Shown piece by piece: positions 1-64,000 of a DNA stretch of 64,000 bases. How positions within the stretch are numbered: position 1 is the first letter of the stretch; every line of letters starts with the position of its first letter. The notes below the pieces were generated by a model, which saw only the letters and a program-made list of their open reading frames with translations, had not been told where the DNA came from and did no database searches. A program made the translations under genes and the position numbers. This stretch comes from Dehalococcoidia bacterium (lineage in GTDB: Bacteria; Chloroflexota; Dehalococcoidia; Lucifugimonadales; UBA1123). The DNA is taken from assembly GCA_965197695.1 (NCBI GenBank), contig OZ240222.1, forward strand, positions 1,269,588 to 1,333,587. The letters run 5' to 3'.

Positions 1-2
1 TC

Positions 3-1634
3 TGGGCCGCGCTTGCCGCGGTAAGCGTCGCCTCCGTCGCCCAGCTGGTGGTCCAGGCGGCGGTCGTTTACGAATCGTCGGTCTTGGGCGCGGTCCGCGG
101 GCCGGTGTGGTCGCTGCTGTCGGAGACTGACTGGGGCCGGTTGTGGATATGGCGGCTCATCCTGACAGGATCGCTGGCCGAGTTGGTATTCATCAGCCGG
201 CGAAGGGCGATGAACACACGTTTGCTGATCCTCGCGGTCGCGTTAGCCGCCGGGGTGATGCTGACTATCAGCCTGACCAGTCACGCCGCAGCGACGCCGG
301 ACATCAGGGTCGAGGCGCTGCTGAACGACTTCGTTCACCTCGTCGCGGTCGCGATATGGGTCGGAGGTCTGGTCGGCCTGGCCATCCTGATACGGCTGAC
401 GTTCACGATCCTGGACGATCCGCAAAGAAGAGAGACGCTGGCGGTGACGGTCAAAAGGTTCTCACTGGTCGCCGGGCTGAGTGTGGCGGTAGTGGTGCTG
501 ACGGGAGTGTTCAACTCGTGGGCGCAGGTCACAGTGGTCGAGGCCATCCAGGCTCCGTACGGAAGGGCACTGGCCTTCAAGATCGTGACGTTTGTGGCGT
601 TGCTGCTAGTTGCCGCAGCCAATCTGATCTGGATTCGACCTCGATTGAGGGGTGACAGCCGCGCGTCCCGGTGGCTGAAACGTCTGGTGATTACCGAGTG
701 CGTGTTGGCCATGCTGGCGCTGCTGGCAGTGGGCTTCCTCACGTCGCTTGAGCCGGCGCGACAGGTGGCCTCGCGTGAGGGGATTGGCGTCACAGACGGT
801 TTCCGATTTCAGGATACGGTCGAGGGGACAGACATTGCGATCGAGATCGACCCCGGCAGAGTCGGACCGAACACCGTCGGAGTGTCAATCGACGATCGAT
901 TCGGGGAGCCGATCACAAACGCGGTTGACGTAAGGGTGCGCACATCCTACCTCGACGCGGACCTGGGCGAGACTCCAGTATCCGCCACGCCGGCAGGCCC
1001 GGGCCGGTACGTACTCGACAACCAGATCGTCAGCATCGCCGGGGCGTGGCAGGTCGAAGTCGTCGTCCAGCGCCCGAACGCGTTCGACGCCAGGACGGCG
1101 TTCAGATTCGAGGTGGCCGCATCGAGCGGAGGCAGTCTGGCAATCGCCCCGGATCGGGATACGGGTCGGACCCTGCTGGGAGTGGAGCTGGGCATCCTCG
1201 GGCTGATCTTCCTCGGCATAGGAATCCCACTGGGCGGGTGGTACAGCCGGTCCGGGGTGATCGTCATGGCGCCCGGCGTACTCGGAGTAATGGCTGGCAC
1301 AGTCATACTTTTCAACGCCTTCTCATCGGACGAAGGCGCGACGGCCAGAAACCCGGTCCCGCCGACACAGGAGTCGGTCGCGCTCGGGCGAGACCTGTAC
1401 GACTCCAACTGCCTGCAATGCCACGGTGAGACCGGAAGAGGCGATGGTCCGGCGGGCGCTGCCCTGGACCCGTCGCCAGCGGACCTTGTGGTCCACGTAC
1501 CACTCCACCCGGATCGGGCACTGTTCGAGTTCATCCGGGACGGGATAACGGGTTCAGCCATGATCGGATTGGGTAATAAGCTGTCCGATGAAGAAATCTG
1601 GCACGTTGTCAACTACATCCAGACCCTGGAGTAG
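3..1634 (+). CDS. CopD-family polytopic membrane protein with C-terminal cytochrome c domain (5' partial)
   Basis: The frame is open from nt 3, so the gene starts upstream of the window. It has many hydrophobic helices, a soluble beta-rich middle segment, and then CLQCHGETGRGDG (CxxCH haem-c motif). Stop TAG at 1632-1634. Confidence 0.6.
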   Translation, partial: WAALAAVSVASVAQLVVQAAVVYESSVLGAVRGPVWSLLSETDWGRLWIWRLILTGSLAELVFISRRRAMNTRLLILAVALAAGVMLTISLTSHAAATPDIRVEALLNDFVHLVAVAIWVGGLVGLAILIRLTFTILDDPQRRETLAVTVKRFSLVAGLSVAVVVLTGVFNSWAQVTVVEAIQAPYGRALAFKIVTFVALLLVAAANLIWIRPRLRGDSRASRWLKRLVITECVLAMLALLAVGFLTSLEPARQVASREGIGVTDGFRFQDTVEGTDIAIEIDPGRVGPNTVGVSIDDRFGEPITNAVDVRVRTSYLDADLGETPVSATPAGPGRYVLDNQIVSIAGAWQVEVVVQRPNAFDARTAFRFEVAASSGGSLAIAPDRDTGRTLLGVELGILGLIFLGIGIPLGGWYSRSGVIVMAPGVLGVMAGTVILFNAFSSDEGATARNPVPPTQESVALGRDLYDSNCLQCHGETGRGDGPAGAALDPSPADLVVHVPLHPDRALFEFIRDGITGSAMIGLGNKLSDEEIWHVVNYIQTLE

Positions 1635-1688
1635 TACCGTGTCCAGATAATGCTGACATATGCGGGAAATCGTCAGCACCCACCCGCT

Positions 1689-1760
1689 ATTCCCGCGCAC
1701 GCGGGAATCCATGTCTGGGAGCGATCATGAACATTGTCAAAACCACATGGACGCAGTAGT
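1689..1760. repeat. Intergenic hairpin repeat, copy A (core ATTCCCGCGCACGCGGGAAT)
   Basis: About 72 nt, roughly 60/72 identical to 6853-6925. Both copies lie just 3' of a stop codon, and each is preceded by a different local stem-loop. Confidence 0.6.
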
Positions 1761-3282
1761 AGCAGTGAGATTGGTTAGAGTCCTATTGGTATCGGCAGCG
1801 CTGGGAGTAGCCGCGCTGTCGGCGTCTCCGGTTTACGGCCACGCATTCGGACAGCGCTACGACCTCCCGATCCCGTTGAACTACTTTCTGATCGGAGCGG
1901 TGGCAACCGTCGCGCTGTCTTTCGTCGTGATCGGGATGTTCGTGCGCCGGCGGACCGCGTCGCCCGCATACCCGCGGCTGGACCTGTTGAGAGCGCCGAT
2001 CGTCGGAACGGTGATCTCCAGCCGTATCACGTCCATCACAATCCGGACGATCGCGGTGGCGGTTTTCCTGCTGGTGGTGGTGGCCGGGTTCGCGGGTACG
2101 AATCGGCCGGTGGAAAACATCTCTCCCACCTTCGTCTGGATTATCTGGTGGGTGGGGATGGGGTACGTCGTCGCGCTGTTCGGCAACGTCTGGACGTACC
2201 TGAATCCCTGGAAGATCACGTTCGAGTGGTACCGTAGGCTCCGCCGTCACTCCGGAGAGCCGGAGGACCCGCCGTTCAACTACCCGGACGGCTTCGAAGT
2301 CTGGCCCGCCGTGCTGCTGTTCTTCCTGTTCGCCTGGGCGGAGAACGTGTTCACCGGGGCGTTCCGTCCGTTTACGTTGTCGGTCATGGTGCTCACGTAC
2401 TCGGCGATCACCTGGGTCGGAATGGCGGCGTTCGGCAAGCACGCCTGGCTGAGAAACGCCGAGGCGTTCACGGTCCTCTTCGGGATATTCGCCAAGTTCT
2501 CCCCAACCGAGGTCCGGGTCACCGACCGGCGACTCTGCCGGGACTGCGGCTCCGGATGCGATGAGGAAGCCGGGTGTATCGACTGCTACGACTGCTACGA
2601 GAGGGCGCCTTCCGAGTCCCGGGAGCTGAACATCCGTCCGTTCGCCATCGGCCTGGCGCTGCCGAGCCGGATCACGGCGGGCGCGGCGGCATTCGTTATC
2701 CTCGCGCTGTCAGCGGTCACGTTCGATGGATTCCAGGACACCGAGACGTGGACGGACCTTCGCACCGGCCTTCTGACCACCACCACGGTGGACGTGGTGG
2801 ATACGGCAGCCCTGGTCGCCGCGCCGCTGATCTTCGCCGTCGTTTACCTGGGCTTCTCATGGGGCGTGAAGCTGCTGTCCGGCGGTCGGACATCCGTCCC
2901 GGTATTGGCGAGAGCGTTCGTGTTCTCTCTCGTGCCGATTGCGCTCGCGTACAATCTGGCCCACTTCATCACGCTGCTGCTGATAGAGGGGCAGAACATA
3001 ATCCCGCTGGCGTCCGACCCTCTTGGGTCCGGTTGGGACCTGTTCGGGACGGCGGACTACAGGCCACAGGCGAACATCATCAACGCCAAGGTCGTCTGGT
3101 TCATCAGCCTGATCGCGATCGTCCTGGGTCACGTGACCTCGGTGTACCTCGGTCACGTCGTCGCGCTCGCCCGCGCGCCGGCCTCGTCGAACGTACTCCG
3201 TGAACAGACCCCAATGCTGGCGCTGATGGTACTGTACACGGCCAGCAGCCTCTGGATCATCGCCCAGCCGATCGTGGGGTGA
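1747..3282 (+). CDS. Polytopic membrane protein with signal peptide, predicted N-terminal His and a 6-Cys loop
   Basis: ORF 1660-3282. I prefer ATG 1747 because 1660-1746 is the repeat element. MDAVVAVRLVRVLLVSAALGVAALSASPVYG/HAFG resembles a signal peptide. About 12 hydrophobic segments. CRDCGSGCDEEAGCIDCYDC is encoded at nt 2536-2595. Confidence 0.5.
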   Translation: MDAVVAVRLVRVLLVSAALGVAALSASPVYGHAFGQRYDLPIPLNYFLIGAVATVALSFVVIGMFVRRRTASPAYPRLDLLRAPIVGTVISSRITSITIRTIAVAVFLLVVVAGFAGTNRPVENISPTFVWIIWWVGMGYVVALFGNVWTYLNPWKITFEWYRRLRRHSGEPEDPPFNYPDGFEVWPAVLLFFLFAWAENVFTGAFRPFTLSVMVLTYSAITWVGMAAFGKHAWLRNAEAFTVLFGIFAKFSPTEVRVTDRRLCRDCGSGCDEEAGCIDCYDCYERAPSESRELNIRPFAIGLALPSRITAGAAAFVILALSAVTFDGFQDTETWTDLRTGLLTTTTVDVVDTAALVAAPLIFAVVYLGFSWGVKLLSGGRTSVPVLARAFVFSLVPIALAYNLAHFITLLLIEGQNIIPLASDPLGSGWDLFGTADYRPQANIINAKVVWFISLIAIVLGHVTSVYLGHVVALARAPASSNVLREQTPMLALMVLYTASSLWIIAQPIVG

Positions 3283-3339
3283 GGGTAGGCGTTGGAGTCC
3301 TCGCTTGTCGGACATTGATGCAGCCGTTAGACTCAGACT

Positions 3340-4716
3340 ATGGATAGCGTGACTATCAAGGACTACCGTTGCTTCCGCGGGGAGCAGACGGCGCAACTGG
3401 CTCCGCTGACGCTGCTCGTAGGCGAGAACAGCACGGGCAAAACCTCGTTCCTCGCGATTCTCCGTGCGCTGTGGGAGGTGGCGGTCAACGAAGCGGTCCC
3501 GGATTTCCGTAGACCGCCCTACGATCTCGGCGCTTCCAGCGAGATCGTGTACAACGACAGTAGCCGGACCGAGCAGCCTGATACTTTCCACGCAGGGTTT
3601 CGAGACTCTGGCTCGACGAATTCCAACGAGGTAGTATCATTCGACGTGACGTTCGAGGATCTCGATGGAGTAACGTTTCCCGTTTCGAGGTACGTGTCGG
3701 TAGATGACGTATCCTTTGAGGTTGCCGCTCGACCGGAGCAGAGTGGAGAGCTTCGACTTGGCATCGAAGACCGTAGCTGGAAAGTGGCCTCCGCGCTAGT
3801 TTGGTCCAACTCCAGTCGTGAACGGCTGTTTCCTATTGATCCGGTAATTTGGGACGCTTTGCGCATATTTGAGCGGAACGGACCACCGGGTTCGGTCCGA
3901 GAGGCAGCCGAGCAGTATGGAGGACTTTCACTTGATGAAGACGACATAGAGCGCATTGGAGAATCGCGACTACTATTGGAGTCTTGGCGGTTCCACCGAG
4001 GACACGTTCTTGGCGGCGACAGCGCGGCGCCGTTCGCGGGCGCGCCGGTCCGCTCGAAACCAAGGCGGACTTACGACCCGTCGCGACCAATCACTGACCC
4101 AGAGGGGGGAAATGTCCCTGCCTACTTGTCTATGATGTCGCGTCGCGATCCCGGCGCTTGGAAGAAGCTCAAAGAGCGTCTCGAACGGTTCGGAACTGAC
4201 TCTGGACTATTTGACGAAATCTCGATCGAGTCCTTCGGCCGGACGGGTGATGCCACTCCGTTCCAGATTCAGATTCGCAAATTTGGCAGAGAGATCAAGG
4301 GTAATCGCAGGAACTTGATCGACGTGGGATACGGCGTCAGCCAGGCGCTGCCGATCATCACTGAGCTGCTGCGTCCAGATGCGCCGTCGATGTTCCTGTT
4401 GCAGCAGCCGGAGGTGCATCTGCACCCGAGCGCGCAGGCCGCCCTCGGAAGTCTGTTCTGCTCAATCGCTGGACAGAAGCGGCAGCTGGTGGTCGAAACG
4501 CACAGCGACTACATCATCGACCGTGTACGAATGGATGTCCGGGATAAACGAACGGACCTAAAATCCGACGACGTTTCGATCCTGTACTTCGAGCGCGGCG
4601 AGCTTGATGTGAATATCCATTCGATCAGACTGGATGACTACGGCAACGTGCTGGACGCGCCGGAAGGCTATCGTCAATTCTTCGCGGATGAGCTACGCAG
4701 GTCCATCGGCATTTAG
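3340..4716 (+). CDS. ABC/AAA-type ATPase (AAA_21 / DUF3696-like C-terminus)
   Basis: Walker A GENSTGKT (aa 28-35), signature-like GYGVSQALPI, Walker B FLLQQPEVHLHP, H-loop VVETHSD. The C-terminal tail resembles what I recall as DUF3696. AT-richer than the neighbouring genes. Confidence 0.75.
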   Translation: MDSVTIKDYRCFRGEQTAQLAPLTLLVGENSTGKTSFLAILRALWEVAVNEAVPDFRRPPYDLGASSEIVYNDSSRTEQPDTFHAGFRDSGSTNSNEVVSFDVTFEDLDGVTFPVSRYVSVDDVSFEVAARPEQSGELRLGIEDRSWKVASALVWSNSSRERLFPIDPVIWDALRIFERNGPPGSVREAAEQYGGLSLDEDDIERIGESRLLLESWRFHRGHVLGGDSAAPFAGAPVRSKPRRTYDPSRPITDPEGGNVPAYLSMMSRRDPGAWKKLKERLERFGTDSGLFDEISIESFGRTGDATPFQIQIRKFGREIKGNRRNLIDVGYGVSQALPIITELLRPDAPSMFLLQQPEVHLHPSAQAALGSLFCSIAGQKRQLVVETHSDYIIDRVRMDVRDKRTDLKSDDVSILYFERGELDVNIHSIRLDDYGNVLDAPEGYRQFFADELRRSIGI

Positions 4717-5187
4717 ATGTGCGCGATCGTAGACGCAAGTGTCGGATACGAGGTTTTCATCGAGAGCAGTCAGTCCGCGGCGGGCAAGTTCTTTTTCGAC
4801 TGGTTGATGCGAAAGAACGGCGGAACCCTTGTTGCCGGGGGGAAGCTCCTGTGTGAGTTGAACCGGATCGCAGACTTCCAGCGGGTGTTCAGCGAGAGGT
4901 TGCAGGCAGGACGCGCCAGACGGATCCCCGACGAGGTTGTGGGCACCGCAACCGAGGCTATGCAATCACGTCGAATCTGCCGCTCCAACGACGAACACGT
5001 CATCGCGTTGGCGCAAATCAGTGGAGCGCGCCTCCTCTTCACAAACGACAATGCTCTACAGGACGACTTTCGGGATCGCCAGATCATTGGCGGCGCCAGA
5101 GGGCGAGTTTACACAACGGGACAGTCCAGGAACATTAGCGCGACGCACATCAGGCTTCTCAGGCGGCGCGACCTTTGTGACGGATAA
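4717..5187 (+). CDS. PIN-like nuclease domain protein
   Basis: ATG 4717 directly abuts the ATPase stop (TAGATG). Acidic residues sit at PIN-like positions: D6 (IVDAS), E48, D92/E93 (SNDEHVIALA) and D111 (FTNDN). Confidence 0.5.
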   Translation: MCAIVDASVGYEVFIESSQSAAGKFFFDWLMRKNGGTLVAGGKLLCELNRIADFQRVFSERLQAGRARRIPDEVVGTATEAMQSRRICRSNDEHVIALAQISGARLLFTNDNALQDDFRDRQIIGGARGRVYTTGQSRNISATHIRLLRRRDLCDG

Positions 5188-5203
5188 ACAGCCTAATAGC
5201 GCG

Positions 5204-5233
5204 TTGACCGCCCGTGCGACTGGTGCGTATAAT
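5204..5233 (+). promoter_or_regulatory. Putative sigma70-type promoter of the pur operon
   Basis: TTGACC (5204-5209), 18-nt spacer, TATAAT (5228-5233), upstream of purF. Confidence 0.4.
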
Positions 5234-5328
5234 CGGTCTGCGGTCCACGTTCGCCGCTCTCGGGATTGTGGCCGACTACTCCCCGAGACCGACACGCGGG
5301 CCGAAACGAAGCACTGGCAACCGGGTCT

Positions 5329-6807
5329 ATGGAGCGGAGTCCCATCGGTCCTGACAGCCATCTCCTGCACCGCGCAGGTCACTCATTAGAAACTTCCGAC
5401 AGCGCCCGCGAGGCGTGCGGAGTTGTGGGTGTGTACCATCCGGGCGAGGACGTTGCCCGGATAGCATTCTTCGGTATCTACGCCCTGCAGCACAGGGGCC
5501 AGGAAAGCTCAGGGATCGCCGCCTCCGACGGATCGACCCTGCGTAACCGGACCGGGATGGGCCTCATCAACCGGGCGTTCGAAGAGGATGATCTCGTCGA
5601 TCTGCCGGGTCACCTCGCCATCGCTCACACACGCTACTCCACGACCGGCTCGTCCCGTATCGTCAACGCGCAGCCGATTGTGGCCAGGGGGCCGGACGTC
5701 GAGCTGGCGCTGGCGCACAACGGCAATGTGATCAACGCCGTTTTCCTGCGCCGGGAGATGGAGGATCAAGGGTTCACGTTCAACGGGACCAGCGATACTG
5801 AAATCATCGCCAGCCTGCTCGCCAACGCCCCCGCCGGAGACTGGGAAGGTCGCGTCTCATACCTGATGCGCAAGCTCAAGGGGGCCTACTCGCTGACCGT
5901 GCTCACCAGGACCCAGCTCCTGGGGATTCGTGACCCACTGGGCGTCAGGCCGCTGTGCATCGGCAAGTTGACCGACGGCTGGGTGATGGCGTCCGAGTCA
6001 TGCGCGCTGGACCACGTGGGCGCGCAATTCGTCAGGGACGTCCAGCCCGGAGAAGCTGTGCTGATCGACGAATACGGCCTCCGCACAGTGAAGGCGCCAA
6101 GCGGCGATGGCCGGCGCGCAAGCTGTGTCTTCGAAAACATCTACTTCTCACGACCCGACAGCGTACTCGACGGGCGTCTGGTGTACAGCGACCGCATGAG
6201 GATGGGCGCGGAGCTCGCGCGGGAACACCCTGTCGAGGCCGATATGGTCATCGGTGTTCCGGATTCGGCGACCGCGGCGGCGGTGGGGTACGCCCAGGAG
6301 ACCGGCATCCCCTACGGCGAGGGACTCGTCAAGAACCGCTACGTTGGCCGGACGTTTATCGAGCCCAACCAGCGGTTCCGGGACTTGGGAGTCCGGCGGA
6401 AGCTGAACCCGCTGTCCGAGATCATCCGCGGCAAGCGACTCGTGGTCGTGGACGACAGCATCGTGAGAGGGACCACGACCCCGCACGTCGTCAAGCTGCT
6501 GCGGAGAGGCGGCGCCGCGGAGATCCACCTCAGAATTACGGCGCCCCCGATCATATCGACCTGCCACTTCGGGGTCGATATGGCCTCCAAGAGTGAGCTG
6601 ATTGCCGCGAACCTGTCCGTTGAGGAGATCAGGCAGATGGTCCAGGCGGACTCGCTCGGATATCTCAGCGTAGAGGGGTTGTCCCGCGCGGTGTACGGGT
6701 CAGACCGGACCTACTGCATGGGATGTTTCACCGGCGAGTACCCAATCCCCGTCCAGTTGGAGATGGACAAGCTGGTAATGGAGGCTCAAGAGATCGGCGC
6801 GGACTAG
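5329..6807 (+). CDS. purF: Amidophosphoribosyltransferase
   Basis: CGVVGVY N-terminal nucleophile motif, PRTase motif VVVDDSIVRGTT, C-terminal Cys residues. The start is uncertain (TTG 5266 or ATG 5329). Either start implies a propeptide before the Cys. Confidence 0.9.
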   Translation: MERSPIGPDSHLLHRAGHSLETSDSAREACGVVGVYHPGEDVARIAFFGIYALQHRGQESSGIAASDGSTLRNRTGMGLINRAFEEDDLVDLPGHLAIAHTRYSTTGSSRIVNAQPIVARGPDVELALAHNGNVINAVFLRREMEDQGFTFNGTSDTEIIASLLANAPAGDWEGRVSYLMRKLKGAYSLTVLTRTQLLGIRDPLGVRPLCIGKLTDGWVMASESCALDHVGAQFVRDVQPGEAVLIDEYGLRTVKAPSGDGRRASCVFENIYFSRPDSVLDGRLVYSDRMRMGAELAREHPVEADMVIGVPDSATAAAVGYAQETGIPYGEGLVKNRYVGRTFIEPNQRFRDLGVRRKLNPLSEIIRGKRLVVVDDSIVRGTTTPHVVKLLRRGGAAEIHLRITAPPIISTCHFGVDMASKSELIAANLSVEEIRQMVQADSLGYLSVEGLSRAVYGSDRTYCMGCFTGEYPIPVQLEMDKLVMEAQEIGAD

Positions 6808-6852
6808 CACAGTGTCCACATGAATATGATAGATACTGTGCCATTACTCGTC

Positions 6853-6925
6853 ATTCCCGCGCACTCGGGAATCCAAGTCTGGGAGCGGTCGTGAACATTG
6901 TCAAACCCATCTGGGCGTAGTGCTA
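6853..6925. repeat. Intergenic hairpin repeat, copy B (core ATTCCCGCGCACTCGGGAAT)
   Basis: Matches 1689-1760. Lies between the purF stop (6807) and the purN start. Confidence 0.6.
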
Positions 6926-6937
6926 GCACCGGTCCGG

Positions 6938-7591
6938 ATGAATGAGCGGCAGGCTCCTGTGCTGACGAGAAAGCTCCGACTCGCCGTGTTGGCTTCGCAT
7001 GGCGGCACCAATCTTCAGGCGATCATCGACGCCTGTCGCGACGGCTCGCTGGATGCCGAAATCCGCGTGGTGATTTCAAACAACTCACGCTCACTCGCGT
7101 TGGAACGCGCGCGCAAAGCCGGCATCCCCACGATGCACCTGAGCTCCGTTACCCACGCAGACCCCGGGGCGCTGGATGAATCGATTACGGATACTCTGCT
7201 CGCCCACGGAACAGAGGTGGTCGTGCTTGCCGGATACATGAAGAAGCTGGGAGCGCGGTGCCTCCGCGCCTACCGCAATCGGGTCCTCAACGTGCATCCG
7301 GCGCTGCTTCCGAAATTCGGCGGCCCCGGCATGTACGGCGATCGGGTCCACGCGGCCGTGCTCGAATCCGGCGACCCGGTGTCAGGCGCAACGGTCCACC
7401 TGGTGGACGAGGAGTACGACCAGGGACCGATCATCTCCCAAGGAGAGGTCCCCGTCCGCCCCGGCGACACTGTCGATACGCTGGCGGCGCGGGTCTTGCG
7501 TCAGGAACACTCACTATACGCGACAACCCTACAACGGATCGCCGCGGGCGAAATAGACCTCGATCATGTTGCAGACCGCGACCGCGGCTAG
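6938..7591 (+). CDS. purN: Phosphoribosylglycinamide formyltransferase
   Basis: LAVLASHGGTNLQAIIDA and NVHPALLPKFGG motifs. The listed ORF starts at GTG 6920 inside the repeat, so ATG 6938 or GTG 6959 is more likely. Confidence 0.85.
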   Translation: MNERQAPVLTRKLRLAVLASHGGTNLQAIIDACRDGSLDAEIRVVISNNSRSLALERARKAGIPTMHLSSVTHADPGALDESITDTLLAHGTEVVVLAGYMKKLGARCLRAYRNRVLNVHPALLPKFGGPGMYGDRVHAAVLESGDPVSGATVHLVDEEYDQGPIISQGEVPVRPGDTVDTLAARVLRQEHSLYATTLQRIAAGEIDLDHVADRDRG

Positions 7592-7606
7592 GAGCGCAAT
7601 CTTCCG

Positions 7607-8620
7607 ATGACCGAACAGACCTACAAGCAGGCGGGAGTCGATCTCGAAGCGTCGCGGGACGTGAAGCGCCGTATCCAGGATATCGTGGCGCGTACGCACG
7701 GTCCCGAGGTGCTGGCCGGAGTCGGAGCATTCGGCGCGCTGTACTCGTTCTCCGGATTCCGGGAGCCGGTATTGGTGTCAAGCACTGACCCGGTCGGGAC
7801 CAAGCTCAAGCTGGCGGTCATGACCGGCCGGTTCGACGGGATCGGGGAAGACCTCGTCAACGCATGCGTCAACGACGTGATCGTATGCGGAGCGCGGCCC
7901 CTGCTGTTCCTCGACTATATCAACATGAGCGAGCTTCGGCCCGACGTGGTGACGACCCTGGTCGAGGGAATGGCGAGAGCGTGCGAGGAGGTCGGCTGCG
8001 CGCTGATCGGAGGCGAGACCGCCGAGATGCCGGGCGTGTTCGCGGACGATAACTTCGACGTCTCGGGGTTCGTCCTCGGGGTGGTCGAACGGGCCGAGAT
8101 GATCGACACGTCCCGGATCGCGGCGGGCGACGTTCTCGTGGGGATTCCGTCCAACGGCCTGCACACCAACGGGTACTCGCTGGTCCGGCATGTGTACGGT
8201 CTGGACATCGACCCGGCTCCGCTCGCGGAGTACCGCCCCGAGCTTGGAGAGACGCTCGGAGACGCGCTTCTAAGGCCGCACCCGCCGTACTTCAACATGC
8301 TGAAGCCGGTATTCGGCATGGTCAGGGGGATTGCGCACATCACCGGCGGCGGCCTGATCGAGAACGTCCCCAGGATACTCCCGGACGGGACGGCAGCCAG
8401 GTTCGACACGTCGTCGTGGCCGGTCCCACCGGTATTCACCCTGATCCAGGAAGACGGCGGCGTCTCCCGTGACGAGATGTACCGCGTGTTCAACATGGGA
8501 CTCGGAATGGTGCTCGCCTGCGACAGGAGCCGCCTGCCCGACGTTCTCGCGCTGCTCCCTGACGCGCGGGAGGTTGGCGAGGTTGCTCCCGATGACGGCC
8601 GGGGACGTGCTATTCTATAG
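7607..8620 (+). CDS. purM: Phosphoribosylformylglycinamidine cyclo-ligase (AIR synthetase)
   Basis: YKQAGVDLEA start, DPVGTKLK, and GGETAEMPG motifs. Confidence 0.9.
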   Translation: MTEQTYKQAGVDLEASRDVKRRIQDIVARTHGPEVLAGVGAFGALYSFSGFREPVLVSSTDPVGTKLKLAVMTGRFDGIGEDLVNACVNDVIVCGARPLLFLDYINMSELRPDVVTTLVEGMARACEEVGCALIGGETAEMPGVFADDNFDVSGFVLGVVERAEMIDTSRIAAGDVLVGIPSNGLHTNGYSLVRHVYGLDIDPAPLAEYRPELGETLGDALLRPHPPYFNMLKPVFGMVRGIAHITGGGLIENVPRILPDGTAARFDTSSWPVPPVFTLIQEDGGVSRDEMYRVFNMGLGMVLACDRSRLPDVLALLPDAREVGEVAPDDGRGRAIL

Positions 8621-8690
8621 CTACTTGAGGTGACTGTATGCTGGACGACTGGCAATCGCAGTAGCAGGTCAACAGTAGGAGGGCGTCACA

Positions 8691-10214
8691 GTGCCAGCAA
8701 TCAAGTGGTCACCGATCAAGCCCCTGAACAAAAACTCCATTGACGTAGATTTTGCCGAGATCGATGGGTTGCATCAGCAGTGGCTGGAGATAAAGACTAG
8801 TGTTGAAGACTCCAATCCGAAGGCATACGACCAGTTCAACGAAGAGTTGTTTCGTAGCTGGGCCATTGAGACAGGAATCATCGAGGGTCTGTACGAGCTT
8901 GACCGCGGGATTACACGGACACTGATACAGCGGGGCTTCGCTAGTGACTATGTCGAGAGGAACTCATTCAACGGGCCGCCAGAGGAGCTCATCGCCATCC
9001 TGCGCGACCACAGAGAAGTGATTGATCATATCAACGCTTGGACTGAGGACTCTCGTCCGCTGACTACCTGGTTCATCCGGAGCCTGCATCAAGCGATTGC
9101 CCGTAATCAACCGACCTATAGAGCTGTCGATCAGTTCTGCCACTTCTTCGATGCGGAACTCCACAAGGGCCAGTTCAAGAGATTGCCCAACAATCCGACC
9201 CAACCCGACGAGATTGTCCATGAGTACTGTCCGCCTGAACAGGTCGATTCCGAAATCGAGAGTATGATCGACTGGTATCAGTCTTATGATGACAAGCACC
9301 ATCCTCTGGCGGTTGCCGCTTGGCTCCATCACAGATTTACACAGATTCACCCCTTTGAAGACGGCAACGGCAGGGTGGTTCGAGCGCTGTTGACGTGGCA
9401 TCTGGTGAGGACTGGTTTCCTGCCAATTGTGATAACCCGCGACACCAGATCTGAGTACATCGCTACCCTGGAAAAAGCCGACAGCGGAGACCTATCGCCG
9501 TTTGTGCGTCTCTTGGTGAAACTTGAGAGAGAGACATTGCTTAATGCTTTGAGCGTCGAGCATGGTCAAATTCCTAGTATAAACACCGTAGAAGAAGTTA
9601 TCGGATTCATCGTTGATGGATTCCAAAAGAAACAAAGGGAACAGGAAAGTAAGCTGCGATCGGTGCAGCGGACCGCCGTTCTGCTTAGGGAACACGCAGG
9701 TAACATTCTCCAAGAAGAAACCGGACGGGTCAGTCAGCAGCTTGCTGATACAATTAGCCTGGAAGTGGATACGAGAATATCTCTTGGCGGTCCGGAAGAA
9801 GGGAACGAGTATTACTACAAGCGTGAAGTGCTCAAGACAGCTCAAGATGCAGGACACTGGGTAAATTTTCAGGAACCTCGATACTTCGTAAGGGTCACGA
9901 TGCGTGAGACTTCACAATCTCGAAGCCCCGCGATGGTTTTCGTGATCTCATTGCACAGTGTAGGCCGGCGCCTTACAGGAGTCATGGCCGCTACCAGTTT
10001 TTTGAAGCGGCGCTATCCGTCATCCCAGGACGAACATGAAGATGACGCGGAGGAAGTGAATGATCCTGAGTTTGAAGTATGCAGCCTCGATCCATTTCTC
10101 TTTACGGTCGCTGACACCTTCGACAACTTGAGACTCCGGTTTGAGACATGGGTGAGGCAGAGTTTTAGCGTGGCGCTTCGAAGATGGGGCGAAACAGTAA
10201 TCGAACAGGTCTAA
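8691..10214 (+). CDS. Fic family protein (class II-like, long C-terminal extension)
   Basis: Canonical HPFEDGNGRVVR Fic motif. N-terminal TGIIEG matches the [ST]xxxE[GN] inhibitory helix. GTG start preceded by AGGAGGG. About 230 aa of unassigned C-terminus. AT-richer DNA. Confidence 0.85.
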   Translation: MPAIKWSPIKPLNKNSIDVDFAEIDGLHQQWLEIKTSVEDSNPKAYDQFNEELFRSWAIETGIIEGLYELDRGITRTLIQRGFASDYVERNSFNGPPEELIAILRDHREVIDHINAWTEDSRPLTTWFIRSLHQAIARNQPTYRAVDQFCHFFDAELHKGQFKRLPNNPTQPDEIVHEYCPPEQVDSEIESMIDWYQSYDDKHHPLAVAAWLHHRFTQIHPFEDGNGRVVRALLTWHLVRTGFLPIVITRDTRSEYIATLEKADSGDLSPFVRLLVKLERETLLNALSVEHGQIPSINTVEEVIGFIVDGFQKKQREQESKLRSVQRTAVLLREHAGNILQEETGRVSQQLADTISLEVDTRISLGGPEEGNEYYYKREVLKTAQDAGHWVNFQEPRYFVRVTMRETSQSRSPAMVFVISLHSVGRRLTGVMAATSFLKRRYPSSQDEHEDDAEEVNDPEFEVCSLDPFLFTVADTFDNLRLRFETWVRQSFSVALRRWGETVIEQV

Positions 10215-10257
10215 TGCGTTGAACTCCGGACATTTTCTTCAACAAGGATGATACCCC

Positions 10258-10596
10258 GTGCAGATTAGAGAAAAGCCCCCTGTCGTCGTCGACCCGAGCG
10301 TCGAGCACTTGATGAAGGGAGACATGATCGAAATTCGGAACACGATCCTCGATCTTATCCCTACGGTCGCTGGATGCCATGGCATTCAGATAGATCGGAT
10401 ACGTATCATGCTGCACGTCTTCGCCGAGGACGACTGGGAGAATGTCATCTTCGAGATCTACGTTGCCGCTGACGAAGACAGCGCATTCGCATACTGGGAA
10501 GCCGTCAGCGACGCTGTCTCACAGGCCGAAGAAGGCATGGAAAAGGCGATGCAGGACACCCTTAACTATCATGTCGGGGTGTCTGTCGAGTGGTAA
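10258..10596 (+). CDS. Hypothetical acidic protein (candidate antitoxin-like partner)
   Basis: 112-aa ORF with no motif I recognise. Its stop overlaps the start of the next ORF (GTGGTAA). Confidence 0.4.
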   Translation: MQIREKPPVVVDPSVEHLMKGDMIEIRNTILDLIPTVAGCHGIQIDRIRIMLHVFAEDDWENVIFEIYVAADEDSAFAYWEAVSDAVSQAEEGMEKAMQDTLNYHVGVSVEW

Positions 10597-10943
10597 CGTC
10601 AGAGCTTTTTGACCCATCGGGATTTCTGCGAATCGCCGAGTCACTGGCGGCGCGGGACTCATCCGAGGCCAGCTTGAGGACCGCTATCAACAGAACCTAC
10701 TACGCAGCGCTTCTGGCATCACGGGAAGCGCTGCAAGTTTCCGGCACGAGGCACATCCACGGGCGTGTAATCGGCGAGTTGCGCAGGCACGACAGGCGCG
10801 CGGGCGACCAGCTTGAAAAGCTGGAAATACTCCGTGGTCTCGCGGACTACCACCTGGAAGTCACTGATCCTCTCAGAAGCGACTGGAGCCGGAATTATGA
10901 GCTCGCTCGTCGATTCGCTCGGTTCGTACTCAGAAGGCTCTGA
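10590..10943 (+). CDS. HEPN-like domain protein
   Basis: All-helical. AINRTYYAALLASREAL plus RGLADYH (Rx5H) resemble HEPN hallmarks. The stop overlaps the purH ATG (TGATG). Confidence 0.5.
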   Translation: MVTSELFDPSGFLRIAESLAARDSSEASLRTAINRTYYAALLASREALQVSGTRHIHGRVIGELRRHDRRAGDQLEKLEILRGLADYHLEVTDPLRSDWSRNYELARRFARFVLRRL

Positions 10944-12481
10944 TGAAGGCTCTGCTCAGCGTATATGACAAGACCGGGCTGTCCGATCTGGCCCGAACTC
11001 TCAGCGACGCGGGTTGCGAGCTGGTTAGCACAGGCGGCACCGCGGGAGCGCTGGCCGATGATGGCCTGGCAGTTACGCAGGTCGCCGACATCACAGGCTT
11101 CCCGGAGATCTTGGATGGACGGGTCAAGACGCTGCATCCGACGATCCACGGCGGAATACTCGCCCGCCGGGACCTCGAATCGCACCACGCCGAGATCGAA
11201 TCGCACGGCATCGGGACTATCGACGTGGTGGTGGGCAACCTCTACCCGTTTGTCCGGACAGTCAGCGCGGATGACGCTACGCTTGAGGACGCTCTGGAGA
11301 ATATCGACATCGGTGGGCCGACCATGATTCGCTCCGCCGCCAAGAATTTTCCGGCCGTGCTGGTGTTGGTAGACCCAAAAGACTACAAGTGGGTCTCCGA
11401 ACGCATCGAGGACAGCGGCCTCACCGGAGACACATTCAGTCCCGATGAGCGTCGCGAGCTGGCCCGAAAGGCGTTCCAACATGTGGCGCTGTACGATACC
11501 GCGATCTCACGATACCTGGCGGGAGACTCGAACCGGACATCCTGGCCCGAGCTGACGTTCGGGTACGATCGCGTCGCGGACCTCCGGTACGGCGAGAATC
11601 CGCATCAGAAAGCCACTCTCTACGCCTCCCCTCTCTCCTCCGGCGGGGTGGTAAGGGCAGAAAAACTTCATGGCATCGACATGTCCTACACGAACTACCT
11701 CGACGCGGACTCCGCCTGGCGGACGGTCTCCGACTTTTCGGACCCTGCCGTCGCCGTCATCAAGCACACCAACGCGTGCGGATTGGCTGTGCATGATGAC
11801 CAGCCGACGGCTTACCGGCGAGCGTTCGAGGGGGACTCGGTATCGGCATATGGAGGCGTAGTCGCGTTCAACCGCCCCGTCACCGCCGCCACGGCCGCCG
11901 CCATGCGCGGCGTGCTGTACGACATCATCGTCGCCCCCGGCTACGAGGACGAGGCGTTGAAGGCGCTCCGCCGTCGTCGTCGGACCCGCATCCTCCGGAT
12001 CGAACCGGAGTCCGGGCCAGACTCACACCTGGACTTGCGACTCGTCACAGGGGGAGCGCTGATTCAGGCTGTGGACGACATAGACGAAGACCCGTCTGCG
12101 TGGAGGGCCGTGACTTCGCTGAATCCGACCGCCGACCAGCTCGCCGATCTCGCCTTCGCGTGGAAGGTCGCCAAGCACATCAAGTCCAACACCATCGTTC
12201 TCGCGAAGGACAGAACGCTCGTCGGTATGGGCGCCGGGCAGCCGAACCGGGTAACCAGTGTGCATCTCGCGCTGCGGATCGCCGGAGACAAGGCCAGGGG
12301 GTCGGTTCTTGCCTCGGACGCCTTCTTCCCATTCCCGGACAACATCGAGAGGGCGGCAGAGGGCGGAATCGTCGCTATCGCCCAGCCCGGCGGATCGATC
12401 CGCGACGACGAGTGCATCGAGGCCGCGGACCGTCTCGGCATCGCGATGGTGCTGACCGGAACCCGGCATTTCAGGCACTGA
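10943..12481 (+). CDS. purH: Bifunctional AICAR transformylase / IMP cyclohydrolase
   Basis: MKALLSVYDKTGL, GGILARR and MGAGQPNRV motifs. Full-length at 512 aa. Confidence 0.92.
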   Translation: MKALLSVYDKTGLSDLARTLSDAGCELVSTGGTAGALADDGLAVTQVADITGFPEILDGRVKTLHPTIHGGILARRDLESHHAEIESHGIGTIDVVVGNLYPFVRTVSADDATLEDALENIDIGGPTMIRSAAKNFPAVLVLVDPKDYKWVSERIEDSGLTGDTFSPDERRELARKAFQHVALYDTAISRYLAGDSNRTSWPELTFGYDRVADLRYGENPHQKATLYASPLSSGGVVRAEKLHGIDMSYTNYLDADSAWRTVSDFSDPAVAVIKHTNACGLAVHDDQPTAYRRAFEGDSVSAYGGVVAFNRPVTAATAAAMRGVLYDIIVAPGYEDEALKALRRRRRTRILRIEPESGPDSHLDLRLVTGGALIQAVDDIDEDPSAWRAVTSLNPTADQLADLAFAWKVAKHIKSNTIVLAKDRTLVGMGAGQPNRVTSVHLALRIAGDKARGSVLASDAFFPFPDNIERAAEGGIVAIAQPGGSIRDDECIEAADRLGIAMVLTGTRHFRH

Positions 12482-12487
12482 ACGTCG

Positions 12488-13240
12488 ATGATCGCCCTCG
12501 ACGTCGTAGTCCCCGGCTTGAACGAAGAGCGGGGACTGGCAGATACCATCGCCACGCTATCCGCGTTCATGGCCGAGCGGATGGACGAGTACGCCTGGCA
12601 AGTCGTCATCGCCGACAATGGCTCGACTGATGCCACCCAGGACATCGGACGGCAGCTCTCGGCGGAGTCCGACCGTGTCCGCTACCTCCGTCTGGAGCAG
12701 CGAGGACGTGGTCGGGCGCTCAAGCACGCCTGGACGCGGAGCGATGCCGACGTGATGGCGTACATGGACATGGACCTGTCCACCGACCTTGCGTACCTGC
12801 CGGCGTTGGTGAGCGCAATAGTGGAAGACGGACACGACGTCGCCGTCGGATCGCGTCTGAAGCGTGGCGCCGAAGTCGTCGGACGAACGCCGAAGCGGGA
12901 GTTTATCTCTCGTTGCTACAGCCTGCTGTTCAGGAGCATGTTCCTCACAGGATTCGTCGACGCCCAATGCGGATTCAAGGCGATCAGCCGCAGGGTCGTC
13001 GAACAGGTGCTTCCCCTCGTACAGGACACCGGCTGGTTCTTCGACTCCGAGCTTCTGATCCTGTGCGAAAAGAACGGTTACTCAGTCGAGGAGATCCCGG
13101 TCCGCTGGGTGGACGACCCGGACAGCAGGGTGCGGATCGTGAGTACCGCCTACGCCGATATCAAAGGGCTGCTGCGGCTGAGATTCGGCGGGCTGCGCCG
13201 GTCCCGCAACGCCCTGCGCAGCTTCAGGCAGATGCCCTAG
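12488..13240 (+). CDS. Family 2 glycosyltransferase (polyprenyl-phosphate glycosyltransferase-like)
   Basis: VVVPGLNEE...IADNGSTD...YMDMDLS motifs typical of GT2. Confidence 0.8.
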   Translation: MIALDVVVPGLNEERGLADTIATLSAFMAERMDEYAWQVVIADNGSTDATQDIGRQLSAESDRVRYLRLEQRGRGRALKHAWTRSDADVMAYMDMDLSTDLAYLPALVSAIVEDGHDVAVGSRLKRGAEVVGRTPKREFISRCYSLLFRSMFLTGFVDAQCGFKAISRRVVEQVLPLVQDTGWFFDSELLILCEKNGYSVEEIPVRWVDDPDSRVRIVSTAYADIKGLLRLRFGGLRRSRNALRSFRQMP

Positions 13241-13241
13241 G

Positions 13242-13790
13242 TTGAACCGGGACATGCGCGCTTTCCTACTGCTGATCGGATTCATCGCCGTGCTGTGGGT
13301 CGTCGCCGGTGTGAATCACCTCGCGGGTCTGGACCTACAGCAGTACGGCATCCTGCCTCGGACCGTTACCGGGCTGCGGGGAATACCACTCCACGTCTTT
13401 CTACACCAGGGGTTCGGACACCTCTTGTCGAACACCGGACCGCTTGTGATACTCGGCGGCCTGACGGCATTTCGCGGAAGCCGCACGCTGTTCGGGCTCT
13501 CGGTGTTCGTGGTGGTATTCGGCGGAGTATGCGTGTGGGTGGTCGGCCGGACCGCAATCCACATAGGCGCAAGCGGCCTGGTGTTCGGCTACTTTGGCTA
13601 TCTGGTAGCCCGAGGATTCTACGAGCGCAGCTTCGTCTCCATCATCGTCGCCCTGATCGTCGCGTTCTTCTACTGGGGAATCATCTTCGGAGTTATCCCG
13701 TTGGATGGATTCGTATCCTGGGAAGGCCACTTCTTTGGGCTCCTGGGCGGCATACTCTACGCCCGCGACAGGGGCAGGAACCGGAGTTGA
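13242..13790 (+). CDS. Rhomboid family intramembrane serine protease
   Basis: Six hydrophobic helices, HxxxN-like HLLSN, GASGLVFG catalytic Ser motif, downstream His. ATG 13254 is an alternative start. Confidence 0.75.
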   Translation: MNRDMRAFLLLIGFIAVLWVVAGVNHLAGLDLQQYGILPRTVTGLRGIPLHVFLHQGFGHLLSNTGPLVILGGLTAFRGSRTLFGLSVFVVVFGGVCVWVVGRTAIHIGASGLVFGYFGYLVARGFYERSFVSIIVALIVAFFYWGIIFGVIPLDGFVSWEGHFFGLLGGILYARDRGRNRS

Positions 13791-14010
13791 ATGTGTAGCG
13801 GGCTGAACATTCGGACGTTCGCCCCTCGCTGGCAGCCTGCGCTGACGACCTACAGAATGGTGAGACACCGGGAATTCTGAACGGGTGCAGTTGTGTACCC
13901 GGCGGAGTACCCCGTGGTCCGCCGCCGGCCTCGCCGCGTTGACACCCTCACGCGCCAAATCTACAATTCGCCTACCCTGACCCACCGCCGACAATCCATA
14001 GGAGTCGCCC

Positions 14011-15258
14011 ATGTCTCGTCCCGTCCTGAGCACACGGCTCTGCGATGTACTACAGGTCGAATACCCGATCTGTCTCGCGGGAATGGGCGGCAAGTGGACA
14101 CCGCCGGAGCTCGTCGCGGCAGTGTCGGAGGCGGGCGGCCTCGGAGTCATGGGCGGGACGGGCATCCAGGTCGATGAGCTGCGGAAACGCATCCGCCGGG
14201 TGCGCGAGCTGACCGATAAGCCGTTCGGCGTCGACCTGCTCCTTCCCGTCGTCACCGGACAGGTTGAGACGGACAGTCAAGCAGGGCAGCAGGAGTCGGA
14301 AGCACAGGCGGTCCGTCGGCAGTACCCGAGGCACGCCGACTTCGTGGACACGCTGATGGCCGAGTTCGGTCTGGACCGGGCCGAACCTCCTCCTCAGCCT
14401 CGCGAAACCGGCATCGCGCTGGCGCGCAGCCAGGTGGACATGATCCTGGAGGAAGACGTGGCGGTCTTTGCGGCTGCCCTCGGAGACCCGGCGTGGGTGG
14501 TCCCGAAGGCGCGTGAGAAGGGCGTTACCGTGATGGGCCTCGCCGGGAGCGTCAGAAACGCCCAGAGACAGGTGGCGGCCGGAGTTGACATCGTCGTCGC
14601 CCAGGGCACCGAGGCCGGGGGACACACCGGTCGAATAGCCACCATGCCCCTGGTGCCCCAGATCGTGGACGCCGCATCCCCCCGTCCGGTGGTCGCCGCG
14701 GGCGGCATAGCGGACGGACGCGGGATCGCGGCGGCGTTGGCCCTCGGCGCGGATGGCGCGTGGCTGGGGACCGCGTTCCTGGCGGCCAGCGAGTGCGGCA
14801 TCCACAACATGCAGCGCGACTCGATAATCCGAGGACGTTCAGAGGACTTCATCATCTCGCGGTCCTACACCGGCAAGACCGCCCGGCAGTACCAGGGGCC
14901 GATCGTGCAGGCGTGGGCCGAGTCCGGCCTGGAACCGCTCCCGATGCCGTTGCAGGGTCTGCTCATGTCCGGCTTCAACCAGGCCGCCGAGAAGGCCCAG
15001 AGGTTCGACCTGGCGTTCAATCCCGCGGGACAGGGCGCGGGGATGGTCAACCGGAGCCGGCCAGCCGCGGACATAATGACCGACCTCATAGACGAGACGG
15101 TCTCGGTGCTCAACGAAATGCGTGACAGGGTGACCGTTACGGCCACCCGGCTGAATCGCCGCCATCGTGAAGTGACGGACACTCCGGGAGACGCCGGAGT
15201 TGGCCTGGACGATTTCGCGCCGGTTGATATTCGGGGGCAAGACTTGTCTGTCAGGTAG
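14011..15258 (+). CDS. Nitronate monooxygenase / FabK-like FMN oxidoreductase (3' end remodelled by IS insertion)
   Basis: ICLAGMGG, QGTEAGGHTG and GGIADGRGIAAALALGADG motifs. The stop TAG (15256-15258) lies inside the IS inverted repeat. Confidence 0.8.
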   Translation: MSRPVLSTRLCDVLQVEYPICLAGMGGKWTPPELVAAVSEAGGLGVMGGTGIQVDELRKRIRRVRELTDKPFGVDLLLPVVTGQVETDSQAGQQESEAQAVRRQYPRHADFVDTLMAEFGLDRAEPPPQPRETGIALARSQVDMILEEDVAVFAAALGDPAWVVPKAREKGVTVMGLAGSVRNAQRQVAAGVDIVVAQGTEAGGHTGRIATMPLVPQIVDAASPRPVVAAGGIADGRGIAAALALGADGAWLGTAFLAASECGIHNMQRDSIIRGRSEDFIISRSYTGKTARQYQGPIVQAWAESGLEPLPMPLQGLLMSGFNQAAEKAQRFDLAFNPAGQGAGMVNRSRPAADIMTDLIDETVSVLNEMRDRVTVTATRLNRRHREVTDTPGDAGVGLDDFAPVDIRGQDLSVR

Positions 15259-15262
15259 TGTC

Positions 15263-15484
15263 CTAATTTGAGTTGAGGCGATACAGAGCGGGGCGACAGC
15301 TGACCCGCACGAAGAGATCCGTATCGCCACCTGGATTGCCGACTCGATGCTTGGGAAGGAAGGTTCCTCCCCAACTAATCCCTAGTGCGCCATTCACGTG
15401 TTGTGGGCTAAACGGCTCCTCAAGGTTCCCCTGGCATACCGCGTCTCGAATACGCCGGATAGTAATCTCTTCACGCATACTCAT
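15263..15484 (-). CDS. Hypothetical protein, IS cargo gene 3 (73 aa)
   Basis: ATGA start/stop overlap with the upstream 102-aa ORF. Contains FLPKHRVGNPGGDTDLFVRV. The stop lies in the left IR. Confidence 0.45.
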   Translation of the reverse strand: MSMREEITIRRIRDAVCQGNLEEPFSPQHVNGALGISWGGTFLPKHRVGNPGGDTDLFVRVSCRPALYRLNSN

Positions 15485-15789
15485 TGAGACTCTCTTTGTT
15501 CCTGAACGATAGCCGCCCTCACGGCCGCCTCAGGGGAATCCACCAGTTCTTGGTGCAAGACAGCCACGTAACGGCGCTTCTCAGAGTCGTCTAGGGCGTG
15601 TGACCAGGCGTAGCAGCGTCGCACTATCGGATGCCCCTGTAAGTCAAAGACCTCCACAGTGCCATCCCATACGATCTGGCCTTGGAAGGTCTCTGTCACG
15701 GGTACGGATCCCACCCAAGTGGAATCGCACCCATGCAGGTCACGTATCGTTCGATTCAGGGCTTGTAGGGAAGTCAAGGGCATCAGCAC
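15481..15789 (-). CDS. Hypothetical protein, IS cargo gene 2 (102 aa)
   Basis: ORF with VEVFDLQGHP...RCYAWSH. Overlaps both neighbouring ORFs. Confidence 0.45.
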   Translation of the reverse strand: MLMPLTSLQALNRTIRDLHGCDSTWVGSVPVTETFQGQIVWDGTVEVFDLQGHPIVRRCYAWSHALDDSEKRRYVAVLHQELVDSPEAAVRAAIVQEQRESQ

Positions 15790-16507
15790 TCTGGTCTATC
15801 TGCTTTTTCTCTACCAGTCCCGGCTCCATAGCCTTGAGAAGAGCCAGCATTTGGTCCCATAGCTCCTTAGACATAGGGAACGGGCCGGTCAATGTGGGCC
15901 AGACCTTGCCCACTGGCAGGGTGACGGAGCGTGCATCCGGGTGACGGGTAGATGATCGGGGAGGGCTCACTGTGTCCTCATTTTCAAAAGAGAATTCATC
16001 CTCATCTAGCCCTGTCATTATATCATCTTCGTCAAGGCCAGCTAGCCTTAGACTGCTCCGATAGACTTCAACGAACGTATCGGCCCCATCCTCAGTAAAG
16101 TTCTTGTCCAGCAGGAGGTACTCACGAATCGCACCATCGCTCGCGCCTGACTTGGTATCATGCACTTCCCGGAATAGGGGAGGGGCAAGCGCAGCCACGC
16201 GCAGGGCATCTCTGTACTCACGGGACGCTCGGGTCCGCACCACGAAGCCTTGGCCCGCGCGCGAGAGCCTTGGATTTGATCCCTTCTTACCCTCCACTAT
16301 GCCATACTGTCGCAGAGCACCCACGCGACTTCGTACAGGGCCGCTAGCACTAGAGTAACCCCAAGCCCTAGCCGCATCCTCTGGTCTGAATTCACCACGC
16401 TTGACAACCGAGTAAAGCTGACCGGCGAAATCTATCGCCGCCTCCAAGTCGATACCAGGGTAATTGGGGGACCGTTGCCGACTAACCATAGCTATGTACA
16501 CACTCAC
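15740..16507 (-). CDS. Hypothetical protein, IS cargo gene 1 (about 250 aa, acidic linker)
   Basis: GTG 16507 or ATG 16489. N-terminal part looks like a winged-helix fold. Contains a [20 protein letters not shown] acidic stretch. Confidence 0.45.
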
Positions 16508-16588
16508 TTCCTAAGATTTCAGGGCATTCTACAGCCAATTGAGGCTAATGTCAAGGCTAGAATATTAACCTCCACGAGCCTATCAGCC

Positions 16589-16617
16589 TTGACTAATCTA
16601 AGGCATTATGATAGTAT
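16589..16617 (+). promoter_or_regulatory. Putative promoter for the transposase
   Basis: TTGACT (16589-16594), 17-nt spacer, TAGTAT (16612-16617), about 150 nt upstream of the transposase start. Confidence 0.35.
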
Positions 16618-16765
16618 CAGACAAAAGAAACCCCCGAGATGTGCGTTCTCAGGGGTCTTGGGGCGGGGATGGTTCCGAGTGGCGGGATTTACACCATGCC
16701 CTCTGGGGTCCGATTCCCCACCGCTCCACCACTTATTATACCAAAACTGCACGAGGGTGACTGAG

Positions 16766-17521
16766 GTGAACAGGCTCAAGCCGGACAGACAGGCAGCGGT
16801 GATAAGTGCCTTGGTGGAAGGGGTCTCAGTCCGATCCACGGAGCGAATGACTGGCGTTCATCGCGACACGATCATTCGGCTTATGGTGCAGGTGGGCGAG
16901 ACGTGCGACGAAATCCTAGACACGATGATGCGAGGTCTACCGTGCCGGCGAATCGAGGTGGACGAGGTGTGGTGCTACGTTGGGAAGAAGCAGCGCCACG
17001 TCAAACTGACAGACGATCCAGACAGGGTTGGTGACTTCTGGACATTCGTCGCCATCAATGCAGATACCAAGCTCGTGCCAACCTACCGTGTGGGCAAGCG
17101 TGATGGAGCCACTACCTATCATTTCATTACCGACTTGGCGTCTCGGCTGGAAAACCGTGTCCAGCTTAGCTCTGATGGCCTGATGGCCTACGTTGACGCC
17201 GTAGAGCGCAGCTTCGGGGCGGATGTGGACTACGCTCAGATCGTAAAGTCGTATGAAGCAGAGCCGATCGGACCCGGTAGATACAGCCCGCCGAAGGTCA
17301 CCGCCCTAGACAAGGCCATCATCCAAGGCAGGCCAGACTGGGACAAGATTTCGACTGCCTACGTGGAGCGCCAGAACCTAACGATGCGCATGTCCATGAG
17401 GCGTTTCACTAGGCTCACTAACGCGTTTAGCAAGAAGGTCGAGAACCTAAAAAGGCTGCGGTGGCCCTTCATTTCGCCCATTACAACCTCGTGCGACCTC
17501 ACCGATCGCTCAATGGACTGA
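16766..17521 (+). CDS. IS1-family DDE transposase (3' end frameshifted)
   Basis: HTH ([12 protein letters not shown]), [14 protein letters not shown] and [26 protein letters not shown] motifs. GTG 16766 follows GAGGG. After the run CTAAAAAGG (17447-17455) the conserved tail [30 protein letters not shown] continues in the -1 frame to TAG 17545-17547. Confidence 0.75.
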
Positions 17522-17672
17522 CGCCCGCCGAGGCTGCCGGATTGTAGACGCGTCGTTGGTCAGTCGCCGAGCTTGTGGACTTGGCAAATTAGGACACTAC
17601 CGACTTGTCAGAGACGGTAATTCAGGAGAGATGCTGATCGGCGCCTCCTCGACGCCGCGCAGTCCGAGGAGC

Positions 17673-17836
17673 TAGGTAGTGTTGACATTTCGACGGTGTG
17701 GGTCATTCTGAGGAGATTGCGATGATGAATCCTGAATTTATCACTGCGATCCAATGTCATAGGGACTTCCCTGTGTGTGGAATTACATGCAATGGGCTTG
17801 CATATCGGCTATAAATACAAATGTCAACACTACCTA
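17673..17836. mobile_element. MITE copy 1 (160-bp core flanked by TA)
   Basis: Terminal inverted repeats GGTAGTGTTGACATTT / AAATGTCAACACTACC. About 98% identical to 59536-59700. No ORF. Confidence 0.75.
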
Positions 17837-17874
17837 GTGACCTTGGACCCCGCATCTTAACGACGCTCAGCGAG

Positions 17875-18837
17875 TCAGCCTCCCAGGACTGAACCGACGA
17901 AGCCTCCGTATCCCTGGACGAAGTCCGCGGCGTTCACGGCTCGTCGTCCCTGGAGCTGGACTGACTCCAACTCGAGGACTCCGGCTCCGCAGACGACGCC
18001 GGGCGCGGGACCATCGAGTCTGACCACCACACCCGGTTGACCCTGGCTGACGATGTCCAACGGCCGCGGCCGGGCCCGGACCACCTTCAGCGTGCGGTCG
18101 TCCCAGGTCGTGTACGTCCCCGGCCACGGGCTGAACGCTCGTATCCGACGACCGATGGCGGCAGCCGGCTGAGACCAGTCCAGTCGTCCATCCTCTCGCT
18201 GGAGCAGCCTGGTGACGGTCGCGCGCGCGTCGTCCTGGGCCACGGGCGCTATCCGGCCCGCCGCCCACTCATCCAGCGTCTCGACCAGCAGCCGCGCGCC
18301 GAGCTCGAAGAGCCGCGCGGTCAGGTCATTCGCCGTCTCGTCTTCTGTTAGCTCCGTCTCCCGTTGCGCCAGCAGAGGACCGGTGTCCATACCCTCGTCC
18401 AGCAGCATGACGCTGACGCCGGTGGTCCCGTCTCCATCGAGGATCGCGGTGGCGACCGGCGATGGCCCCCTGTGCCGGGGCAGCAGCGACGGGTGGATGT
18501 TGAGGCATCCCAGGCGGGGCAGGGCCAGTGTGTCGGACGGAAGAAACAGGCCGTAGGCGGCAACGACGATGGCGTCCGGCTCCGTGGCGGCCAGTGCGGA
18601 CCGCGCGCCCGCGTCCCTGCGCAGGGATTCAGGCTGGAACACGGGCAGTCCCCGGCCTTCGGCGAACGACTTGACGGGCGGAGCCGTCAACCGCCGGCCG
18701 CGGCCCGATCGCCGGTCAGCCCGGGTGTACACTCCGACGATCCTGTGACCGCGGTCGATAAGCGCCGCAAGCGTCGGAACGGCGAACCTCGGCGTGCCCA
18801 TGAACACTACGCGCAGTGAATCGGTGGACATCAGCAC
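17875..18837 (-). CDS. fmt: Methionyl-tRNA formyltransferase
   Basis: VVFMGTPRFAVP, NIHPSLLPRHRGPSP motifs. Confidence 0.9.
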   Translation of the reverse strand: MLMSTDSLRVVFMGTPRFAVPTLAALIDRGHRIVGVYTRADRRSGRGRRLTAPPVKSFAEGRGLPVFQPESLRRDAGARSALAATEPDAIVVAAYGLFLPSDTLALPRLGCLNIHPSLLPRHRGPSPVATAILDGDGTTGVSVMLLDEGMDTGPLLAQRETELTEDETANDLTARLFELGARLLVETLDEWAAGRIAPVAQDDARATVTRLLQREDGRLDWSQPAAAIGRRIRAFSPWPGTYTTWDDRTLKVVRARPRPLDIVSQGQPGVVVRLDGPAPGVVCGAGVLELESVQLQGRRAVNAADFVQGYGGFVGSVLGG

Positions 18838-19349
18838 ACGACTCCTCTGCCCGAGAGTCCGCCGAAGCGCACCCGGTCACCCACCGTGACACCCAGCTCC
18901 GCCACTTTGCCCCCGTTCACCTCCAGCGTGTACCGGGCAGGACTGCTCGAACTCAACACCTCCAGAGAATCGTCTCCGGACGAGGCCGGAGGTGGAGGCA
19001 CGTCGGAGTGTAGGTCCACGACGGTACACCCATCCCCGATCCAGATGAAGTCCAGCGGGATCTTCATGTCCTTCATCCAGAAGCCGGAAGTCCGGCTTGA
19101 CTCGAACACGAACAGCATCCCCGCGGAATCGGAGAGGCTGTCGCGGCCCGATAGACCCCGGGTCCGGGCGTCGTGGGTGTACGCCAGCTCGACATCGAAG
19201 ACAGCGGCGCCCACGGCCACAGTGGGTCTGTCCCCCGCGTCGATGACGATCAGCGGCGCCTCCACGGTCACAGGCGGCGGACCGGACGCGTCCTCGCTCA
19301 CGCAGGCTGACGTGAGGAGCAGCAGCAGAATCCTGAGCAGCGACAACAT
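18831..19349 (-). CDS. DUF192 domain lipoprotein
   Basis: Lipobox LLTSAC. TRGLSGRDSL...GMLFVF...FWMKDMKIPLDFIWI is typical of DUF192. Confidence 0.7.
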   Translation of the reverse strand: MLSLLRILLLLLTSACVSEDASGPPPVTVEAPLIVIDAGDRPTVAVGAAVFDVELAYTHDARTRGLSGRDSLSDSAGMLFVFESSRTSGFWMKDMKIPLDFIWIGDGCTVVDLHSDVPPPPASSGDDSLEVLSSSSPARYTLEVNGGKVAELGVTVGDRVRFGGLSGRGVVC

Positions 19350-19376
19350 GACCGGTTGACAGACCTCGCCGGCGCT

Positions 19377-21821
19377 TCAGTTGAGCTCGATCCACGTGGC
19401 GCCGTTGCCTCCACGCTCCTTCGGTTCCGGCCCATAGCTCTTGACGGCGCGATGGTGGCGCAGATGATCGCGCACGACATTTCTCAGTACGCCCGTCCCT
19501 CTGCCGTGAATCACTCGCAGACGGGTCAGTCCATCTCGTATCGCATGGTCCAGGAATTGGTCCAGGTCGATCTGCGCATCTCCGGCGCGCATCCCTCGCA
19601 TGTCGATCTCGACGCGCCCGCCGGGGCCTGCAAGGTCCGTCGTCACCGCGGGAGTCTCGTCCCCCGGTTGATCTTCCCCGTCCGTCTCGATTCGCGACAG
19701 CCGGTGTAAGTCCACGTTCACCCGCACCCGCCCAATGCTGACGGTTGCGCTCTCGCCGGGGCGGTCGATCTCTACAATCCTGCCCCGAAGGTTCATACCC
19801 CTGATGAATACGGTGTCGCTCTCGGCGAGCGGTCGGGAGACCTGCCGCTGTGGTCTCGACGGGGTCGGGTCCGGTACTTCCACAGCCGCAAGGTCCTGCC
19901 TGATCCGCGCGATCCGGGCTCGCGTGGGCGACGCCTCCCCTGTGGACCGCTCAGGTCCGACCCACTGTAAGGAAGCCTCCGCGCCGTCCAGCTTCCGGCT
20001 GATCTCCTCCATCCGGAGCAGTACGCCACTGCGAACAGAGTCCAGCATCTCATCGCGGCTGTCGACCAGGTACTCGATCTGCCCTTCGAGCTCACCACGG
20101 AGCGCTTCCGCTTCCGCCTGCGCCCTTGCTGTCGCCTCCACGTTGGTCTGAAGCTCTCTGCGCTCACGTTGCAGCTCGTTCAACCAGTCCTCGAACAGCA
20201 GGTGCTGCGGCTCCATCAACTCCCGCGCCTCTTCGAGAATATCCACTCGCAGTCCCAATCGCTCGGCGACCGCCAGCGCGTAGCTTCGACCGGGGATGCC
20301 TACAGTCAGCTCGTAGGTCGGCTCGAGGGTCTCGGGATCGAGCTGAAAGCTGGCATTCATCATGTCGCTCGAAGACTCGGCGAACGCCGCGACGTTCCTG
20401 TGGTGTGTCGTCACGACAGTCGCGATCCGCTTACGCGCCAGAAAAGCCACTATGGCCTTCGCGAGCGCGGAACCCTCGTCAGGATCGGTGCTGGTGCCCA
20501 GCTCGTCCAGAAGCACGAGGGAGTCCGGTCCGGCGTGTCGCAGAATACTTATGACGTTGCGAATGTGGGAGCCGAAGGTCGAAACCGAATCGGCTATGCT
20601 CTGCTGGTCTCCGATATCCGCAAAGACGCCCCCGAACACGGGCAGCGCGCTGCCCTCGTCCGCCACGACCTGTAGGCCCGACTGGTGCATGAGCGCCGCA
20701 AGTCCCACGGTCTTCATCGCGACGGTCTTGCCCCCCGTGTTAGGACCTGTGACAACCAGCGCGGACCAGTCGGGACCGACGTTGATCGTGAGCGGCACGG
20801 CGTCGCGTCCCAGCAGTGGGTGCCTGGCCCGTATCAACCGGAGATGCTCCCCACCGTCAGCGGCAGAGGGCGGGACGGCGTCGAGGCGCCGGCTGTACCG
20901 CGCTCTGGCCAGCGCGAAGTCCAACTTGGCCGTCGTCTCATTGGCGAGCCTGATGTCCTCAGAGACCGCCCCCACGAGCTCCGAGAGGTCCCTGTAAACA
21001 CGCAGTACCTCACGTTCTTCCTCGAGGGCGAGCTCGCGCCACTCGTTGCACAGCTCAACCGTCGAGAACGGCTCGACGAACACGGTGGCGCCGGTATTGG
21101 AGGCGTCGTGTACGATTCCGGAGACCCGATGTCGCCGGTCCGACCGCACCGGCACCACGAGCCGGTCCCCGCGGACCGATATGATCGGGTCCTGCAGCGC
21201 GTCCCGACCTGTTGGCGACTGGATGAACCGCTGAAGCGCTTCGGTGACGTGTTCGTATGCGACCCGTATCTGTCGCCGCAGGGCGCGCAGGGTCGGCGTC
21301 GCGTCGTCCCTGACCTCGCCCCGGCGATCGATCTTCGCCCGTATCTGTCGCTGGATCTCGCGCAGATCGGGGATCAGCGAAGCCAGCTCTCCCATGATCG
21401 GGGCTACGTCGCCGGCCCGCGAAATAGACGATCGCGCTCTGCGGTGTACTTCGAGCGAGTCCGCCACCGCCAGCAGCTCGCCCCCGGTCAGCACGCCGCC
21501 CAGACCGGCGCGGGATACGGACTCCGACGTGTCGGTCTCGGAATTGAGGGACAGGTCGTCGATCTCGTCCAGGAGCGCGCGCGCGTCCGCGGTCTGCTCC
21601 TGGAGTCTGTCAACCTCGAAGGGGTCGAACGAGGGAACCAGCGCCAGCGCCAGGCTCCTGGCCCCGTAGAACGTGGTCTGGTCCGCCAGCCGACGGCGTA
21701 TCTCATCGAAGTCGAGCAGCCGAAGCGCCGATGCCCGCAGCTCGGCAAGCTCGGCGGCCAGGTCGGTTGCCGAACACTCCCGGCCAGTGTCGGATGATTG
21801 AGGTCTGAGCAGTTCGGTCAA
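19377..21821 (-). CDS. mutS2: Endonuclease MutS2 (MutS ATPase + C-terminal Smr domain)
   Basis: Walker A GPNTGGKT, LVLLDELGTSTDPDEG, and C-terminal Smr motifs (IDMRGMR...VIHGRGTGVLR). Confidence 0.9.
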   Translation of the reverse strand: MTELLRPQSSDTGRECSATDLAAELAELRASALRLLDFDEIRRRLADQTTFYGARSLALALVPSFDPFEVDRLQEQTADARALLDEIDDLSLNSETDTSESVSRAGLGGVLTGGELLAVADSLEVHRRARSSISRAGDVAPIMGELASLIPDLREIQRQIRAKIDRRGEVRDDATPTLRALRRQIRVAYEHVTEALQRFIQSPTGRDALQDPIISVRGDRLVVPVRSDRRHRVSGIVHDASNTGATVFVEPFSTVELCNEWRELALEEEREVLRVYRDLSELVGAVSEDIRLANETTAKLDFALARARYSRRLDAVPPSAADGGEHLRLIRARHPLLGRDAVPLTINVGPDWSALVVTGPNTGGKTVAMKTVGLAALMHQSGLQVVADEGSALPVFGGVFADIGDQQSIADSVSTFGSHIRNVISILRHAGPDSLVLLDELGTSTDPDEGSALAKAIVAFLARKRIATVVTTHHRNVAAFAESSSDMMNASFQLDPETLEPTYELTVGIPGRSYALAVAERLGLRVDILEEARELMEPQHLLFEDWLNELQRERRELQTNVEATARAQAEAEALRGELEGQIEYLVDSRDEMLDSVRSGVLLRMEEISRKLDGAEASLQWVGPERSTGEASPTRARIARIRQDLAAVEVPDPTPSRPQRQVSRPLAESDTVFIRGMNLRGRIVEIDRPGESATVSIGRVRVNVDLHRLSRIETDGEDQPGDETPAVTTDLAGPGGRVEIDMRGMRAGDAQIDLDQFLDHAIRDGLTRLRVIHGRGTGVLRNVVRDHLRHHRAVKSYGPEPKERGGNGATWIELN

Positions 21822-21833
21822 TGGTCTGGCCGA

Positions 21834-22064
21834 TCAAACTTGCAGTCGAGCTGAGTCAATCAGATCCTGTGTTATCCGCACTCGCTCGTCTGCTTCCTGT
21901 AAGAGGTCAGTGTGAGGCGACCGGCCATGAACAAGCCGCACTATCACACCCTCTGCCCTCACGGCCGAGACCGCGGGAATGAAATCGCTGTCCCCTGCCA
22001 GCAGTATAGCCTCTTGGATGAAACGTTTTGCCGGGTACCGGTAGGGTCGTTTTGCCATGAACAC
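21834..22064 (-). pseudogene. NYN/LabA-like domain fragment (C-terminal part only)
   Basis: The 76-aa ORF contains LLAGDSDFIPAV, typical of the NYN C-terminal half. No N-terminal IDGxN strand is present upstream. Confidence 0.45.
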
Positions 22065-22187
22065 TTCCGAGCGACTTCAAGTGGCCGGATCGGGCCTGTC
22101 AGAGTCGAGCCACCTAATCATACTATGCCATTGGACCGGGGGCTGAAAATCGCTAACCTCGAAATCAGGAATTCCACTAACCCCCTC

Positions 22188-22216
22188 TTGACAACCCTAG
22201 CTCCATACCCTAGAGT
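22188..22216 (+). promoter_or_regulatory. Putative promoter
   Basis: TTGACA (22188-22193), 17-nt spacer, TAGAGT (22211-22216), 58 nt upstream of ATG 22275. Confidence 0.35.
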
Positions 22217-22274
22217 AGAACATGCGTACTTACAGACGCACCCGAAACCTGACATCTGACACCCGAGACCCACC

Positions 22275-23096
22275 ATGTACTACATCACCAACATATACGC
22301 ACTCAAGACCCTCGCCGATGACATCAGCAACACAACCACCGATGTCCGCGACGTCATCGACAAACTACACGACATCGCGCGGGGCAGGACCCCACGCGCC
22401 AACACCCGCGACCGCATCGCCGCCACACGCATCCTCCTAGACAGAGGCTTCGGCAAAGTCCCCAGGCGCGCAGACTACAACCCCGATCGCCACCAGACAC
22501 CTGTCCCCGACCACGACAGACCCGTGGAACCCTCACACAATCCCACACCGACCACACCCGGAACCGTGGCGCAGCTCGATGAGTCCCTGCACGACTCCCT
22601 CGGCCCCGCTCCTTCCTTCGAGCCGGACCCGTCCCCATCCTTCGAGCCGGACCCCCAGTCCACCACGGACAGCCACATCGTAGACGTCATCGACACCCAG
22701 GACTACATCCTCATGGTCACCGACAACGGTCACACTCTCGTGACCGTTCTCACCGACATTCTCAGGGCCGACGACGATGACCCGGCCATCAGGCCAAGCC
22801 ACCAGATCGCGGTCGCCAGGATCCTCCTGGACCGCACCCTCGGCTCGGACTGTGAACCCCCCAAAGACTCCGTCCCTCCCGAGGATGTTCCGTACACCCA
22901 GGAGTGGCTGGAAGACGGATACCGCCAGCTCAACGAGATCACCCTTAGGGTTATGGCGAGTCCGCCGAAGTACACCCACCTGACCGCTGAGGAGCGGGAG
23001 AACAGGCTGGGCGAGATCTACAAAGAGCTAAAGGCCAGGCACGCCGGACCCGGCTACACCGGCTACACCGGCAGGCTCGACGACTACGACCCGTGA
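22275..23096 (+). CDS. Hypothetical protein with internally duplicated R-I-x-x-x-R-I-L-L-D-R module and Pro-rich linker
   Basis: RDRIAATRILLDRGFGK and HQIAVARILLDRTLG are about 150 aa apart. A 2 x 24-nt tandem repeat encodes PSFEPDPS. Confidence 0.5.
   Translation: MYYITNIYALKTLADDISNTTTDVRDVIDKLHDIARGRTPRANTRDRIAATRILLDRGFGKVPRRADYNPDRHQTPVPDHDRPVEPSHNPTPTTPGTVAQLDESLHDSLGPAPSFEPDPSPSFEPDPQSTTDSHIVDVIDTQDYILMVTDNGHTLVTVLTDILRADDDDPAIRPSHQIAVARILLDRTLGSDCEPPKDSVPPEDVPYTQEWLEDGYRQLNEITLRVMASPPKYTHLTAEERENRLGEIYKELKARHAGPGYTGYTGRLDDYDP
22611..22657. repeat. 2 x 24-nt in-frame tandem repeat
   Basis: TCCTTCGAGCCGGACCC occurs at 22614-22630 and again at 22638-22654. Confidence 0.7.
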
Positions 23097-23122
23097 CCGC
23101 CCCCCGCTCCCAACCTCCCCAA

Positions 23123-23246
23123 GTGGAGAGCGGTCAGCGGTCAGTGATTAGTGAGCGGTCAGTAGTTAGTGAATGGTGAATGGCGGTCGGTGACTCTCAT
23201 CCACCATTCCAAATTCTACATTCACCATTCACTCTCCGCTCTCCAC
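23123..23246. repeat. Long imperfect inverted repeat / compound hairpin
   Basis: GTGGAGAGCGG...CCGCTCTCCAC forms the outer stem and AGTGAATGGTGAATG...CATTCACCATTCACT the inner stem. The left arm carries GCGGTCAG-type short direct repeats. Confidence 0.55.
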
Positions 23247-23316
23247 AACCCCGGCAGACCTCCGCGCAATGTACTAGAATCAGGGGGCTTTGCGGACGGA
23301 ATCTCACCGAGGCGTT

Positions 23317-24513
23317 ATGGCGGCAGTACCTCGAAATCTAACCTACAAGGGCATACCGGTCTGGCGGCACGTCCAGGTTATCCAGTGGACCACCCAGATC
23401 CTGTCCGGAATCCTGGTCGTCGTGCTGGTCGTATGGTTCTTCGCCAACATCGGCAGCGCGATACGGGAGAGGGAGATACCCTACGGCTTCAGCTTCCTGG
23501 ACCGTGCATACCAGACCCCCATAGGGCAGCACTTCCTGCCATATGAGTCTTCAGACACCTTCCTGTACGCTTTTGGCGTCGCGGCCGTCAACACGGTAGT
23601 CGTCTCCATCGTCGGCGTCGTGCTGGCAACGGCTCTGGGCATATTCATCGGCATCTCCCGGATGTCCGGCAACTGGATCGTGTCGAAGGCGGCGCTGACC
23701 TACATCGAGTTCTTCCGCAATGTGCCACTGCTGGTGCAGCTCTTCTTCTGGTTCTACATCGTACTCGCGCTGCCGCCCGTGCGACGGGGATACGTCATCG
23801 CCGACCGGCTGTACATCAATAACGGCGGCCTGTCGATTCCCTGGCCTTCACCAAGCAGCCTGAACGCCGCGTTGACCTGGCTCGGACTGGCGGTCGCCGC
23901 CGTGGTAGCGGGCGCGGTCGTTCACCGATGGCTGACCCGGCGGGAGACCCGGACCGGGGCGGCGTCCTACCCCCTGCTGCTGGGCTGCGCCACAGCCATC
24001 GTCATCGCCGCCGCCGGCTGGCTGGTCATCGGCGCGGCATCCGGCGGAGCGCCCTTTGTAGTCTCGCATCCGGCGCCGCAGGGAACGTTCGGACGCATAG
24101 CGGGCGGCTTCACCTTGCCGGGAGGGCTGATTGCGCTGCTGGCTGGACTGGTGATCTACACGTCGTCCTTCATCGCCGAGATCGTGCGCGCCGGCATACA
24201 GTCGGTGGGACGTGGACAGACCGAGGCGGCGCGCGCGGTGGGCCTCTCGGGGATGAGCACGCTGCGCCACGTGACCTTTCCGCAGGCGCTTAGAGTCATC
24301 GTGCCGCCACTGATAAGCCAGTGCCTCAACCTCACCAAGAACAGCAGCCTGGCCGGAGCCATCGGCTACTCCGACCTGACCAACGTGGCCAAGACCATGA
24401 CGCAGACCGCCCCCGCGGTGTCTATCTTCATCCTGATTATGCTGGCTTATCTGGCGATGAGCCTGACCTACTCGCTGATCGGCAACCTGTATAACCGGCA
24501 CATACGCTTCTGA
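23317..24513 (+). CDS. Amino-acid ABC transporter permease (AapQ/BztB-like)
   Basis: Long N-terminal membrane extension plus the EAA-type loop (SVGRGQTEAARAVGLS). Confidence 0.8.
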   Translation: MAAVPRNLTYKGIPVWRHVQVIQWTTQILSGILVVVLVVWFFANIGSAIREREIPYGFSFLDRAYQTPIGQHFLPYESSDTFLYAFGVAAVNTVVVSIVGVVLATALGIFIGISRMSGNWIVSKAALTYIEFFRNVPLLVQLFFWFYIVLALPPVRRGYVIADRLYINNGGLSIPWPSPSSLNAALTWLGLAVAAVVAGAVVHRWLTRRETRTGAASYPLLLGCATAIVIAAAGWLVIGAASGGAPFVVSHPAPQGTFGRIAGGFTLPGGLIALLAGLVIYTSSFIAEIVRAGIQSVGRGQTEAARAVGLSGMSTLRHVTFPQALRVIVPPLISQCLNLTKNSSLAGAIGYSDLTNVAKTMTQTAPAVSIFILIMLAYLAMSLTYSLIGNLYNRHIRF

Positions 24514-24541
24514 ATAGGAAATAGAGCGCGGCGAGGTATGA

Positions 24542-25801
24542 ATGTGGACGATGGCGACGAACGTTGAAATAGATCAGGGGCGCGTGCTGCCGCCTCCGCG
24601 CTCGGAGAGAGGCGCGGCCGGTTGGATTCGCGCCAACCTGTTCAGCTCCTGGTACAACGGCGCGCTGACCGTCACATCGGTTATCGCGCTGGCAGTCGCG
24701 CTGTGGTTCGGGCTGGGTTGGATACTCCTCGATGCCGACTGGACGGTCATCGCCACGCTCGGCGGCCGGATGATTATCGGTCAGTACAACATCGAGAGCG
24801 CGTGTCCCGGCCAGAACTGCTTCTGGAGGCCGCAGGCGGCGCTGCTTATGGTGACGTTGCTCCTGGGTATGGCGTGGGGAGTCGCGGGCGGCGGAGTCAC
24901 CAGGCGCATCGCAGTCGTGGTTGCCGTAGCCATCGTCGCGTTCGCCCTTCTGCCCTACAGCCTCGACGACATGGGCATGGACGTGCGACTGCTGCTGCTC
25001 GCCAACCTGCCCGCTCTGGGGGCCGGGTGGCTGATCGCCCGCTACACGCGGCTGGGCGCGGCCCGCTGGATCGCCATACTGGGGGTGGTCGTGTTCGTAG
25101 CGACCCTCGTGCTGCTGGGCGGAATCGAGGGCGTGCCCGGACTTCAGCCGGTGTCGGTGATCTACTGGGGCGGCCTGATGCTGAACCTGCTGCTCGCGGT
25201 GGCCGGGATCGTGATCAGCCTGCCCATCGGCATCGCGCTCGCGCTGGGACGCCGGAGCCGGCTGCCAATCGTGAAGCTCCTGTGCGTGGCCTTCATCGAG
25301 GTATTCCGCGGGGTGCCGCTGATAACGCTGCTGTTCATGTCCCAGGTACTTGTGCCGCTGGCCTTCCCGGAGGACTTCCCCCAGAACTCTCTATTCCGCG
25401 CCGCGGTCGTGATCACGCTGTTCAGCGCGGCGTACATGGCGGAGAACATCAGGGGAGGACTGCAAGCGCTTCATCCCGGACAGGCTGAGGCGGCGCGCGC
25501 GCTGGGGCTGCCCGGATGGCAGACCACCATGCTCATCTCCCTGCCCCAGGCCATCCGCAACGTGATCCCCGCCATAGTGGGCCAGTTCATCTCCCTGTTC
25601 AAGGACACCAGCCTGGTGTACGTCATCGGTATGCTGGACATTGTGGAGATCAGCAGGGCGTTCATCCAGGGCAACGCGGAGTACCTCGCGAGCACGAAGG
25701 AGCTGTTCATATTCCTGGCGCTGGTCTTCTGGGTCTTCACCTACGGAATGTCGTACGTCAGCAGACGCGTCGAGCACAACCTCGGCGTCGGACAGCGGTG
25801 A
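24542..25801 (+). CDS. Amino-acid ABC transporter permease (AapM/BztC-like)
   Basis: ALHPGQAEAARALGL EAA loop. About 10 hydrophobic helices. Confidence 0.8.
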   Translation: MWTMATNVEIDQGRVLPPPRSERGAAGWIRANLFSSWYNGALTVTSVIALAVALWFGLGWILLDADWTVIATLGGRMIIGQYNIESACPGQNCFWRPQAALLMVTLLLGMAWGVAGGGVTRRIAVVVAVAIVAFALLPYSLDDMGMDVRLLLLANLPALGAGWLIARYTRLGAARWIAILGVVVFVATLVLLGGIEGVPGLQPVSVIYWGGLMLNLLLAVAGIVISLPIGIALALGRRSRLPIVKLLCVAFIEVFRGVPLITLLFMSQVLVPLAFPEDFPQNSLFRAAVVITLFSAAYMAENIRGGLQALHPGQAEAARALGLPGWQTTMLISLPQAIRNVIPAIVGQFISLFKDTSLVYVIGMLDIVEISRAFIQGNAEYLASTKELFIFLALVFWVFTYGMSYVSRRVEHNLGVGQR

Positions 25802-25894
25802 ATCAGGGATGGAGCGCGGGCGCCCCGCCCGCATCTGAGTTGATTGCGAGTCCAGGACCGGGGGTTGTACGCCCCCAGAGGAGTTAGGGACGTG

Positions 25895-26644
25895 ATGGAA
25901 GGGACAAACGGGAGCGACGACATCATCATCTGCCGGGATGTACACAAGTGGTTCGGCAGCTTTCACGCCCTTCGGGGCATCACGACGACTGTCAGGAGGA
26001 CCGAGGTCGTCGTCGTGTTCGGGCCATCCGGCTCCGGCAAGTCCACCTTCATCCGCACGATCAACCGTCTCGAGGAGCACCAGCGCGGCGACATCATCGT
26101 TGACGGCATCGAGCTCAGCAACGACATCCGCAACATCGACGCCATTCGACGGGAAGTGGGCATGGTGTTCCAGTCGTTCAACCTCTTCCCGCACCTGACC
26201 GTGATGCAGAACATCGCGCTGGCGCCAACCAAGGTCAGAAAGATGCCCCGCGCCGAGGCTGAGGAGACCGCCAACGAGCTGCTCAGCAGGGTCGGCATCC
26301 CTGAACAGGCGGACAAGTACCCCGCCGAGCTCTCCGGCGGCCAGCAGCAAAGAGTCGCGATAGCCCGGGCGCTCGCCATGCAGCCGAAGATCATGCTGTT
26401 CGACGAGCCCACATCCGCCCTCGACCCGGAGATGATTAAGGAAGTGCTGGACGTGATGCAGGAGCTGGCTGGCTCCGGCATGACAATGATAGTCGTTACG
26501 CATGAGATGGGGTTCGCGCGCGAGGTCGCGGACCGTCTGATGATGTTCGACGGCGGAGTCATCGTCGAGGAAGGCCCGCCGGAGCAGATATTCGAGGACC
26601 CGCAGAGCGACCGGACCAAGCTGTTCCTGTCCCAGATACTCTGA
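25895..26644 (+). CDS. Amino-acid ABC transporter ATP-binding protein (AapP/GlnQ-like)
   Basis: [37 protein letters not shown]. The start follows AGAGGAG (GTG 25892 or ATG 25895). Confidence 0.9.
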
Positions 26645-26855
26645 CGACCTCTTTGCCCTCCTCAGCGGCCCCAGGCGCGGATGGTCCCCGCCCGGCCCCA
26701 TCCGAAAGAGCCGTGCAAACCCGCGAATCCGGATGAAGAACCACAAGCCATCCCAGGGAAGGGCGCAGCCATGAACAGAGTGTCCAAATGGACAGGCGGT
26801 GTCGAGTTCACGCTGTCGGAGTAGCCGCCAGCCTCTGAGTACAACTGCGGAGTCG

Positions 26856-27395
26856 TCAACCCTGGTGTGACGCCGGTTGAGCGCGTCTTCTTCGGATGTA
26901 CATTATGGCGACCGCGACGCCGCCCAATGCGCCAAGAGCCAGGCATAGTAGATACACCTGGCCTGTGGACAACAGGTGCAGCATCACGTTGACCTCCGAC
27001 CACGGAGCGAACGGCCTCACGTCCGTGTGGACTATGCTGTCCAGCAGGACGTGGCTGTAGCCGCCAACCAGCGCTCCCGAAATCGCCGCGACCAATGGGA
27101 TCCGTGATCCGATCCGCAGGACGCTGTCCTGGTCCCGGGCAGCGAGACGATTCCACAGGGTGAGCGCGTGTTCCAACACCGGCCGGCCGATGACGACAGT
27201 CAGCAAAGCGACCAGGGTAGCCCCCGGATAGGTGTGGAGGAACCGGTGGTACGGCCAGTCCCCTCTGAGCAGGTGGACAGCCGCTTCACTGTCGATGACT
27301 ACCTGTGTTACGCCAAAGACCAGAAAGCTAAAATACCTGGGAGCCGCGGCCTTCACCGCCAGCGCAACCCCCATATGAACCGGAGTGATCGGCAT
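26856..27395 (-). CDS. DUF4184-like membrane protein
   Basis: MPITPVHMGVALA start and a HVLLDSIVH motif, with hydrophobic helices. Confidence 0.5.
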   Translation of the reverse strand: MPITPVHMGVALAVKAAAPRYFSFLVFGVTQVVIDSEAAVHLLRGDWPYHRFLHTYPGATLVALLTVVIGRPVLEHALTLWNRLAARDQDSVLRIGSRIPLVAAISGALVGGYSHVLLDSIVHTDVRPFAPWSEVNVMLHLLSTGQVYLLCLALGALGGVAVAIMYIRRRRAQPASHQG

Positions 27396-27421
27396 GAGCT
27401 TGAGTGTACCAGCCTACGTCT

Positions 27422-27450
27422 TTCGACGCTTGGTCTGGAATGTGTAAAAT
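27422..27450 (+). promoter_or_regulatory. Possible promoter of the ATPase/TOPRIM-like pair
   Basis: TTCGAC (27422-27427), 17-nt spacer, TAAAAT (27445-27450). Confidence 0.25.
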
Positions 27451-27528
27451 GGTTGCTATGGGAAATTAGCATTGATTCCAGCCGCCAAAATCGTTGGGTA
27501 GCCTCGTCTGCCGAAGGAGTGTAGACGA

Positions 27529-28659
27529 ATGAAGCTCTTGAGCCTCACTGTAAGGAACTACCGCAGTCTCCGCGATGCGAGCATTGAGTTGGGCGACCTC
27601 ACATTATTCATTGGGGCCAACGCATCGGGGAAGAGCGCCATACTCGACGCACTCCGATTTCTGAACGAAGCTGTTCAGACACGCGACTTCCGCGCGCCGG
27701 TATTTTCTCGCGGCGGTATCCTCAATCTGGCATGGAAGGGACAGGAGGCAAGCCAGATAGAGTTGATGGTGGCTCTGGAAGACGGAGACAGCCGTTTCGA
27801 GTGGTCTGTACGTCTGATCAGACAGGCGCGTGATTTCCATGTCGAGGAGCAAGTCCACGAAGCTCCTACCGGGTACCCTCCGACCCAGCTACTCAGCGCT
27901 GAGAAGGGCGAGGGCTGGTGGTGGTCTGGCGAGGAGGGGGAACGGGTGATGCTGAAGCAGCCGCCATCCACCTGTGCGCTCGCGGCCGCTTCCGCCGACG
28001 CGTCGTTCCCGGCCCGTGAGGTCGCGGAGTTCATCGGGAGGTGGGGCTTCTTCGACCCGAACCCGTTCTTGCTCCGGCGGGACTGGAACCTTGCGGACTC
28101 TGGCAGGTTCGATCCATACGGGCGGAATCTCGGCGAGACGCTGTACGCTCTCTCAAAATCGTCTCCTGATGTCCTGGAGAAGATCGTCGCGGCAACCCGG
28201 TCGGTGGTGGGCCTTCCATCCAAAATCGAGACCAGGGAGTCTGAGGACCGCTTTTACTTCGTGCAGACTGAACCCGGACTCCAGTTCCCGGTGAACCAGA
28301 TGGGCGTATCCAGCGGGACGCTGCGTATGCTGGCGCTGATGACCGCCCTTCATGGACAACCGGAGACCGCGCTGATCGGCATCGAGGAGCCTGAGAACTA
28401 CATCCACCCAGCCGCTCTGTCCTCTTTCGTGGAGCACATACTTGACGCGCGGGACCGCATCCAATTCATGGTGACCACGCACTCGCCTCTCCTGCTCGAC
28501 TTCCTGAACGACCCTGCGGCCGTGAACGTTGTCAAGCGTGACGACCTGCGGGGCACAGCCGTCTTGAGAGAGTGCGATCCGGACAGTGTGCGAAAAGCTT
28601 TGGAAGCTTCAGGCTTCGGGCTCGGTGAGTACTACGAGACTAGGGGGTTTGGAGGCTGA
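27529..28659 (+). CDS. ABC/AAA-type ATPase (AAA_21/AAA_15-like)
   Basis: Walker A GANASGKS, signature-like VSSGTLRML, Walker B LIGIEEPENYIHP, H-loop VTTHSP. Confidence 0.8.
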   Translation: MKLLSLTVRNYRSLRDASIELGDLTLFIGANASGKSAILDALRFLNEAVQTRDFRAPVFSRGGILNLAWKGQEASQIELMVALEDGDSRFEWSVRLIRQARDFHVEEQVHEAPTGYPPTQLLSAEKGEGWWWSGEEGERVMLKQPPSTCALAAASADASFPAREVAEFIGRWGFFDPNPFLLRRDWNLADSGRFDPYGRNLGETLYALSKSSPDVLEKIVAATRSVVGLPSKIETRESEDRFYFVQTEPGLQFPVNQMGVSSGTLRMLALMTALHGQPETALIGIEEPENYIHPAALSSFVEHILDARDRIQFMVTTHSPLLLDFLNDPAAVNVVKRDDLRGTAVLRECDPDSVRKALEASGFGLGEYYETRGFGG

Positions 28660-28664
28660 CAGAG

Positions 28665-29258
28665 GTGACGAAACATGTGGTGGTCATTGCCTCCGGCGAG
28701 ACCGAGCGCCGAGCGCTTCCTCATCTGCTGGTGCATCTGCGTGATCGCGGCATTGAGGTGAGCGTTCGTATTCCGTCTCGAAACCGGGCGCTAAGCGTCG
28801 AGGTGGCCTACAAACTCATTCGGTCCTCCCTGTACGACATCGGTGGGCTGTCACCGGACAAGTATGTCATTCTTGTAGACCTCGACGATACAGACCCTCG
28901 TAAAGTGTTGGACCCTATAAGATTGGGACTACAGGAGCGTCTTGGCGATCAGTTCGAGCCGAGCGTTCAGTACGCGTATGCGCAGTGGCATCTTGAAGCG
29001 TGGTATTTTGCCGATGCCGCACACTTGAGAGATTACCTCGGAGGTGCCCTGAGGAATGTAGATACTTCACGGCCTGACGAGATTCAGAATCCGAAGCTTC
29101 ATCTGAAGCACTTGCTCAGTAACCGGTTCTACACCGCTCGGGTATCCGAAGAGATTGCAAGGATGCTGGATGCTGAAACCATCGCGGGGCGCAGCCCCAG
29201 CTTCAGCGGATTTCTGGAGGAGGTCAGGAATGGCGCGTCACACACGGCTACAGCCTGA
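28665..29258 (+). CDS. TOPRIM-like small protein (DUF4276-type)
   Basis: GTG start 5 nt after the ATPase stop, with GGAGG 9 nt upstream. Contains VVIASGETERRAL, ILVDLDDTD and HLEAWYFAD, i.e. an E...DxD acidic layout. Confidence 0.55.
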   Translation: MTKHVVVIASGETERRALPHLLVHLRDRGIEVSVRIPSRNRALSVEVAYKLIRSSLYDIGGLSPDKYVILVDLDDTDPRKVLDPIRLGLQERLGDQFEPSVQYAYAQWHLEAWYFADAAHLRDYLGGALRNVDTSRPDEIQNPKLHLKHLLSNRFYTARVSEEIARMLDAETIAGRSPSFSGFLEEVRNGASHTATA

Positions 29259-29282
29259 TAGACACTGAGATTGTCTGCCGGA

Positions 29283-30485
29283 CTACTCCACCACACCATC
29301 GGCGCGCAGAGACTCGATCTCCGCGTCTGAGCAACCAAGATCGCGCAGCACCCCGTCGGTGTGCTGGCCGAGTGTCGGCGCGGGACGCTGAAACCTGCCC
29401 GGCGTCTCGGACAGCTTGATCGGGATTCCGATGTTCTTCACGGAACCGGCCACGGGGTGCTCGGTCTCGACCATCATCTCCCTAGCCCGCACCTGCGGAT
29501 CGTCATACATCTGCGCGAGATCGTAGATCGGGCCGGCGGGGACGTTGGCAGATTCGAGTACGTCGAGCCAGTGCTCGGAAGTCTGTTGCGCGAAGGTACG
29601 TTCCAGGGTGGATACCAGATCGTCCAGGTTGTTCATGCGGTCTTTGGGCTCGGCGAACCTGGCGTCCGACACCAGCTCGTCGCGCCCGATGGCGGCGCAC
29701 AGCCGCTCCCAGTTCGCCTGGTTCGCGGCGCCGATGTTCACGTATCCGTCGGATGTCTCGAACGCCTGGTATGGCGCGGTCAGCCGGTGCGCGCTACCTC
29801 CGGGTCCCGGAGCGTCGCCGGTGGCGAAGTACATTGCCGACTCCCAGAACGTGTAGGCGATTCCGGCTTCGAGCAGCGACGTGTCCACGTGCTGCCCCTG
29901 GCCCGTCCTGAGCCGGTTGATGTACGCGGTCAGGATTCCAAGAGCGGCGAACATCCCCGCGTTGAGGTCGCAGATCGGCACGCCGATCTTGGTCGGCGGA
30001 GCGCCGGGATGACCGGTGACGCTCATCAGTCCGCTCATACCTTGCGTCACAAGGTCGAATCCGCCGCGCCGCGCGTATGGCCCGGTCGCCCCGAATCCTG
30101 AGATCGTGCAGTACACGACTGCCGGATTGATCTCCCGTACCTGCTCGTAACCGAGGCCCATCCGCTCGATCGCGCCGGGTCGAAAGTTCTGGACGAGGAT
30201 GTCCGACTCCCGCGCCATTCGCTGGGCGAGCTCGCGTCCGCGGTCGGCCCTGAGATCCACGACGATGCTGCGCTTGTTCCGGTTGATTCCGAGGAACGCC
30301 GCCGACTCGCCCTCGATGAACGGAGGCCCCATCCTGCGGGCGTCGTCTCCGCCGTTGGGCTTTTCAACCTTGATCACATCCGCGCCCATGTCTCCGAGCA
30401 TCATGGTGCAGTACGGCCCTGCCATGATCTGCGTCAGGTCGAGGACTCGGATCCCGTCAAGGGGCAGCGCCTGCGCCACAATCAT
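29283..30485 (-). CDS. Family III CoA-transferase (CaiB/BaiF)
   Basis: IRVLDLTQIMAGPYCTMMLGDMGADVIKVE N-terminus. Confidence 0.85.
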   Translation of the reverse strand: MIVAQALPLDGIRVLDLTQIMAGPYCTMMLGDMGADVIKVEKPNGGDDARRMGPPFIEGESAAFLGINRNKRSIVVDLRADRGRELAQRMARESDILVQNFRPGAIERMGLGYEQVREINPAVVYCTISGFGATGPYARRGGFDLVTQGMSGLMSVTGHPGAPPTKIGVPICDLNAGMFAALGILTAYINRLRTGQGQHVDTSLLEAGIAYTFWESAMYFATGDAPGPGGSAHRLTAPYQAFETSDGYVNIGAANQANWERLCAAIGRDELVSDARFAEPKDRMNNLDDLVSTLERTFAQQTSEHWLDVLESANVPAGPIYDLAQMYDDPQVRAREMMVETEHPVAGSVKNIGIPIKLSETPGRFQRPAPTLGQHTDGVLRDLGCSDAEIESLRADGVVE

Positions 30486-31279
30486 CGCCCCCTGAACCGG
30501 GGAGGACGCCGCTCGAGGAACGCCGCGCGTCCCTCGTGGAAGTCCTCGCTGTCGAAGTTGGCGAACGGCAGATGTTCCTCATCCTCGGTCAGAAACTCCA
30601 CCGCGGGATTGTCCAGGACCGTCTGGAGTATCCGCTTGTGCCTGGCCTGCGACAGAGGGGCCAGCGGGACCATCTCTCTGGCGAGGCCATACGCGACCTC
30701 GGAGACCTCGTCCACCGGAACAACCTGAGTGACCAGGCCGATCCGGTGAGCCTCGTTGGCGTCGATCAGACGCGCCGAAAGCAGAATGTACGAAGCGTTG
30801 CCCGGCCCGACGAGCCGCACGAGCCGGCGCATCTCCTTGTATCCGACCAGTATTCCCAACCGGGCCACGGGTATTCCGAACCGGCTGTTGTCGGCGGCAA
30901 TGCGGATGTCGGTCGCGGTGGACAGCTCGCACCCTCCACCGACACAGAATCCCTTTATCAGCGAGATGGTGGGCTTGGACATCGCCTCGATCGCGTCCAT
31001 GGCTCCGTCGAAAGCCTCGGAATAGACCTTGGCCATGGTAGAGCTGTTTCTGTAGGTCTCGAAGTCCTTGATGTCCGCGCCCGCCGAGAACGCGCCGTCT
31101 CCGGCCCCGGTGAAGACCACGACTTTGACGTCGTCGTCGTCCTCGAGGTCCAGCGCGATCCTTCTGAGCTCCAGCCATCCGTGGTAGCTGATGGCGTTGC
31201 GCTGGTCGGGACGGTTGAACGTGACAGTGGCGATACCGTCCTGTGAGGTTACGAGAATGTCGTCGGTCATGGGTTCCAA
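30482..31279 (-). CDS. Enoyl-CoA hydratase/isomerase family protein
   Basis: VVFTGAGDGAFSAGADI and GFCVGGGCEL crotonase motifs. 4-nt overlap with the downstream gene. Confidence 0.85.
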   Translation of the reverse strand: MEPMTDDILVTSQDGIATVTFNRPDQRNAISYHGWLELRRIALDLEDDDDVKVVVFTGAGDGAFSAGADIKDFETYRNSSTMAKVYSEAFDGAMDAIEAMSKPTISLIKGFCVGGGCELSTATDIRIAADNSRFGIPVARLGILVGYKEMRRLVRLVGPGNASYILLSARLIDANEAHRIGLVTQVVPVDEVSEVAYGLAREMVPLAPLSQARHKRILQTVLDNPAVEFLTEDEEHLPFANFDSEDFHEGRAAFLERRPPRFRGR

Positions 31280-31336
31280 TCTGTTTTCATGCGGTGTGGT
31301 GAAGGCCGATGCCGGTCCATGTACTACCCACCCAAT

Positions 31337-31636
31337 TCAACTCTTGATAACTTTCCGACGATCCCTTATTGGCCGAGCGCCCCTGCCTACTCGTTCAGCG
31401 AGGCCGAGAACTGCCTGCCAGTCGCCTGTACGTCCCCATCGAACGATCCCGTCCCTCATTAGCGACTCCAGGGCATCGCCGAACTCCTGTTCCGGGAGAT
31501 TGACCGCCTTGCGTAGGGCATCTATCGTCAACCATTCCCCCCGAGTGTCCGAGAGAGCCAGCAGGATTCGGCGTTCATGGCGGTCGAAGTCTTCAGGGTG
31601 GCTTCTCCAGTCGAGACCCTTCAAGTATGTCGCCAT
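31337..31636 (-). CDS. Hypothetical small winged-helix-like protein
   Basis: 99-aa ORF with a helical core (ILLALSDTRGEWLTIDALRKAV). No motif recognised. Confidence 0.35.
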   Translation of the reverse strand: MATYLKGLDWRSHPEDFDRHERRILLALSDTRGEWLTIDALRKAVNLPEQEFGDALESLMRDGIVRWGRTGDWQAVLGLAERVGRGARPIRDRRKVIKS

Positions 31637-31773
31637 GGTCTTGCTCCTGGTGTAAGCTCAAGCCCCCTGACAGCTTATCTCTTCATCCTTAAACGCGGCG
31701 ATAGTTCATAGGCCCACCTCTGCGAATGCCAGACATGACTCAAGGAAGATGAGCGTCGTGTTGGCGCGTTTCA

Positions 31774-32955
31774 TCAATCAGCGCAGTCCGGCAGCCACCC
31801 CCACGGACGAGGACCCCACTCCGCGGTGAAGACCTCACCGGCCTTGACGGTGAGTACCGGGGTCAGGGCCTTTTCGCCTCTGATACTTCCGCCTTCGGTG
31901 TCGTGGAACAGCCAGCTTCCGGTGTGCTCTTGCAGTACACTGATATCCGCCTCGCGCCCGACGGCCAGGCTGCCGAGATTACCCTCCATGTCCAGCGCGG
32001 AGGCGGGATTGGCGGTAGCCATGCGGATAACGTCTTCCAGGGTGAATCCGAGCGCCATGAATCTTGACAGCATCTCGACCATGCTGTGGACGGTGTTCAG
32101 CCGTCCCGGAATGGTCAGATCGGTGCTGATGGAGCGCGGCGCTACACCCTGGTCGAGCGCCGACTTCGCCACGTCGAAGCTGAAGTTCTGTCGGCCGTGC
32201 GCGGTGTCGAGGAACACTCCCCGCTCCTGCGCCTCCATGATCTCCGGGATCACCTTGCCGTCGTCGTCCAGAATGCGGCCCGCGTTGCCGCTGAACAGGT
32301 GTGTGATGATGTCGCCTGAATCCAACAGCGGGAGCAGACCGCGCGTAATGGTCGGCCCGTCGCTGATGCCGCGGTCGCCGATATGCACCATGAGCCGGAC
32401 TCCGCCATCGACCGCCGCCTGCTTGGCGAGCCGGATCATCTCCACGCCCAAAACAGGCACGGCCGGCCCCACGGCACGCACCTTGACCCCCTGTATCAGG
32501 GGCTTGTTCGCCTCGATCACCCGGACCGTCTCCTCCAGGTCGATATCATCCCGGTCCGCTATCTCGGGCCGAAAGTTGAGACCGGCGCGAGAGATGTGCA
32601 GCATACACACGATGCGCGTCCTGGCGTTGGGGACGACGTGCCGCGGGAATCCGCCGAACGTATAGCATCCCGCGCTGCCCGCGTCCACGACCGTCGTGAC
32701 ACCCGCGTACACACCGGCGAGGTCGGGATCGACGGCGGTCTGGTTGACACCGTGGTAAACGTGCGTGTGCAGATCGACCAGTCCCGGAACGACCAGCTTG
32801 CCGCTCACGTCTATGACGCGCGTGTCAGGCCCGGGACTGATGGTTGGGGCCGCCTCGGAGATGGCGCCATCCTGGACCGCGAGATCCATACGCGCGTCGA
32901 TACCTTGTGACGGGTCCAGAACCCGTCCCCCTTTGAGCAGCAGATCGGTCATCAC
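31774..32955 (-). CDS. Amidohydrolase family metallohydrolase (dihydroorotase/deacetylase-like)
   Basis: PGLVDLHTHVYHG metal-binding motif, with downstream His and Asp residues. Confidence 0.8.
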   Translation of the reverse strand: MMTDLLLKGGRVLDPSQGIDARMDLAVQDGAISEAAPTISPGPDTRVIDVSGKLVVPGLVDLHTHVYHGVNQTAVDPDLAGVYAGVTTVVDAGSAGCYTFGGFPRHVVPNARTRIVCMLHISRAGLNFRPEIADRDDIDLEETVRVIEANKPLIQGVKVRAVGPAVPVLGVEMIRLAKQAAVDGGVRLMVHIGDRGISDGPTITRGLLPLLDSGDIITHLFSGNAGRILDDDGKVIPEIMEAQERGVFLDTAHGRQNFSFDVAKSALDQGVAPRSISTDLTIPGRLNTVHSMVEMLSRFMALGFTLEDVIRMATANPASALDMEGNLGSLAVGREADISVLQEHTGSWLFHDTEGGSIRGEKALTPVLTVKAGEVFTAEWGPRPWGWLPDCAD

Positions 32956-33237
32956 AGTGAACCTCCGGGGTGTGTTTGAAACTTGGATCGCAGGGCCGAT
33001 GGTACATCAGCGTTCTGAGGGGGCGCAACGAAACACGAGGCGCCCAAATCCACCGCCTAGATGTTGAGAGAGGCATGAGGGACCTTCAGAATGGGTTGGA
33101 GGAGAAGTCCAGTCGGTGGTCATGGGGTACATCTGGGACGGTTACCCCGGGTGCCGCGTTGTTGTGAAGACGCGGGCCGTCAGCTATCCTAAAACAACGA
33201 CTCGTTCGAGCCCACACAGACACGGCGGTGAGACCAC

Positions 33238-33591
33238 ATGACATCTTCAGCAAGTTTGGACCGGTTCCGGGGATCGCTCGCCATCCCCAGCGAGACTGAA
33301 CGCCGCGACGTCACAGTCGAATTCGACAAGGCCGGCGGCTCTGTCACGCTGAGATTCGACGAACCGGTAGCCGGCTCAGCCGAGTGGCACGGTGTGGAAG
33401 TCGTGATGATGGACCGCCCGAAGTACCATGAGGTCCAGTTCTTCACCGTGGACCTGCCCAAGGAGACCGTCCGGCTCATCTGGAAGATGAATGAGTCCAA
33501 GCTGGACAACACGATCGCCGGGGTGGTAGTCGCGCGGCCCAACAATGTGCGCGTGAGAGGTGAAAAGGGCTACATCCTCACCAGGCTCTGA
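33238..33591 (+). CDS. Hypothetical protein
   Basis: 117-aa ORF with coding-like composition. No motif recognised. Confidence 0.35.
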   Translation: MTSSASLDRFRGSLAIPSETERRDVTVEFDKAGGSVTLRFDEPVAGSAEWHGVEVVMMDRPKYHEVQFFTVDLPKETVRLIWKMNESKLDNTIAGVVVARPNNVRVRGEKGYILTRL

Positions 33592-33656
33592 CGCGGGGTA
33601 GGATAGGTTTGCGGCCCCATAGAGTTGGCTGAACCGGCGGACTGAACAGAACTCTG

Positions 33657-33685
33657 TTGCCGCCGTGTATCTGGGCCGCTACAAT
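33657..33685 (+). promoter_or_regulatory. Putative tRNA-Ser promoter
   Basis: TTGCCG (33657-33662), 17-nt spacer, TACAAT (33680-33685), 47 nt upstream of the tRNA. Confidence 0.35.
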
Positions 33686-33732
33686 TTCAGTATCGCGCCG
33701 ATGCGGGCGCTCACCTCGGCGGCGCGATACAC

Positions 33733-33823
33733 GGAGGGGTGGCCGAGCGGACGAAGGCACCTGTCTTGAAAACAGGCATACGTTAAGCGCGTATCGCGGG
33801 TTCGAATCCCGCCCCCTCCGCCA
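33733..33823 (+). tRNA. tRNA-Ser (anticodon UGA), CCA encoded
   Basis: GGAGGGG...CCCCTCC acceptor stem. Anticodon arm CCTGT-CTTGAAA-ACAGG. Long variable arm. T-loop GGTTCGAATCC. Confidence 0.9.
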
Positions 33824-33888
33824 ACACTCCCCAGCTTTCATGAGCGTATGAGGGAGACTGGACTGCGCGTAGAGCGATCCGAGTGCGG

Positions 33889-34113
33889 TCAGGCGCCTGG
33901 TGTCTTCTGCACTTCGATGGGATCCTGGGACGCCTTGCCGTGGGTCTTGCGCCAATGGCGAACCAGCTCAGGATCGACTTCGATGGCTGGTTTGGCGCGC
34001 GCGAACCATGGGTCGTCCAACTCAGGAGCATCCGGGTCGGCGGCGATGCCCGCGTTGATAGCCGCGTCCTCTTCAGGCGTGGGGCTAACATGGGTTGCCT
34101 TAAGTCTGGGCAT
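33889..34113 (-). CDS. brnA: BrnA-type antitoxin
   Basis: 74 aa starting at MPRLK. EEDAAINAGIAADPDAPELDD...AKP resembles BrnA/DUF4415-like antitoxins. The ATG overlaps the end of the brnT-like frame. Confidence 0.55.
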   Translation of the reverse strand: MPRLKATHVSPTPEEDAAINAGIAADPDAPELDDPWFARAKPAIEVDPELVRHWRKTHGKASQDPIEVQKTPGA

Positions 34114-34360
34114 AACGTCCCACCTCTCTCCTGTTGGCCTTGCGCAGGCTGATGATGCGGCGATTGTCGTCCCGCTTGGTATAGACCACATACAGGAGTC
34201 GGTCCCCGATGTAACCGACTCCTGTATAGCGAGTTTCTCCTTGTCGGAGACTTCGCCCGACAACAGCGGTGTCCCACTCGAACGCATAGATGGCGGTGAA
34301 GTCAACCCTGTGTTTGGCTCGATTGGAAAGTCGCTTGGCTTCATCCTACTCGTACTCCAC
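34100..34360 (-). pseudogene. brnT: BrnT-type (DUF497) toxin with premature stop
   Basis: By-hand translation: V-E-Y-E-*-DEAKRLSNRAKHRVDFTAIYAF...LLYVVYTKRDDNRRIISLRKANRREVGRY. TAG at 34346-34348 replaces the Trp of the EWD motif. Confidence 0.55.
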
Positions 34361-34478
34361 GTGACGAAGTGTACCATGAAACTTCGATATGGGATCCTGA
34401 GACATAAGCTAGCCATCCGTCGCTTCCTGGGATAACCTGAGAGCGCCGTCGAGTCCAACGAGATCAGGGAGGTTACAA

Positions 34479-36278
34479 ATGGCAGCGTTCACAACTCGTC
34501 CAATCATCATGGGTCGCCGGGGTGTGGTCACTTCGGGCCACTACCTCGTGTCTTCGGTTGGGCTGAGGATACTGATGGGCGGAGGCAACGCCATAGACGC
34601 AGCTGCCGCAATGGGCATATGCGAGACGCTCATCGAGCCCCAGAGCTGCGGCATCGGCGGTGAGGTCCCGACGCTGATCTACTCCGCCAGGGAGGGCAAG
34701 ACCTTCGCGATCTCAGGGATGGGCTGGTCTCCGAAAGCGTTCACCATCGACTGGTGCCGCGAGAACGGGATCGACCTGATTCCCGGGGACGGTTACCTGC
34801 CGGCCTGCGTTCCCGCCGTCGTGGGCACGTGGGCAGCCGCGCTGGCCCGATTCGGCACGCTGAGCTTCTCCGAGGTACTGCAACCGACGGTCGAGCTGGC
34901 CGAGGACGGATTCCCGGTCTATGAGAGCCTGCACTTGCGCGTCGCGGAGAGTGTGCGAAAGTTCACCGATCTCTACCCGACAACCGGCGAGGTGTACTGC
35001 CCGGAGGGTCGCGCCCCACAGGTGGGAGAGATCTTCCGCAACCCTGACTTCGGCGCCATGCTGCGAATAATGTGCCGAGCCGAGAAAGAGGCGAAGGGCA
35101 AGGGCAGAGTGGCCGGGATCGAGGCAGCCAGGGATGCGTTCTACAAGGGCGAGATCGCCGAGAAGATCGTCACGTTCATCAACGATAACCCCGTCGAGGA
35201 CGCGAGCGGAGAGGACCACGCTGGGCTTCTCACGTATGAGGACTTTGCCGAATGGGACGCGGACGTCGAGGAGCCGGCGTCGCTGAGCTACAAGGGCTAC
35301 GACGTCCACAAGTGCTCGTCGTGGACACAGGGGCCGGTGTTCTTGCAGCACCTGGCGATCTTGCAAGGCGTGGACATCGCCGGACTCGGGCACAACTCGG
35401 CGGACTACCTCCACACCTGGGTGGAGTCGGCCAAGCTTGCATTCGCGGACCGTGAGGCATACTACGGCGACACCAAATTCGACGATGTCCCGTTCGACGC
35501 GCTGCTCTCGGAAGGGTACGGCAGCCAGCGAGCGGGGCAGATCGGGGCCTCGGCGTCGCTGGAGTTGAGACCCGGCGACGTTGGGAACGGGATTCCCAAG
35601 TACACGGCGATCACCGTCGGCGACGATAACCGCCGCTCACTTGGAATAGATGCCCGCGAGGTCAGGGACCTGGGCATCGGCCACGCGCACATCGGGGACA
35701 CTACGCATCTGGACGCGATGGACGCTGAGGGCAACATGGTCGCCGCGACGCCGAGCGGCGGCTGGATAGGCACGTCCCCGGTGGTACCCGGTCTGGGTTT
35801 CCCGCTTGGCACGCGGGGGCAGATGTTCTACCTGAATCCCGAGCGTCCCAACGCGCTCCAGCCGCGCAAGCGTCCACGGGCGACGCTTACTCCAACCGTC
35901 GTCACAAAAGACGGGCGTCCGTTCATGGCGTTCGGGACTCCGGGCGGCGACTCGCAGGAGCAGTGGACACTCCAGTTCTTTCTGAATCACATGGAGTTCG
36001 GGATGGACCTGCAACAGGCGCTCGACGCGCCGACTGTGCATACGACACACTTCCCATCGTCGTTCTATCCGCGTGAGGCGTTCCCCGGTCGGGTCGTAGC
36101 CGAGTCGCGTATTCCCGCCGAGACGATCGCCGCGCTCCGGGAACGCGGCCACGACGTCGAGCTAACAGGTCCGTGGGCCAACGGGAAGGTGCTTGGAATA
36201 CGCTACGACGAGCACACGAAGGTGATCTCGGGCGCCGCATCGCCCAAGAACAACATAGGGTACGCGATGGGGTGGTAG
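34479..36278 (+). CDS. ggt: Gamma-glutamyltransferase family protein
   Basis: The autoprocessing Thr context (IGDTTHLDAMDAEGNMVAATPSGGW) and GTPGGDSQ motif. Confidence 0.85.
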   Translation: MAAFTTRPIIMGRRGVVTSGHYLVSSVGLRILMGGGNAIDAAAAMGICETLIEPQSCGIGGEVPTLIYSAREGKTFAISGMGWSPKAFTIDWCRENGIDLIPGDGYLPACVPAVVGTWAAALARFGTLSFSEVLQPTVELAEDGFPVYESLHLRVAESVRKFTDLYPTTGEVYCPEGRAPQVGEIFRNPDFGAMLRIMCRAEKEAKGKGRVAGIEAARDAFYKGEIAEKIVTFINDNPVEDASGEDHAGLLTYEDFAEWDADVEEPASLSYKGYDVHKCSSWTQGPVFLQHLAILQGVDIAGLGHNSADYLHTWVESAKLAFADREAYYGDTKFDDVPFDALLSEGYGSQRAGQIGASASLELRPGDVGNGIPKYTAITVGDDNRRSLGIDAREVRDLGIGHAHIGDTTHLDAMDAEGNMVAATPSGGWIGTSPVVPGLGFPLGTRGQMFYLNPERPNALQPRKRPRATLTPTVVTKDGRPFMAFGTPGGDSQEQWTLQFFLNHMEFGMDLQQALDAPTVHTTHFPSSFYPREAFPGRVVAESRIPAETIAALRERGHDVELTGPWANGKVLGIRYDEHTKVISGAASPKNNIGYAMGW

Positions 36279-36371
36279 AGGGATAGTGATTGGTGGTCGG
36301 TGGTAGTGGGGCGGGGCAACTCGCTCCTCGCAATCAGGAAGCCCGATTTCGTTCACGTCACCGTGAGGGGA

Positions 36372-36448
36372 TGGCGACCCCGACCGGATTCGAACCGGTG
36401 ATCTCTGCCTTGACAGGGCAGTATGTTAAGCCACTACACCACGGGGCC
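36372..36448 (-). tRNA. tRNA-Asp (anticodon GUC), CCA encoded
   Basis: Reverse complement: GGCCCCG...CGGGGTC acceptor stem. Anticodon arm CTGCC-CTGTCAA-GGCAG. T-loop GGTTCGAATCC. Confidence 0.9.
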
Positions 36449-36656
36449 GCGCGGGTATGAATTCTACCGTGGAGCCGCGTTGCCGGTCAACGGCAGTGAC
36501 GCCAGGCTTGGGCTAAGCCAGGCCGGAATTCGAAGATGGACTCTGTTATACTTGTGCGCCAAATAACATCCACTCACGTCTGCCGTCGACAATGCCTGAC
36601 AGCGGGCCCAAGCGCAACAACCGAGGCTCCCGTTCGCCTCAGTCGTTGGTCCCAGG

Positions 36657-37389
36657 ATGGTCTTCATGACCGTTAGTCGCGCGGCCATGTCAAACGTGGC
36701 TGAAGAGCATGATCTGGTCGCACTCCTGCGACGGCAGGGGATCTTGTCCGTCCTGCTCGTCTCTGACGAGGACCTATCCATCCTGGCAAGCGAATCCGAC
36801 TCGGGACCGCAGTTGGCGCTGATCGACACCGGATATCTGACCGCCTCCGAAGTGGGCCGCTGTCTGAAGGCGTGTTCGGATTCCGGTGTGGCGAGTATCG
36901 TGATGGCGCCGCGCAGCAGGGTCCCGAGCCTCGATCCGGCGATGACCGCTACCGACTTCATTATCAGTCCTCCTGACCCAGACGAGCTGGTGGTCCGGGC
37001 GCGACGCGCGCTTGGAGCCGGGGACCGCGGCGCGAGCTCCGGGCGCGACGCGCCTTGGAGCCGGGGGCGGCGCCTCCGACAGCGGCGGCGACATCATCAG
37101 CGTCGGAGACCTGCAGATCGACACGTCCAGCTACGAGGTTACCATCAGAGGCGAACGTGTCGGCCTGAGATTCAAAGAGTACGAGCTGTTGAAGCTGCTG
37201 GCGGAAAACCCAGGCAGAGTCTTCTCGCGGGACGCTCTGCTCAACCAGATCTGGGGTTATGAATACTTCGGCGGCACGCGGACGGTCGACGTCCACATAC
37301 GGCGTCTGCGAAGCAAGATAGAAGGTTCCGAGCACAACTTTATTGAAACCATCTGGAACGTCGGTTACAGGTTCAGGGAAGTAAGATAG
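36657..37389 (+). pseudogene. OmpR/PhoB-type response regulator split by a frameshifting tandem duplication
   Basis: The receiver-like N-terminus (ORF 36657-) and the winged-helix output domain (ORF 37012-37389: LRFKEYELLKLL...RTVDVHIRRLRSKI...GYRF) are in different frames. They are joined at a 44-nt imperfect duplication. Confidence 0.6.
36997..37084. repeat. Imperfect tandem duplication (unit about 44 nt)
   Basis: GGGCGCGACGCGCGCTTGGAGCCGGGG at 36997 is repeated as GGGCGCGACGCGCCTTGGAGCCGGGG at 37041. Confidence 0.7.
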
Positions 37390-37407
37390 AAGCCCGGAGG
37401 AGCACTC

Positions 37408-38313
37408 ATGGCCACAGAAAGAGTCGCGTACGTTAACGGTCGGATCGTCCCGGAGAGTCAGGCGGTAGTGTCCATCAGGGACCGGGGGTTCCTTTCGGGG
37501 GACGCGGTATTCGATACTACACGGACGTTCGGCGGGAGGATCTTCCGTCTGGACCAGCATCTGGATAGATTCTTCAACTCCCTCAAGTACATGCGACTTG
37601 ATCCGGGCCTGTCTAAGTCCGATTTCAAACGGATAACGATGGAGGTGCTCGAGACGAATCTGCCCCTCATAGATGCCGACGACGACTACTGGGTCTCGCA
37701 GCGTGTCTCGCGCGGCGTCACCGTCGATGGAGTAGAGAAGCCGACCGTGGTGGTCGAGTGCCTGCCGCTGCCGTTCAGGGCACGGGCGAACTACTACCAG
37801 GATGGACTGCCGGTGGTAGTCCCCTCGGTCCGGCGGACGCCGCCGGATTCCCAGAGTCCAAGGGCCAAGGTCCACAACTACGTGAACCTGGTCCAGGCGA
37901 GCCTGGAGGTACAGTCTCAGAACCCGGACGCCTGGCCGATCTTGTTGGACACCAACGGCAACCTTGCCGAGGGGCCGGGCAGCAACTTCTTCATTGTCAA
38001 GGACGGCGCTGTCATCACACCCAGGGAGCAGTTTGTGCTGGCCGGAATCAGCCGCTCGGTAACGATTGAGCTGGCCCACGAGCTGGGGATCGACGTTCGA
38101 GAGGCGGACATCGACCTCTTCGACGCCTACACGGCTGACGAGGCGTTCGTAACGTCCACGAGCTTCTGCATCTGCCCCGTGTCGTCCGTCAACGGCTCGG
38201 AAATTGCCGATGGATCGGTGCCCGGGCCGGTGACCAACAGGTTGACCAGGGCATACAGCGGCATGGTCGGAATCGACGTCACCGGGCAGTATCTGTCCCG
38301 ACTCGAGGAGTGA
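37408..38313 (+). CDS. Class IV aminotransferase (branched-chain/D-amino-acid aminotransferase-like)
   Basis: Fold-type IV motifs (RGFLSGDAVFDT, the KVHNY region, GPGSNFFIV, GISR). Confidence 0.8.
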   Translation: MATERVAYVNGRIVPESQAVVSIRDRGFLSGDAVFDTTRTFGGRIFRLDQHLDRFFNSLKYMRLDPGLSKSDFKRITMEVLETNLPLIDADDDYWVSQRVSRGVTVDGVEKPTVVVECLPLPFRARANYYQDGLPVVVPSVRRTPPDSQSPRAKVHNYVNLVQASLEVQSQNPDAWPILLDTNGNLAEGPGSNFFIVKDGAVITPREQFVLAGISRSVTIELAHELGIDVREADIDLFDAYTADEAFVTSTSFCICPVSSVNGSEIADGSVPGPVTNRLTRAYSGMVGIDVTGQYLSRLEE

Positions 38314-39233
38314 CGGCTGGCCCCGAAGCAATGGATCGTCGAAGCGTCACCGTCAAGGTTCCCGCGACATCGGGCAACATCGGGCCGGGATTCGACTGCC
38401 TCGGTATTGCGCTGGACATCTGGAACACCGTCACCGTTGAGATCGGAGGCACGGGCATCGAGATCTCGGGAGAGGGCGAGAGCGAGCTTCCGCAGGACGA
38501 AACCAACTTGGTCTGGCACAGCATCGCCAGGGTGTTCGAGGAGACCGGTCAGACGCTGCCGCGTTTTTCGCTGCGCTGCCTCAACAATATCCCAACGACG
38601 CGCGGCCTCGGTTCGAGCTCGGCGGCGCTGGTCAGCGGCCTGGTCGCGGGCAACGAGCTACGCGGGCGGCCCTTCTCAGAGGAAGATCTTCTCCAGTTGG
38701 CGGCAGATGCCGAGGGGCATCCCGACAATGTTGCTCCCGCCCTGTTCGGAGGGATGCAGGTGGCGGTGTACGACGGGGAACGTGTTGTCAGCGTCGGAGT
38801 GCCGGTTCCTGAAGACCTGTCCGTGGTCCTGTACATCCCCAGCGTACCGATGCCCACGAAAGAGGCGCGGGACCTGCTGAAGGACGAGGTGCCGCGCTCC
38901 GAGGCCGTGTTCAACATAGGCCGCGCCGCGCTGCTGGTCCGGGCCATTGCGCGCGCCGACTTCACCCATCTGCGTATTGCCACGGAAGATATGCTTCACC
39001 AGCCGGCCCGCCAGACCATCTTCTTCCCGATGAAGAACATAATCAGGGCGGCGCTGAGCGCGGGGGCGTTGGGCGCCTTTCTCTCCGGCGCGGGGTCCAC
39101 GGTCGCGGCTTTCGCCACGGAGAAGGAGTTCACCATCGGATACGAGATGGCGGATGCCGCCGCCAAGTCGGGAATCGACGGCGAAGTCCGGATCACGCGG
39201 CCTACGGCCTTGGGTGCGCACGTCGTGGGGTGA
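38310..39233 (+). CDS. thrB: Homoserine kinase
   Basis: VKVPATSGNIGPGFDCLG and GLGSSSAA GHMP-kinase motifs. Confidence 0.88.
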   Translation: MTAGPEAMDRRSVTVKVPATSGNIGPGFDCLGIALDIWNTVTVEIGGTGIEISGEGESELPQDETNLVWHSIARVFEETGQTLPRFSLRCLNNIPTTRGLGSSSAALVSGLVAGNELRGRPFSEEDLLQLAADAEGHPDNVAPALFGGMQVAVYDGERVVSVGVPVPEDLSVVLYIPSVPMPTKEARDLLKDEVPRSEAVFNIGRAALLVRAIARADFTHLRIATEDMLHQPARQTIFFPMKNIIRAALSAGALGAFLSGAGSTVAAFATEKEFTIGYEMADAAAKSGIDGEVRITRPTALGAHVVG

Positions 39234-39254
39234 TACGACTTGGCAGCACCAGCC

Positions 39255-39367
39255 CATCACGCTACAAAGCCATTGAGTCCTGAATACCGATTACTACTTG
39301 TACGAACAGGCGGCCGAGTAATGGCCCTGGTTATGCATAAACACGGCGGCAACTCTTTGCTGACTCC
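39255..39367. repeat. Direct repeat DR1: diverged copy of the ask upstream region plus its first ~15 codons
   Basis: Roughly four-fifths identical to 40033-40149. Contains the relic ORF MALVMHKHGGNSLLTPPG*. Confidence 0.7.
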
Positions 39368-39431
39368 ACCAGGATAAAGAAACCCTCAGTTATGATTGAT
39401 ATGCTCCGATCCACGAGACAGGAGGGTACAG

Positions 39432-39965
39432 GTGGTATCTACCAAGCTCACATACGCAGACTATCTGGATCTTCCGGGTGACGAGCGTTATGAACTCCTC
39501 GACGGAGAGCTGGTTATGGTCGCATCGTCTAATGAGCCCCACCAGAGAGTCAGTAAAAGACTGATGTGGCAGATGCTACCCGTAGAGGAAAGAGGCTTGG
39601 GGCAAGTCTATAATGCTCCATTCGACGTGGTCCTGTCCGATACCGAGGTTGTGCAGCCCGATCTGTTGTTCGTTTCCCAGGAGCGCGCGCATATCATCAC
39701 GCGCGCCAACATACAGGGCGCGCCCGACCTGGTGGTAGAAATCCTGTCCCCTTCCACGGCGAATCGGGACTGGACCTACAAGCGCGAACTGTATGCCAGT
39801 CACGGCGTGAAAGAGTTATGGCTGGTGGCTCCCGATGCCAAGATCGTGTGGATAATGCTGCTCCGGGGCGACAATTTCGAGCTTACCGGTATCTACCGAG
39901 AAGGGCAGACTTTCAGCTCGCCCACCCTCGAGGGCTTCACCATCAACCTCGACGATACATTCTAG
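39432..39965 (+). CDS. Uma2 family (DUF820) endonuclease
   Basis: VQPDLLFV and PDLVVEILSPST motifs. GTG 39432 follows AGGAGGG. The listed ORF starts at TTG 39396. Confidence 0.8.
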   Translation: MVSTKLTYADYLDLPGDERYELLDGELVMVASSNEPHQRVSKRLMWQMLPVEERGLGQVYNAPFDVVLSDTEVVQPDLLFVSQERAHIITRANIQGAPDLVVEILSPSTANRDWTYKRELYASHGVKELWLVAPDAKIVWIMLLRGDNFELTGIYREGQTFSSPTLEGFTINLDDTF

Positions 39966-40032
39966 CGTCCGGACAAGGCAGGATTATCCGAGACTCTGTT
40001 CAGGACGTTGCTGGATTTGACAACGGCTGACG

Positions 40033-40149
40033 CATCGCGCTACAAAGCCACTGAATCTCTTGAATACCGGCTACCACTTGGATGAACAGGCGGCCTTGAG
40101 TAATGGCTCTGGTTGTGCAGAAGTACGGCGGCAGCTCGCTCGCGGACTC
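40033..40149. repeat. Direct repeat DR2: native ask upstream region and 5' end
   Basis: Partner of DR1. Includes the ask ATG at 40103. Confidence 0.7.
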
Positions 40150-41335
40150 TGAGAAGATCAGGAATGTCGCTCGCCGTATAGCGAGCACGAGCGACTCCGG
40201 CCACAGCGTCGTCGTCGTCGTTAGCGCGATGGGCGATACGACGGACGAGCTCATCGAGCTGGCGGGCGAGGTCTCCGACAGTCCGGACCGTCGGGAACTG
40301 GACGTGCTGCTGTCGACCGGCGAGTTGAGGTCGTGCGCGCTGGTTGCGATGTCGCTGACGTCGTCGGGCCACACCGCGATCAGCTTGAGCGGCGCCCAGG
40401 CCGGTATCCAGACCGACGATCAGTTTGGCATGGCCAAGATTTCGGGCCTCGACCCCGAACGCATCTTGAGCGAGCTCCGGGACGACAAGATCGTCGTGGT
40501 CGCCGGGTTCCAGGGGATCACGCCCGGCATGGACATCACGACGCTGGGCCGGGGAGCGTCCGATCTGACGGCAATAGCGCTGGCAGCGGGCCTCGGCGCG
40601 AGCCGGTGCGAAGTCTATACCGACGTTGACGGCATCTACACCGCCGATCCGCGCCTCGTCCCCCGCGCCGGCAAACTCGACGAGATCAGTTTCGAGGAGA
40701 TGCTGGAGCTAGCCAGCTATGGGGCCAAGATGAACCCCAGGTCCATAGAGCTTGGCATGGTGTACAACACCCCGATCCTGGTCGCGTCCAGCTTTACCGA
40801 CGTGCCCGGCACGCTTATTCACGGTGATGGTGACATGAACAGAAACGTAGGCGAAATCAGGAACCGCGTGTCGGGTATAGCGACCGACACCAACGTCGCC
40901 AAGATCACGGTACAGGGGGTCAGGGACCGTCCCGGCATCGCCGCGAGTCTGTTCGAGCCTCTGGCCGAAGTCGGCATCAGCGTTGACGTGATTGTGCAAA
41001 ACGCCAGCACCGGCGGCACGACGGACCTTACCTTCACGGTCAAGCGCGACGACCTTGAGCGCGCGGAGGATGTGGTCCGCAGGGTAGCCGAGGACCTTGG
41101 CGGGCAGGGACTTGTTACCGCGCTCGGTCTGGCGAAGGTGAGCGTTGTCGGCACCGGTATGCAGGATGCGCCGGGATACGCGAGCACGATGTTCCGCACC
41201 CTTGCCAACGCCGGAATCAACATCGAAATGATTACGACGTCAGAGATACGCATCACGTGTATCGTCTCAGAGGACCACGTCGGCGAGGCGTCCAGGGCCC
41301 TCCATACGGCCTTCGATCTGGATGTGCCTGCTTAG
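40103..41335 (+). CDS. ask: Aspartate kinase
   Basis: MALVVQKYGGSSL, VVVVSAMGDTTD, and C-terminal ACT domains. Confidence 0.9.
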   Translation: MALVVQKYGGSSLADSEKIRNVARRIASTSDSGHSVVVVVSAMGDTTDELIELAGEVSDSPDRRELDVLLSTGELRSCALVAMSLTSSGHTAISLSGAQAGIQTDDQFGMAKISGLDPERILSELRDDKIVVVAGFQGITPGMDITTLGRGASDLTAIALAAGLGASRCEVYTDVDGIYTADPRLVPRAGKLDEISFEEMLELASYGAKMNPRSIELGMVYNTPILVASSFTDVPGTLIHGDGDMNRNVGEIRNRVSGIATDTNVAKITVQGVRDRPGIAASLFEPLAEVGISVDVIVQNASTGGTTDLTFTVKRDDLERAEDVVRRVAEDLGGQGLVTALGLAKVSVVGTGMQDAPGYASTMFRTLANAGINIEMITTSEIRITCIVSEDHVGEASRALHTAFDLDVPA

Positions 41336-41353
41336 CCTGGGGACGGGTCTGCA

Positions 41354-42178
41354 TTGGCGGCGGGCCCCGTTCGATGGTTCCCGCGTGGATCGTACTCAGG
41401 AGTGCCGCGTGAGCGGATTGAGGGGAAGTTGAGCAGTTCAGACCTCGATGACACGTCGGGAAGACCGTTCCTGTCGGTGGTTATTCCCGCGTTCAATGAG
41501 TCCTCGCGCATCATCCCTACGCTCGAAAGCGTTGCTTCATACCTCGATGAACAGGCCTATAGCTGGGAGGTCCTGGTTGTGGACGACGGAAGCTCTGACG
41601 GAACGGCGGACCTGGTCGCCGAGTGGACCGAGGCCCGCTGCAACGTCCGGGTGGTCCGGCGGGACCACTTCGGCAAGGGATGGGCCGTCAGGGCAGGGAT
41701 GCTAGAGGCCACCGGGCGTAACAGGTTCATGTGCGATGCCGACCTCGCGATGCCGATCGACTATCTGGCGGGATTTCTTGCGAGAATCGAGGCCGGCGTG
41801 GACCTGGTGGTCGGCTCGCGTGAGGCGGAAGGAGCGCGGCGCTTCGACGAGCCTGCATATCGCCACCTCATGGGGCGTCTGTTCAACTGGGTGGTCCGGC
41901 TGGTCGCGGTGGACCGTATCCAGGATACACAGTGCGGTTTCAAGTGCTTCCGTGATGAGGTGGCGATGGAACTCTTCAGCAGGCAGCGCAGCCGGGGAAT
42001 GGGGTTCGACGTAGAGCTGCTTTACCTTGCCCAGAAGAGGGGATTCGAAGTCGAGGAGCTGCCGATAGACTGGCATCATCACGCGGATAGCAGGGTCAGA
42101 CCCGGGGTCGACAGCTTTGACATGCTCAAGGACACCCTCCTAGTCCGGCTCAGGGATGCACTTGGCAAGTACCGGTGA
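41354..42178 (+). CDS. Family 2 glycosyltransferase
   Basis: LSVVIPAFNES...VVDDGSSDGT...CDADL motifs. The start is uncertain. Confidence 0.8.
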   Translation: MAAGPVRWFPRGSYSGVPRERIEGKLSSSDLDDTSGRPFLSVVIPAFNESSRIIPTLESVASYLDEQAYSWEVLVVDDGSSDGTADLVAEWTEARCNVRVVRRDHFGKGWAVRAGMLEATGRNRFMCDADLAMPIDYLAGFLARIEAGVDLVVGSREAEGARRFDEPAYRHLMGRLFNWVVRLVAVDRIQDTQCGFKCFRDEVAMELFSRQRSRGMGFDVELLYLAQKRGFEVEELPIDWHHHADSRVRPGVDSFDMLKDTLLVRLRDALGKYR

Positions 42179-42978
42179 ATGAACGAGCGGGCCGGCGAGA
42201 TCGGAAGATGATGGCCTCAAGCGATCGGCAATCGGACGCCAATACGAACGGGGGACCCAGATTCGGGGGCCGCGTCGCGGTCGTCGTGCCCACCTACAAC
42301 GAGGCCGGAAACCTTCCGCAGCTTGCCAGACGGCTGTTTGGCCTGGGCTTGTCGGACCTGCGGCTGTTTGTTGTAGATGACGGCTCACCCGACGGCACCG
42401 CTGATGTCGCTCGACGGCTCTCCGATGAGTACGATGGGGGGATCGAAGTGATCTCCAGGGAGGGCAAGCTCGGACTGGGTACGGCGTATGTCGCCGGGTT
42501 TGCCAGCGCGTTGGAGAGCGGGGTCGACAGTGTCGTCCAGATGGACGCCGATCTGTCACACGTTCCTGAACAGATACCGGACATGCTCAGAAAGCTCGAT
42601 CACGCCGACGTGGTGGTGGGGTCCCGTTATACGCAGAATGGGGGCGTGGACCCCGACTGGAGTCGGAAACGACGGTTCCTGAGCGCGCTTGGGAACCACG
42701 CGATCCGGTTCGTAACCGGCCTGAAGCAGAGGGATGTCACATCCGGGTTCAAGGCCTACAGGGCTGATGCGCTCCGCTCCCTTGACATGAGCGAGGTCCG
42801 ATGCAGGGGGTTCGGATTCCAGGCGGAGATTGCCTACGAGTGCCATCTTCGCGGATACGACGTAGTTGAGCATCCAATTATATTCATGGAGCGCGTGGAA
42901 GGCGAGTCGAAGATGGGACTGCATATCGTTGTAGAGGCGATCTGGAAACTGGTGCTGCTCCGGCTGAGACACGTTTGA
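42175..42978 (+). CDS. Polyprenol-phosphate mannosyltransferase-like GT2
   Basis: VAVVVPTYNEAGNL...VVDDGSPDGT...QMDADLSH motifs. GTGA overlap with the upstream GT2 gene. Confidence 0.8.
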   Translation: MNERAGRRDRKMMASSDRQSDANTNGGPRFGGRVAVVVPTYNEAGNLPQLARRLFGLGLSDLRLFVVDDGSPDGTADVARRLSDEYDGGIEVISREGKLGLGTAYVAGFASALESGVDSVVQMDADLSHVPEQIPDMLRKLDHADVVVGSRYTQNGGVDPDWSRKRRFLSALGNHAIRFVTGLKQRDVTSGFKAYRADALRSLDMSEVRCRGFGFQAEIAYECHLRGYDVVEHPIIFMERVEGESKMGLHIVVEAIWKLVLLRLRHV

Positions 42979-43045
42979 GAGGATGCACAAAACTTGCCGC
43001 AGTTTTCACGAATCGGCTAAGATGCCGTAACCTTCACCGAGGCAG

Positions 43046-43900
43046 ATGCAGATGAGCACACCCGGAATGGAAGACAGAGAGAGGGTTAGGCGGGATCGGG
43101 CAAAGCTGGCGGTCGCCCTGGCAATGCGTAACAGGTGGCAGAATGCCGCAACCGTAAACCGCTCCATCATTACTGAATTCCCGGACGACTTAGAAGCGTA
43201 TAACCGCCTCGGAAAGGCTCTGAGCGAGCTCGGCCGGAACTTGGAGGCCAGAGCTGCGTTTCAGTCCGTCCTGCAGAGGTCGCCGAGCAACGCGATCGCG
43301 AAGAAGAACCTCAGCCGTCTGATGAAGCTCGCCGATGAGGAGACCCCGAGAGTCGCCAGGCGGGCCAGCCGGCAGCTCCACACCTTCATAGAGGACAGTG
43401 GCAAGGCGGGAGTGACCTCGCTCAACAAGCTCGCGTCGTCTGATGTTTTGCTCCAGCTTACTCCGGGAGACCTTGTCCGGCTGGATGCAAGAGGGACCGC
43501 CCTGAACGTCGCCGACGAGTCCGGGACCTACATCGGTCGGGTGGAGCCGAAGGTCGGCAGCCGGATCGCGAGGCTCATCAGGGGTGGCAACAAGTACGAA
43601 GCCACAGTAACCAGCGTGGAGGACCACGAGGTCGCCGTCATAATCAGGGAGACCTACAAGAGTCCATCCCAATCGAGTACGGTGTCATTCCCCTCTCGCG
43701 GAGGCGCGGACTTCCGCGTGTACGTCCCGGGCGCCGTGATGGGATACGATGTCGCGGACGACGATGGGGAGCTGGCAGCGCCGGAGACCGTCGCGGTCAA
43801 AGACTGGTCCAATGACGATACCGAGCCGGGAGATGACGAGGCGTTCAGCCCGGTCATCCATCGGATAATCAACGCGCCCGGCGGCGACGAGGACTTCTAG
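43046..43900 (+). CDS. TPR-containing protein
   Basis: N-terminal TPR-like helices (LEAYNRLGKALSELGRNLEARAAFQSVLQRSPSN). Acidic C-terminus. Confidence 0.5.
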   Translation: MQMSTPGMEDRERVRRDRAKLAVALAMRNRWQNAATVNRSIITEFPDDLEAYNRLGKALSELGRNLEARAAFQSVLQRSPSNAIAKKNLSRLMKLADEETPRVARRASRQLHTFIEDSGKAGVTSLNKLASSDVLLQLTPGDLVRLDARGTALNVADESGTYIGRVEPKVGSRIARLIRGGNKYEATVTSVEDHEVAVIIRETYKSPSQSSTVSFPSRGGADFRVYVPGAVMGYDVADDDGELAAPETVAVKDWSNDDTEPGDDEAFSPVIHRIINAPGGDEDF

Positions 43901-43917
43901 GGGGCAAGCTGTTCTTG

Positions 43918-44184
43918 CTACTCGTTTCCGGGCAGATCCTCGGCCAACGGGCGAGGGCGGTAGTACAGTCCCCAGCGCTGCATCAGCTCGTGGACCCGGT
44001 CGTCGTCGAGCTCCATGAGCTGGCGGAAGAATCCCGCCATCGCATGAGCGTGCATAAGCTCCTGCGAGCAGACCCACGACGACTCAGCGGGGACGACGTA
44101 CAGCAGGCCGTTCTGGTGTTCGCACTCCAGCTCGACGCGCTTGCCGCCCTGGTCGCTCTTCACGTTCAGTCCGAATTCGCCCAT
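43918..44184 (-). CDS. Hypothetical small protein
   Basis: 88-aa ORF with no motif recognised. Confidence 0.3.
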   Translation of the reverse strand: MGEFGLNVKSDQGGKRVELECEHQNGLLYVVPAESSWVCSQELMHAHAMAGFFRQLMELDDDRVHELMQRWGLYYRPRPLAEDLPGNE

Positions 44185-44387
44185 CAGAAGACCTCACCCA
44201 GGTAGTCCTCATATGTGTACCGGACCCGCTGTTGCTGCGTTGTCATGACCTGTTCTCCTGGCGATCACGTGACCATTATAACGGTGTTGACGGTCGAATG
44301 GCCGTTGCTATAATCAAACTCGACACCGAGTCGCCCGCTCCCTGTGTTCGCCGGGGACCGCGGCTCAGCGAAGACCAGGAGGAATAT

Positions 44388-45029
44388 ATGCAGGCCCACT
44401 TCCAGGATGATTCGATCACCATCCACAAGATCCAGTGTGGACCCTACGGGAATAACGCTTACCTGTTGGTGTGTCCGGAGACCAACGAGAGCATAGTAAT
44501 CGACGCGCCCCCGGACCCGGCCGCTCTGATCGAGGCCGCTCAGCAGACGGACGTGAAGGCAATTCTGATTACTCACAACCATTTTGACCACATCGAAGGG
44601 CTGGACCAGGTGAGGGAGGCGCTCGGCGCGCCGGTCGGAATCGGTTCTGCCGATGCCGACGGACTGCCAAATGCGCCCGAAATCGTCGTTGACGACGGCG
44701 ACGAGATTAACGCGGGGAAGATCACGCTCACCGCGATCTTCACACCGGGCCACACCGCGGGATCGACCTGCTTCTCATTCGGCTCCCACCTGTTCACCGG
44801 GGACACCCTTTTCCCCAATGGACCGGGCAGGTCGCGGGACCCGGAGGCGCTCGGACAGCTCATAACAAGCATCACGGAAAGGCTGTTCACGCTCGACGGA
44901 ATAGCGGATTTCTACCCGGGACACGGCGATGATGGAAACCTGGCGACCGAGAAGGGGAAGTATGAGGTGTTCGCATCTCGCGAGCATCCGGCCGACCTTC
45001 AAGGCGACGTGGACTGGCTGAAGAGTTGA
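44388..45029 (+). CDS. MBL-fold metallo-hydrolase
   Basis: ITHNHFDHIEG (HxHxDH) motif. ATG 44388 follows AGGAGG. The listed ORF starts at 44232. Confidence 0.8.
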   Translation: MQAHFQDDSITIHKIQCGPYGNNAYLLVCPETNESIVIDAPPDPAALIEAAQQTDVKAILITHNHFDHIEGLDQVREALGAPVGIGSADADGLPNAPEIVVDDGDEINAGKITLTAIFTPGHTAGSTCFSFGSHLFTGDTLFPNGPGRSRDPEALGQLITSITERLFTLDGIADFYPGHGDDGNLATEKGKYEVFASREHPADLQGDVDWLKS

Positions 45030-45075
45030 CGGCAGATCTGTCCCTATCCCGCCGGCCCGAACCGGGACGGTTCCA

Positions 45076-45792
45076 GTGATCGACCCAGTCGGCGAGCGGC
45101 CCGTCGGCCTCGCCTCCGGGGTCCGCTGGACTGTGCCGGACCTGGTCGTCGGGACCGCGCTTGCTCTGGTGAGCTCCACACTGTTCGGGGCACTCATGTT
45201 CATCCCAATGGATGGTCCGCTCGGCCCACTCGATCCGCTGGTCTTTCCCGTTGTGGTAGCAGTCTCGGGAGGGGCGCTGCTGTGGGTGGTGTGGTGGATG
45301 ACTGTCCACAGATACTCGATCCCCTGGAGCTCGCTGGGACTGCGATGGCCGGCGCGCAAACAGGTCTACTGGACCGGACCGGCCGTCCTGATCGGCAGCC
45401 TGGCGTTCACGGGTGTTTACACGGCCATCGTCACCGAGCTGGGGCACGATATCCTTATCCCGGAGCGACTTCCGGAGGATCTGTTTGGACGGGGCGTGTC
45501 TGGAGTAATCTCAGCCATGCTGGTCATCATGTGGGTCCCATTCGTGGAAGAGGTGTTCTTCCGGGGTTTCCTGTTCGCCGGCCTGGCCGCTAGGTACGGC
45601 GTCATGGTCGGCGCAATCTCCAGCTCGGTCCTCTTTGCGCTCGCACACGTTTCCCTGGGCGCCATGCTGCCGATCTTCGTGACTGGTATGCTGTTCGCGT
45701 GGGCCTACCAGCGAACGCGGTCGACATGGATACCGGTTTCGGCTCATGCGGCGCAGAACCTGTTGGCCGTGTTGACCATCGGCCTGGTCTGA
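45076..45792 (+). CDS. CPBP family intramembrane glutamic endopeptidase
   Basis: FVEEVFFRGFLF and FALAH motifs. Confidence 0.75.
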   Translation: MIDPVGERPVGLASGVRWTVPDLVVGTALALVSSTLFGALMFIPMDGPLGPLDPLVFPVVVAVSGGALLWVVWWMTVHRYSIPWSSLGLRWPARKQVYWTGPAVLIGSLAFTGVYTAIVTELGHDILIPERLPEDLFGRGVSGVISAMLVIMWVPFVEEVFFRGFLFAGLAARYGVMVGAISSSVLFALAHVSLGAMLPIFVTGMLFAWAYQRTRSTWIPVSAHAAQNLLAVLTIGLV

Positions 45793-45823
45793 AAGACCCT
45801 GTTAGACGGGAGGTGCGTCGGGA

Positions 45824-46630
45824 ATGACAAACCGAATCGATACTACACTCCAAAGGTTGAGGGAGTCCGGAAGGTCCGCCCTCGTGCCGTTCATCACCGT
45901 GGGCTTCCCTGACGTCCCGACGTCGGAGTCGTTGGCGCGGACAATCCTGGAATCCGGCGCCGATATGCTGGAGCTGGGGATACCGTTCAGCGACCCGCTC
46001 GCGGACGGCCCCACCATCCAGATGACCAGCTATCGCGCGCTTCAGAACGGGGTCACCTTGTCGGGATGTATAGATGTACTACGAAGGCTCAGGCAGACCG
46101 GCGTGGATTCCCCGCTTATCTTCATGGGGTACTACAACCCGTTCTTTCGCTACGGACTACAGAGATTCATGGACGACGCCGGCGCGGCCGGACTGGACGG
46201 CGTGATCGTCCCTGACCTGCCCACAGAGGAGGCGGCACACCTCGCGCAGATCGCGGGGGGCCGCAACATTCACCTGATACCGCTGCTGGCCCCGACCAGC
46301 ACCGACGCCAGGATCGAGGATGCTTGCAAAGCCGCAAGTGGATTTATATACTGCGTGAGCCTTACGGGGGTGACCAGCTCGCGAAACTCTCTGTCAGACC
46401 GCACCTCAGGTCTGGTGGCGCGCATCCGTCGATACACCGATCTGCCGATACTGGTCGGTTTCGGCGTCTCCCGACGGGAGCACCTGCGGGAGATCAGCGC
46501 CTACGCTGACGGCGCCGTCGTGGGCAGCGCGCTGCTGGATGCCGTGGACGGCGCCCCTGAAGACGGCAGACTGGACGCGGCCCGCAGATTCATCAACTCA
46601 CTGAAAGCCGGGGACAGCCAGGACATATGA
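45824..46630 (+). CDS. trpA: Tryptophan synthase alpha chain
   Basis: LELGIPFSDPLADGPTIQ and GFGVS motifs. No trpB is adjacent. Confidence 0.9.
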   Translation: MTNRIDTTLQRLRESGRSALVPFITVGFPDVPTSESLARTILESGADMLELGIPFSDPLADGPTIQMTSYRALQNGVTLSGCIDVLRRLRQTGVDSPLIFMGYYNPFFRYGLQRFMDDAGAAGLDGVIVPDLPTEEAAHLAQIAGGRNIHLIPLLAPTSTDARIEDACKAASGFIYCVSLTGVTSSRNSLSDRTSGLVARIRRYTDLPILVGFGVSRREHLREISAYADGAVVGSALLDAVDGAPEDGRLDAARRFINSLKAGDSQDI

Positions 46631-47001
46631 CCAAGGTCAGGGGACTCAGAGGGGCCACCACCGCGGACAGCAATACCAGCGCCGACATCCTGGACGCGAC
46701 CCGGGAGCTCCTCGAGGCGCTGGTGGCGGCCAACGATGTCGAAACGGACGACATCGCATCGGTCATCTTTAGCACCACCAGCGACCTCGATGCCGACTTT
46801 CCGGCGGTGGCCGCCCGCGTCCATCTGGGCTGGACAGACGTTGCGATGATGTGCGGCCACGAGATGAATGTGCCAGGCGGGCAGGCGCGGTGCATCCGCG
46901 TGATGATGTTGGTCAACACGGACAAGAGTCCGCAGGGCCTCGAACGCGTATATCTTCGGGGTGCGGCAAGCCTGCGCTCCCGGGGCGGCCGAGGCGATTG
47001 A
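46627..47001 (+). CDS. aroH: AroH-type monofunctional chorismate mutase
   Basis: VRGLRGATT start and FSTTSDLDADFPA motif. ATGA overlap with trpA. Confidence 0.8.
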   Translation: MTKVRGLRGATTADSNTSADILDATRELLEALVAANDVETDDIASVIFSTTSDLDADFPAVAARVHLGWTDVAMMCGHEMNVPGGQARCIRVMMLVNTDKSPQGLERVYLRGAASLRSRGGRGD

Positions 47002-47028
47002 GGACAAATCCCAGGAGGAATCAATCCA

Positions 47029-47394
47029 ATGGAAGTAGTCAGAAATGGGTCTGTACCCGAAGAAGACGCCACCAACGCGCCGATTTTCTACGGTGGAACG
47101 GTGACGCGGCAGCCGATAGTGGGTCCCGGAAAGAGCTCCTACTACAACTTCAGCCAGGTCAACTTCTACAGCGGAGCCAAGAACAAGTTTCATGCTCACA
47201 CGACCGACCAGATCCTGTTCGTGACTGGCGGCGAGGGCTACGTGGCCTCCGAGTCCGAGGAGATCAGGATCGCTCAGGGCGATACCGCGTTCATCCCCGC
47301 TGGAGAAAAGCACTGGCACGGAGCCGCCGACGGCCACGACTTCTCCCACATCTCCCTCACCGGCGCAGGCAGCGAGACTACGGTTTACGATTAG
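47029..47394 (+). CDS. Cupin domain protein
   Basis: FHAHTTDQILFVTGGEG...GEKHWHG cupin motifs. Confidence 0.7.
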   Translation: MEVVRNGSVPEEDATNAPIFYGGTVTRQPIVGPGKSSYYNFSQVNFYSGAKNKFHAHTTDQILFVTGGEGYVASESEEIRIAQGDTAFIPAGEKHWHGAADGHDFSHISLTGAGSETTVYD

Positions 47395-47407
47395 ACCGGA
47401 AACGCGA

Positions 47408-47433
47408 GCGTGCGCTGAATCCTCAGCGCACGC
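47408..47433 (+). terminator. Stem-loop after the cupin gene
   Basis: GCGTGCGCTGA-ATCC-TCAGCGCACGC: 11-bp perfect stem, no clear T-tract. Confidence 0.35.
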
Positions 47434-47551
47434 GGACCTTCGGATTGTGAGACTGCGCCGAGGGCATGGATAAGAGTCGAGTACGACCAGGGGTTGGCGT
47501 GCGATCCTGTTCGTCTCCAACTCATTAGGCCCCTTCGGGAGTCGTAAGTTT

Positions 47552-49313
47552 ATGGTCAATCCGGCTTCGACACTCCCCGTCCCCGCGGTGTGGTGGCTCG
47601 CGATATCAGTAGTGACCACGATTCTTCTCTCGGCCTGTGGCGAAGACAGCAATCCGGTACAGGTCGCGTCGAATACACCGTCGTCAGCGGTGGCGCCCTC
47701 AGCAACCGGACCTCAGCCATCGCCCGGACAGTCACCCCTGCCGGCGAATGTACGCTCGCCGGAGACCGCGACGCTGGTCAAATCGACGCCGACCGCGGTC
47801 CGAATCGGACCTACAAGAACTCCGACACCCGGGCCGGTGGCGACCAACGTCCCGGCCACACCGCAACCCAGCGCTGTACCGTCGCCTCAACCGACGACAG
47901 GCCTGGCTCCGACCATTTCAGAGACGGCCACGCCCGGTCCCGAACAGGCAGCCGCTTCCGGCCCAACCCTGTGTACAGTCATCAGACGTCTGCGACGAGC
48001 GGGACGTGAGCGACCTCAACCCGTTGGCAGTCAGCACTGGTGGATTCAGGGCGGCGTACTCAGGACCGACGGTAGAGGACATACTCGAAAAGGGTCTGCA
48101 TCAGCCCGGTGCGTCCCCGGTCCACATCGCTTTCAGGGGAACTGCGAGGCGGGACTCAATTCGCTGCGACTGGCGTGGCATCGTCAGAACGGCCCAGGAG
48201 CGCGAGCGGTATTTGCGGTTCCGGCTGGAAATCGAAGAGGGCGAGCCGCTGCCTCCGACCGCCGCCTTTGAGAGCATGTACTCGAATCCGCTTGATAACC
48301 CCCTGCAATCCATGTGGGACTCCATACCGGACGTGGCGCGGGGCGGGCTGTCCACCAAATACCAGCTCCTTATCTGCTACGCAGACTACCGGGTGCAGGA
48401 GTACCTGCTGGGGTCCGGCCCCGGTACGCTGACGGTCGCATATGACGCCTTCCTCCATGGCTATCCCTTTTCATTTTCATATGAATGGTACAAGAGACTG
48501 CATGAATCCGGCGCGATTCCGGGTGTGTTGATACCGGACGAGGCAGAGTATGCGCGTCAGCGGCAAGACACTGAGGCGGGAAGCGAGGCGGCGATTGCGC
48601 CAATGATCGGCGGACGGGAAAGCGTCTTCTTCCTGGCGCCCGCGGGCGCGCACATCACAGTCGCAGTGCAGGCGTGGCAGGCTGTCGCGCAGTGGGACCT
48701 GCAGCTCGCGGATGACGGGTCAGTCGAGGCGGCCCGATACGGAACGCCGAGTGACGACCCCGAATACCGCCAACCCCTCGACGAGTTAGCGAGCCGGATC
48801 GAAGCCGTTGCCGCGACAGACGCCTTTGCGGGGAAGAGAATCGCCAGCGCGGACGGGCTGCGGGCGTACTACGAGAGCATCGGCGCATATGACGTAATCG
48901 GGCCGTACAACGTCCCGCGCAGCAGGCGAACCCCGTTCGCGCCTTCGCCGCCTCCACCTCCCCGCGAGAGACCGGGGGATACTGGCCCGTCTCCGACACG
49001 TACCCCGACCCCATACGTCGCGCCCAAATTCGTGTCTATCAGCAGCGGCGGCGATCTGACGTGCGGACTGCGGGAGGACGGCATCGCGGTGTGTTGGGGT
49101 GACAACGAAACGGGAAAGGCTAGCCCGCCGGGCGCTGAGACGTACACTCATATCGGCGCCGGTTGGGCGTACTCCTGCGCGCTTCGCTCGGACGGCAGTA
49201 ACCACGTCTGCGGCATCCGTTCGGATGGCACAGAACCCGGCCTGAACACCGCTGTGACAGTGTCGGTGCGGTCCTCGTCAGGGATGCTTGGGGACACCGC
49301 ACGCCGTCACTGA
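47552..49313 (+). pseudogene. Lipoprotein with Pro/Thr-rich linker, unknown central domain and truncated C-terminal RCC1-like repeats (frameshifted)
   Basis: The signal peptide with lipobox LLSAC and the PT-rich linker are in the frame of ORF 47552. The globular body and the CWGDNETGKASPP repeats are in the frame of ORF 47637. The switch must lie near 47930-48030. Confidence 0.5.
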
Positions 49314-49781
49314 CTCAGGTTAACGACCACCACAACCGTCAGAGACCTCATCCGGGACTTGTCCGCTACCGAAAACAGCCTTCTTCAACAGCCTGCTAGA
49401 GCAGCCAGTTAGGGAGATAGGCCTCATGTCGAGGGCGGGGAGAAATCAGGACACGGGGCGGAGCCAGGCCACGGAAGTCCACCAAACTGGACAAAATCCA
49501 GAGCCTTCATTCTTTGGAATCAATCAACACGCAAAACTCAGATACTCATGGGCGGTCGGTTTGGGTCCATTCAAGCCGGGGCGGGTTTTTAGACAATAGC
49601 GTGCGCCCCCCAGGGACTGGCGGAGAGGTTGGGGCCGTTGGTACGAGCGTGTCGGCCAACCCGCGCCGAACCCAGCTAGGCCGTCCGGAACTGAGCTAGA
49701 CGAGCCGGCATAGATGAGTCGTCTCCCTTATGACTGGTTCGATCCCTGTCAGTTGGGCGGGACGGATGCCGCGAGAAAGTG

Positions 49782-50384
49782 CTAACCATCCTCTTCCCAT
49801 CGGCATCTCGCCGTCTTTGGCGTGTTCCCGGCATCTAGAGCGCTCTTTATCTCCGCCATTCCCTTTACTGCCCCGCCTTGGACACTGTCATAAGGTATCT
49901 CGCTGGCAGCTTCCGCCGCTACTTCAAACCGACCCGCGTATGCAGCGTGGATGGCCACGCACTTCAATGTTTCCGATCTGTCGGATTCATAAGGAGTTAC
50001 CCGTCCTGCTTCAATAGCTATATCGTAATGTCCGCTTGAAACTGCCTGCTCTGCGACGCTCCTGAGGTTGTCTCCCTGTTCGCTCTCGTATCCAGAAGTT
50101 CGCGCGACCTCGAACATTAGCCTCAAATTATCGCGCACAGTCGGCGTGCCCTCCGAGAAGGCAAGATGCACTGTTGCCGGAGTTGGAGCTGCGGTCGGAG
50201 TTGGAGTGGGGGTGGAGATGTCGGGTTCAGCTAGCACGGGGTTGCCAGGACCATTCGAGCCACTGAACCATTTACCCGGCGGAGGACCACCCAAGCCAGC
50301 GTAAATGCTGGCGACAGCACCCACAAGCATAATCATGCCGATAACAAACTTGCTAAGCTTCGATTGTCGTGCCAACCATCCCAT
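49782..50384 (-). CDS. Hypothetical membrane-anchored protein
   Basis: N-terminal TM helix and a PT-rich linker. Lies in the AT-richer insert. Confidence 0.4.
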   Translation of the reverse strand: MGWLARQSKLSKFVIGMIMLVGAVASIYAGLGGPPPGKWFSGSNGPGNPVLAEPDISTPTPTPTAAPTPATVHLAFSEGTPTVRDNLRLMFEVARTSGYESEQGDNLRSVAEQAVSSGHYDIAIEAGRVTPYESDRSETLKCVAIHAAYAGRFEVAAEAASEIPYDSVQGGAVKGMAEIKSALDAGNTPKTARCRWEEDG

Positions 50385-50409
50385 ATTTTCTTGGACTCAC
50401 TATATCACT

Positions 50410-50769
50410 TCAGTACCATTCATAACCGGAGGGCCACCTAAACTCATAGATACCGCGCCGCGCTTCTCTGACCCGTATTTCTTCTCCAGTACGCGGGTGG
50501 TAAACAACCCCTGCAACGTCGGCGTAACCATATTCATCGCTGCCCAATTGAGCATCTACAGATACTGCACAACCGTCAATGGACAAGCTCCCTATTTCGT
50601 AAATGACTCCCTTTACCGGGAACAATACCCCGCTCGCGTCCCTAACCTGTTTTAATTCTTCCCTGGTCCTAGCGTCTCGGCAGCTACTTGTGTAATCGGG
50701 CCCGTCTATACACGCCATTACTAAGACAAGCAGCCCGGTCAAGGCGATAGCGACAACTCCTTGGCCCAT
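50410..50769 (-). CDS. Hypothetical lipoprotein
   Basis: Signal peptide with lipobox LVMAC. Confidence 0.4.
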   Translation of the reverse strand: MGQGVVAIALTGLLVLVMACIDGPDYTSSCRDARTREELKQVRDASGVLFPVKGVIYEIGSLSIDGCAVSVDAQLGSDEYGYADVAGVVYHPRTGEEIRVREARRGIYEFRWPSGYEWY

Positions 50770-51157
50770 GTAAATTCCCTTCGGTTGAATGCTGCCCCGA
50801 TACCTCGGCGGTCAAACCATACCCGTGCCACTCCCGGGGTCGAGGCGCGCATGTGCGGTCCCGAGTAGGAGGAGTGCCCGGCCATGAAACTTGCGATGGT
50901 GGCAGGCGTCAGGTAGTGTCCGCCGTTCTTCCGATGCTGGTGCCTGGAGAATGACAGGTAAGACCCCCCACGGATTCGGCATATTCCAATGGGCTGGAGC
51001 TTCCTGTGGGAACAGGAACGTTCATGCCAGCCGGGAATGTGCCGAGCGGGATGCTCGTAGCCACTTCCATCGATGCATTCATGTCCGTAAGTTCAATCGG
51101 TCTCATCTATCTGAGAAGCGCCTCCGGCGATGCTGGCTGGCGCATCCTCTCCAAGCA

Positions 51158-51358
51158 TTAGAGCAACTGTTGTACCTGGCCCGTCTTCGGGTCGTAGCTG
51201 TTGGCGAATTCCACAAGCACATCGCGTGGAATGAACCATTGCGTACCTCTCCTTAACGCCTTCAGGCGCTTTGACCTGATGTTTCTGCGGACCGTCTCCT
51301 CGCTCACATTGAGGTAGGACGCCGCTTGCGGCACGGTGAATTCGTCGGGCATATTCAT
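51158..51358 (-). CDS. Excisionase-family (HTH_17/MerR-like) DNA-binding protein
   Basis: FTVPQAASYLNVSEETVRRNIRSKRLKA is typical of Xis/AlpA-type HTH proteins. Confidence 0.65.
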   Translation of the reverse strand: MNMPDEFTVPQAASYLNVSEETVRRNIRSKRLKALRRGTQWFIPRDVLVEFANSYDPKTGQVQQLL

Positions 51359-51471
51359 GGCTCGATCCCAGTGGGTTAGATACCTTATTGTAGTATACTA
51401 CATCACCCCCCTATTTCTCCTCCGGTTCCTCCGTCTCCCCCTCCGCCATCCGGTAGCCGACGCGAGGCTCG

Positions 51472-52645
51472 GTGATAAGTATTGGCTCAGAACAGGGATG
51501 CGGAGTGCGTTTCGACGGCACGGTCGTCTGCTGGGGCGAGCATGCCGACCCGGTTCCAGGCGGTCAACCGTTCTCCGCCGTCTCCACCGACAGCGGCCAC
51601 ACGTGTGGGTTGCGCGATGACGAATCCATCATTTGCTGGGGAACCGACGGGGATGGACAGACGTCCCCGCCCTGGGGGCGAGTGACAGGTTCACGGCAAT
51701 TGGCACGGGGTCCAGGCACTCGTGCGCGATTCGTGATAGCGGCAAGATCGTATGCTGGGGCGCGAACTACGATGGACAGGCATCACCTCCAGGCGGCGAA
51801 CGCTACGTGGATGGGCCGACGACGCCAGTGTCCGGCAGTCTGACCGCCGTCAGCAGCGGCACGTTCCATACCTGTGGCCTTCGCGGCAACGGCACTGCCG
51901 TCTGCTGGGGCGCGGACTGGCATGGACAGCTATCTCCACCAATAGGGGAGATGTTCTCGTCCATCAGCAGCGGAGTGGATCATACCTGCGCGACGACGGA
52001 ACTGCCGCGTGCTGGGGAGACGACACTCACGGAGAGTCGTCTCCTCCGACAGGGGCGGTCCTGAAGTCGATCAGCGGCGGCGGACAACACACGTGCGGAC
52101 TTAAAACGGATGGCTCGGCTCTGTGCTGGGGCGGCGACGAGTACGACCAGTCTTCGGCCCCGGAAGGCGAGACGTTCGCAACAATCAGCAGCGGCATCTG
52201 GCACACCTGCGCGTTACGACTGTCGGACGGCGCGCCGGTCTGCTGGGGGAACGACTACAAGAACCAGTCGTCACCGCCTGAGCGGGACGGGCTGGTTGCG
52301 ATTAGCAGCGGTTTGTGGCACACCTGCGCGATAACCGCTGACGGCTTCCCCTGGTGTTGGGGAGAAGGGTACGAGGTCAGCAACACCCCGGTCGTCGGTC
52401 ACCGGTTCACACACATCAGCAGCAGCGGTAGGTTCTCCTGCGGGTTAGTCTCTGATAGCAGGGCCATCTGCTGGGGACGGAACTCATACGGCGGCACGTC
52501 GCCACCCGCGGGTGGCCGTTACGTCACGATCAGCGGCGGCCTGTACCACACCTGCGCCCTGAAGGAGAATGGAACCCCCGTCTGCTGGGGATACCACTGG
52601 TCCCCTGGCGCGGCAACGCCCGCCCTCGAACTGCCAAACTGGTAG
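51472..52645 (+). pseudogene. RCC1-repeat protein remnant spread over three frames
   Basis: Units of the form H-T-C-G/A-L-x-x-D-G-x-x-x-C-W-G-x-x-x-x-G-Q-x-S-P-P continue across ORFs 51472-, 51633- and 51752-52645. The frame switches lie near 51664-51678 and 51985-51995. Confidence 0.6.
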
Positions 52646-52693
52646 AGTCGGCAGGCGTCTGCGACGCCTGCCAATTCGTTCTTGCATCTACGG

Positions 52694-54127
52694 CTACGAC
52701 ACCCGCGGCCTGACGTGCGCCCACGGACGCGCCTGCTCGAAGGCGGCGGACGCGGCCAGAACCGTCTCCTCATCACCGGGACGTCCCACGATGTGGAGCC
52801 CAATCGGCATACCGTCGGAGTCGAACCCACACGGTATGCTGGCGGCCGGGAATCCGATCGTGTTGATCGGGTGCGTAAAGGGCAGGAAACCCCAGGCGGG
52901 GATCGGGTACGACGCTTCCCCTCCGATCTCCTCCGGGTACTGCTCAGTCGAGAACGCGGTCACCGCCATCGTCGGCGACAGTAGCAGATCGACCTCTTCG
53001 AAGACATCCAAGAACTGGTGGACCATCCTGTCCCGCTCACCGAGCGCGCGTATGTAGTCTGTGCCGGTGATACTCGCACCCTGTTCGATGGCCCAGCGTC
53101 CGTACCAGCTCAACGGGTCTTCGGGGTCGTCCAGCAGGTGTCCGTTGACAGCGTAGGAGTTGCCGGCGAAGAAGACGATCCAGGTGTCGAACGGCGATTC
53201 CAGCTTCAGATCTACCGAGTCAACGGCGCAGCCGAGCTCCTCGAAGACGCCCGCGCCGGCCTCGGCGGATTGCGCGACCTCCGGGTCCACGGACGCGTAG
53301 CCATAGTCAGGACTCCAGCCGATCCTGAGCCCGTCTATGCCTCGTCCAACCGCGCCTACGAAGTCCGGGACCGGCGCCCGCAGAGACCCCACGTCGCGCG
53401 GGTCATAGCCGGACATAACCTGGAGCAGCATCGACGTGTCGGCGACGGTGCGGGACATCGGGCCTTGCTGGCTGGTGAGGTTGACCATCGGAAGGGCATC
53501 GACGCCGGTGTAGCTGGACACGCGGCCCTGGGTGGGCTTGATTCCGTAGATGCCGTTGAAGCTGGCCGGGATGCGGATCGAGCCTCCGCCGTCCCCTCCG
53601 GTGCCGATCGCGCACAGCCCGGCGGCTATCGCCGCGCCCGTGCCGCCGCTGGACCCGCCGGACGTCCGATCAGGATTCCAGGGGTTGCGGCAAGGCTCAC
53701 CGAGCCTGTTTTCGTTGGCTCCCAACAGGCCGAACTCCGGGGTGTTGGTCTTACCGAGCATGACGGCGCCGGCGCTGAGAACGCTTTCGACACAGGCGGC
53801 GTTGGCATCCGGGACCCGGTCCCGGTACGCGAGCGATCCGCCTGTCGTGCGAACGCCCTCGGTCATCTGGAGGTCCTTGATCGAGATCGGGAGACCGTGC
53901 AGAGCTCCGAGGGATTCGCCCCTGGCCGTAGCCTCGTCAGCGCGCCTCGCCTGATCGAGCGCGATCTCCGGCGTCAGCGTCAGGTACGAGTTGAGCTGGC
54001 CGTCGAGCCGCTCGATTCGGGACAGATACAACTCCGTAATCTCGACCGACGTGATCTGCTTACCGGCGATAAGCTCACGGAGCTCAGTGGCCGGTGCGAA
54101 CGCGAGGTTGTCGTTAGAGTCAGTCAT
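52694..54127 (-). CDS. Amidase signature family enzyme
   Basis: GGSSGG motif and the Ser-cisSer-Lys context. ATG 54127 follows GGAGG. The listed ORF is over-extended to 54313. Confidence 0.85.
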   Translation of the reverse strand: MTDSNDNLAFAPATELRELIAGKQITSVEITELYLSRIERLDGQLNSYLTLTPEIALDQARRADEATARGESLGALHGLPISIKDLQMTEGVRTTGGSLAYRDRVPDANAACVESVLSAGAVMLGKTNTPEFGLLGANENRLGEPCRNPWNPDRTSGGSSGGTGAAIAAGLCAIGTGGDGGGSIRIPASFNGIYGIKPTQGRVSSYTGVDALPMVNLTSQQGPMSRTVADTSMLLQVMSGYDPRDVGSLRAPVPDFVGAVGRGIDGLRIGWSPDYGYASVDPEVAQSAEAGAGVFEELGCAVDSVDLKLESPFDTWIVFFAGNSYAVNGHLLDDPEDPLSWYGRWAIEQGASITGTDYIRALGERDRMVHQFLDVFEEVDLLLSPTMAVTAFSTEQYPEEIGGEASYPIPAWGFLPFTHPINTIGFPAASIPCGFDSDGMPIGLHIVGRPGDEETVLAASAAFEQARPWAHVRPRVS

Positions 54128-54174
54128 ATTCAGCCTCCGTGGATTTGTGCGGCAGCCGTAGGTTGGGTTAGCGC

Positions 54175-55605
54175 TCACGAAACCGGCGGTCGCAGGCGCG
54201 CCCACGGGCGGGCGCGCTCGAAGGCGGCGGAGGCGGCCAGGACGGTCTCCTCGTCGCCCTTGCGTCCGACGACGTGAAGGCCAATGGGCAGTCCGTCCGA
54301 CGAGAAGCCGCACGGCACGCTGGCGGCAGGGTGGCCGATCGCGTTGATCGGGTAGGTGAACGGGATGTATCCGAAGGACGGGTCGTCGATCGGCTGTCCG
54401 CCGATGATCGCGGGGTGCTCGCCGATTGGGAACGCGGGAACCGCCATCGTGGGCGACAGCAGCAGGTCGTACCGCTCGAAGAGCGCGTCGAACTTCGCCT
54501 TGAGGACGTCGAACCCGCCCACCGCCCTGGCGTAGTCGGCCGCCGTGAGCGGCGCGGCGAACTCCATCGCCTCGCGGAAGTAGTCTGTCAGATCATCCGC
54601 CCGCTCGCGCAGCAGGTAGCCCATCGAGGCGTAGCTGTTCGACGCGAAGATGACGCGGAAATGCTCCTGTGGCGAATCGAGCGCAAAGCCGGGGTCGTCG
54701 ACGGCGCATCCCATCCGCTCGAACTCGCGCGCCGCATCCCTGCACACGTCCACGACCTCGGAGTCCACCGGCGCGTAGCCGTAGTCGCTGCTCCACGCCA
54801 CGCGCAGCCCGCTTACGTCGCGGTCCAGGGCGGCCAGGTAGTCGCCCGGCGCCTCCCGCAGCGAACGGGCGTCCCTGGCGTCCCAGCCCGCCAACTCCCC
54901 CAGCATCATGGCGGCGTCCCGGACGGTGCGCGTGATCGGACCGGACTGGCTGATCTGGTTGGCGACGGACGGTGCGGCGCGTCCGCCGTAACGAGGCACC
55001 CTGCCCTGCGTCGGCTTGATGCCGTAGAGACCGCAGAAGCTGGCGGGGATTCGGATGGAGCCGCCACCGTCGCTTCCGGTCGAGATGGCGCACAGCCCCG
55101 CTGACAGAGCCGCCGCCGCGCCGCCGCTTGAGCCGCCGGGCGTGTACTCCGTATTCCACGGGTTCCGGCACGGGTCGCCAAGCAGGTTCTCGGTAGTGCC
55201 GCGGTATCCGAATTCAGGAGTGTTGGTCTTGCCGAGCGCCACCGCGCCCGCGTTCCGGACCCGCTCCACCACGACTGAGTCTTCATCCGGGACCCTGTCC
55301 TCGAACACCAGCGATCCGCTGGTCGTTCGGACGCCCCTGGTCAGCTCCAAGTCCTTGATCGAGATTGGGACGCCGTGCAGCGCGCCGAGACTCTCGCCCC
55401 TGGCCGTGGCCTCATCCGCCCGCCGCGCCTGGGCCAACGCCGACTCCGGCGTCAGCGTCAGGTACGAGTTGAGCTGCCCGTCCAGCTTCTCGATGCGGGA
55501 CAGGTACAACTCCGTCAACTCCACTGAGGTGGCTTGCCTGTCGGCGATTAGATCACGAAGCTCGGTGGCAGGCGCGAACGCGAGGCCCTCATCGAGATCA
55601 GGCAT
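54175..55605 (-). CDS. Amidase signature family enzyme (tandem paralogue)
   Basis: Collinear with 52694-54127 and identical over long stretches (LAFAPATELR, LNSYLTLTPE, GGSSGG). Confidence 0.85.
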   Translation of the reverse strand: MPDLDEGLAFAPATELRDLIADRQATSVELTELYLSRIEKLDGQLNSYLTLTPESALAQARRADEATARGESLGALHGVPISIKDLELTRGVRTTSGSLVFEDRVPDEDSVVVERVRNAGAVALGKTNTPEFGYRGTTENLLGDPCRNPWNTEYTPGGSSGGAAAALSAGLCAISTGSDGGGSIRIPASFCGLYGIKPTQGRVPRYGGRAAPSVANQISQSGPITRTVRDAAMMLGELAGWDARDARSLREAPGDYLAALDRDVSGLRVAWSSDYGYAPVDSEVVDVCRDAAREFERMGCAVDDPGFALDSPQEHFRVIFASNSYASMGYLLRERADDLTDYFREAMEFAAPLTAADYARAVGGFDVLKAKFDALFERYDLLLSPTMAVPAFPIGEHPAIIGGQPIDDPSFGYIPFTYPINAIGHPAASVPCGFSSDGLPIGLHVVGRKGDEETVLAASAAFERARPWARLRPPVS

Positions 55606-55981
55606 CTCGGGCGTCCTGGAACTTGTGCAGCCCGATGTGGTTTCCCTGCGGGTCCCTGAATACGGCGATGTGGCCCATACCGTTCGGAATCGGCATCGGC
55701 GGGACGACTGTTACGCATCCCAAGCTCTCCGCTTTGTCCAGACAACCCTGTATGTCATCGACGCTGACGTAGAACATCATGTAGCTTTCCGGCATCTCCC
55801 CGGCTGTCTGAATAATCCCCCCGCCGATTCCACCTTCACTCGCCTCGACGTAGTAGAAGTCGGTCCCCACGGCGGACGGCCCGGCCTGTTCGACATTCCA
55901 GTCGAACAGGTTAGCGTAGAGATCGCTCAGCCCCGCGGCGTCCCTGCCGCCGAGCTCGAAGTATGCAACGGGGTTTGGCAT
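55598..55981 (-). CDS. VOC/glyoxalase family protein
   Basis: Motifs: YFELGG start; AVFRDPQGNHIGLH. Confidence 0.8.
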   Translation of the reverse strand: MPNPVAYFELGGRDAAGLSDLYANLFDWNVEQAGPSAVGTDFYYVEASEGGIGGGIIQTAGEMPESYMMFYVSVDDIQGCLDKAESLGCVTVVPPMPIPNGMGHIAVFRDPQGNHIGLHKFQDARDA

Positions 55982-56086
55982 GATGGTACTCCTTGTCTGC
56001 GGATCAGCGAATCAGTTGAATGTCAATGTCGATCAGAATGTCTGCCCAACTGCGGTCTGCGGTCAGAGGGGCCTTGCGCCTCGCTT

Positions 56087-56314
56087 TCAAGGCTGAGCTC
56101 CCCTCCAGTCGTCCATCATCAGAGCTTGAACCGGGTATCCCATGGCGGCGGCCAGTCTCTGGATGGTTTCCAACCTCGGAGATTGGGAGGCGGCCTCGAG
56201 CCTAGCAATAGTGACCCTGCCCACGCCGCTCAACTCCGCCAGCTTCTGCTGGGACAAGTCAGACTCGCGTCTCAAGCCGCGCAGGCGTCGCGCGAACTTG
56301 TGCTGCCCCCGCAA
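56087..56314 (-). CDS. XRE-family HTH transcriptional regulator
   Basis: LSQQKLAELSGVGRVTIARLE helix-turn-helix. Divergent from the enolase-superfamily gene. Confidence 0.75.
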   Translation of the reverse strand: MRGQHKFARRLRGLRRESDLSQQKLAELSGVGRVTIARLEAASQSPRLETIQRLAAAMGYPVQALMMDDWRGAQP

Positions 56315-56481
56315 AAGGTTCTTCAGGATGGTATTTTCTCATGTAGAGAATATGCTTTGTATCTATTCTGATACCACCGTGACACAGAGCAAATCGGGCT
56401 GTCAAGACTGGCTTGAGTTCGTTTGTGGACAGTGTGTTACCATCCGAGCCGGAACCCAAACGCTCTGGAAAGGACACAAAT

Positions 56482-57693
56482 ATGAAGATCACCAACATCG
56501 AGACGTTTATCGTGGACGCGGGCTGGAGGCCCTGGATGTTCGTCAAGGTTGAGACGGACGAAGGCATCACCGGCTGGGGCGAGTGCAGCGACGGCAGGTC
56601 GCCTCACGGCATCGAGGGCACGATCAGGGACATGAAGCCGCTGCTGATCGGCAAAGACCCCCGGGCTTTCGAGATGCGTTTCCAGGACATGTACCGCATC
56701 ACCCGCCAGAGTCCGGGAGGCATCGCCGCCAAGGCGATCGCCGGTCTGGACTGTGCCTTCATAGACATCAAGGCCAAGGCGTTGGGCATCAGCGTGACGG
56801 AGTTGTTCGGCGGTCCGACGCGGGAGCAGGTACGCGTCTATTGGTCCCACTGCGGAAGCTCGCGCGTTCGACACCACGACATACTCGGCACTCCGCCCAT
56901 AGACTCGTGGGAAGCCATAACCAACCTGGGACACGAGGTGAAGGAGCGCGGCTTCACCGCACTGAAGACGAACATCCTCATGCCCGGCCAGGAGGCTACG
57001 TTCGGCGGTGGCTTCAGCGGCGGGATCGGCTCCACAGACCAGTACGCCCCCAAGTGGCTGCCGTCACACATCGAGAAGCTCATCGGCACGTTCCGCGACG
57101 CGGTTGGCGACGACATAGACATCAACCTGGACCTGAATTTCCACTTCAAGACAGAGGGCGCCCTGCGCATCGCCAAGGTGCTTGAGCAGTTCGACATGCT
57201 CTGGCTCGAAATAGACATGTACGAACCCAAGAGCCTGCGCCAGATAAAAGACTCGACCACCACGCGCATCTGCACCGGCGAGAACCTGTTCTACATGCGC
57301 GACTTCATCCCGTACTTCGAGAACCACTCGGCCGACATGTTCATGATCGACGTTCCCTGGAACGGGTTCAGCCAGTCCAAGAAGGTCGGAGACCTCGCCG
57401 AGGTGTACCAGCACAACGTCGCGCCGCACAACTACTACAGCCACCTGTCCAGCCTCGTCAGTGCCAGCCTGTGCGCCACGCTTCCCAACGTGCGGATCAT
57501 GGAGATCGACATCGACGACATCCCGTGGAAGGACGATCTGACCACCTCCGCGCCCGAGATAATCGACGGATACATGACCGTGCCGACGGCTCCGGGCTGG
57601 GGCGCGGACATCAACGAAGAGGTCGCCCTGGCGCACCCGTGGGACGAGAACAGCCTGGCCGTCGGCACAAGCGGCTACAAAGTGCCGAGGTAG
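56482..57693 (+). CDS. Mandelate racemase/muconate lactonizing enzyme family (sugar-acid dehydratase-like)
   Basis: MKITNIETFIV...VETDEGITGWGE N-terminal capping domain. ATG 56482 follows AGGA. Confidence 0.85.
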   Translation: MKITNIETFIVDAGWRPWMFVKVETDEGITGWGECSDGRSPHGIEGTIRDMKPLLIGKDPRAFEMRFQDMYRITRQSPGGIAAKAIAGLDCAFIDIKAKALGISVTELFGGPTREQVRVYWSHCGSSRVRHHDILGTPPIDSWEAITNLGHEVKERGFTALKTNILMPGQEATFGGGFSGGIGSTDQYAPKWLPSHIEKLIGTFRDAVGDDIDINLDLNFHFKTEGALRIAKVLEQFDMLWLEIDMYEPKSLRQIKDSTTTRICTGENLFYMRDFIPYFENHSADMFMIDVPWNGFSQSKKVGDLAEVYQHNVAPHNYYSHLSSLVSASLCATLPNVRIMEIDIDDIPWKDDLTTSAPEIIDGYMTVPTAPGWGADINEEVALAHPWDENSLAVGTSGYKVPR

Positions 57694-57742
57694 CTCAAAA
57701 GGGACTCCACGAGCGTCAACTCTCAGCCGCCGGAGACGACAA

Positions 57743-58642
57743 TTGCCTGACTACGAACACATTCTCTACGAGATCAGAGGCTCCACCTGCCTCATCACGC
57801 TGAACCGGCCTGAGACGCTGAACGCGATCACCCAGCCGATGGAGGCTGACCTGCACGACGCGCTCGACACCGCCGAGGCCGACCCGGAAGCGCGCGTCAT
57901 CGTTATACAGGGAGCGGGCAGGGCGTTCAGCTCGGGGTACGATATCGCGTCGTTCCAGGAGACCGATCCCGTATCGATGATCGCAAAAGGATCGAGCGCC
58001 GCCGACCACGTATCGCGCTGGTTCTACCACGATCGCAACATGGTGAAGAACCAAACGCACATCCTGGAGCTGTCGAAGCCGGTCATCGCGTGCGTCCACG
58101 GCTGGTGCATGGGCGGAGGGACATGGCTGGCGCTGACGTGCGACATGACCTTCTGCTCGGAGGACGCCGTTTTCGCGCAGCCCGAGGTGCGGCAGATATC
58201 CAACACCAGCTTCCTGTGGGTGCTTATGGCCGGGTACAAGAACGCGCTGCGCTACTCGCTGACCGGCGACCACATCGACGCCCAAGAAGCATATAGGATC
58301 GGCCTGGTCAACGAGGTGTTCGACGACAGAGACTCCATGATGTCCGAGGCGTTCCGGCTCGCCGAGCGCATCGCCATGATCAGTCCAGAGACCGTGGCGG
58401 CGAACAAGTACGTGGCCACGCTGGGGCTGGAGATGATGGGCCTGCGCAACGCGATCACGGGCAACTGGCTGCTGTCCTCCATCGCGCACGCATCCCAACG
58501 TCCGGACTACAACCGGCGCGAGATGCTGGACGCAGCATCCGAACGCGGAATGCGGGGCTTCCTGGAGGTGCGCGACGGCCCGTTCAGGCCGGAGCCATTC
58601 GGCCCGCGGTCTGAGCCGAGAGAACCGGGAAATTCGTCTTGA
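57743..58642 (+). CDS. Enoyl-CoA hydratase/isomerase family protein
   Basis: Motifs: ITLNRPETLNA; VIQGAGRAFSSGYD; CVHGWCMGGG. Confidence 0.85.
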   Translation: MPDYEHILYEIRGSTCLITLNRPETLNAITQPMEADLHDALDTAEADPEARVIVIQGAGRAFSSGYDIASFQETDPVSMIAKGSSAADHVSRWFYHDRNMVKNQTHILELSKPVIACVHGWCMGGGTWLALTCDMTFCSEDAVFAQPEVRQISNTSFLWVLMAGYKNALRYSLTGDHIDAQEAYRIGLVNEVFDDRDSMMSEAFRLAERIAMISPETVAANKYVATLGLEMMGLRNAITGNWLLSSIAHASQRPDYNRREMLDAASERGMRGFLEVRDGPFRPEPFGPRSEPREPGNSS

Positions 58643-58706
58643 CCTTGCGCCTGCTATCGAGTAGTGTTGATTTACCCCCCCTGACCGCCTCTGGCGGCAG
58701 GGCAGC

Positions 58707-58728
58707 AAGACCACCTAACGGTGGTCTT
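58707..58728 (+). terminator. Stem-loop after the crotonase gene
   Basis: AAGACCACC-TAAC-GGTGGTCTT followed by TGCATTTG. The listed GTG 58721 of the next ORF lies inside the 3' arm. Confidence 0.4.
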
Positions 58729-59401
58729 TGCATTTGTAAAAGACTCGGTCTTGGCTACGAACATCTACATAGACGGGTTCAACCTCTACTACGGCTCTCT
58801 CAGGGACAACCCGCAGTTCAAGTGGCTCGACCCAGCCGAGATGTGCCGCAGACTTTTGTCGGGCCGCGAAATCAGCAAGATCAGATACTTCACCGCCCGG
58901 CTAAAACCGTTGCCGCACGATCCGCAAATCATAGACAGGCAGAACGTCTATCTGCGTGCTTTGGGCACTGTTCCAAACCTGACGATTCACTTTGGGCGGT
59001 TCGCAACCCGACAAGTCAGTATGCCTCGGGCCCCGCTGACATACCCTCCGGGTCGGAATAGACCAGAGGTCGTATCGGTCATACGAACCGAGGAAAAGCG
59101 CTCTGACGTGAACTTGGCCACTCACCTGCTGGTGGACTGCTTCGACGCCGACTTCGACGATGCGGTCGTTGTCTGCAATGACTCCGATCTAATGCTTCCT
59201 ATCGAAATGGTGGTCAAGAAATTCGGCAAGTCGGTTGGGATGATAAACCCACATCCCCAGAACAGACTTAGCAGCGAATTGGCGAGAGCCACGACCTTTC
59301 AAATCAGATCAATCAACAGGTCGGTCTTGGCGCGCAGCCAGTTTCCCCAAGTCCTGACCGATGACAGAGGCGAGTTCCGGCGCCCGTCGCGGTGGCGGTG
59401 A
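58721..59401 (+). CDS. NYN domain (PIN-like RNase fold) protein
   Basis: NIYIDGFNLYYG N-terminal strand, EKRSDVNLA, and VVVCNDSDL motifs. TTG 58751 is a likely alternative start. Confidence 0.7.
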   Translation: MVFAFVKDSVLATNIYIDGFNLYYGSLRDNPQFKWLDPAEMCRRLLSGREISKIRYFTARLKPLPHDPQIIDRQNVYLRALGTVPNLTIHFGRFATRQVSMPRAPLTYPPGRNRPEVVSVIRTEEKRSDVNLATHLLVDCFDADFDDAVVVCNDSDLMLPIEMVVKKFGKSVGMINPHPQNRLSSELARATTFQIRSINRSVLARSQFPQVLTDDRGEFRRPSRWR

Positions 59402-59410
59402 ACACTTAAC

Positions 59411-59537
59411 GTGAAATGTGCGATAAGCCAGACCTACACTGCGACGATCCAGCGTGATAGTGACTGGTGGATTGGTTGGGTCGACGAAATCCCAGGCGTC
59501 ATCGCTTAGGAGCGTACCCGAGAGTATCTCCTCATTA
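59411..59537 (+). pseudogene. hicB-like antitoxin remnant (nonsense codon, then split by the MITE; remainder at 59701-59789)
   Basis: VKCAISQTYTATIQRDSDWWIGWVDEIPGVIA*ERTREYLLI. Removing the MITE plus one TA continues the frame as SLRYALDDILEM...*. The in-frame TAG is at 59507-59509. Confidence 0.5.
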
Positions 59538-59700
59538 GGTAGTGTTGACATTTCGCCGGTGTGGGTCATTCCGAGGAGATTGCGATGATGAATCCTGAAT
59601 TTATCACTGCGATCCAATGTCATAGGGGACTTCCCTGTGTGTGGAATTACATGCAATGGGCTTGCATATCGGCTATAAATACAAATGTCAACACTACCTA
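59536..59700. mobile_element. MITE copy 2 (161-bp core flanked by TA)
   Basis: Same TIRs as copy 1, with three differences over about 160 nt. Confidence 0.75.
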
Positions 59701-60615
59701 GTCTCCGGTATGCTCTTGACGACATTCTGGAAATGGACTCGGCCGATGCGCCAGATGCTGATACAAGCGACGGCCGGCAAACCTCTTGACCGCCTCAGCG
59801 ACGGACTTGGGCTGGTCCATGTACATGTTGTGACCGCTGTGCGGGATGGTCAGCAGATCGAAGTCCGGGGTCTCCTCGGCGATGGGGATCAGGTGCCGGA
59901 AGCCGTCGGCCAGTGAGTCGCTCACCACGAACAGGATGGGTTTGCCGAGCGTCCGCAGCGTGGGCTTGAGGTCGAGGTAGTCACCTTCGCGCTCTTTCCA
60001 GTTCATGCTGGCCGTCGCCCACTTCATGTCCAGCCGTCCATTGGGAAGCTGGTACGACTCGTGCGCGACTACGTCCCTGATCACGTCGTCGCGCCATTTT
60101 CCTGTCATCGGATGCCGCTTTAGGTAATCGTACATCTCCTCGCGGCCGGCCCATGTGCGGCGGGGCCGCTCGGAGCGCTTCGACACCATCCGCTGGAAGC
60201 TCTCGGTCACGAGGACCATAGGCTCAAGCAGCATCAGCCTGCTGAAGATGTCCGGCCTGCGCCGCGCCACCAGCGCGGCCACCACGCCGCCGGTGGAGTG
60301 CGCGACGGCGATCGCGTCTCGCATCCCGATCACATCGGCGAATGCCTCGAGGTCGTCGACTCGCTGCGCGAATGTGTACCCGGAGTCAGGCCAATCGCTG
60401 TCGCCGTGGCCGCGGGAGTCGAGCGCGACGACGTGGAACTCATCGCACAGGTAGCGCGCCACTGCGTCCCACGACCTGCTGGTGCGCATGTCGCCGTGGA
60501 GCATGAATACCGTCGATCTGCCATCAGGCTCCGACGGAGTGCCCCAGTCCACGTAGTGGAAGTAGATGCCGTTGACGAAGACGAACTTGCGCTCAGGTTG
60601 CGGCCGAAATGACAA
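59698..60615 (-). CDS. Alpha/beta hydrolase
   Basis: HGDMRTS, nucleophile elbow AHSTGG, and C-terminal His. The stop TAG is built from the MITE end plus TA. Confidence 0.8.
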   Translation of the reverse strand: MSFRPQPERKFVFVNGIYFHYVDWGTPSEPDGRSTVFMLHGDMRTSRSWDAVARYLCDEFHVVALDSRGHGDSDWPDSGYTFAQRVDDLEAFADVIGMRDAIAVAHSTGGVVAALVARRRPDIFSRLMLLEPMVLVTESFQRMVSKRSERPRRTWAGREEMYDYLKRHPMTGKWRDDVIRDVVAHESYQLPNGRLDMKWATASMNWKEREGDYLDLKPTLRTLGKPILFVVSDSLADGFRHLIPIAEETPDFDLLTIPHSGHNMYMDQPKSVAEAVKRFAGRRLYQHLAHRPSPFPECRQEHTGD

Positions 60616-60653
60616 ATGATCGGTTATCGTGGACAGGGGAGTCGGCCTCTTCG

Positions 60654-61577
60654 CTACCCCGTCAGCCCTAACTCCTCCAGGATCGGGGGGATCTGGGCCT
60701 TTTCGTCATCCGTCAGTGGGCGGAATGGTCGGGAGGTGGTGTCGTGGTCGATGACGCCCATGTGCTTGAGCGCGGCTTTCATGCCGCCGAAGCTGGCGGC
60801 GTTGGCCCCGCCACCCCTGGCGACCGCTCCCACCTTCTGCGCCGTAATCAGCTTGGCGTTGCACTCGCGGACGGTGTCGGTATCTCCGGCTTCGCCTGCC
60901 TCCCAGCCACGGGCGCAGACATTCGGCACGAGGTTGGCGATGCCGGGTATCACGCCGTGAACGCCGACGGATCCCGCGCTTGTGACCCGGAATACGGTGC
61001 CGAGGAACCGGAGCAGCGATATCTCGCCCTGGTCGCACAGGATGTTTAGCTGCGCCAGAAGCTCCCCGGCCCCGGAGCTGTCCTTTACTCCAACGACCGT
61101 TCCCTCGGCCGCGAGCATCGCAACGGTGCCGGGTTCGACAGCAGTCTTGACCGTCTGGGGGATGTTGTACACCCATAGAGGCAGGCCGAGCCTGTCCTGT
61201 GCGTAGCGATAGTGATCGGCCAGCTCATCCTGCGAGTCCGGGTAGTAGTAGGGCGGGGTCAGCGCGATCCCGTCCATGCCGAGCTCGCGGACCTCATTCG
61301 CCAGCTCCACCGACATCTTCGTGGAGGTGCTGGAGATGTTGCAGATCACGGGGACCCGGCCGGCGACCTCGTCGACGGTGGCCTCCATCACCCGAACGCG
61401 CTCCGAGTCCGGCAGGTTGGCGAACTCGCCGGTGGTGCCGGATGCCCACAGTCCGTGGACTCCGCTGTCGATCAGGTAGTTGACCAGACGCCGGAGCGAC
61501 GCGATATCTACGGTCTCGTCCGGATTCAGCGGGGTGAGCATCGGAACGATTACACCCTTGATCTCTTTTTCTGCCAT
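60654..61577 (-). CDS. Dihydrodipicolinate synthase/N-acetylneuraminate lyase family protein
   Basis: GLWASGTTGEF and the Schiff-base Lys context (VGVKDSSG). Confidence 0.85.
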   Translation of the reverse strand: MAEKEIKGVIVPMLTPLNPDETVDIASLRRLVNYLIDSGVHGLWASGTTGEFANLPDSERVRVMEATVDEVAGRVPVICNISSTSTKMSVELANEVRELGMDGIALTPPYYYPDSQDELADHYRYAQDRLGLPLWVYNIPQTVKTAVEPGTVAMLAAEGTVVGVKDSSGAGELLAQLNILCDQGEISLLRFLGTVFRVTSAGSVGVHGVIPGIANLVPNVCARGWEAGEAGDTDTVRECNAKLITAQKVGAVARGGGANAASFGGMKAALKHMGVIDHDTTSRPFRPLTDDEKAQIPPILEELGLTG

Positions 61578-61622
61578 GTCTTTCGTCTCCCCAGGGTCCC
61601 GGCCATCCGGGAGCGCTGCTCT

Positions 61623-62348
61623 CTATAGTTCGTATACCTCGAAGCTGACGGCGTAGTCGCAGCCGAACTCCATTCCGATTGCGTTGGCAGTCATGGTCAG
61701 GAATATCTCGGGATCCATGCCGGTCCCCAGTCCCTTGATGTACTCATCGTGTTTCTGGAGCGACTCGACGCCCTTGTAGACGTGGTCTCCGACATCCACC
61801 GCGTGGGTCACGTTGGGCGAGCCGTTTACCAGCAGCATCCTGACGCCGCTCCACGGCTCCAGACCCTCTTCAAGCAGCTCTGGAAAGACCCAGCGGTTTC
61901 CAGCGTCCCGGGCCGCGTCGAGAGCGGCGAGTCCGACCGCTCGGTGGTCCGCCTGGTTGGTCATGCCGCCCGCGAAGCGTAGGTCGAAGTTGATGGTGAC
62001 GACGACATCAGGCCTGTGGGTCCGTATGGCGCGGGCAATGTCCCGGCGTAACGACAGGCCATACTCGACGGCGCCGTCCACGTGATCGAGGAACTCGACT
62101 GTCTCCACTCCGACGACCGCGGCGCTCTCCACCTCTTCCCGCGCGCGTACCCTGCGCGTCTCATCCGGGTCCATTCCGTCGATTCCGGCTTCACCCCTGG
62201 TGGCAAGCAGGTAGATAATGCGCTTGCCCTCCGAAGTCCACTTGGAGATGGCGCTGGCGGTCCCGTACTCAAGGTCGTCAGGGTGGGCGACGACGGCCAG
62301 CGCGCTTTCCCAACTCTCGTCGAGAGGTTGCAGCGGGTTCGCTGTCAC
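61623..62348 (-). CDS. PIG-L/LmbE family deacetylase
   Basis: VVAHPDDLEYG and HxDH (QADHRA) zinc motifs. Confidence 0.8.
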   Translation of the reverse strand: MTANPLQPLDESWESALAVVAHPDDLEYGTASAISKWTSEGKRIIYLLATRGEAGIDGMDPDETRRVRAREEVESAAVVGVETVEFLDHVDGAVEYGLSLRRDIARAIRTHRPDVVVTINFDLRFAGGMTNQADHRAVGLAALDAARDAGNRWVFPELLEEGLEPWSGVRMLLVNGSPNVTHAVDVGDHVYKGVESLQKHDEYIKGLGTGMDPEIFLTMTANAIGMEFGCDYAVSFEVYEL

Positions 62349-62611
62349 TTGCCGCCGCCCAAGGCGGGCAGGAAGTGGACTTCGCTGTCCTCGCCGACCT
62401 TTTCGAGAATGCCCAGCGGCGTGATCTCGCCGTCGATGGCGACGGAGATGTTGCCCTTGATCCGGCCATCCTCAAGCAGCCGAGCCTTGAACCCAGGGTA
62501 CTGGGCCTCAAGGTTATTGACGATCTGTCGAACGGATGAGCCCTCGACCTGTATTTTGGAATTGCCGTCACTCAGCTTCTGCATCAGCGACGGGATGAAG
62601 ACTGTAGCCAT
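62345..62611 (-). CDS. MoaD/ThiS/CysO-like ubiquitin-fold protein ending GGGK
   Basis: 88 aa from ATG 62611 (GGAGA RBS). CysO-like layout, with C-terminus LPALGGGK*. The listed ORF (to 62884) is over-extended. Confidence 0.65.
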   Translation of the reverse strand: MATVFIPSLMQKLSDGNSKIQVEGSSVRQIVNNLEAQYPGFKARLLEDGRIKGNISVAIDGEITPLGILEKVGEDSEVHFLPALGGGK

Positions 62612-62630
62612 GCTGCCGTCTCCTCGATTC

Positions 62631-63152
62631 TTACTGGGTCCCATTGGCACTGGCTGAATCAAAGCTGGGCGGCGATTCGTCGAACGGCTCACCCATAGCC
62701 TCTGCATCCATCCGGCGATTGTTCCATTCGGTCCACTTTTGCTGGGTTTCGGCGGTTGCTTCGGCGGTTGCTTTCGCGGTTGCTTCGGCGGTTGCTTTCG
62801 CAGTTGCTTTGGCGATTGTCGCAGCGACCGCTCTGTCCACTCTATCCTGTTCTCGTTTCTTAAACCAGCGGTCCAATTGTTCACCGAGAACCATAATGAG
62901 TCGCGCCCCTTCCGTGAGAGTCAAAGTTATGCCTGCTGATCCGACTGTGATCTGCCCTGATCCCTGAATGATGTTCAGGATGGTCTGAATCAGAGAGTCT
63001 TCGGTTCGGTGGAATATCTCAAACCAGCATACCAGAGATATGCCAGCGACGTTCTGGATGACGAACAGAGTGAAGTAAACCGTCCGCCATCTCGGTGAAA
63101 TGCTCCAGATCGATTCCCGATCTGGTGGGGGTGAGTTGTCTTCGGCAGTCAA
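62631..63152 (-). CDS. Hypothetical membrane protein with (A/E)ATAK tetrapeptide repeats
   Basis: Two or three hydrophobic helices, then ATIAKATAKATAEATAKATAEATAE. AT-richer DNA. Confidence 0.4.
   Translation of the reverse strand: MTAEDNSPPPDRESIWSISPRWRTVYFTLFVIQNVAGISLVCWFEIFHRTEDSLIQTILNIIQGSGQITVGSAGITLTLTEGARLIMVLGEQLDRWFKKREQDRVDRAVAATIAKATAKATAEATAKATAEATAETQQKWTEWNNRRMDAEAMGEPFDESPPSFDSASANGTQ
62748..62819. repeat. 6 x 12-nt tandem repeat
   Basis: Units TTCGGCGGTTGC / TTTCGCGGTTGC with slight degeneration toward the 3' end. Confidence 0.75.
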
Positions 63153-63376
63153 TCTCAGTTGAACTCAGTTTCACATAGTGACGGTAGAACTCGAAGCTTC
63201 ACGAGGCTTGGATTCATCTGACGAGTGCATACTCGGTGAAAGGTTCTGATTCGGGTGCGATCTTGCTGTCGTCTTCCGCCAACCCCTCTAGGTGCATCTG
63301 TATAGCCTCATAGCTGAAGGCTGTCTTGAATCAATCGCCTTTTGCCTCGTCACTCAACTTCACTTGCTCCTCCCTT

Positions 63377-63413
63377 AAAAGATACGGGGCGGATCACAGA
63401 TCCGCCCCGTATC
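63377..63413 (-). terminator. Rho-independent terminator of the molybdopterin-subunit gene
   Basis: 15-bp perfect stem GATACGGGGCGGATC / GATCCGCCCCGTATC, followed on the minus strand by TTTT. Confidence 0.7.
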
Positions 63414-63450
63414 TTGCTTACCTCAACCGATTCACGATTGGCAGATGCTA

Positions 63451-64000
63451 TTAGCCGCCGCTTGCGCCGGTTGCCTCCATGATGGCGACCGGGTTCATCG
63501 GGGTATCGAACAAACGGGTCCCGATTGCTCTTTGCAGTGCGTTGGCGACTGCGGGAGTGGGAGGAACGATGTTGGCCTCGCCCACGCCCCGGACTCCGTA
63601 GGGGTGTCCGGGATTGGCGACCTCGACGATCACAGTGTCGATCATGGGAAGGTCGAGGCTGGTGGGCATTCGGTAGTCCAGCAGCGTGGAGTTGTCCATG
63701 CCGCCGTCATCGTTCATGAAGTACTCCTCGTTCAGCGCCCAGCCGATCCCCTGTACGGAGCCACCCTGCATCTGTCCCTCGACATATGACGGGTGGATGG
63801 CCTTGCCGACATCCTGAAACGCGGTGAAGCGGACCACGTCGGTCTTGCCGGTCTCAGGATCGACCTCGACGTCGACGATATTGCCGGCGAATGAGCCTCC
63901 GACGCCCGTGGGGCTGACTGAAGCTGTCCCGCTGATGCCGCCGCCGGAGCTGCCAAGCTGACCTGCCAGCTCCTGGAAGGTCATGTTGAGTTCGGGGTCG
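63451..64000 (-). CDS. Xanthine dehydrogenase/CoxL-family molybdopterin-binding subunit (C-terminal part; 5' end outside the window)
   Basis: GVRGVGEANIVPPTPAVANAL C-terminal motif. The frame stays open to the window edge. Confidence 0.8.
   Translation of the reverse strand, partial: DPELNMTFQELAGQLGSSGGGISGTASVSPTGVGGSFAGNIVDVEVDPETGKTDVVRFTAFQDVGKAIHPSYVEGQMQGGSVQGIGWALNEEYFMNDDGGMDNSTLLDYRMPTSLDLPMIDTVIVEVANPGHPYGVRGVGEANIVPPTPAVANALQRAIGTRLFDTPMNPVAIMEATGASGG

Follow-up and report, generated by a model that had tools for sequence, protein, structure and literature searches.

The question raised by this locus is whether two abutting genes, one for an ABC-type ATPase and the other for a small protein with acidic residues at the positions expected of a PIN nuclease, form a functional module and, if so, whether that module belongs to a kind already known. 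The pair lies within a 64,000-nucleotide stretch of a Dehalococcoidia contig (OZ240222.1), the whole of which we refer to as the window, and the two genes, with the features described within them, are on its forward strand.

Two abutting genes and their products

The ATPase gene (458 aa; 3340..4716) is followed directly by the PIN gene (156 aa; 4717..5187), both open reading frames lying where the original prediction had placed them. Their junction (4714..4719) reads ...GGCATTTAG and then ATGTGC..., the TAG stop occupying 4714-4716 and the ATG start 4717-4719, an arrangement that suggests translational coupling. Across 82 loci the gap from stop to start is 0 nt in 45, -1 in 13 and +3 in 13, and it falls within -1 to +5 nt in 74. 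Upstream of the ATPase gene are CopC/CopD/cytochrome c genes and then a membrane protein of 511-540 aa that has no Pfam match, while purF, purN and purM lie downstream of the PIN gene, where a promoter scan found a sigma-70-like site at 5204-5233 (TTGACC-18-TATAAT, 11 of 12 positions matching). The predicted setting, between copper/cytochrome membrane genes and the promoter of the pur operon, is therefore borne out, as is the lower GC-content of the pair relative to both flanks (0.54-0.59 versus 0.62-0.66). Visual inspection showed a further, weak promoter-like arrangement immediately ahead of the ATPase start, TTGTCG (3305-3310) being separated by a 17-nt spacer from TAGACT (3328-3333); it matches at 8 of 12 positions, below the scan threshold, and was discounted. 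Flanking direct or inverted repeats pointing to an integration site were not found, mobile-element genes were absent beside the pair within the window, and an Rfam scan of 3000-5600 returned no RNA family. The second ATPase-effector pair that had been predicted in the window is also present, at 27529-29258, and consists of an AAA_21/AAA_15 ATPase and a DUF4276 protein.

The Pfam and Foldseek results agree with the prediction of an ABC-type ATPase and specify it as ABC/OLD-type with a DUF3696 tail; the matches in Pfam are to AAA_15 (3.6e-21), AAA_21 (4.4e-18) and DUF3696 (24.8 bits, GA 22). We place it in the DUF3696/NsnB-like clade and propose that it is the sensor or regulator subunit. The best of the PADLOC models is NsnB (2e-44, 151 bits), followed by PDC-M55A (8e-30, 102 bits); both outscore the HEC-03 ATPase model PDLC04148 (2.5e-25, 87 bits), which matches the C-terminal part only (residues 272-452) and gives 440 bits with a plasmid member. 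There are also cross-matches to AriA (2.8e-23), GajA, PtuA and Old. Searching PDB sequences brought up only an OLD-family nuclease (5e-8), and NCBIfam gave only sub-threshold matches to the N-terminal P-loop, while the top Foldseek matches of the AF2 model (pLDDT 79) are Rad50/SMC heads and PtuA.

The three ATPase motifs of the original prediction are all present, and vary little or not at all among 77 homologues. Walker A, GENSTGKT (residues 28-35; 3421..3444), is invariant in these 77 and in a set of 45 homologues, and in the H-loop region, ETHSD (residues 386-390; 4495..4509), E386, T387, H388 and S389 are invariant. The ABC signature motif is replaced by VGYGVSQA (residues 329-336; 4324..4347), where D328, V329, G330, G332, S334 and Q335 are invariant, in HEC-03 and PDC-M55 ATPases as well. 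The third motif, FLLQQPEVHLHP (residues 352-363), contains a non-canonical Walker B, QQPE (residues 355-358; 4402..4413), which takes the place of the D-E of canonical ABC ATPases and does not vary within the family. Since EQPE stands at the equivalent place in the ATPases of HEC-03 and PDC-M55, this is a trait of the clade and not decay, the motifs common to the clade being hh[E/Q]QPExHLHP and DVGxGxSQ; lacking the canonical D-E, the protein may therefore not hydrolyse ATP. An insert at about residues 120-237 (3700..4050) is variable, being length-polymorphic and poorly conserved, with many indels and no conserved columns, and the AF2 model has low pLDDT at residues 182-257; we regard the insert as a candidate trigger-sensing surface. 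The C-terminal DUF3696 segment (PF12476; residues 408-443; 4561..4668) is proposed to be the docking element for the PIN partner, because the DUF3696 tail of NsnB is predicted (AF3) to clamp the PIN-fold domain of NsnC (PMC12065111).

The small protein is a stand-alone PIN nuclease, predicted to be catalytically intact, and we propose it as an RNase effector or toxin. It scores just below the Pfam threshold for PIN (22.0 bits, GA 23.6), many of its homologues are precomputed as PF01850, no TOPRIM or HNH domain was matched in it, and a PDB sequence search gave no match. Its AF2 model (pLDDT 94.8) has the alpha/beta/alpha PIN fold that had been anticipated; VapC toxins lead the fold matches in the PDB (prob 0.9-1.0, TM about 0.5), and the top four, and 6 of the 10 best, are VapC or other PIN proteins. 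D6, E47, D92 and D111 (the D-E-D-D set) are invariant in 46 family members together with S90, T109 and N110, and T109-N110-D111 forms the T-x-D context typical of the PIN active site. Of the acidic positions originally listed, D6, D92/E93 and D111 were correct, but the glutamate given as E48 is E47, off by one.

Linkage, distribution and insertion

An ATPase homologue is found immediately upstream of the PIN homologue, on the same strand, in 84 of 84 loci, a linkage that holds for PINs down to 36% identity; this adjacency is far beyond chance, and it extends the association of the two families beyond the source genome to several phyla, as the idea of a functional pair supposes. The hosts include Chloroflexota, Spirochaetia, Gammaproteobacteria, Rhodothermales, Latescibacterota and Gemmatimonadota. 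Across 81 neighbourhoods the ATPase and the PIN protein are the only two conserved families, with neither DUF262/NsnA nor any other third gene conserved beside them, and the pair occupies about 31 distinct two-sided genomic contexts. Its distribution is patchy (225 of 185,579 species genomes), identities between phyla are similar to those within them, and the family is large, with 1,315 clusters at E<=1e-10 and 1,908 clusters (50% identity) at E<=1e-3. Some copies are degraded, the ATPase being split at two loci (L012 and L018). The distance matrices of the two proteins are correlated (r=0.59, Mantel p=0.001), which is consistent with co-inheritance, albeit weakly, because any two genes with a common genome history would correlate.

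Six marine relatives have nothing at the junction between the membrane gene and purF, and other marine relatives have different cargo there, including a vapC-type PIN gene in one (L116); the pair is therefore an insertion. It has been inherited and has moved strictly as a unit. Several observations count against a role in defence: no defence island is obvious around the pair; searches of viral contigs and plasmids did not turn up the PIN family; mean pairwise identity is about 53%, with fixed length; and the pair is stably syntenic within clades, 21 loci lying beside argJ for example. Defence genes with fast turnover less often show such conservation and synteny. In favour of such a role, the nearest relatives of the ATPase on plasmids are HEC-03 and PDC-M55 loci, which lie beside AbiE/AbiG and Hok genes.

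A probable conflict module and its alternatives

Our preferred explanation, which we hold with moderate confidence, is that the pair is a conflict module complete in two translationally coupled genes, probably directed against phage and with an abortive-infection or toxin-like effector, having the architecture of HEC-03 and kinship with NsnB-NsnC. We envisage that the ATPase oligomerises and that its C-terminal DUF3696 elements keep the PIN protein inactive within the complex. A phage-derived cue, sensed via the variable insert, would alter nucleotide binding or turnover and cause the PIN protein to be released or activated, the non-canonical QQPE suggesting a slow, switch-like ATPase. Once freed, the PIN protein would cut RNA, arresting translation and phage production; its target would probably be tRNA or rRNA, to judge from VapC toxins and from those effectors of PARIS, Septu and P2 OLD that cleave tRNA.

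Much of the same evidence could describe a toxin-antitoxin or addiction module without a dedicated anti-phage role, in which a VapC-like toxin has the ATPase as its chaperone or as a large antitoxin not of the VapB type, and the pair is kept by selfish persistence or by stabilising its region. VapC toxins are the nearest structural neighbours of the PIN protein, the genes are tightly coupled in a bicistron, one relative has a classical vapC-type PIN at this junction, the module is missing from the viral contigs and plasmids searched, and HEC-03 is itself toxic on induction (bioRxiv 10.1101/2024.01.29.577857). We nevertheless think this unlikely, given that a passive antitoxin would not need to be a P-loop ATPase of 458 aa whose nucleotide-binding motifs are invariant, and that HEC-03, its equivalent in architecture, does defend against phage; addiction and defence are, in any case, not mutually exclusive roles. 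Less probable again is a housekeeping or stress-response complex with no part in conflict, the PIN protein being an RNA maturation or quality-control nuclease under the control of an ABC ATPase. Strong purifying selection, constant length, long-term synteny within clades beside biosynthetic operons (argJ/argB, purF) and the lack of mobile-element genes flanking the pair in the window would all suit such a complex, but a patchy distribution over some 31 contexts, spread between phyla at identities like those within phyla, related marine genomes with the same junction but not the pair, and degraded copies would not, and every one of its nearest characterised relatives is a defence system.

The pair might also be imagined as a degenerate Menshen system that has lost NsnA, its sensor, along with the effector domain at the C-terminus of NsnC, since NsnB is the best PADLOC match of the ATPase, DUF3696 is present, and a PIN fold is common to the partner and the NsnC N-domain. 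This we dropped as highly improbable: NsnA is nowhere to be found in the 81 neighbourhoods, nor is any third conserved gene; the PIN protein keeps the four catalytic acids that all the major NsnC PIN-like families lack, and is predicted to be intact; and a large family under selection is unfit to be a decaying remnant.

A bolder history can also be entertained, although we offer it tentatively and consider it rather doubtful as a whole. The family may represent the minimal or ancestral DUF3696-ATPase/PIN docking module, with an active PIN protein under the direct control of an NsnB-like ATPase, from which Menshen would be derived via inactivation of the PIN domain into an adaptor, the appending of new nucleases and the recruitment of a DUF262 sensor. 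A short motif, G-x-x-F-x-x-W-L-x-R, would then mark a conserved surface for binding the ATPase, and the family would amount to a large defence system missed by PADLOC v2 (>1,300 clusters at 50% identity) and centred on uncultivated Chloroflexota, both marine and host-associated.

The pair reveals no new principle, but with it the defence systems that join an ABC ATPase to a nuclease gain a large and well-conserved sequence family. PADLOC v2 misses this family because its effector has no model there (the window PIN protein matched no PADLOC model at E<=1), and estimates of defence content in uncultivated marine lineages, Chloroflexota among them, may therefore be too low. The pair also links HEC-03 with Menshen, since a lone PIN protein, predicted to be active, beside an NsnB-like ATPase supports the idea of the DUF3696 tail as a general PIN-docking device, and with just two proteins it is a simpler model in which to study the control of effectors by Menshen-type ATPases.

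Comparison with known systems

The parallel originally drawn with PARIS, Septu and Gabija is sound. Like PARIS (AriA/AriB), Septu (PtuA/PtuB), Gabija (GajA) and P2 OLD, the window pair couples an OLD-type ABC ATPase to a nuclease effector; the effectors of those systems are TOPRIM (DUF4435/OLD) or HNH, whereas here it is a PIN protein, and the insert and C-terminal regions of the ATPase also differ from theirs. Recent work reports that several effectors among these systems cleave tRNA. The effector resembles those of type II VapBC systems in its VapC-like PIN fold and D-E-D-D set, but in place of a small DNA-binding VapB antitoxin, the upstream gene encodes a 458-aa ATPase.

Menshen (NsnA-NsnB-NsnC; Millman et al. 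2022 as cited in PMC12065111; Li et al. 2025, PMC12065111) is closer. The window ATPase resembles NsnB in combining an ABC ATPase with a DUF3696 tail, in a non-canonical Walker B, and in having GxG for the signature motif, a replacement described for NsnB (PMC12065111); like NsnC, its downstream partner has a PIN fold. NsnC, however, consists of an inactive PIN-like N-domain adaptor and a separate C-terminal effector nuclease, all of its major PIN-like families being without the four catalytic acids (PMC12065111), while the window partner is a single-domain 156-aa PIN with all four catalytic residues. Upstream of the Menshen ATPase is NsnA (ParB-like DUF262), where the window has CopCD and the membrane protein.

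The closest comparison is with HEC-03 (Hma-embedded candidate 03), an ABC ATPase with a VapC-like PIN protein (Payne et al., bioRxiv 10.1101/2024.01.29.577857), which protects E. coli from phages, requires both of its genes and is toxic on induction (bioRxiv 10.1101/2024.01.29.577857). The original contention that an ATPase paired with a PIN effector could be assigned to no named system consequently fails, for HEC-03 is published, PADLOC models for it exist (PDLC04147/PDLC04148), and a DUF3696/PIN clamp has been predicted in Menshen. Both HEC-03 and the window pair are two-gene operons with the ABC ATPase first and a stand-alone PIN protein (about 160-180 aa) directly after. Both ATPases belong to the DUF3696 clade, with about 25% identity over their full length, and have in common [E/Q]QPExHLHP, DVGxGxSQ, ExHS and the C-terminal tail. 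HEC-03 PINs have Asp aligned at the first, third and fourth catalytic positions of the window PIN, and the motif G-x-x-F-x-x-W-L-x-R (residues 23-32 in the window family) is common to the two groups. There are also differences, in that an RNA ligase gene (PF09414) follows HEC-03 in 3 of 3 plasmid loci inspected and is absent at the window pair, and that the window module is chromosomal, its hosts being mostly uncultivated Chloroflexota. Profile comparison of the window PIN family with HEC-03 PINs gave no significant similarity (hhalign probability 3%), and reciprocal hmmsearch, against databases that each contained only 120 sequences, gave E>=0.02. We do not claim sequence homology between the PIN families, and the transfer of function from HEC-03 consequently rests on fold and architecture. 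As to whether the pair matches a system already characterised, its architecture does so in kind, while its sequences do not sit within the HEC-03 models, the PIN protein giving no match and the ATPase a partial one; most likely, it is a divergent, unannotated relative of the HEC-03 kind, constituting a separate sequence family and not a new type of system.

The gene pair and its two proteins

The pair consists of an ABC ATPase gene (3340-4716, + strand, ATG start, 458 aa) and a PIN-protein gene (4717-5187, + strand, ATG start, 156 aa), and the DNA at their boundary (ATTTAG followed immediately by ATGTGC) sets the stop codon of the former against the start codon of the latter, as the original prediction had stated. 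The motifs quoted there are all present; the second acidic residue, given as E48, is E47, its numbering having been off by one. The pair is also AT-richer than its flanks, as claimed (GC 0.54-0.59 versus 0.62-0.66), and lies between copper/cytochrome membrane genes and pur genes as described: 5' are a CopC/CopD/cytochrome c gene and a gene for a membrane protein of 511-540 aa with no Pfam match, and 3' are purF, purN and purM, with a near-consensus promoter-like site (TTGACC-18-TATAAT, 5204-5233) ahead of purF. Neither flanking repeats nor RNA elements were found around the pair. Upstream of the ATPase, two hexamers, TTGTCG and TAGACT, separated by 17 nt (3305-3333), weakly resemble a promoter and fall under the promoter-scan threshold; 6 nt separate them from the start codon, which has no obvious Shine-Dalgarno sequence ahead of it, and a real promoter here would imply a leaderless mRNA.

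Pfam, AF2 models and PDB fold matches bear out the structural reading originally proposed for both proteins. The ATPase matches AAA_15 (3.6e-21), AAA_21 (4.4e-18) and, at residues 408-443, DUF3696 (24.8 bits, Pfam GA 22); among the structures matched by its AF2 model (pLDDT 79) are the head domains of Rad50 and SMC proteins and PtuA of Septu, so it is an ABC-type ATPase and not an AAA+ protein. Across 77 homologues the P-loop (GENSTGKTS) and ETHS are invariant, as are a non-canonical Walker B (hhhh-QQPE-VHLHP) and the VGYGVSQ that replaces the ABC signature; an insert at about residues 120-237 is poorly conserved and rich in indels. Alignment with the plasmid HEC-03 and PDC-M55 ATPases reveals [E/Q]QPExHLHP, DVGxGxSQ and ExHS in common, and a C-terminal tail, GN[VI]..PE.FF, that is also clade-wide. 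Since the odd Walker B is common to this clade and occurs in an experimentally active system, it is a lineage trait, not decay.

The small protein belongs to a family of 154-157 aa and scores 22.0 bits against Pfam PIN (GA 23.6), while PF01850 is precomputed for many of its homologues. Its AF2 model is confident (pLDDT 94.8, pTM 0.90), and the PDB folds most like it are those of VapC toxins and further PIN proteins (5x3t_B, 7vwo_A, 3zvk_C, 1w8i, 5ecw_A, 2fe1; probabilities 0.9-1.0, TM ~0.5). Together with the invariant acids (family-wide invariance covers D6, E47, S90, D92, T109-N110-D111, D117, C2, H144 and C154), these matches identify it as a divergent PIN domain with a complete catalytic residue set. 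H94 is nearly invariant, and the cysteines lie at position 2 and three residues from the C-terminus; the AF2 model has residue 154 paired to the first strand, and C2, H144 and C154 could form a metal site or a disulfide joining both termini.

Co-inheritance and genomic setting

In a scan of one genome per GTDB species, 225 genomes encode a relative of the PIN protein; 80 of these loci were fetched and, with four metagenomic loci, form a linkage set in which an ATPase homologue lies directly upstream of PIN, on the same strand, in 84/84 cases. Of 82 loci, 45 have a gap of 0 nt between stop and start, 13 one of -1 and 13 one of +3, which indicates that translational coupling is conserved. When ORFs in the +/-8 kb neighbourhoods were clustered, ATPase and PIN were the only families common to all loci; the genuine genes that rank next are argJ/argB (21 loci) and CopCD (11), whose recurrence is due to lineage synteny, and about 31 contexts occur among 81 non-redundant loci, both flanks being required to match. 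Most hosts are MAGs of Dehalococcoidia and other Chloroflexota; the others include Spirochaetia, Gammaproteobacteria (incl. Ca. Rariloculaceae), Rhodothermales, Latescibacterota and Gemmatimonadota. Among 1.84 billion cluster representatives searched with a profile, 1,908 clusters match at E<=1e-3, of which 1,315 do so at E<=1e-10, and the ATPase is again upstream in the three most distant members looked up (36-46% identity). Five spirochaete loci (L044, L051, L052, L062, L064) and one gammaproteobacterial locus (L053) have both flanks in common despite their assignment to different phyla, reflecting either a larger shared mobile region carrying the pair or a mis-binned MAG.

The membrane-gene/purF junction was surveyed with the upstream membrane protein as query against metagenome contigs; none of the resulting loci (0/80) encodes the ATPase or the PIN. 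The junction is empty in L099, L101, L103, L104, L105 and L117, where purF follows the membrane gene after 145-350 nt, and elsewhere holds DUF4286, SnoaL and epimerase genes (L092-type loci) or an MFS transporter and octopine dehydrogenase (L167). In L116, from a marine relative, a classical vapC-type PIN gene lies on the opposite strand (7588-8025, -; PF01850 1e-13), with an 85-aa ORF (8022-8279, -) upstream of and overlapping it; these look like a VapBC-like module, and the junction therefore collects different small toxin modules. Empty sites and unrelated cargo at one junction establish the pair as accessory cargo at a variable position.

The other ATPase-effector pair reported for the window is present as a 376-aa ABC ATPase (27529-28659, +; AAA_21/AAA_15; PADLOC HEC-01A 2e-53) and a 197-aa DUF4276 protein (28665-29258, +; DUF4276 4.7e-12; PADLOC HEC-01B 2.6e-13), which look like a HEC-01-type module of ATPase and TOPRIM-like protein; Payne et al. 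saw no defence from the HEC-01 representative that they assayed (bioRxiv 10.1101/2024.01.29.577857). Between purM and purH, a 507-aa Fic/DOC protein gene (8691-10214, +; PF02661 3.4e-19; PADLOC SoFic 4e-22; GC 0.49-0.53), noted with a 112-aa ORF (10258-10596), looks like a second insertion that is AT-rich and of defence type, here within the pur operon.

Plasmid relatives and a possible mechanism

On plasmids, the proteins nearest to the ATPase (24-26% identity over the full length, annotated 'DUF3696 domain-containing protein') are named HEC-03 and PDC-M55 by PADLOC. On Bacillus plasmids the ATPase is followed by a 352-aa protein; on those of Azotobacter, Aeromonas and Rhodococcus, an overlapping gene for a 169-177 aa protein comes next and, in 3/3 HEC-03 loci inspected, an RNA ligase gene directly after it (PF09414, ~1e-31; L085 5870-6562, L086 5925-6626, L088 5904-6503). 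The HEC-03 preprint (bioRxiv 10.1101/2024.01.29.577857) makes no mention of this ligase, which hints at an RNA break-and-repair logic.

For the pair itself, the analysis shows what the domains are, that the residues for nucleotide binding and nuclease activity are intact, that the two genes are strictly co-inherited, that their translational coupling is conserved, and that the pair is accessory. By analogy with homologues, the PIN would be sequestered by an ATPase oligomer through the DUF3696 tail; an infection cue, perhaps sensed by the indel-rich insert, would change the nucleotide state and release or activate the PIN, which would then cut RNA and arrest growth. Since a ligase is linked to the plasmid HEC-03 loci and the effectors of PARIS, Septu and OLD are reported to cleave tRNA, the most economical guess is that the target is RNA, probably tRNA. 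The pair might instead be a plain toxin-antitoxin or addiction module; HEC-03 in E. coli is toxic on induction, and it also reduces phage plaquing, with both genes required (Payne et al., bioRxiv 10.1101/2024.01.29.577857). Less probably, it is a lineage-specific RNA-processing complex, to be set beside its spread over several phyla, or a decayed Menshen system, to be set beside the intact catalytic residues of the PIN and the lack of NsnA.

Relationship to HEC-03 and Menshen

The pairing had been thought not assignable to a named system; HEC-03, however, is a published and validated architecture of ABC ATPase plus VapC-like PIN protein (Payne et al.; the paper's HEC-03A is the ATPase and HEC-03B the PIN, and the PADLOC models bear the opposite letters). 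In Menshen, the ABC ATPase NsnB carries a DUF3696 tail, and a pair of such tails is predicted to clamp NsnC by its inactive PIN-like N-domain; NsnC has a separate C-terminal nuclease, and NsnA (DUF262) is the predicted sensor (Li et al., PMC12065111). The combination of ABC ATPase and PIN-fold partner is therefore already known.

The best PADLOC models for the ATPase are Menshen NsnB (2e-44), PDC-M55A (8e-30) and the HEC-03 ATPase (2.5e-25), ahead of AriA, GajA, Old and PtuA, but against all three models of the DUF3696 clade its score is lower than those that true members reach on their own model, and it is probably a fourth lineage of that clade. The PIN matches no PADLOC model at E<=1; hhalign of its family against a 27-sequence HEC-03 PIN alignment gives 3% probability, and reciprocal HMM searches against the HEC-03 PINs are insignificant. 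A plain MAFFT alignment superposes the Asp residues at catalytic positions one, three and four in both families, along with a short G-x-x-F-x-x-W-L-x-R motif that is suggestive only. The window pair resembles HEC-03 in joining an ABC ATPase to a PIN protein, but differs from the plasmid HEC-03 loci in lacking the RNA ligase and from Menshen in lacking NsnA. By analogy, we class it as operating in the manner of HEC-03 and as a relative of the NsnB-NsnC core; given these comparisons it appears to lie outside both families as currently defined, and represents a divergent family, so far unannotated, of a known architecture.

Follow-up and report, generated by a model that had tools for sequence, protein, structure and literature searches.

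A HEC-01-type gene pair encoding an ABC ATPase and a DUF4276 protein in a Dehalococcoidia genome

A pair of adjacent genes in a Dehalococcoidia bacterium is, by profile matching of both products, HEC-01, a two-gene candidate anti-phage system of PADLOC. The pair was found in a 64,000-nucleotide stretch of contig OZ240222.1 (the whole of this stretch is called the window here). The first gene (A, 27529-28659, plus strand) is predicted to encode an ABC-type ATPase, HEC-01A, and the second (B, 28665-29258, plus strand) a DUF4276 protein, HEC-01B, which is probably a TOPRIM-like metal-dependent nuclease effector. We consider it likely that the pair is a single module, coupled in translation, of an ABC ATPase and a small nuclease effector, which would work in the manner of OLD, Gabija, PARIS and Septu. 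Defence activity of the window copy is a candidate function only.

The gene pair and its assignment to HEC-01

The open reading frames of A (376 aa, ATG start) and B (197 aa, GTG start) were present as given in the preliminary description, and all motifs quoted there could be read directly in the two translations. The TGA stop codon of A (28657-28659) is followed by a 5-nt spacer and then by the GTG of B at 28665, a gap which suggests that translation of B is coupled to that of A. A Shine-Dalgarno-like AAGGAG (27514-27519, plus strand) was read 9 nt 5' of the ATG of A, and the GGAGG ribosome-binding site of B (28651-28655, plus strand) falls within the 3' end of A. Among related loci with a detected B start, the distance between the stop of A and the start of B ranged from -14 to +7 nt, +5 being the commonest value. 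The pair stands amid minus-strand genes, and both of the neighbours described earlier were matched by profile: a DUF4184-like gene (26856-27395; 33.3 bits, cutoff 25) and a CoA_transf_3 gene (29283-30485; 3e-142).

It had been suggested that the pair is AT-richer than its flanks. Over the whole span the difference is modest (GC 0.582, where the window averages 0.617; the pair falls at the 12th percentile of tiles of its size), but at third codon positions it is clear, with a GC3 of 0.73 for A and 0.61 for B compared to 0.81 +/- 0.04 (minimum 0.73) for 14 neighbouring genes. A promoter belonging to the pair had also been proposed, and this part of the description was not upheld. The sigma-70-like match upstream of A (TCGACG, 16 nt, TAAAAT; 27423-27450, plus strand) is weak, agreeing at 9 of 12 positions; since the scan found one such site where 0.8 were expected from shuffled sequences, the match constitutes no evidence. 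No terminator-like site was found in the same scan of the pair region, and the 133-nt intergenic region 5' of A showed neither an Rfam match nor an unusual RNA fold (z = -0.66).

Gene A was confirmed as an ABC ATPase by Pfam (AAA_21, 2e-30; AAA_15, 1e-24) and by its predicted fold (AF2 pLDDT 81), which matched PtuA, Rad50, Thermus OLD and GajA in Foldseek at 5e-14 to 1e-12, with PtuA structures at the top. Its closest solved sequence relative is Thermus OLD (6P74, 1.5e-11). Judged from these profile and model matches, A is an ABC ATPase of the OLD/PARIS/Septu type. The nucleotide-binding motifs are strictly kept across 91 A homologues. In the Walker A motif GANASGKS (residues 29-36; 27613-27636, plus strand), G29, N31, G34 and K35 are invariant, as are S261, S262, G263, T264, L265 and R266 of the ABC signature-like VSSGTLRML (residues 260-268; 28306-28332, plus strand). 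The Walker B region and the motif following it, LIGIEEPENYIHP (residues 282-294; 28372-28410, plus strand), contain invariant G284, E287, P288, E289, N290, Y291, H293 and P294; from general knowledge of ABC ATPases we take E286 to be the Walker B acid and E287 the likely catalytic Glu. The H-loop TTHSP (residues 316-320; 28474-28488, plus strand) has T316, H318, S319 and P320 invariant. The model includes a beta-rich insert at residues 76-143. Two segments, residues 177-199 and the C-terminal tail (360-376), are highly conserved and are not placed by the model; both are natural candidates for an A-B or trigger interface.

Of the 153 PADLOC matches of A, the top one was HEC-01A (PDLC04178, 2.1e-53), with residues 3-368 aligned to profile positions 9-374 of 399; the AriA models gave a weaker match (1e-31). 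Only HEC-01 models were matched by B (PDLC04196, HEC-01B, 2.6e-13; residues 1-190 aligned to positions 1-191 of the 197-position profile). The pairing therefore already bears a name; its two genes are adjacent on one strand. The preliminary description had listed AAA_21, AAA_15, DUF4276 and DUF4435 among the families to be searched for; the first three were matched, but B gave no match to DUF4435.

HEC-01 stands for Hma-embedded candidate 01 and belongs to PADLOC-DB v2 (Payne et al., bioRxiv 10.1101/2024.01.29.577857). Expressed alone in E. coli, HEC-01 failed to protect against any of the BASEL and classic coliphages used (bioRxiv 10.1101/2024.01.29.577857), whereas one representative from a cold seep made E. 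coli B resistant to one or more of T4, T5 and T7 (PMC12881386). The latter report gives no fold-reduction figure for HEC-01. The system has been reported among the abundant candidate systems of environmental metagenomes, and its published phenotypes conflict. The earlier view that the pairing has no defined function or trigger therefore needs amending in part, since it has been named and challenged with phages.

The DUF4276 protein and its relation to TOPRIM

The assignment of B to DUF4276 (PF14103) was secure, at 47.0 bits against a Pfam cutoff of 30.2, with residues 11-187 aligned to positions 3-191 of the 192-position profile. The AF2 model of B (pLDDT 89.9) has a predicted core of a four-strand beta-alpha repeat (strands at residues 3-8, 30-35, 66-72 and 100-106) and a predicted C-terminal helical bundle (residues 143-188). 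Among 64 intact copies, which represent several phyla, eight residues never vary (S10, K66, D72, D74, H109, E111, D138 and K144). The conserved residues come after strands 1, 3 and 4 of the prediction, the arrangement known from TOPRIM. The motif SGETE (residues 10-14; 28692-28706, plus strand) forms the loop after strand 1; besides S10, E14 is invariant bar one Asp, and E12 is variable. A DxD, D72-L-D74-D75 (28878-28889, plus strand; within VDLDD, residues 71-75), lies at the C-terminal end of strand 3, and in the set of 85 sequences position 74 is Asp in 76 and Asn in 8. HLEAWYFAD (residues 109-117; 28989-29015, plus strand) starts the helix after strand 4, with W113 and F115 also invariant and D117 nearly so. 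K144 (29094-29096, plus strand), in the stretch N-P-K-L-H-L-K of the C-terminal helical region, is Lys in 84 of the 85 sequences.

The TOPRIM fold is a four-stranded parallel sheet (order 2-1-3-4) with helices on both sides, marked by an invariant Glu after strand 1, a Gly after strand 2 and a DxD ending strand 3. The DxD is present in B, D72 and D74 being located at the end of strand 3. No conserved Gly was found after strand 2 (30-35); the residues conserved there are I36, P37 (invariant) and N40. Profile comparison with hhalign gave a local match of 28 columns between a diverse DUF4276 profile and YbjD/OLD-like_TOPRIM (score 28.05, P=0.0012, probability 19%), a score that none of 100 column-shuffled controls reached (mean 13.7, maximum 23.9). 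The narrower B alignment gave no significant match to TOPRIM (P=0.086), and the alignment obtained in global mode was meaningless. In the local register, SGETE of B falls opposite EGETE in the OLD TOPRIM of E. coli YbjD, which places the canonical TOPRIM Glu (E400) at the invariant S10 and the second Glu, at the position of Burkholderia OLD E404, at E14. In the AF2 prediction E14 comes just after the strand at residues 3-8.

The candidate site of B parallels the layout of Burkholderia OLD, which has E400/E404, D455/D457, T506-x-E508 and K562. H109-x-E111 may be the counterpart of T506-x-E508, the metal B site, and K144 is a candidate counterpart of the catalytic lysine K562. DUF4276 has been classed as a Toprim member with a conserved Glu and DxD (PMC12065111), and the metal-binding site of HEC-01B has been described as common to Burkholderia OLD (bioRxiv 10.1101/2024.01.29.577857).

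Foldseek searches with the B model against PDB and BFVD gave no match that reached E<=1e-3, and the 50 matches listed included no TOPRIM; the top matches, all non-significant, were TIR, REC and RpiB folds, of the 2-1-3-4 type. When PDB was searched with a profile of the B alignment, the sole matches were to TIM barrels designed de novo; they arose from repeats and were rejected as spurious. The TOPRIM-like layout first proposed for B is thus reproduced in part: the order of motifs and secondary structure fits and the local OLD profile match exceeds its shuffled controls, but the confident model with its four-strand core found no TOPRIM among the Foldseek matches listed, and Ser occupies the Glu position in the register of the profile match.

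It is conceivable, though we rate it as rather doubtful, that HEC-01B is a non-canonical TOPRIM-derived enzyme in which an invariant Ser has taken the place of the classical Glu and a His-x-Glu/Lys site has been added, so that its chemistry or substrate could differ from those of OLD and AriB. In the same reading the ATPase, which stays intact in nearly all loci where B has decayed, would also have a function independent of B, and its two conserved segments might dock other partners or triggers; Dehalococcoidia genomes would have kept the module over long periods by vertical descent, for a role that goes further than phage defence of the classical kind. S10, E14, D72, D74, H109, E111 and K144, along with the confident effector model, define a candidate active site for study.

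Proposed mechanism, distribution and alternative readings

In the reading that we favour, which is modelled on OLD, Gabija, PARIS and Septu, A would dimerise or oligomerise via its ABC head and would bind B, holding it inactive. B would be a compact metal-dependent nuclease built of an OLD-like TOPRIM plus a helical domain. Upon sensing of an infection cue by A, binding or hydrolysis of ATP would free or activate B, which would then cut nucleic acid, either nicking or cleaving DNA, as OLD and GajA do, or cutting tRNA, as AriB does. The cut would put a stop to phage replication, and the cell itself might be sacrificed.

The two genes travel together. B was observed directly 3' of A in about 70 of 79 genome loci, and the divergence of B tracks that of A (Mantel r=0.82, 0 of 999 permutations). 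Both genes are under purifying selection (omega 0.09-0.23). The identity of A is 0.60-0.63 between phyla and 0.67 within Chloroflexota; this near-equal similarity points to horizontal spread of the pair. At least 42 different genomic contexts were counted, including insertions into unrelated operons such as nuo, and of 70 loci, 69 had a pair poorer in GC than its flanks. No relatives of A turned up when viral contigs were scanned. Neither flanking direct or inverted repeats nor a non-coding sequence common to syntenic groups was found, and insertion boundaries or att-like sites were not definable. More than 100 close homologues, very strongly conserved, offer useful material, and the variants that have lost B, the copies embedded in DISARM and the nuo-operon insertions are natural "experiments".

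The window copy has metabolic neighbours, and no gene of a defence or mobile kind was found closer than 10 kb. The pair occupies the same position in four related genomes, and in three of them the divergence of A (81-86% identity) is comparable to that of the flanks (57-88%); on this comparison, the window copy has been inherited vertically with the surrounding metabolic genes. Other lineages differ. In Spirochaetia the pair lies between DISARM DrmA (1e-273) and DrmB (4e-78), and neighbours in other loci include type I, II and IIG restriction-modification, Septu, DRT, DpdF, PsyrT and IetS, as well as matches to mad2 and mad8. A protein downstream of A in one locus (L041) was considered as HipA-like and rejected, Pfam identifying it as another AAA_21/AAA_15 ATPase. 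The expectation that homologues occur in defence contexts therefore holds for some loci of other lineages, such as those inside DISARM, but not for the window copy.

Such contexts raise the question of whether the pair is an accessory sub-module of a larger modification-dependent system (MADS, Hma or DISARM), an orphan in the window that lacks autonomous defence. Mad4, a DUF4276 homologue, is cited as a component of MADS (PMC12065111), and deletion of mad3 or mad4 weakened the phage resistance conferred by this 8-gene system in P. aeruginosa. The discovery of HEC-01 within Hma, its failure to defend alone, the position of the Spirochaetia pair between DrmA and DrmB and the mad2 and mad8 matches near the pair in other loci are all in keeping with such a role. 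However, most of the contexts are without a partner system, and no third conserved gene was found across 1606 neighbouring ORFs. Purifying selection still acts on both genes in the window clade, where the pair stands alone among metabolic genes; the match of A to NCBIfam MAD3 reaches 123 bits, the cutoff being 420; and one HEC-01 representative was reported to be protective by itself (PMC12881386). We regard an accessory role as unlikely.

The fate of B in different loci bears on a second alternative, a selfish or addiction module of the toxin-antitoxin kind, in which B would be a toxic nuclease neutralised by the ATPase A and the pair would be kept by post-segregational or addiction effects. 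Of the 80 loci that could be assessed, about 16 (about 20%) have a B that is degraded or missing, and A is intact in nearly all of these; in the sister genome L002, which comes from the same sample, a frameshift interrupts B immediately ahead of HLEAWYF. Loss of B before A is the order of decay to be expected if B is the toxic partner; the retention of A after the decay of B also means that the two are not strictly interdependent for retention. The tight coupling and co-divergence of the genes would suit an addiction module as well, as would the Pfam title of AAA_21, "putative AbiEii toxin, Type IV TA system", which is a family name only. The arrangement of a large ATPase gene followed by a small nuclease gene and the architecture of the ATPase are nevertheless those of PARIS, Septu and OLD, not of known antitoxins, and the module occurs inside DISARM and near other defence genes. 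Toxin-antitoxin behaviour and defence by abortive infection are, moreover, not mutually exclusive. As an explanation of the pair in its own right, addiction appears improbable.

A housekeeping function in this Dehalococcoidia lineage, for example in nucleic-acid repair or processing rather than immunity, would fit the shared position in four related genomes with its comparable divergence of A and flanks, the low omega values, the lack of defence or mobile neighbours within 10 kb and an ABC ATPase fold common to Rad50, SMC and RecF, but is very improbable given the patchy distribution across phyla with nearest relatives in other phyla, the persistently atypical GC3, the insertions in unrelated operons, nuo among them, the repeated loss of B, including the frameshift in L002, and the rarity of B, which matches only 548 clusters (50% identity) among 1.84 billion representative proteins.

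Comparison with known systems

The favoured reading of an ATPase controlling a small nuclease effector was compared with several characterised systems. PARIS likewise combines an AAA_15/AAA_21 ABC ATPase with a separate small effector of the TOPRIM family, and A matches AriA at 1e-31. AriB of PARIS is a Toprim tRNase (DUF4435) partnered with the ABC ATPase AriA, and both DUF4276 and DUF4435 have been named as partners of AAA15/21 ATPases. B, however, showed no match to DUF4435 or AriB in Pfam or PADLOC at E<=0.1, and A has 376 aa with a beta-rich insert, compared to 53-55 kDa for AriA. PARIS is also often virus-borne, whereas no relative of A was found on viral contigs.

In the OLD family, the comparison covered Class 1 (Thermus OLD 6P74 and E. 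coli YbjD), Class 2 (Burkholderia OLD) and Gabija GajA. The fold of A matches those of OLD and GajA, and the motifs of B parallel the OLD site of TOPRIM plus helical domain. OLD and GajA have the ATPase and TOPRIM fused in one polypeptide, whereas the window pair consists of two ORFs; no UvrD/GajB helicase, as in Class 2 OLD and Gabija, lies within 10 kb of it, and the canonical E400 position is Ser in B in the register of the profile match.

MADS contains both kinds of protein, Mad3 being an AAA-family ATPase and Mad4 a DUF4276 homologue, and A matches PADLOC mad3 at 1.7e-18 and NCBIfam MAD3 at 1.4e-35. The 123 bits of the latter match are nonetheless far from the MAD3 cutoff of 420, and MADS has 8 genes, of which MAD6, MAD7 and MAD8 are mandatory; none of these is near the window pair. 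Septu and retron I-A resemble the pair in combining an ATPase with a separate small nuclease, and PtuA provides the top structural matches of A. The Septu effector PtuB is an HNH nuclease, whereas B is a DUF4276 protein with no HNH or PtuB match, and neither a reverse transcriptase nor an ncRNA, as in retron I-A, occurs near the window pair. In Menshen, NsnC proteins carry the same effector domain family, DUF4276 (PMC12065111); there it is the C-terminal domain of NsnC, whereas B is a free-standing protein of 197 aa.

In HEC-01 itself, the gene of an ABC ATPase precedes that of a small DUF4276 protein of the TOPRIM-like kind, and both window proteins match its profiles over nearly their full length. 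The window copy differs in standing alone amid metabolic genes, not embedded in Hma. The pair opens no new category of system; its value is that of a well-characterised entry into a known candidate family.

Organization and composition of the gene pair

The two-gene module claimed in the preliminary description is borne out. Gene A (27529..28659, ATG start, 376 aa) and gene B (28665..29258, GTG start, 197 aa) lie on the plus strand, the TGA stop of A ending at 28659 and being separated by 5 nt from the GTG of B. The sequence AAGGAG was found 9 nt upstream of the ATG of A, and B has its own GGAGG (28651-28655), as had been reported. All of the motifs claimed for the two products were present in the translations: GANASGKS, VSSGTLRML, LIGIEEPENYIHP, and TTHSP in protein A, and SGETE, VDLDD, and HLEAWYFAD in protein B. 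The flanking genes, encoding a DUF4184-like protein and a CoA-transferase III, are on the minus strand, again as described. The reported AT-richness is clear in GC3 (0.73 for A and 0.61 for B, vs. a mean of 0.81 +/- 0.04 for 14 neighbouring genes) but modest over the pair span (GC of 0.582 vs. a window mean of 0.617; 12th percentile among same-size tiles). The promoter proposed for the pair was not supported: the scan gave a single 9/12 match at 27423-27450, with 0.8 expected by chance, and no terminator-like site. No Rfam match and no unusual fold were detected in the intergenic region upstream of A by Rfam scan and RNA folding.

Other features of the window include a MutS2-like gene with MutS_V and Smr domains (19377-21821), a 273-aa ORF that matched nothing in Pfam or PADLOC (22275-23096), a 99-aa ORF whose sole match was a sub-threshold one to DUF6432 (31337-31636), tRNA-Ser(TGA) (33733-33823), and tRNA-Asp(GTC) (36372-36448).

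An ABC ATPase and a putative TOPRIM-derived partner

Protein A matched Pfam AAA_21 (2e-30) and AAA_15 (1e-24). Its best match in PADLOC-DB was HEC-01A (2.1e-53), while the score against the NCBIfam MAD3 model (123 bits) was far under the cutoff of 420. By sequence, its nearest solved relative is Thermus OLD nuclease 6P74 (1.5e-11), with PtuA and Rad50 next. The AlphaFold2 model (pLDDT 81, pTM 0.83) is an ABC head into which a beta-rich segment (residues 76-143) is inserted, and Foldseek matched the model to PtuA (Septu, retron I-A), Rad50, OLD, GajA, and SMC heads (5e-14 to 1e-11). Walker A, signature, Walker B, and H-loop residues are invariant across 91 homologues. Two segments, residues 177-199 (28057-28125) and 360-376 (28606-28656), were modelled at pLDDT below 50, and their conservation is 0.75 and 0.82, respectively, vs. 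a protein mean of 0.72; we infer that they are possible A-B or trigger interfaces.

The suspected DUF4276 membership of protein B was confirmed by the Pfam model (47 bits vs. a threshold of 30.2, over nearly the whole length). PADLOC-DB assigned B over its full length to HEC-01B (2.6e-13), and no other system's model matched. An exhaustive search of 1.84 billion representative proteins with B gave no more than 548 clusters at E<=1e-3, and a PDB profile search with the B alignment found no solved structure for any DUF4276 relative. The predicted structure of B is a confident four-stranded alpha/beta model (pLDDT 89.9, pTM 0.86), in which strands 3-8, 30-35, 66-72, and 100-106 alternate with helices and are followed by a C-terminal helical bundle. 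TOPRIM was absent among the Foldseek matches listed (PDB and BFVD). Nothing was matched at E<=1e-3 in these databases, the best non-significant matches being to TIR, REC, RpiB, and lumazine-synthase-type folds.

A diverse DUF4276 alignment, built from this exhaustive search, was compared with a reference alignment made for the OLD-like TOPRIM region of E. coli YbjD. The hhalign local match joins B residues 5-32 to positions 11-42 of the YbjD fragment (approximately YbjD residues 380-411), pairing 'VVVIASGETERRALP' with 'CWLLVEGETETWVINEL' (score 28.05, P=0.0012, probability 19%). None of 100 column-shuffled controls scored as high (maximum 23.9; mean 13.7, sd 3.0). In the predicted model, the conserved residues of B occupy the places of TOPRIM catalytic residues: E14 follows strand 1, D72-x-D74 ends strand 3, H109-x-E111 opens the helix after strand 4, and K144 lies in the helical region. 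With the exception of one Asp at E14, these six residues are invariant in the 64 intact copies of B, which come from several phyla; E12, unlike E14, is variable. They parallel the Burkholderia OLD site (E400/E404, D455/D457, T506-x-E508, and K562). Support for the TOPRIM-like E...DxD reading is mixed: the arrangement of motifs and strands agrees with it and the local hhalign match outscores its shuffled controls, Foldseek listed no TOPRIM, and there are two deviations. In the hhalign register the canonical TOPRIM Glu (E400 of Burkholderia OLD) is an invariant Ser (S10) in B, and the conserved Gly that follows strand 2 in TOPRIM is absent. It is therefore likely, though only partly verified, that B is an OLD-like TOPRIM-derived nuclease.

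Distribution, genomic context, and loss of gene B

The window is part of a metagenomic contig of 3.76 Mb. Scanning one genome per species identified relatives of A in 79 loci (identity 49-81%), the majority in Dehalococcoidia and others in Spirochaetia, Gamma- and Alphaproteobacteria, Acidobacteriota, Rhodothermales, Gemmatimonadota, and further groups; throughout, these are MAGs of uncultured organisms. Isolate names such as RHO3_bin_54 and RHO1_bin_51 hint, as names only, at a common host-associated marine habitat, possibly sponges. B lies directly 3' of A in about 70 of the 79 loci, at -14 to +7 nt from the A stop, and the identities of A and B vary together (Mantel r=0.82, 0/999 permutations). 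Omega against five relatives was 0.09-0.13 for A and 0.09-0.23 for B, at high dS. Mean ATPase identity between phyla (0.60-0.63, maximum 0.74) is close to that within Chloroflexota (0.67), and the nearest relative of several A copies belongs to another phylum, implying repeated horizontal transfer.

Within the window clade (L001, L002, L016, and L069) the gene order is amino-acid ABC transporter, DUF4184-like gene, A-B, CoA-transferase, except that the DUF4184-like gene was not detected in L016; enoyl-CoA hydratase and amidohydrolase genes come next in the window, L016, and L069. A has diverged like its flanks here (81-86% identity vs. 57-88% for flanking genes), so the pair is vertically inherited in this lineage and is not a recent island. 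GC of the pair is below that of the flanks in 69 of 70 loci, by a mean of 6.1 points. Pair GC and GC3 stay under the host flanks in the window and the 70 loci, even in vertically inherited copies; low values kept through inheritance as old as the flank divergence are not explained by recent transfer alone.

Clustering of 1606 neighbouring ORFs gave 1067 clusters and at least 42 different contexts, with no conserved third gene beside the pair. Non-coding sequence upstream of the pair is common to members of syntenic groups only; no flanking repeats were found, and no relatives of A on viral contigs. As to defence association of homologues, the pooled 250 immediate neighbours from 44 representative contexts included strong PADLOC matches to type I, II, and IIG restriction-modification, Septu (PtuA, PtuB), DRT reverse transcriptase, DpdF, PsyrT, IetS, and mad2/3/8, but the commonest Pfam families were metabolic, transposases (DDE, rve, IS630-like HTH) were few, and the window pair has no defence or mobile gene within 10 kb and no PADLOC match in four tested neighbours. 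In a syntenic group of seven Spirochaetia loci (L039, L042, L046, L047, L048, and L055, at ~10001-11720; also L050) the module lies between DISARM DrmA (PADLOC 1e-273) and DrmB (4e-78). A less likely rival reading would make the pair an accessory part of a larger system (MADS, Hma, or DISARM); these loci and the mad neighbours speak for it, and purifying selection on both genes where they stand alone, as in the window clade, speaks against it. In gammaproteobacterial MAGs (L058, L059, L060, L063, and L081) the pair follows nuoB-nuoCD(-nuoE); nuoF lies downstream in two of them (L058:6697-14389; L063:7093-12644), indicating insertion inside the nuo (NADH dehydrogenase) operon.

Several further arrangements were observed. 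A second, divergent AAA_21 + DUF4276 pair occurs within 3 kb of the first in some Dehalococcoidia genomes (tandem, L012:12938-14715; inverted, L035:12941-14673). In L041 (7866-20354) an A relative without B is clustered with two more AAA_21/AAA_15 ATPases (452 aa and 781 aa, the latter with ~340 unassigned residues at its N-terminus). The cluster further includes a type I-like restriction protein of 1376 aa (SWI2_SNF2/HSDR_N), which has a Peptidase_S24 match near its C-terminus. Directly 3' of the pair in L059 (11761-14653) and L081 (11462-12877) is a protein with a weak, sub-threshold nucleoside 2-deoxyribosyltransferase-like match, followed in L059 by an IS21 IstB gene. DUF6642 proteins follow nuoF in L058 and L063.

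Across the 81 loci, B was intact in 64, frameshifted or truncated in 9, and without a match in 8 (one at a contig end); it is thus degraded or lost in about 16 of 80 assessable loci. Frameshifts, truncations, or deletions were located in L002 (11137-11760), L004, L019, L024, L027, L045, L051, L052, L053, L056, L063, L070, and L078, and N- or C-terminal remnants of B are visible in several loci scored as lacking it. In L002, a sister contig from the sample that also gave the window (A 86% identical), the reading frame of B breaks immediately ahead of the HLEAWYF motif. L050 has lost B by deletion, and the gene directly after A encodes an MZB-domain protein that clusters with the confirmed DrmB. 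L063 also lacks B, and its nuoF begins ~210 nt after A. Nearly all of these loci keep a full-length A. The decay fits an easily lost toxic effector, and with A retained it is possible that A acts without B. A second, unlikely rival, a TA-like addiction module, is favoured by this order of decay and by the tight coupling and co-divergence of the genes; the gene order and ATPase architecture, which are those of PARIS, Septu, and OLD, and the DISARM and other defence settings speak against it.

Candidate mechanism and relation to known systems

The best-supported reading is a module of sensor ATPase and nuclease effector. A, as a competent ABC ATPase, would bind B and hold it in check; on detection of an infection cue by A, an ATP-driven change would activate or release B, which may cut DNA, like OLD and GajA, or tRNA, like AriB. 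A housekeeping function, the remaining and least likely rival, would suit the metabolic neighbours and vertical inheritance of the window copy, and would poorly suit the patchy distribution across phyla, the atypical GC3, and the repeated loss of B. The pair is of interest for the mechanism of HEC-01, the Ser at the canonical Glu position, the recurrent loss of B, and the insertion into DISARM and nuo loci.

The preliminary description held that the ATPase + DUF4276 pairing has no experimentally defined function or trigger. That still holds for trigger, substrate, and mechanism, but the pairing has already been named and catalogued, so that the interpretation is supported while its novelty was overstated. 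HEC-01, one of the 'Hma-embedded candidates', was described as pairing a TOPRIM protein with an ABC ATPase; HEC-01B is said to have a metal-binding site in common with Burkholderia OLD, and in E. coli the system did not protect against any phage in the panel (Payne et al., bioRxiv 10.1101/2024.01.29.577857). A 2026 cold-seep study, which gives no figures for HEC-01, reports that one representative, chosen at random, was protective in E. coli B against one or more of T4, T5, and T7 (PMC12881386). Further surveys still list HEC-01 as a candidate. DUF4276 has been placed in the Toprim group, with the homologue Mad4 in MADS (Menshen study, PMC12065111). In P. aeruginosa, MADS functioned less well once mad3 or mad4 had been deleted. 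DUF4276 is also one of the domains that the PARIS paper gives as partners of AAA15/21 ATPases. Among these systems, the pair clearly belongs to the catalogued candidate HEC-01, present here as a stand-alone, vertically inherited chromosomal copy.
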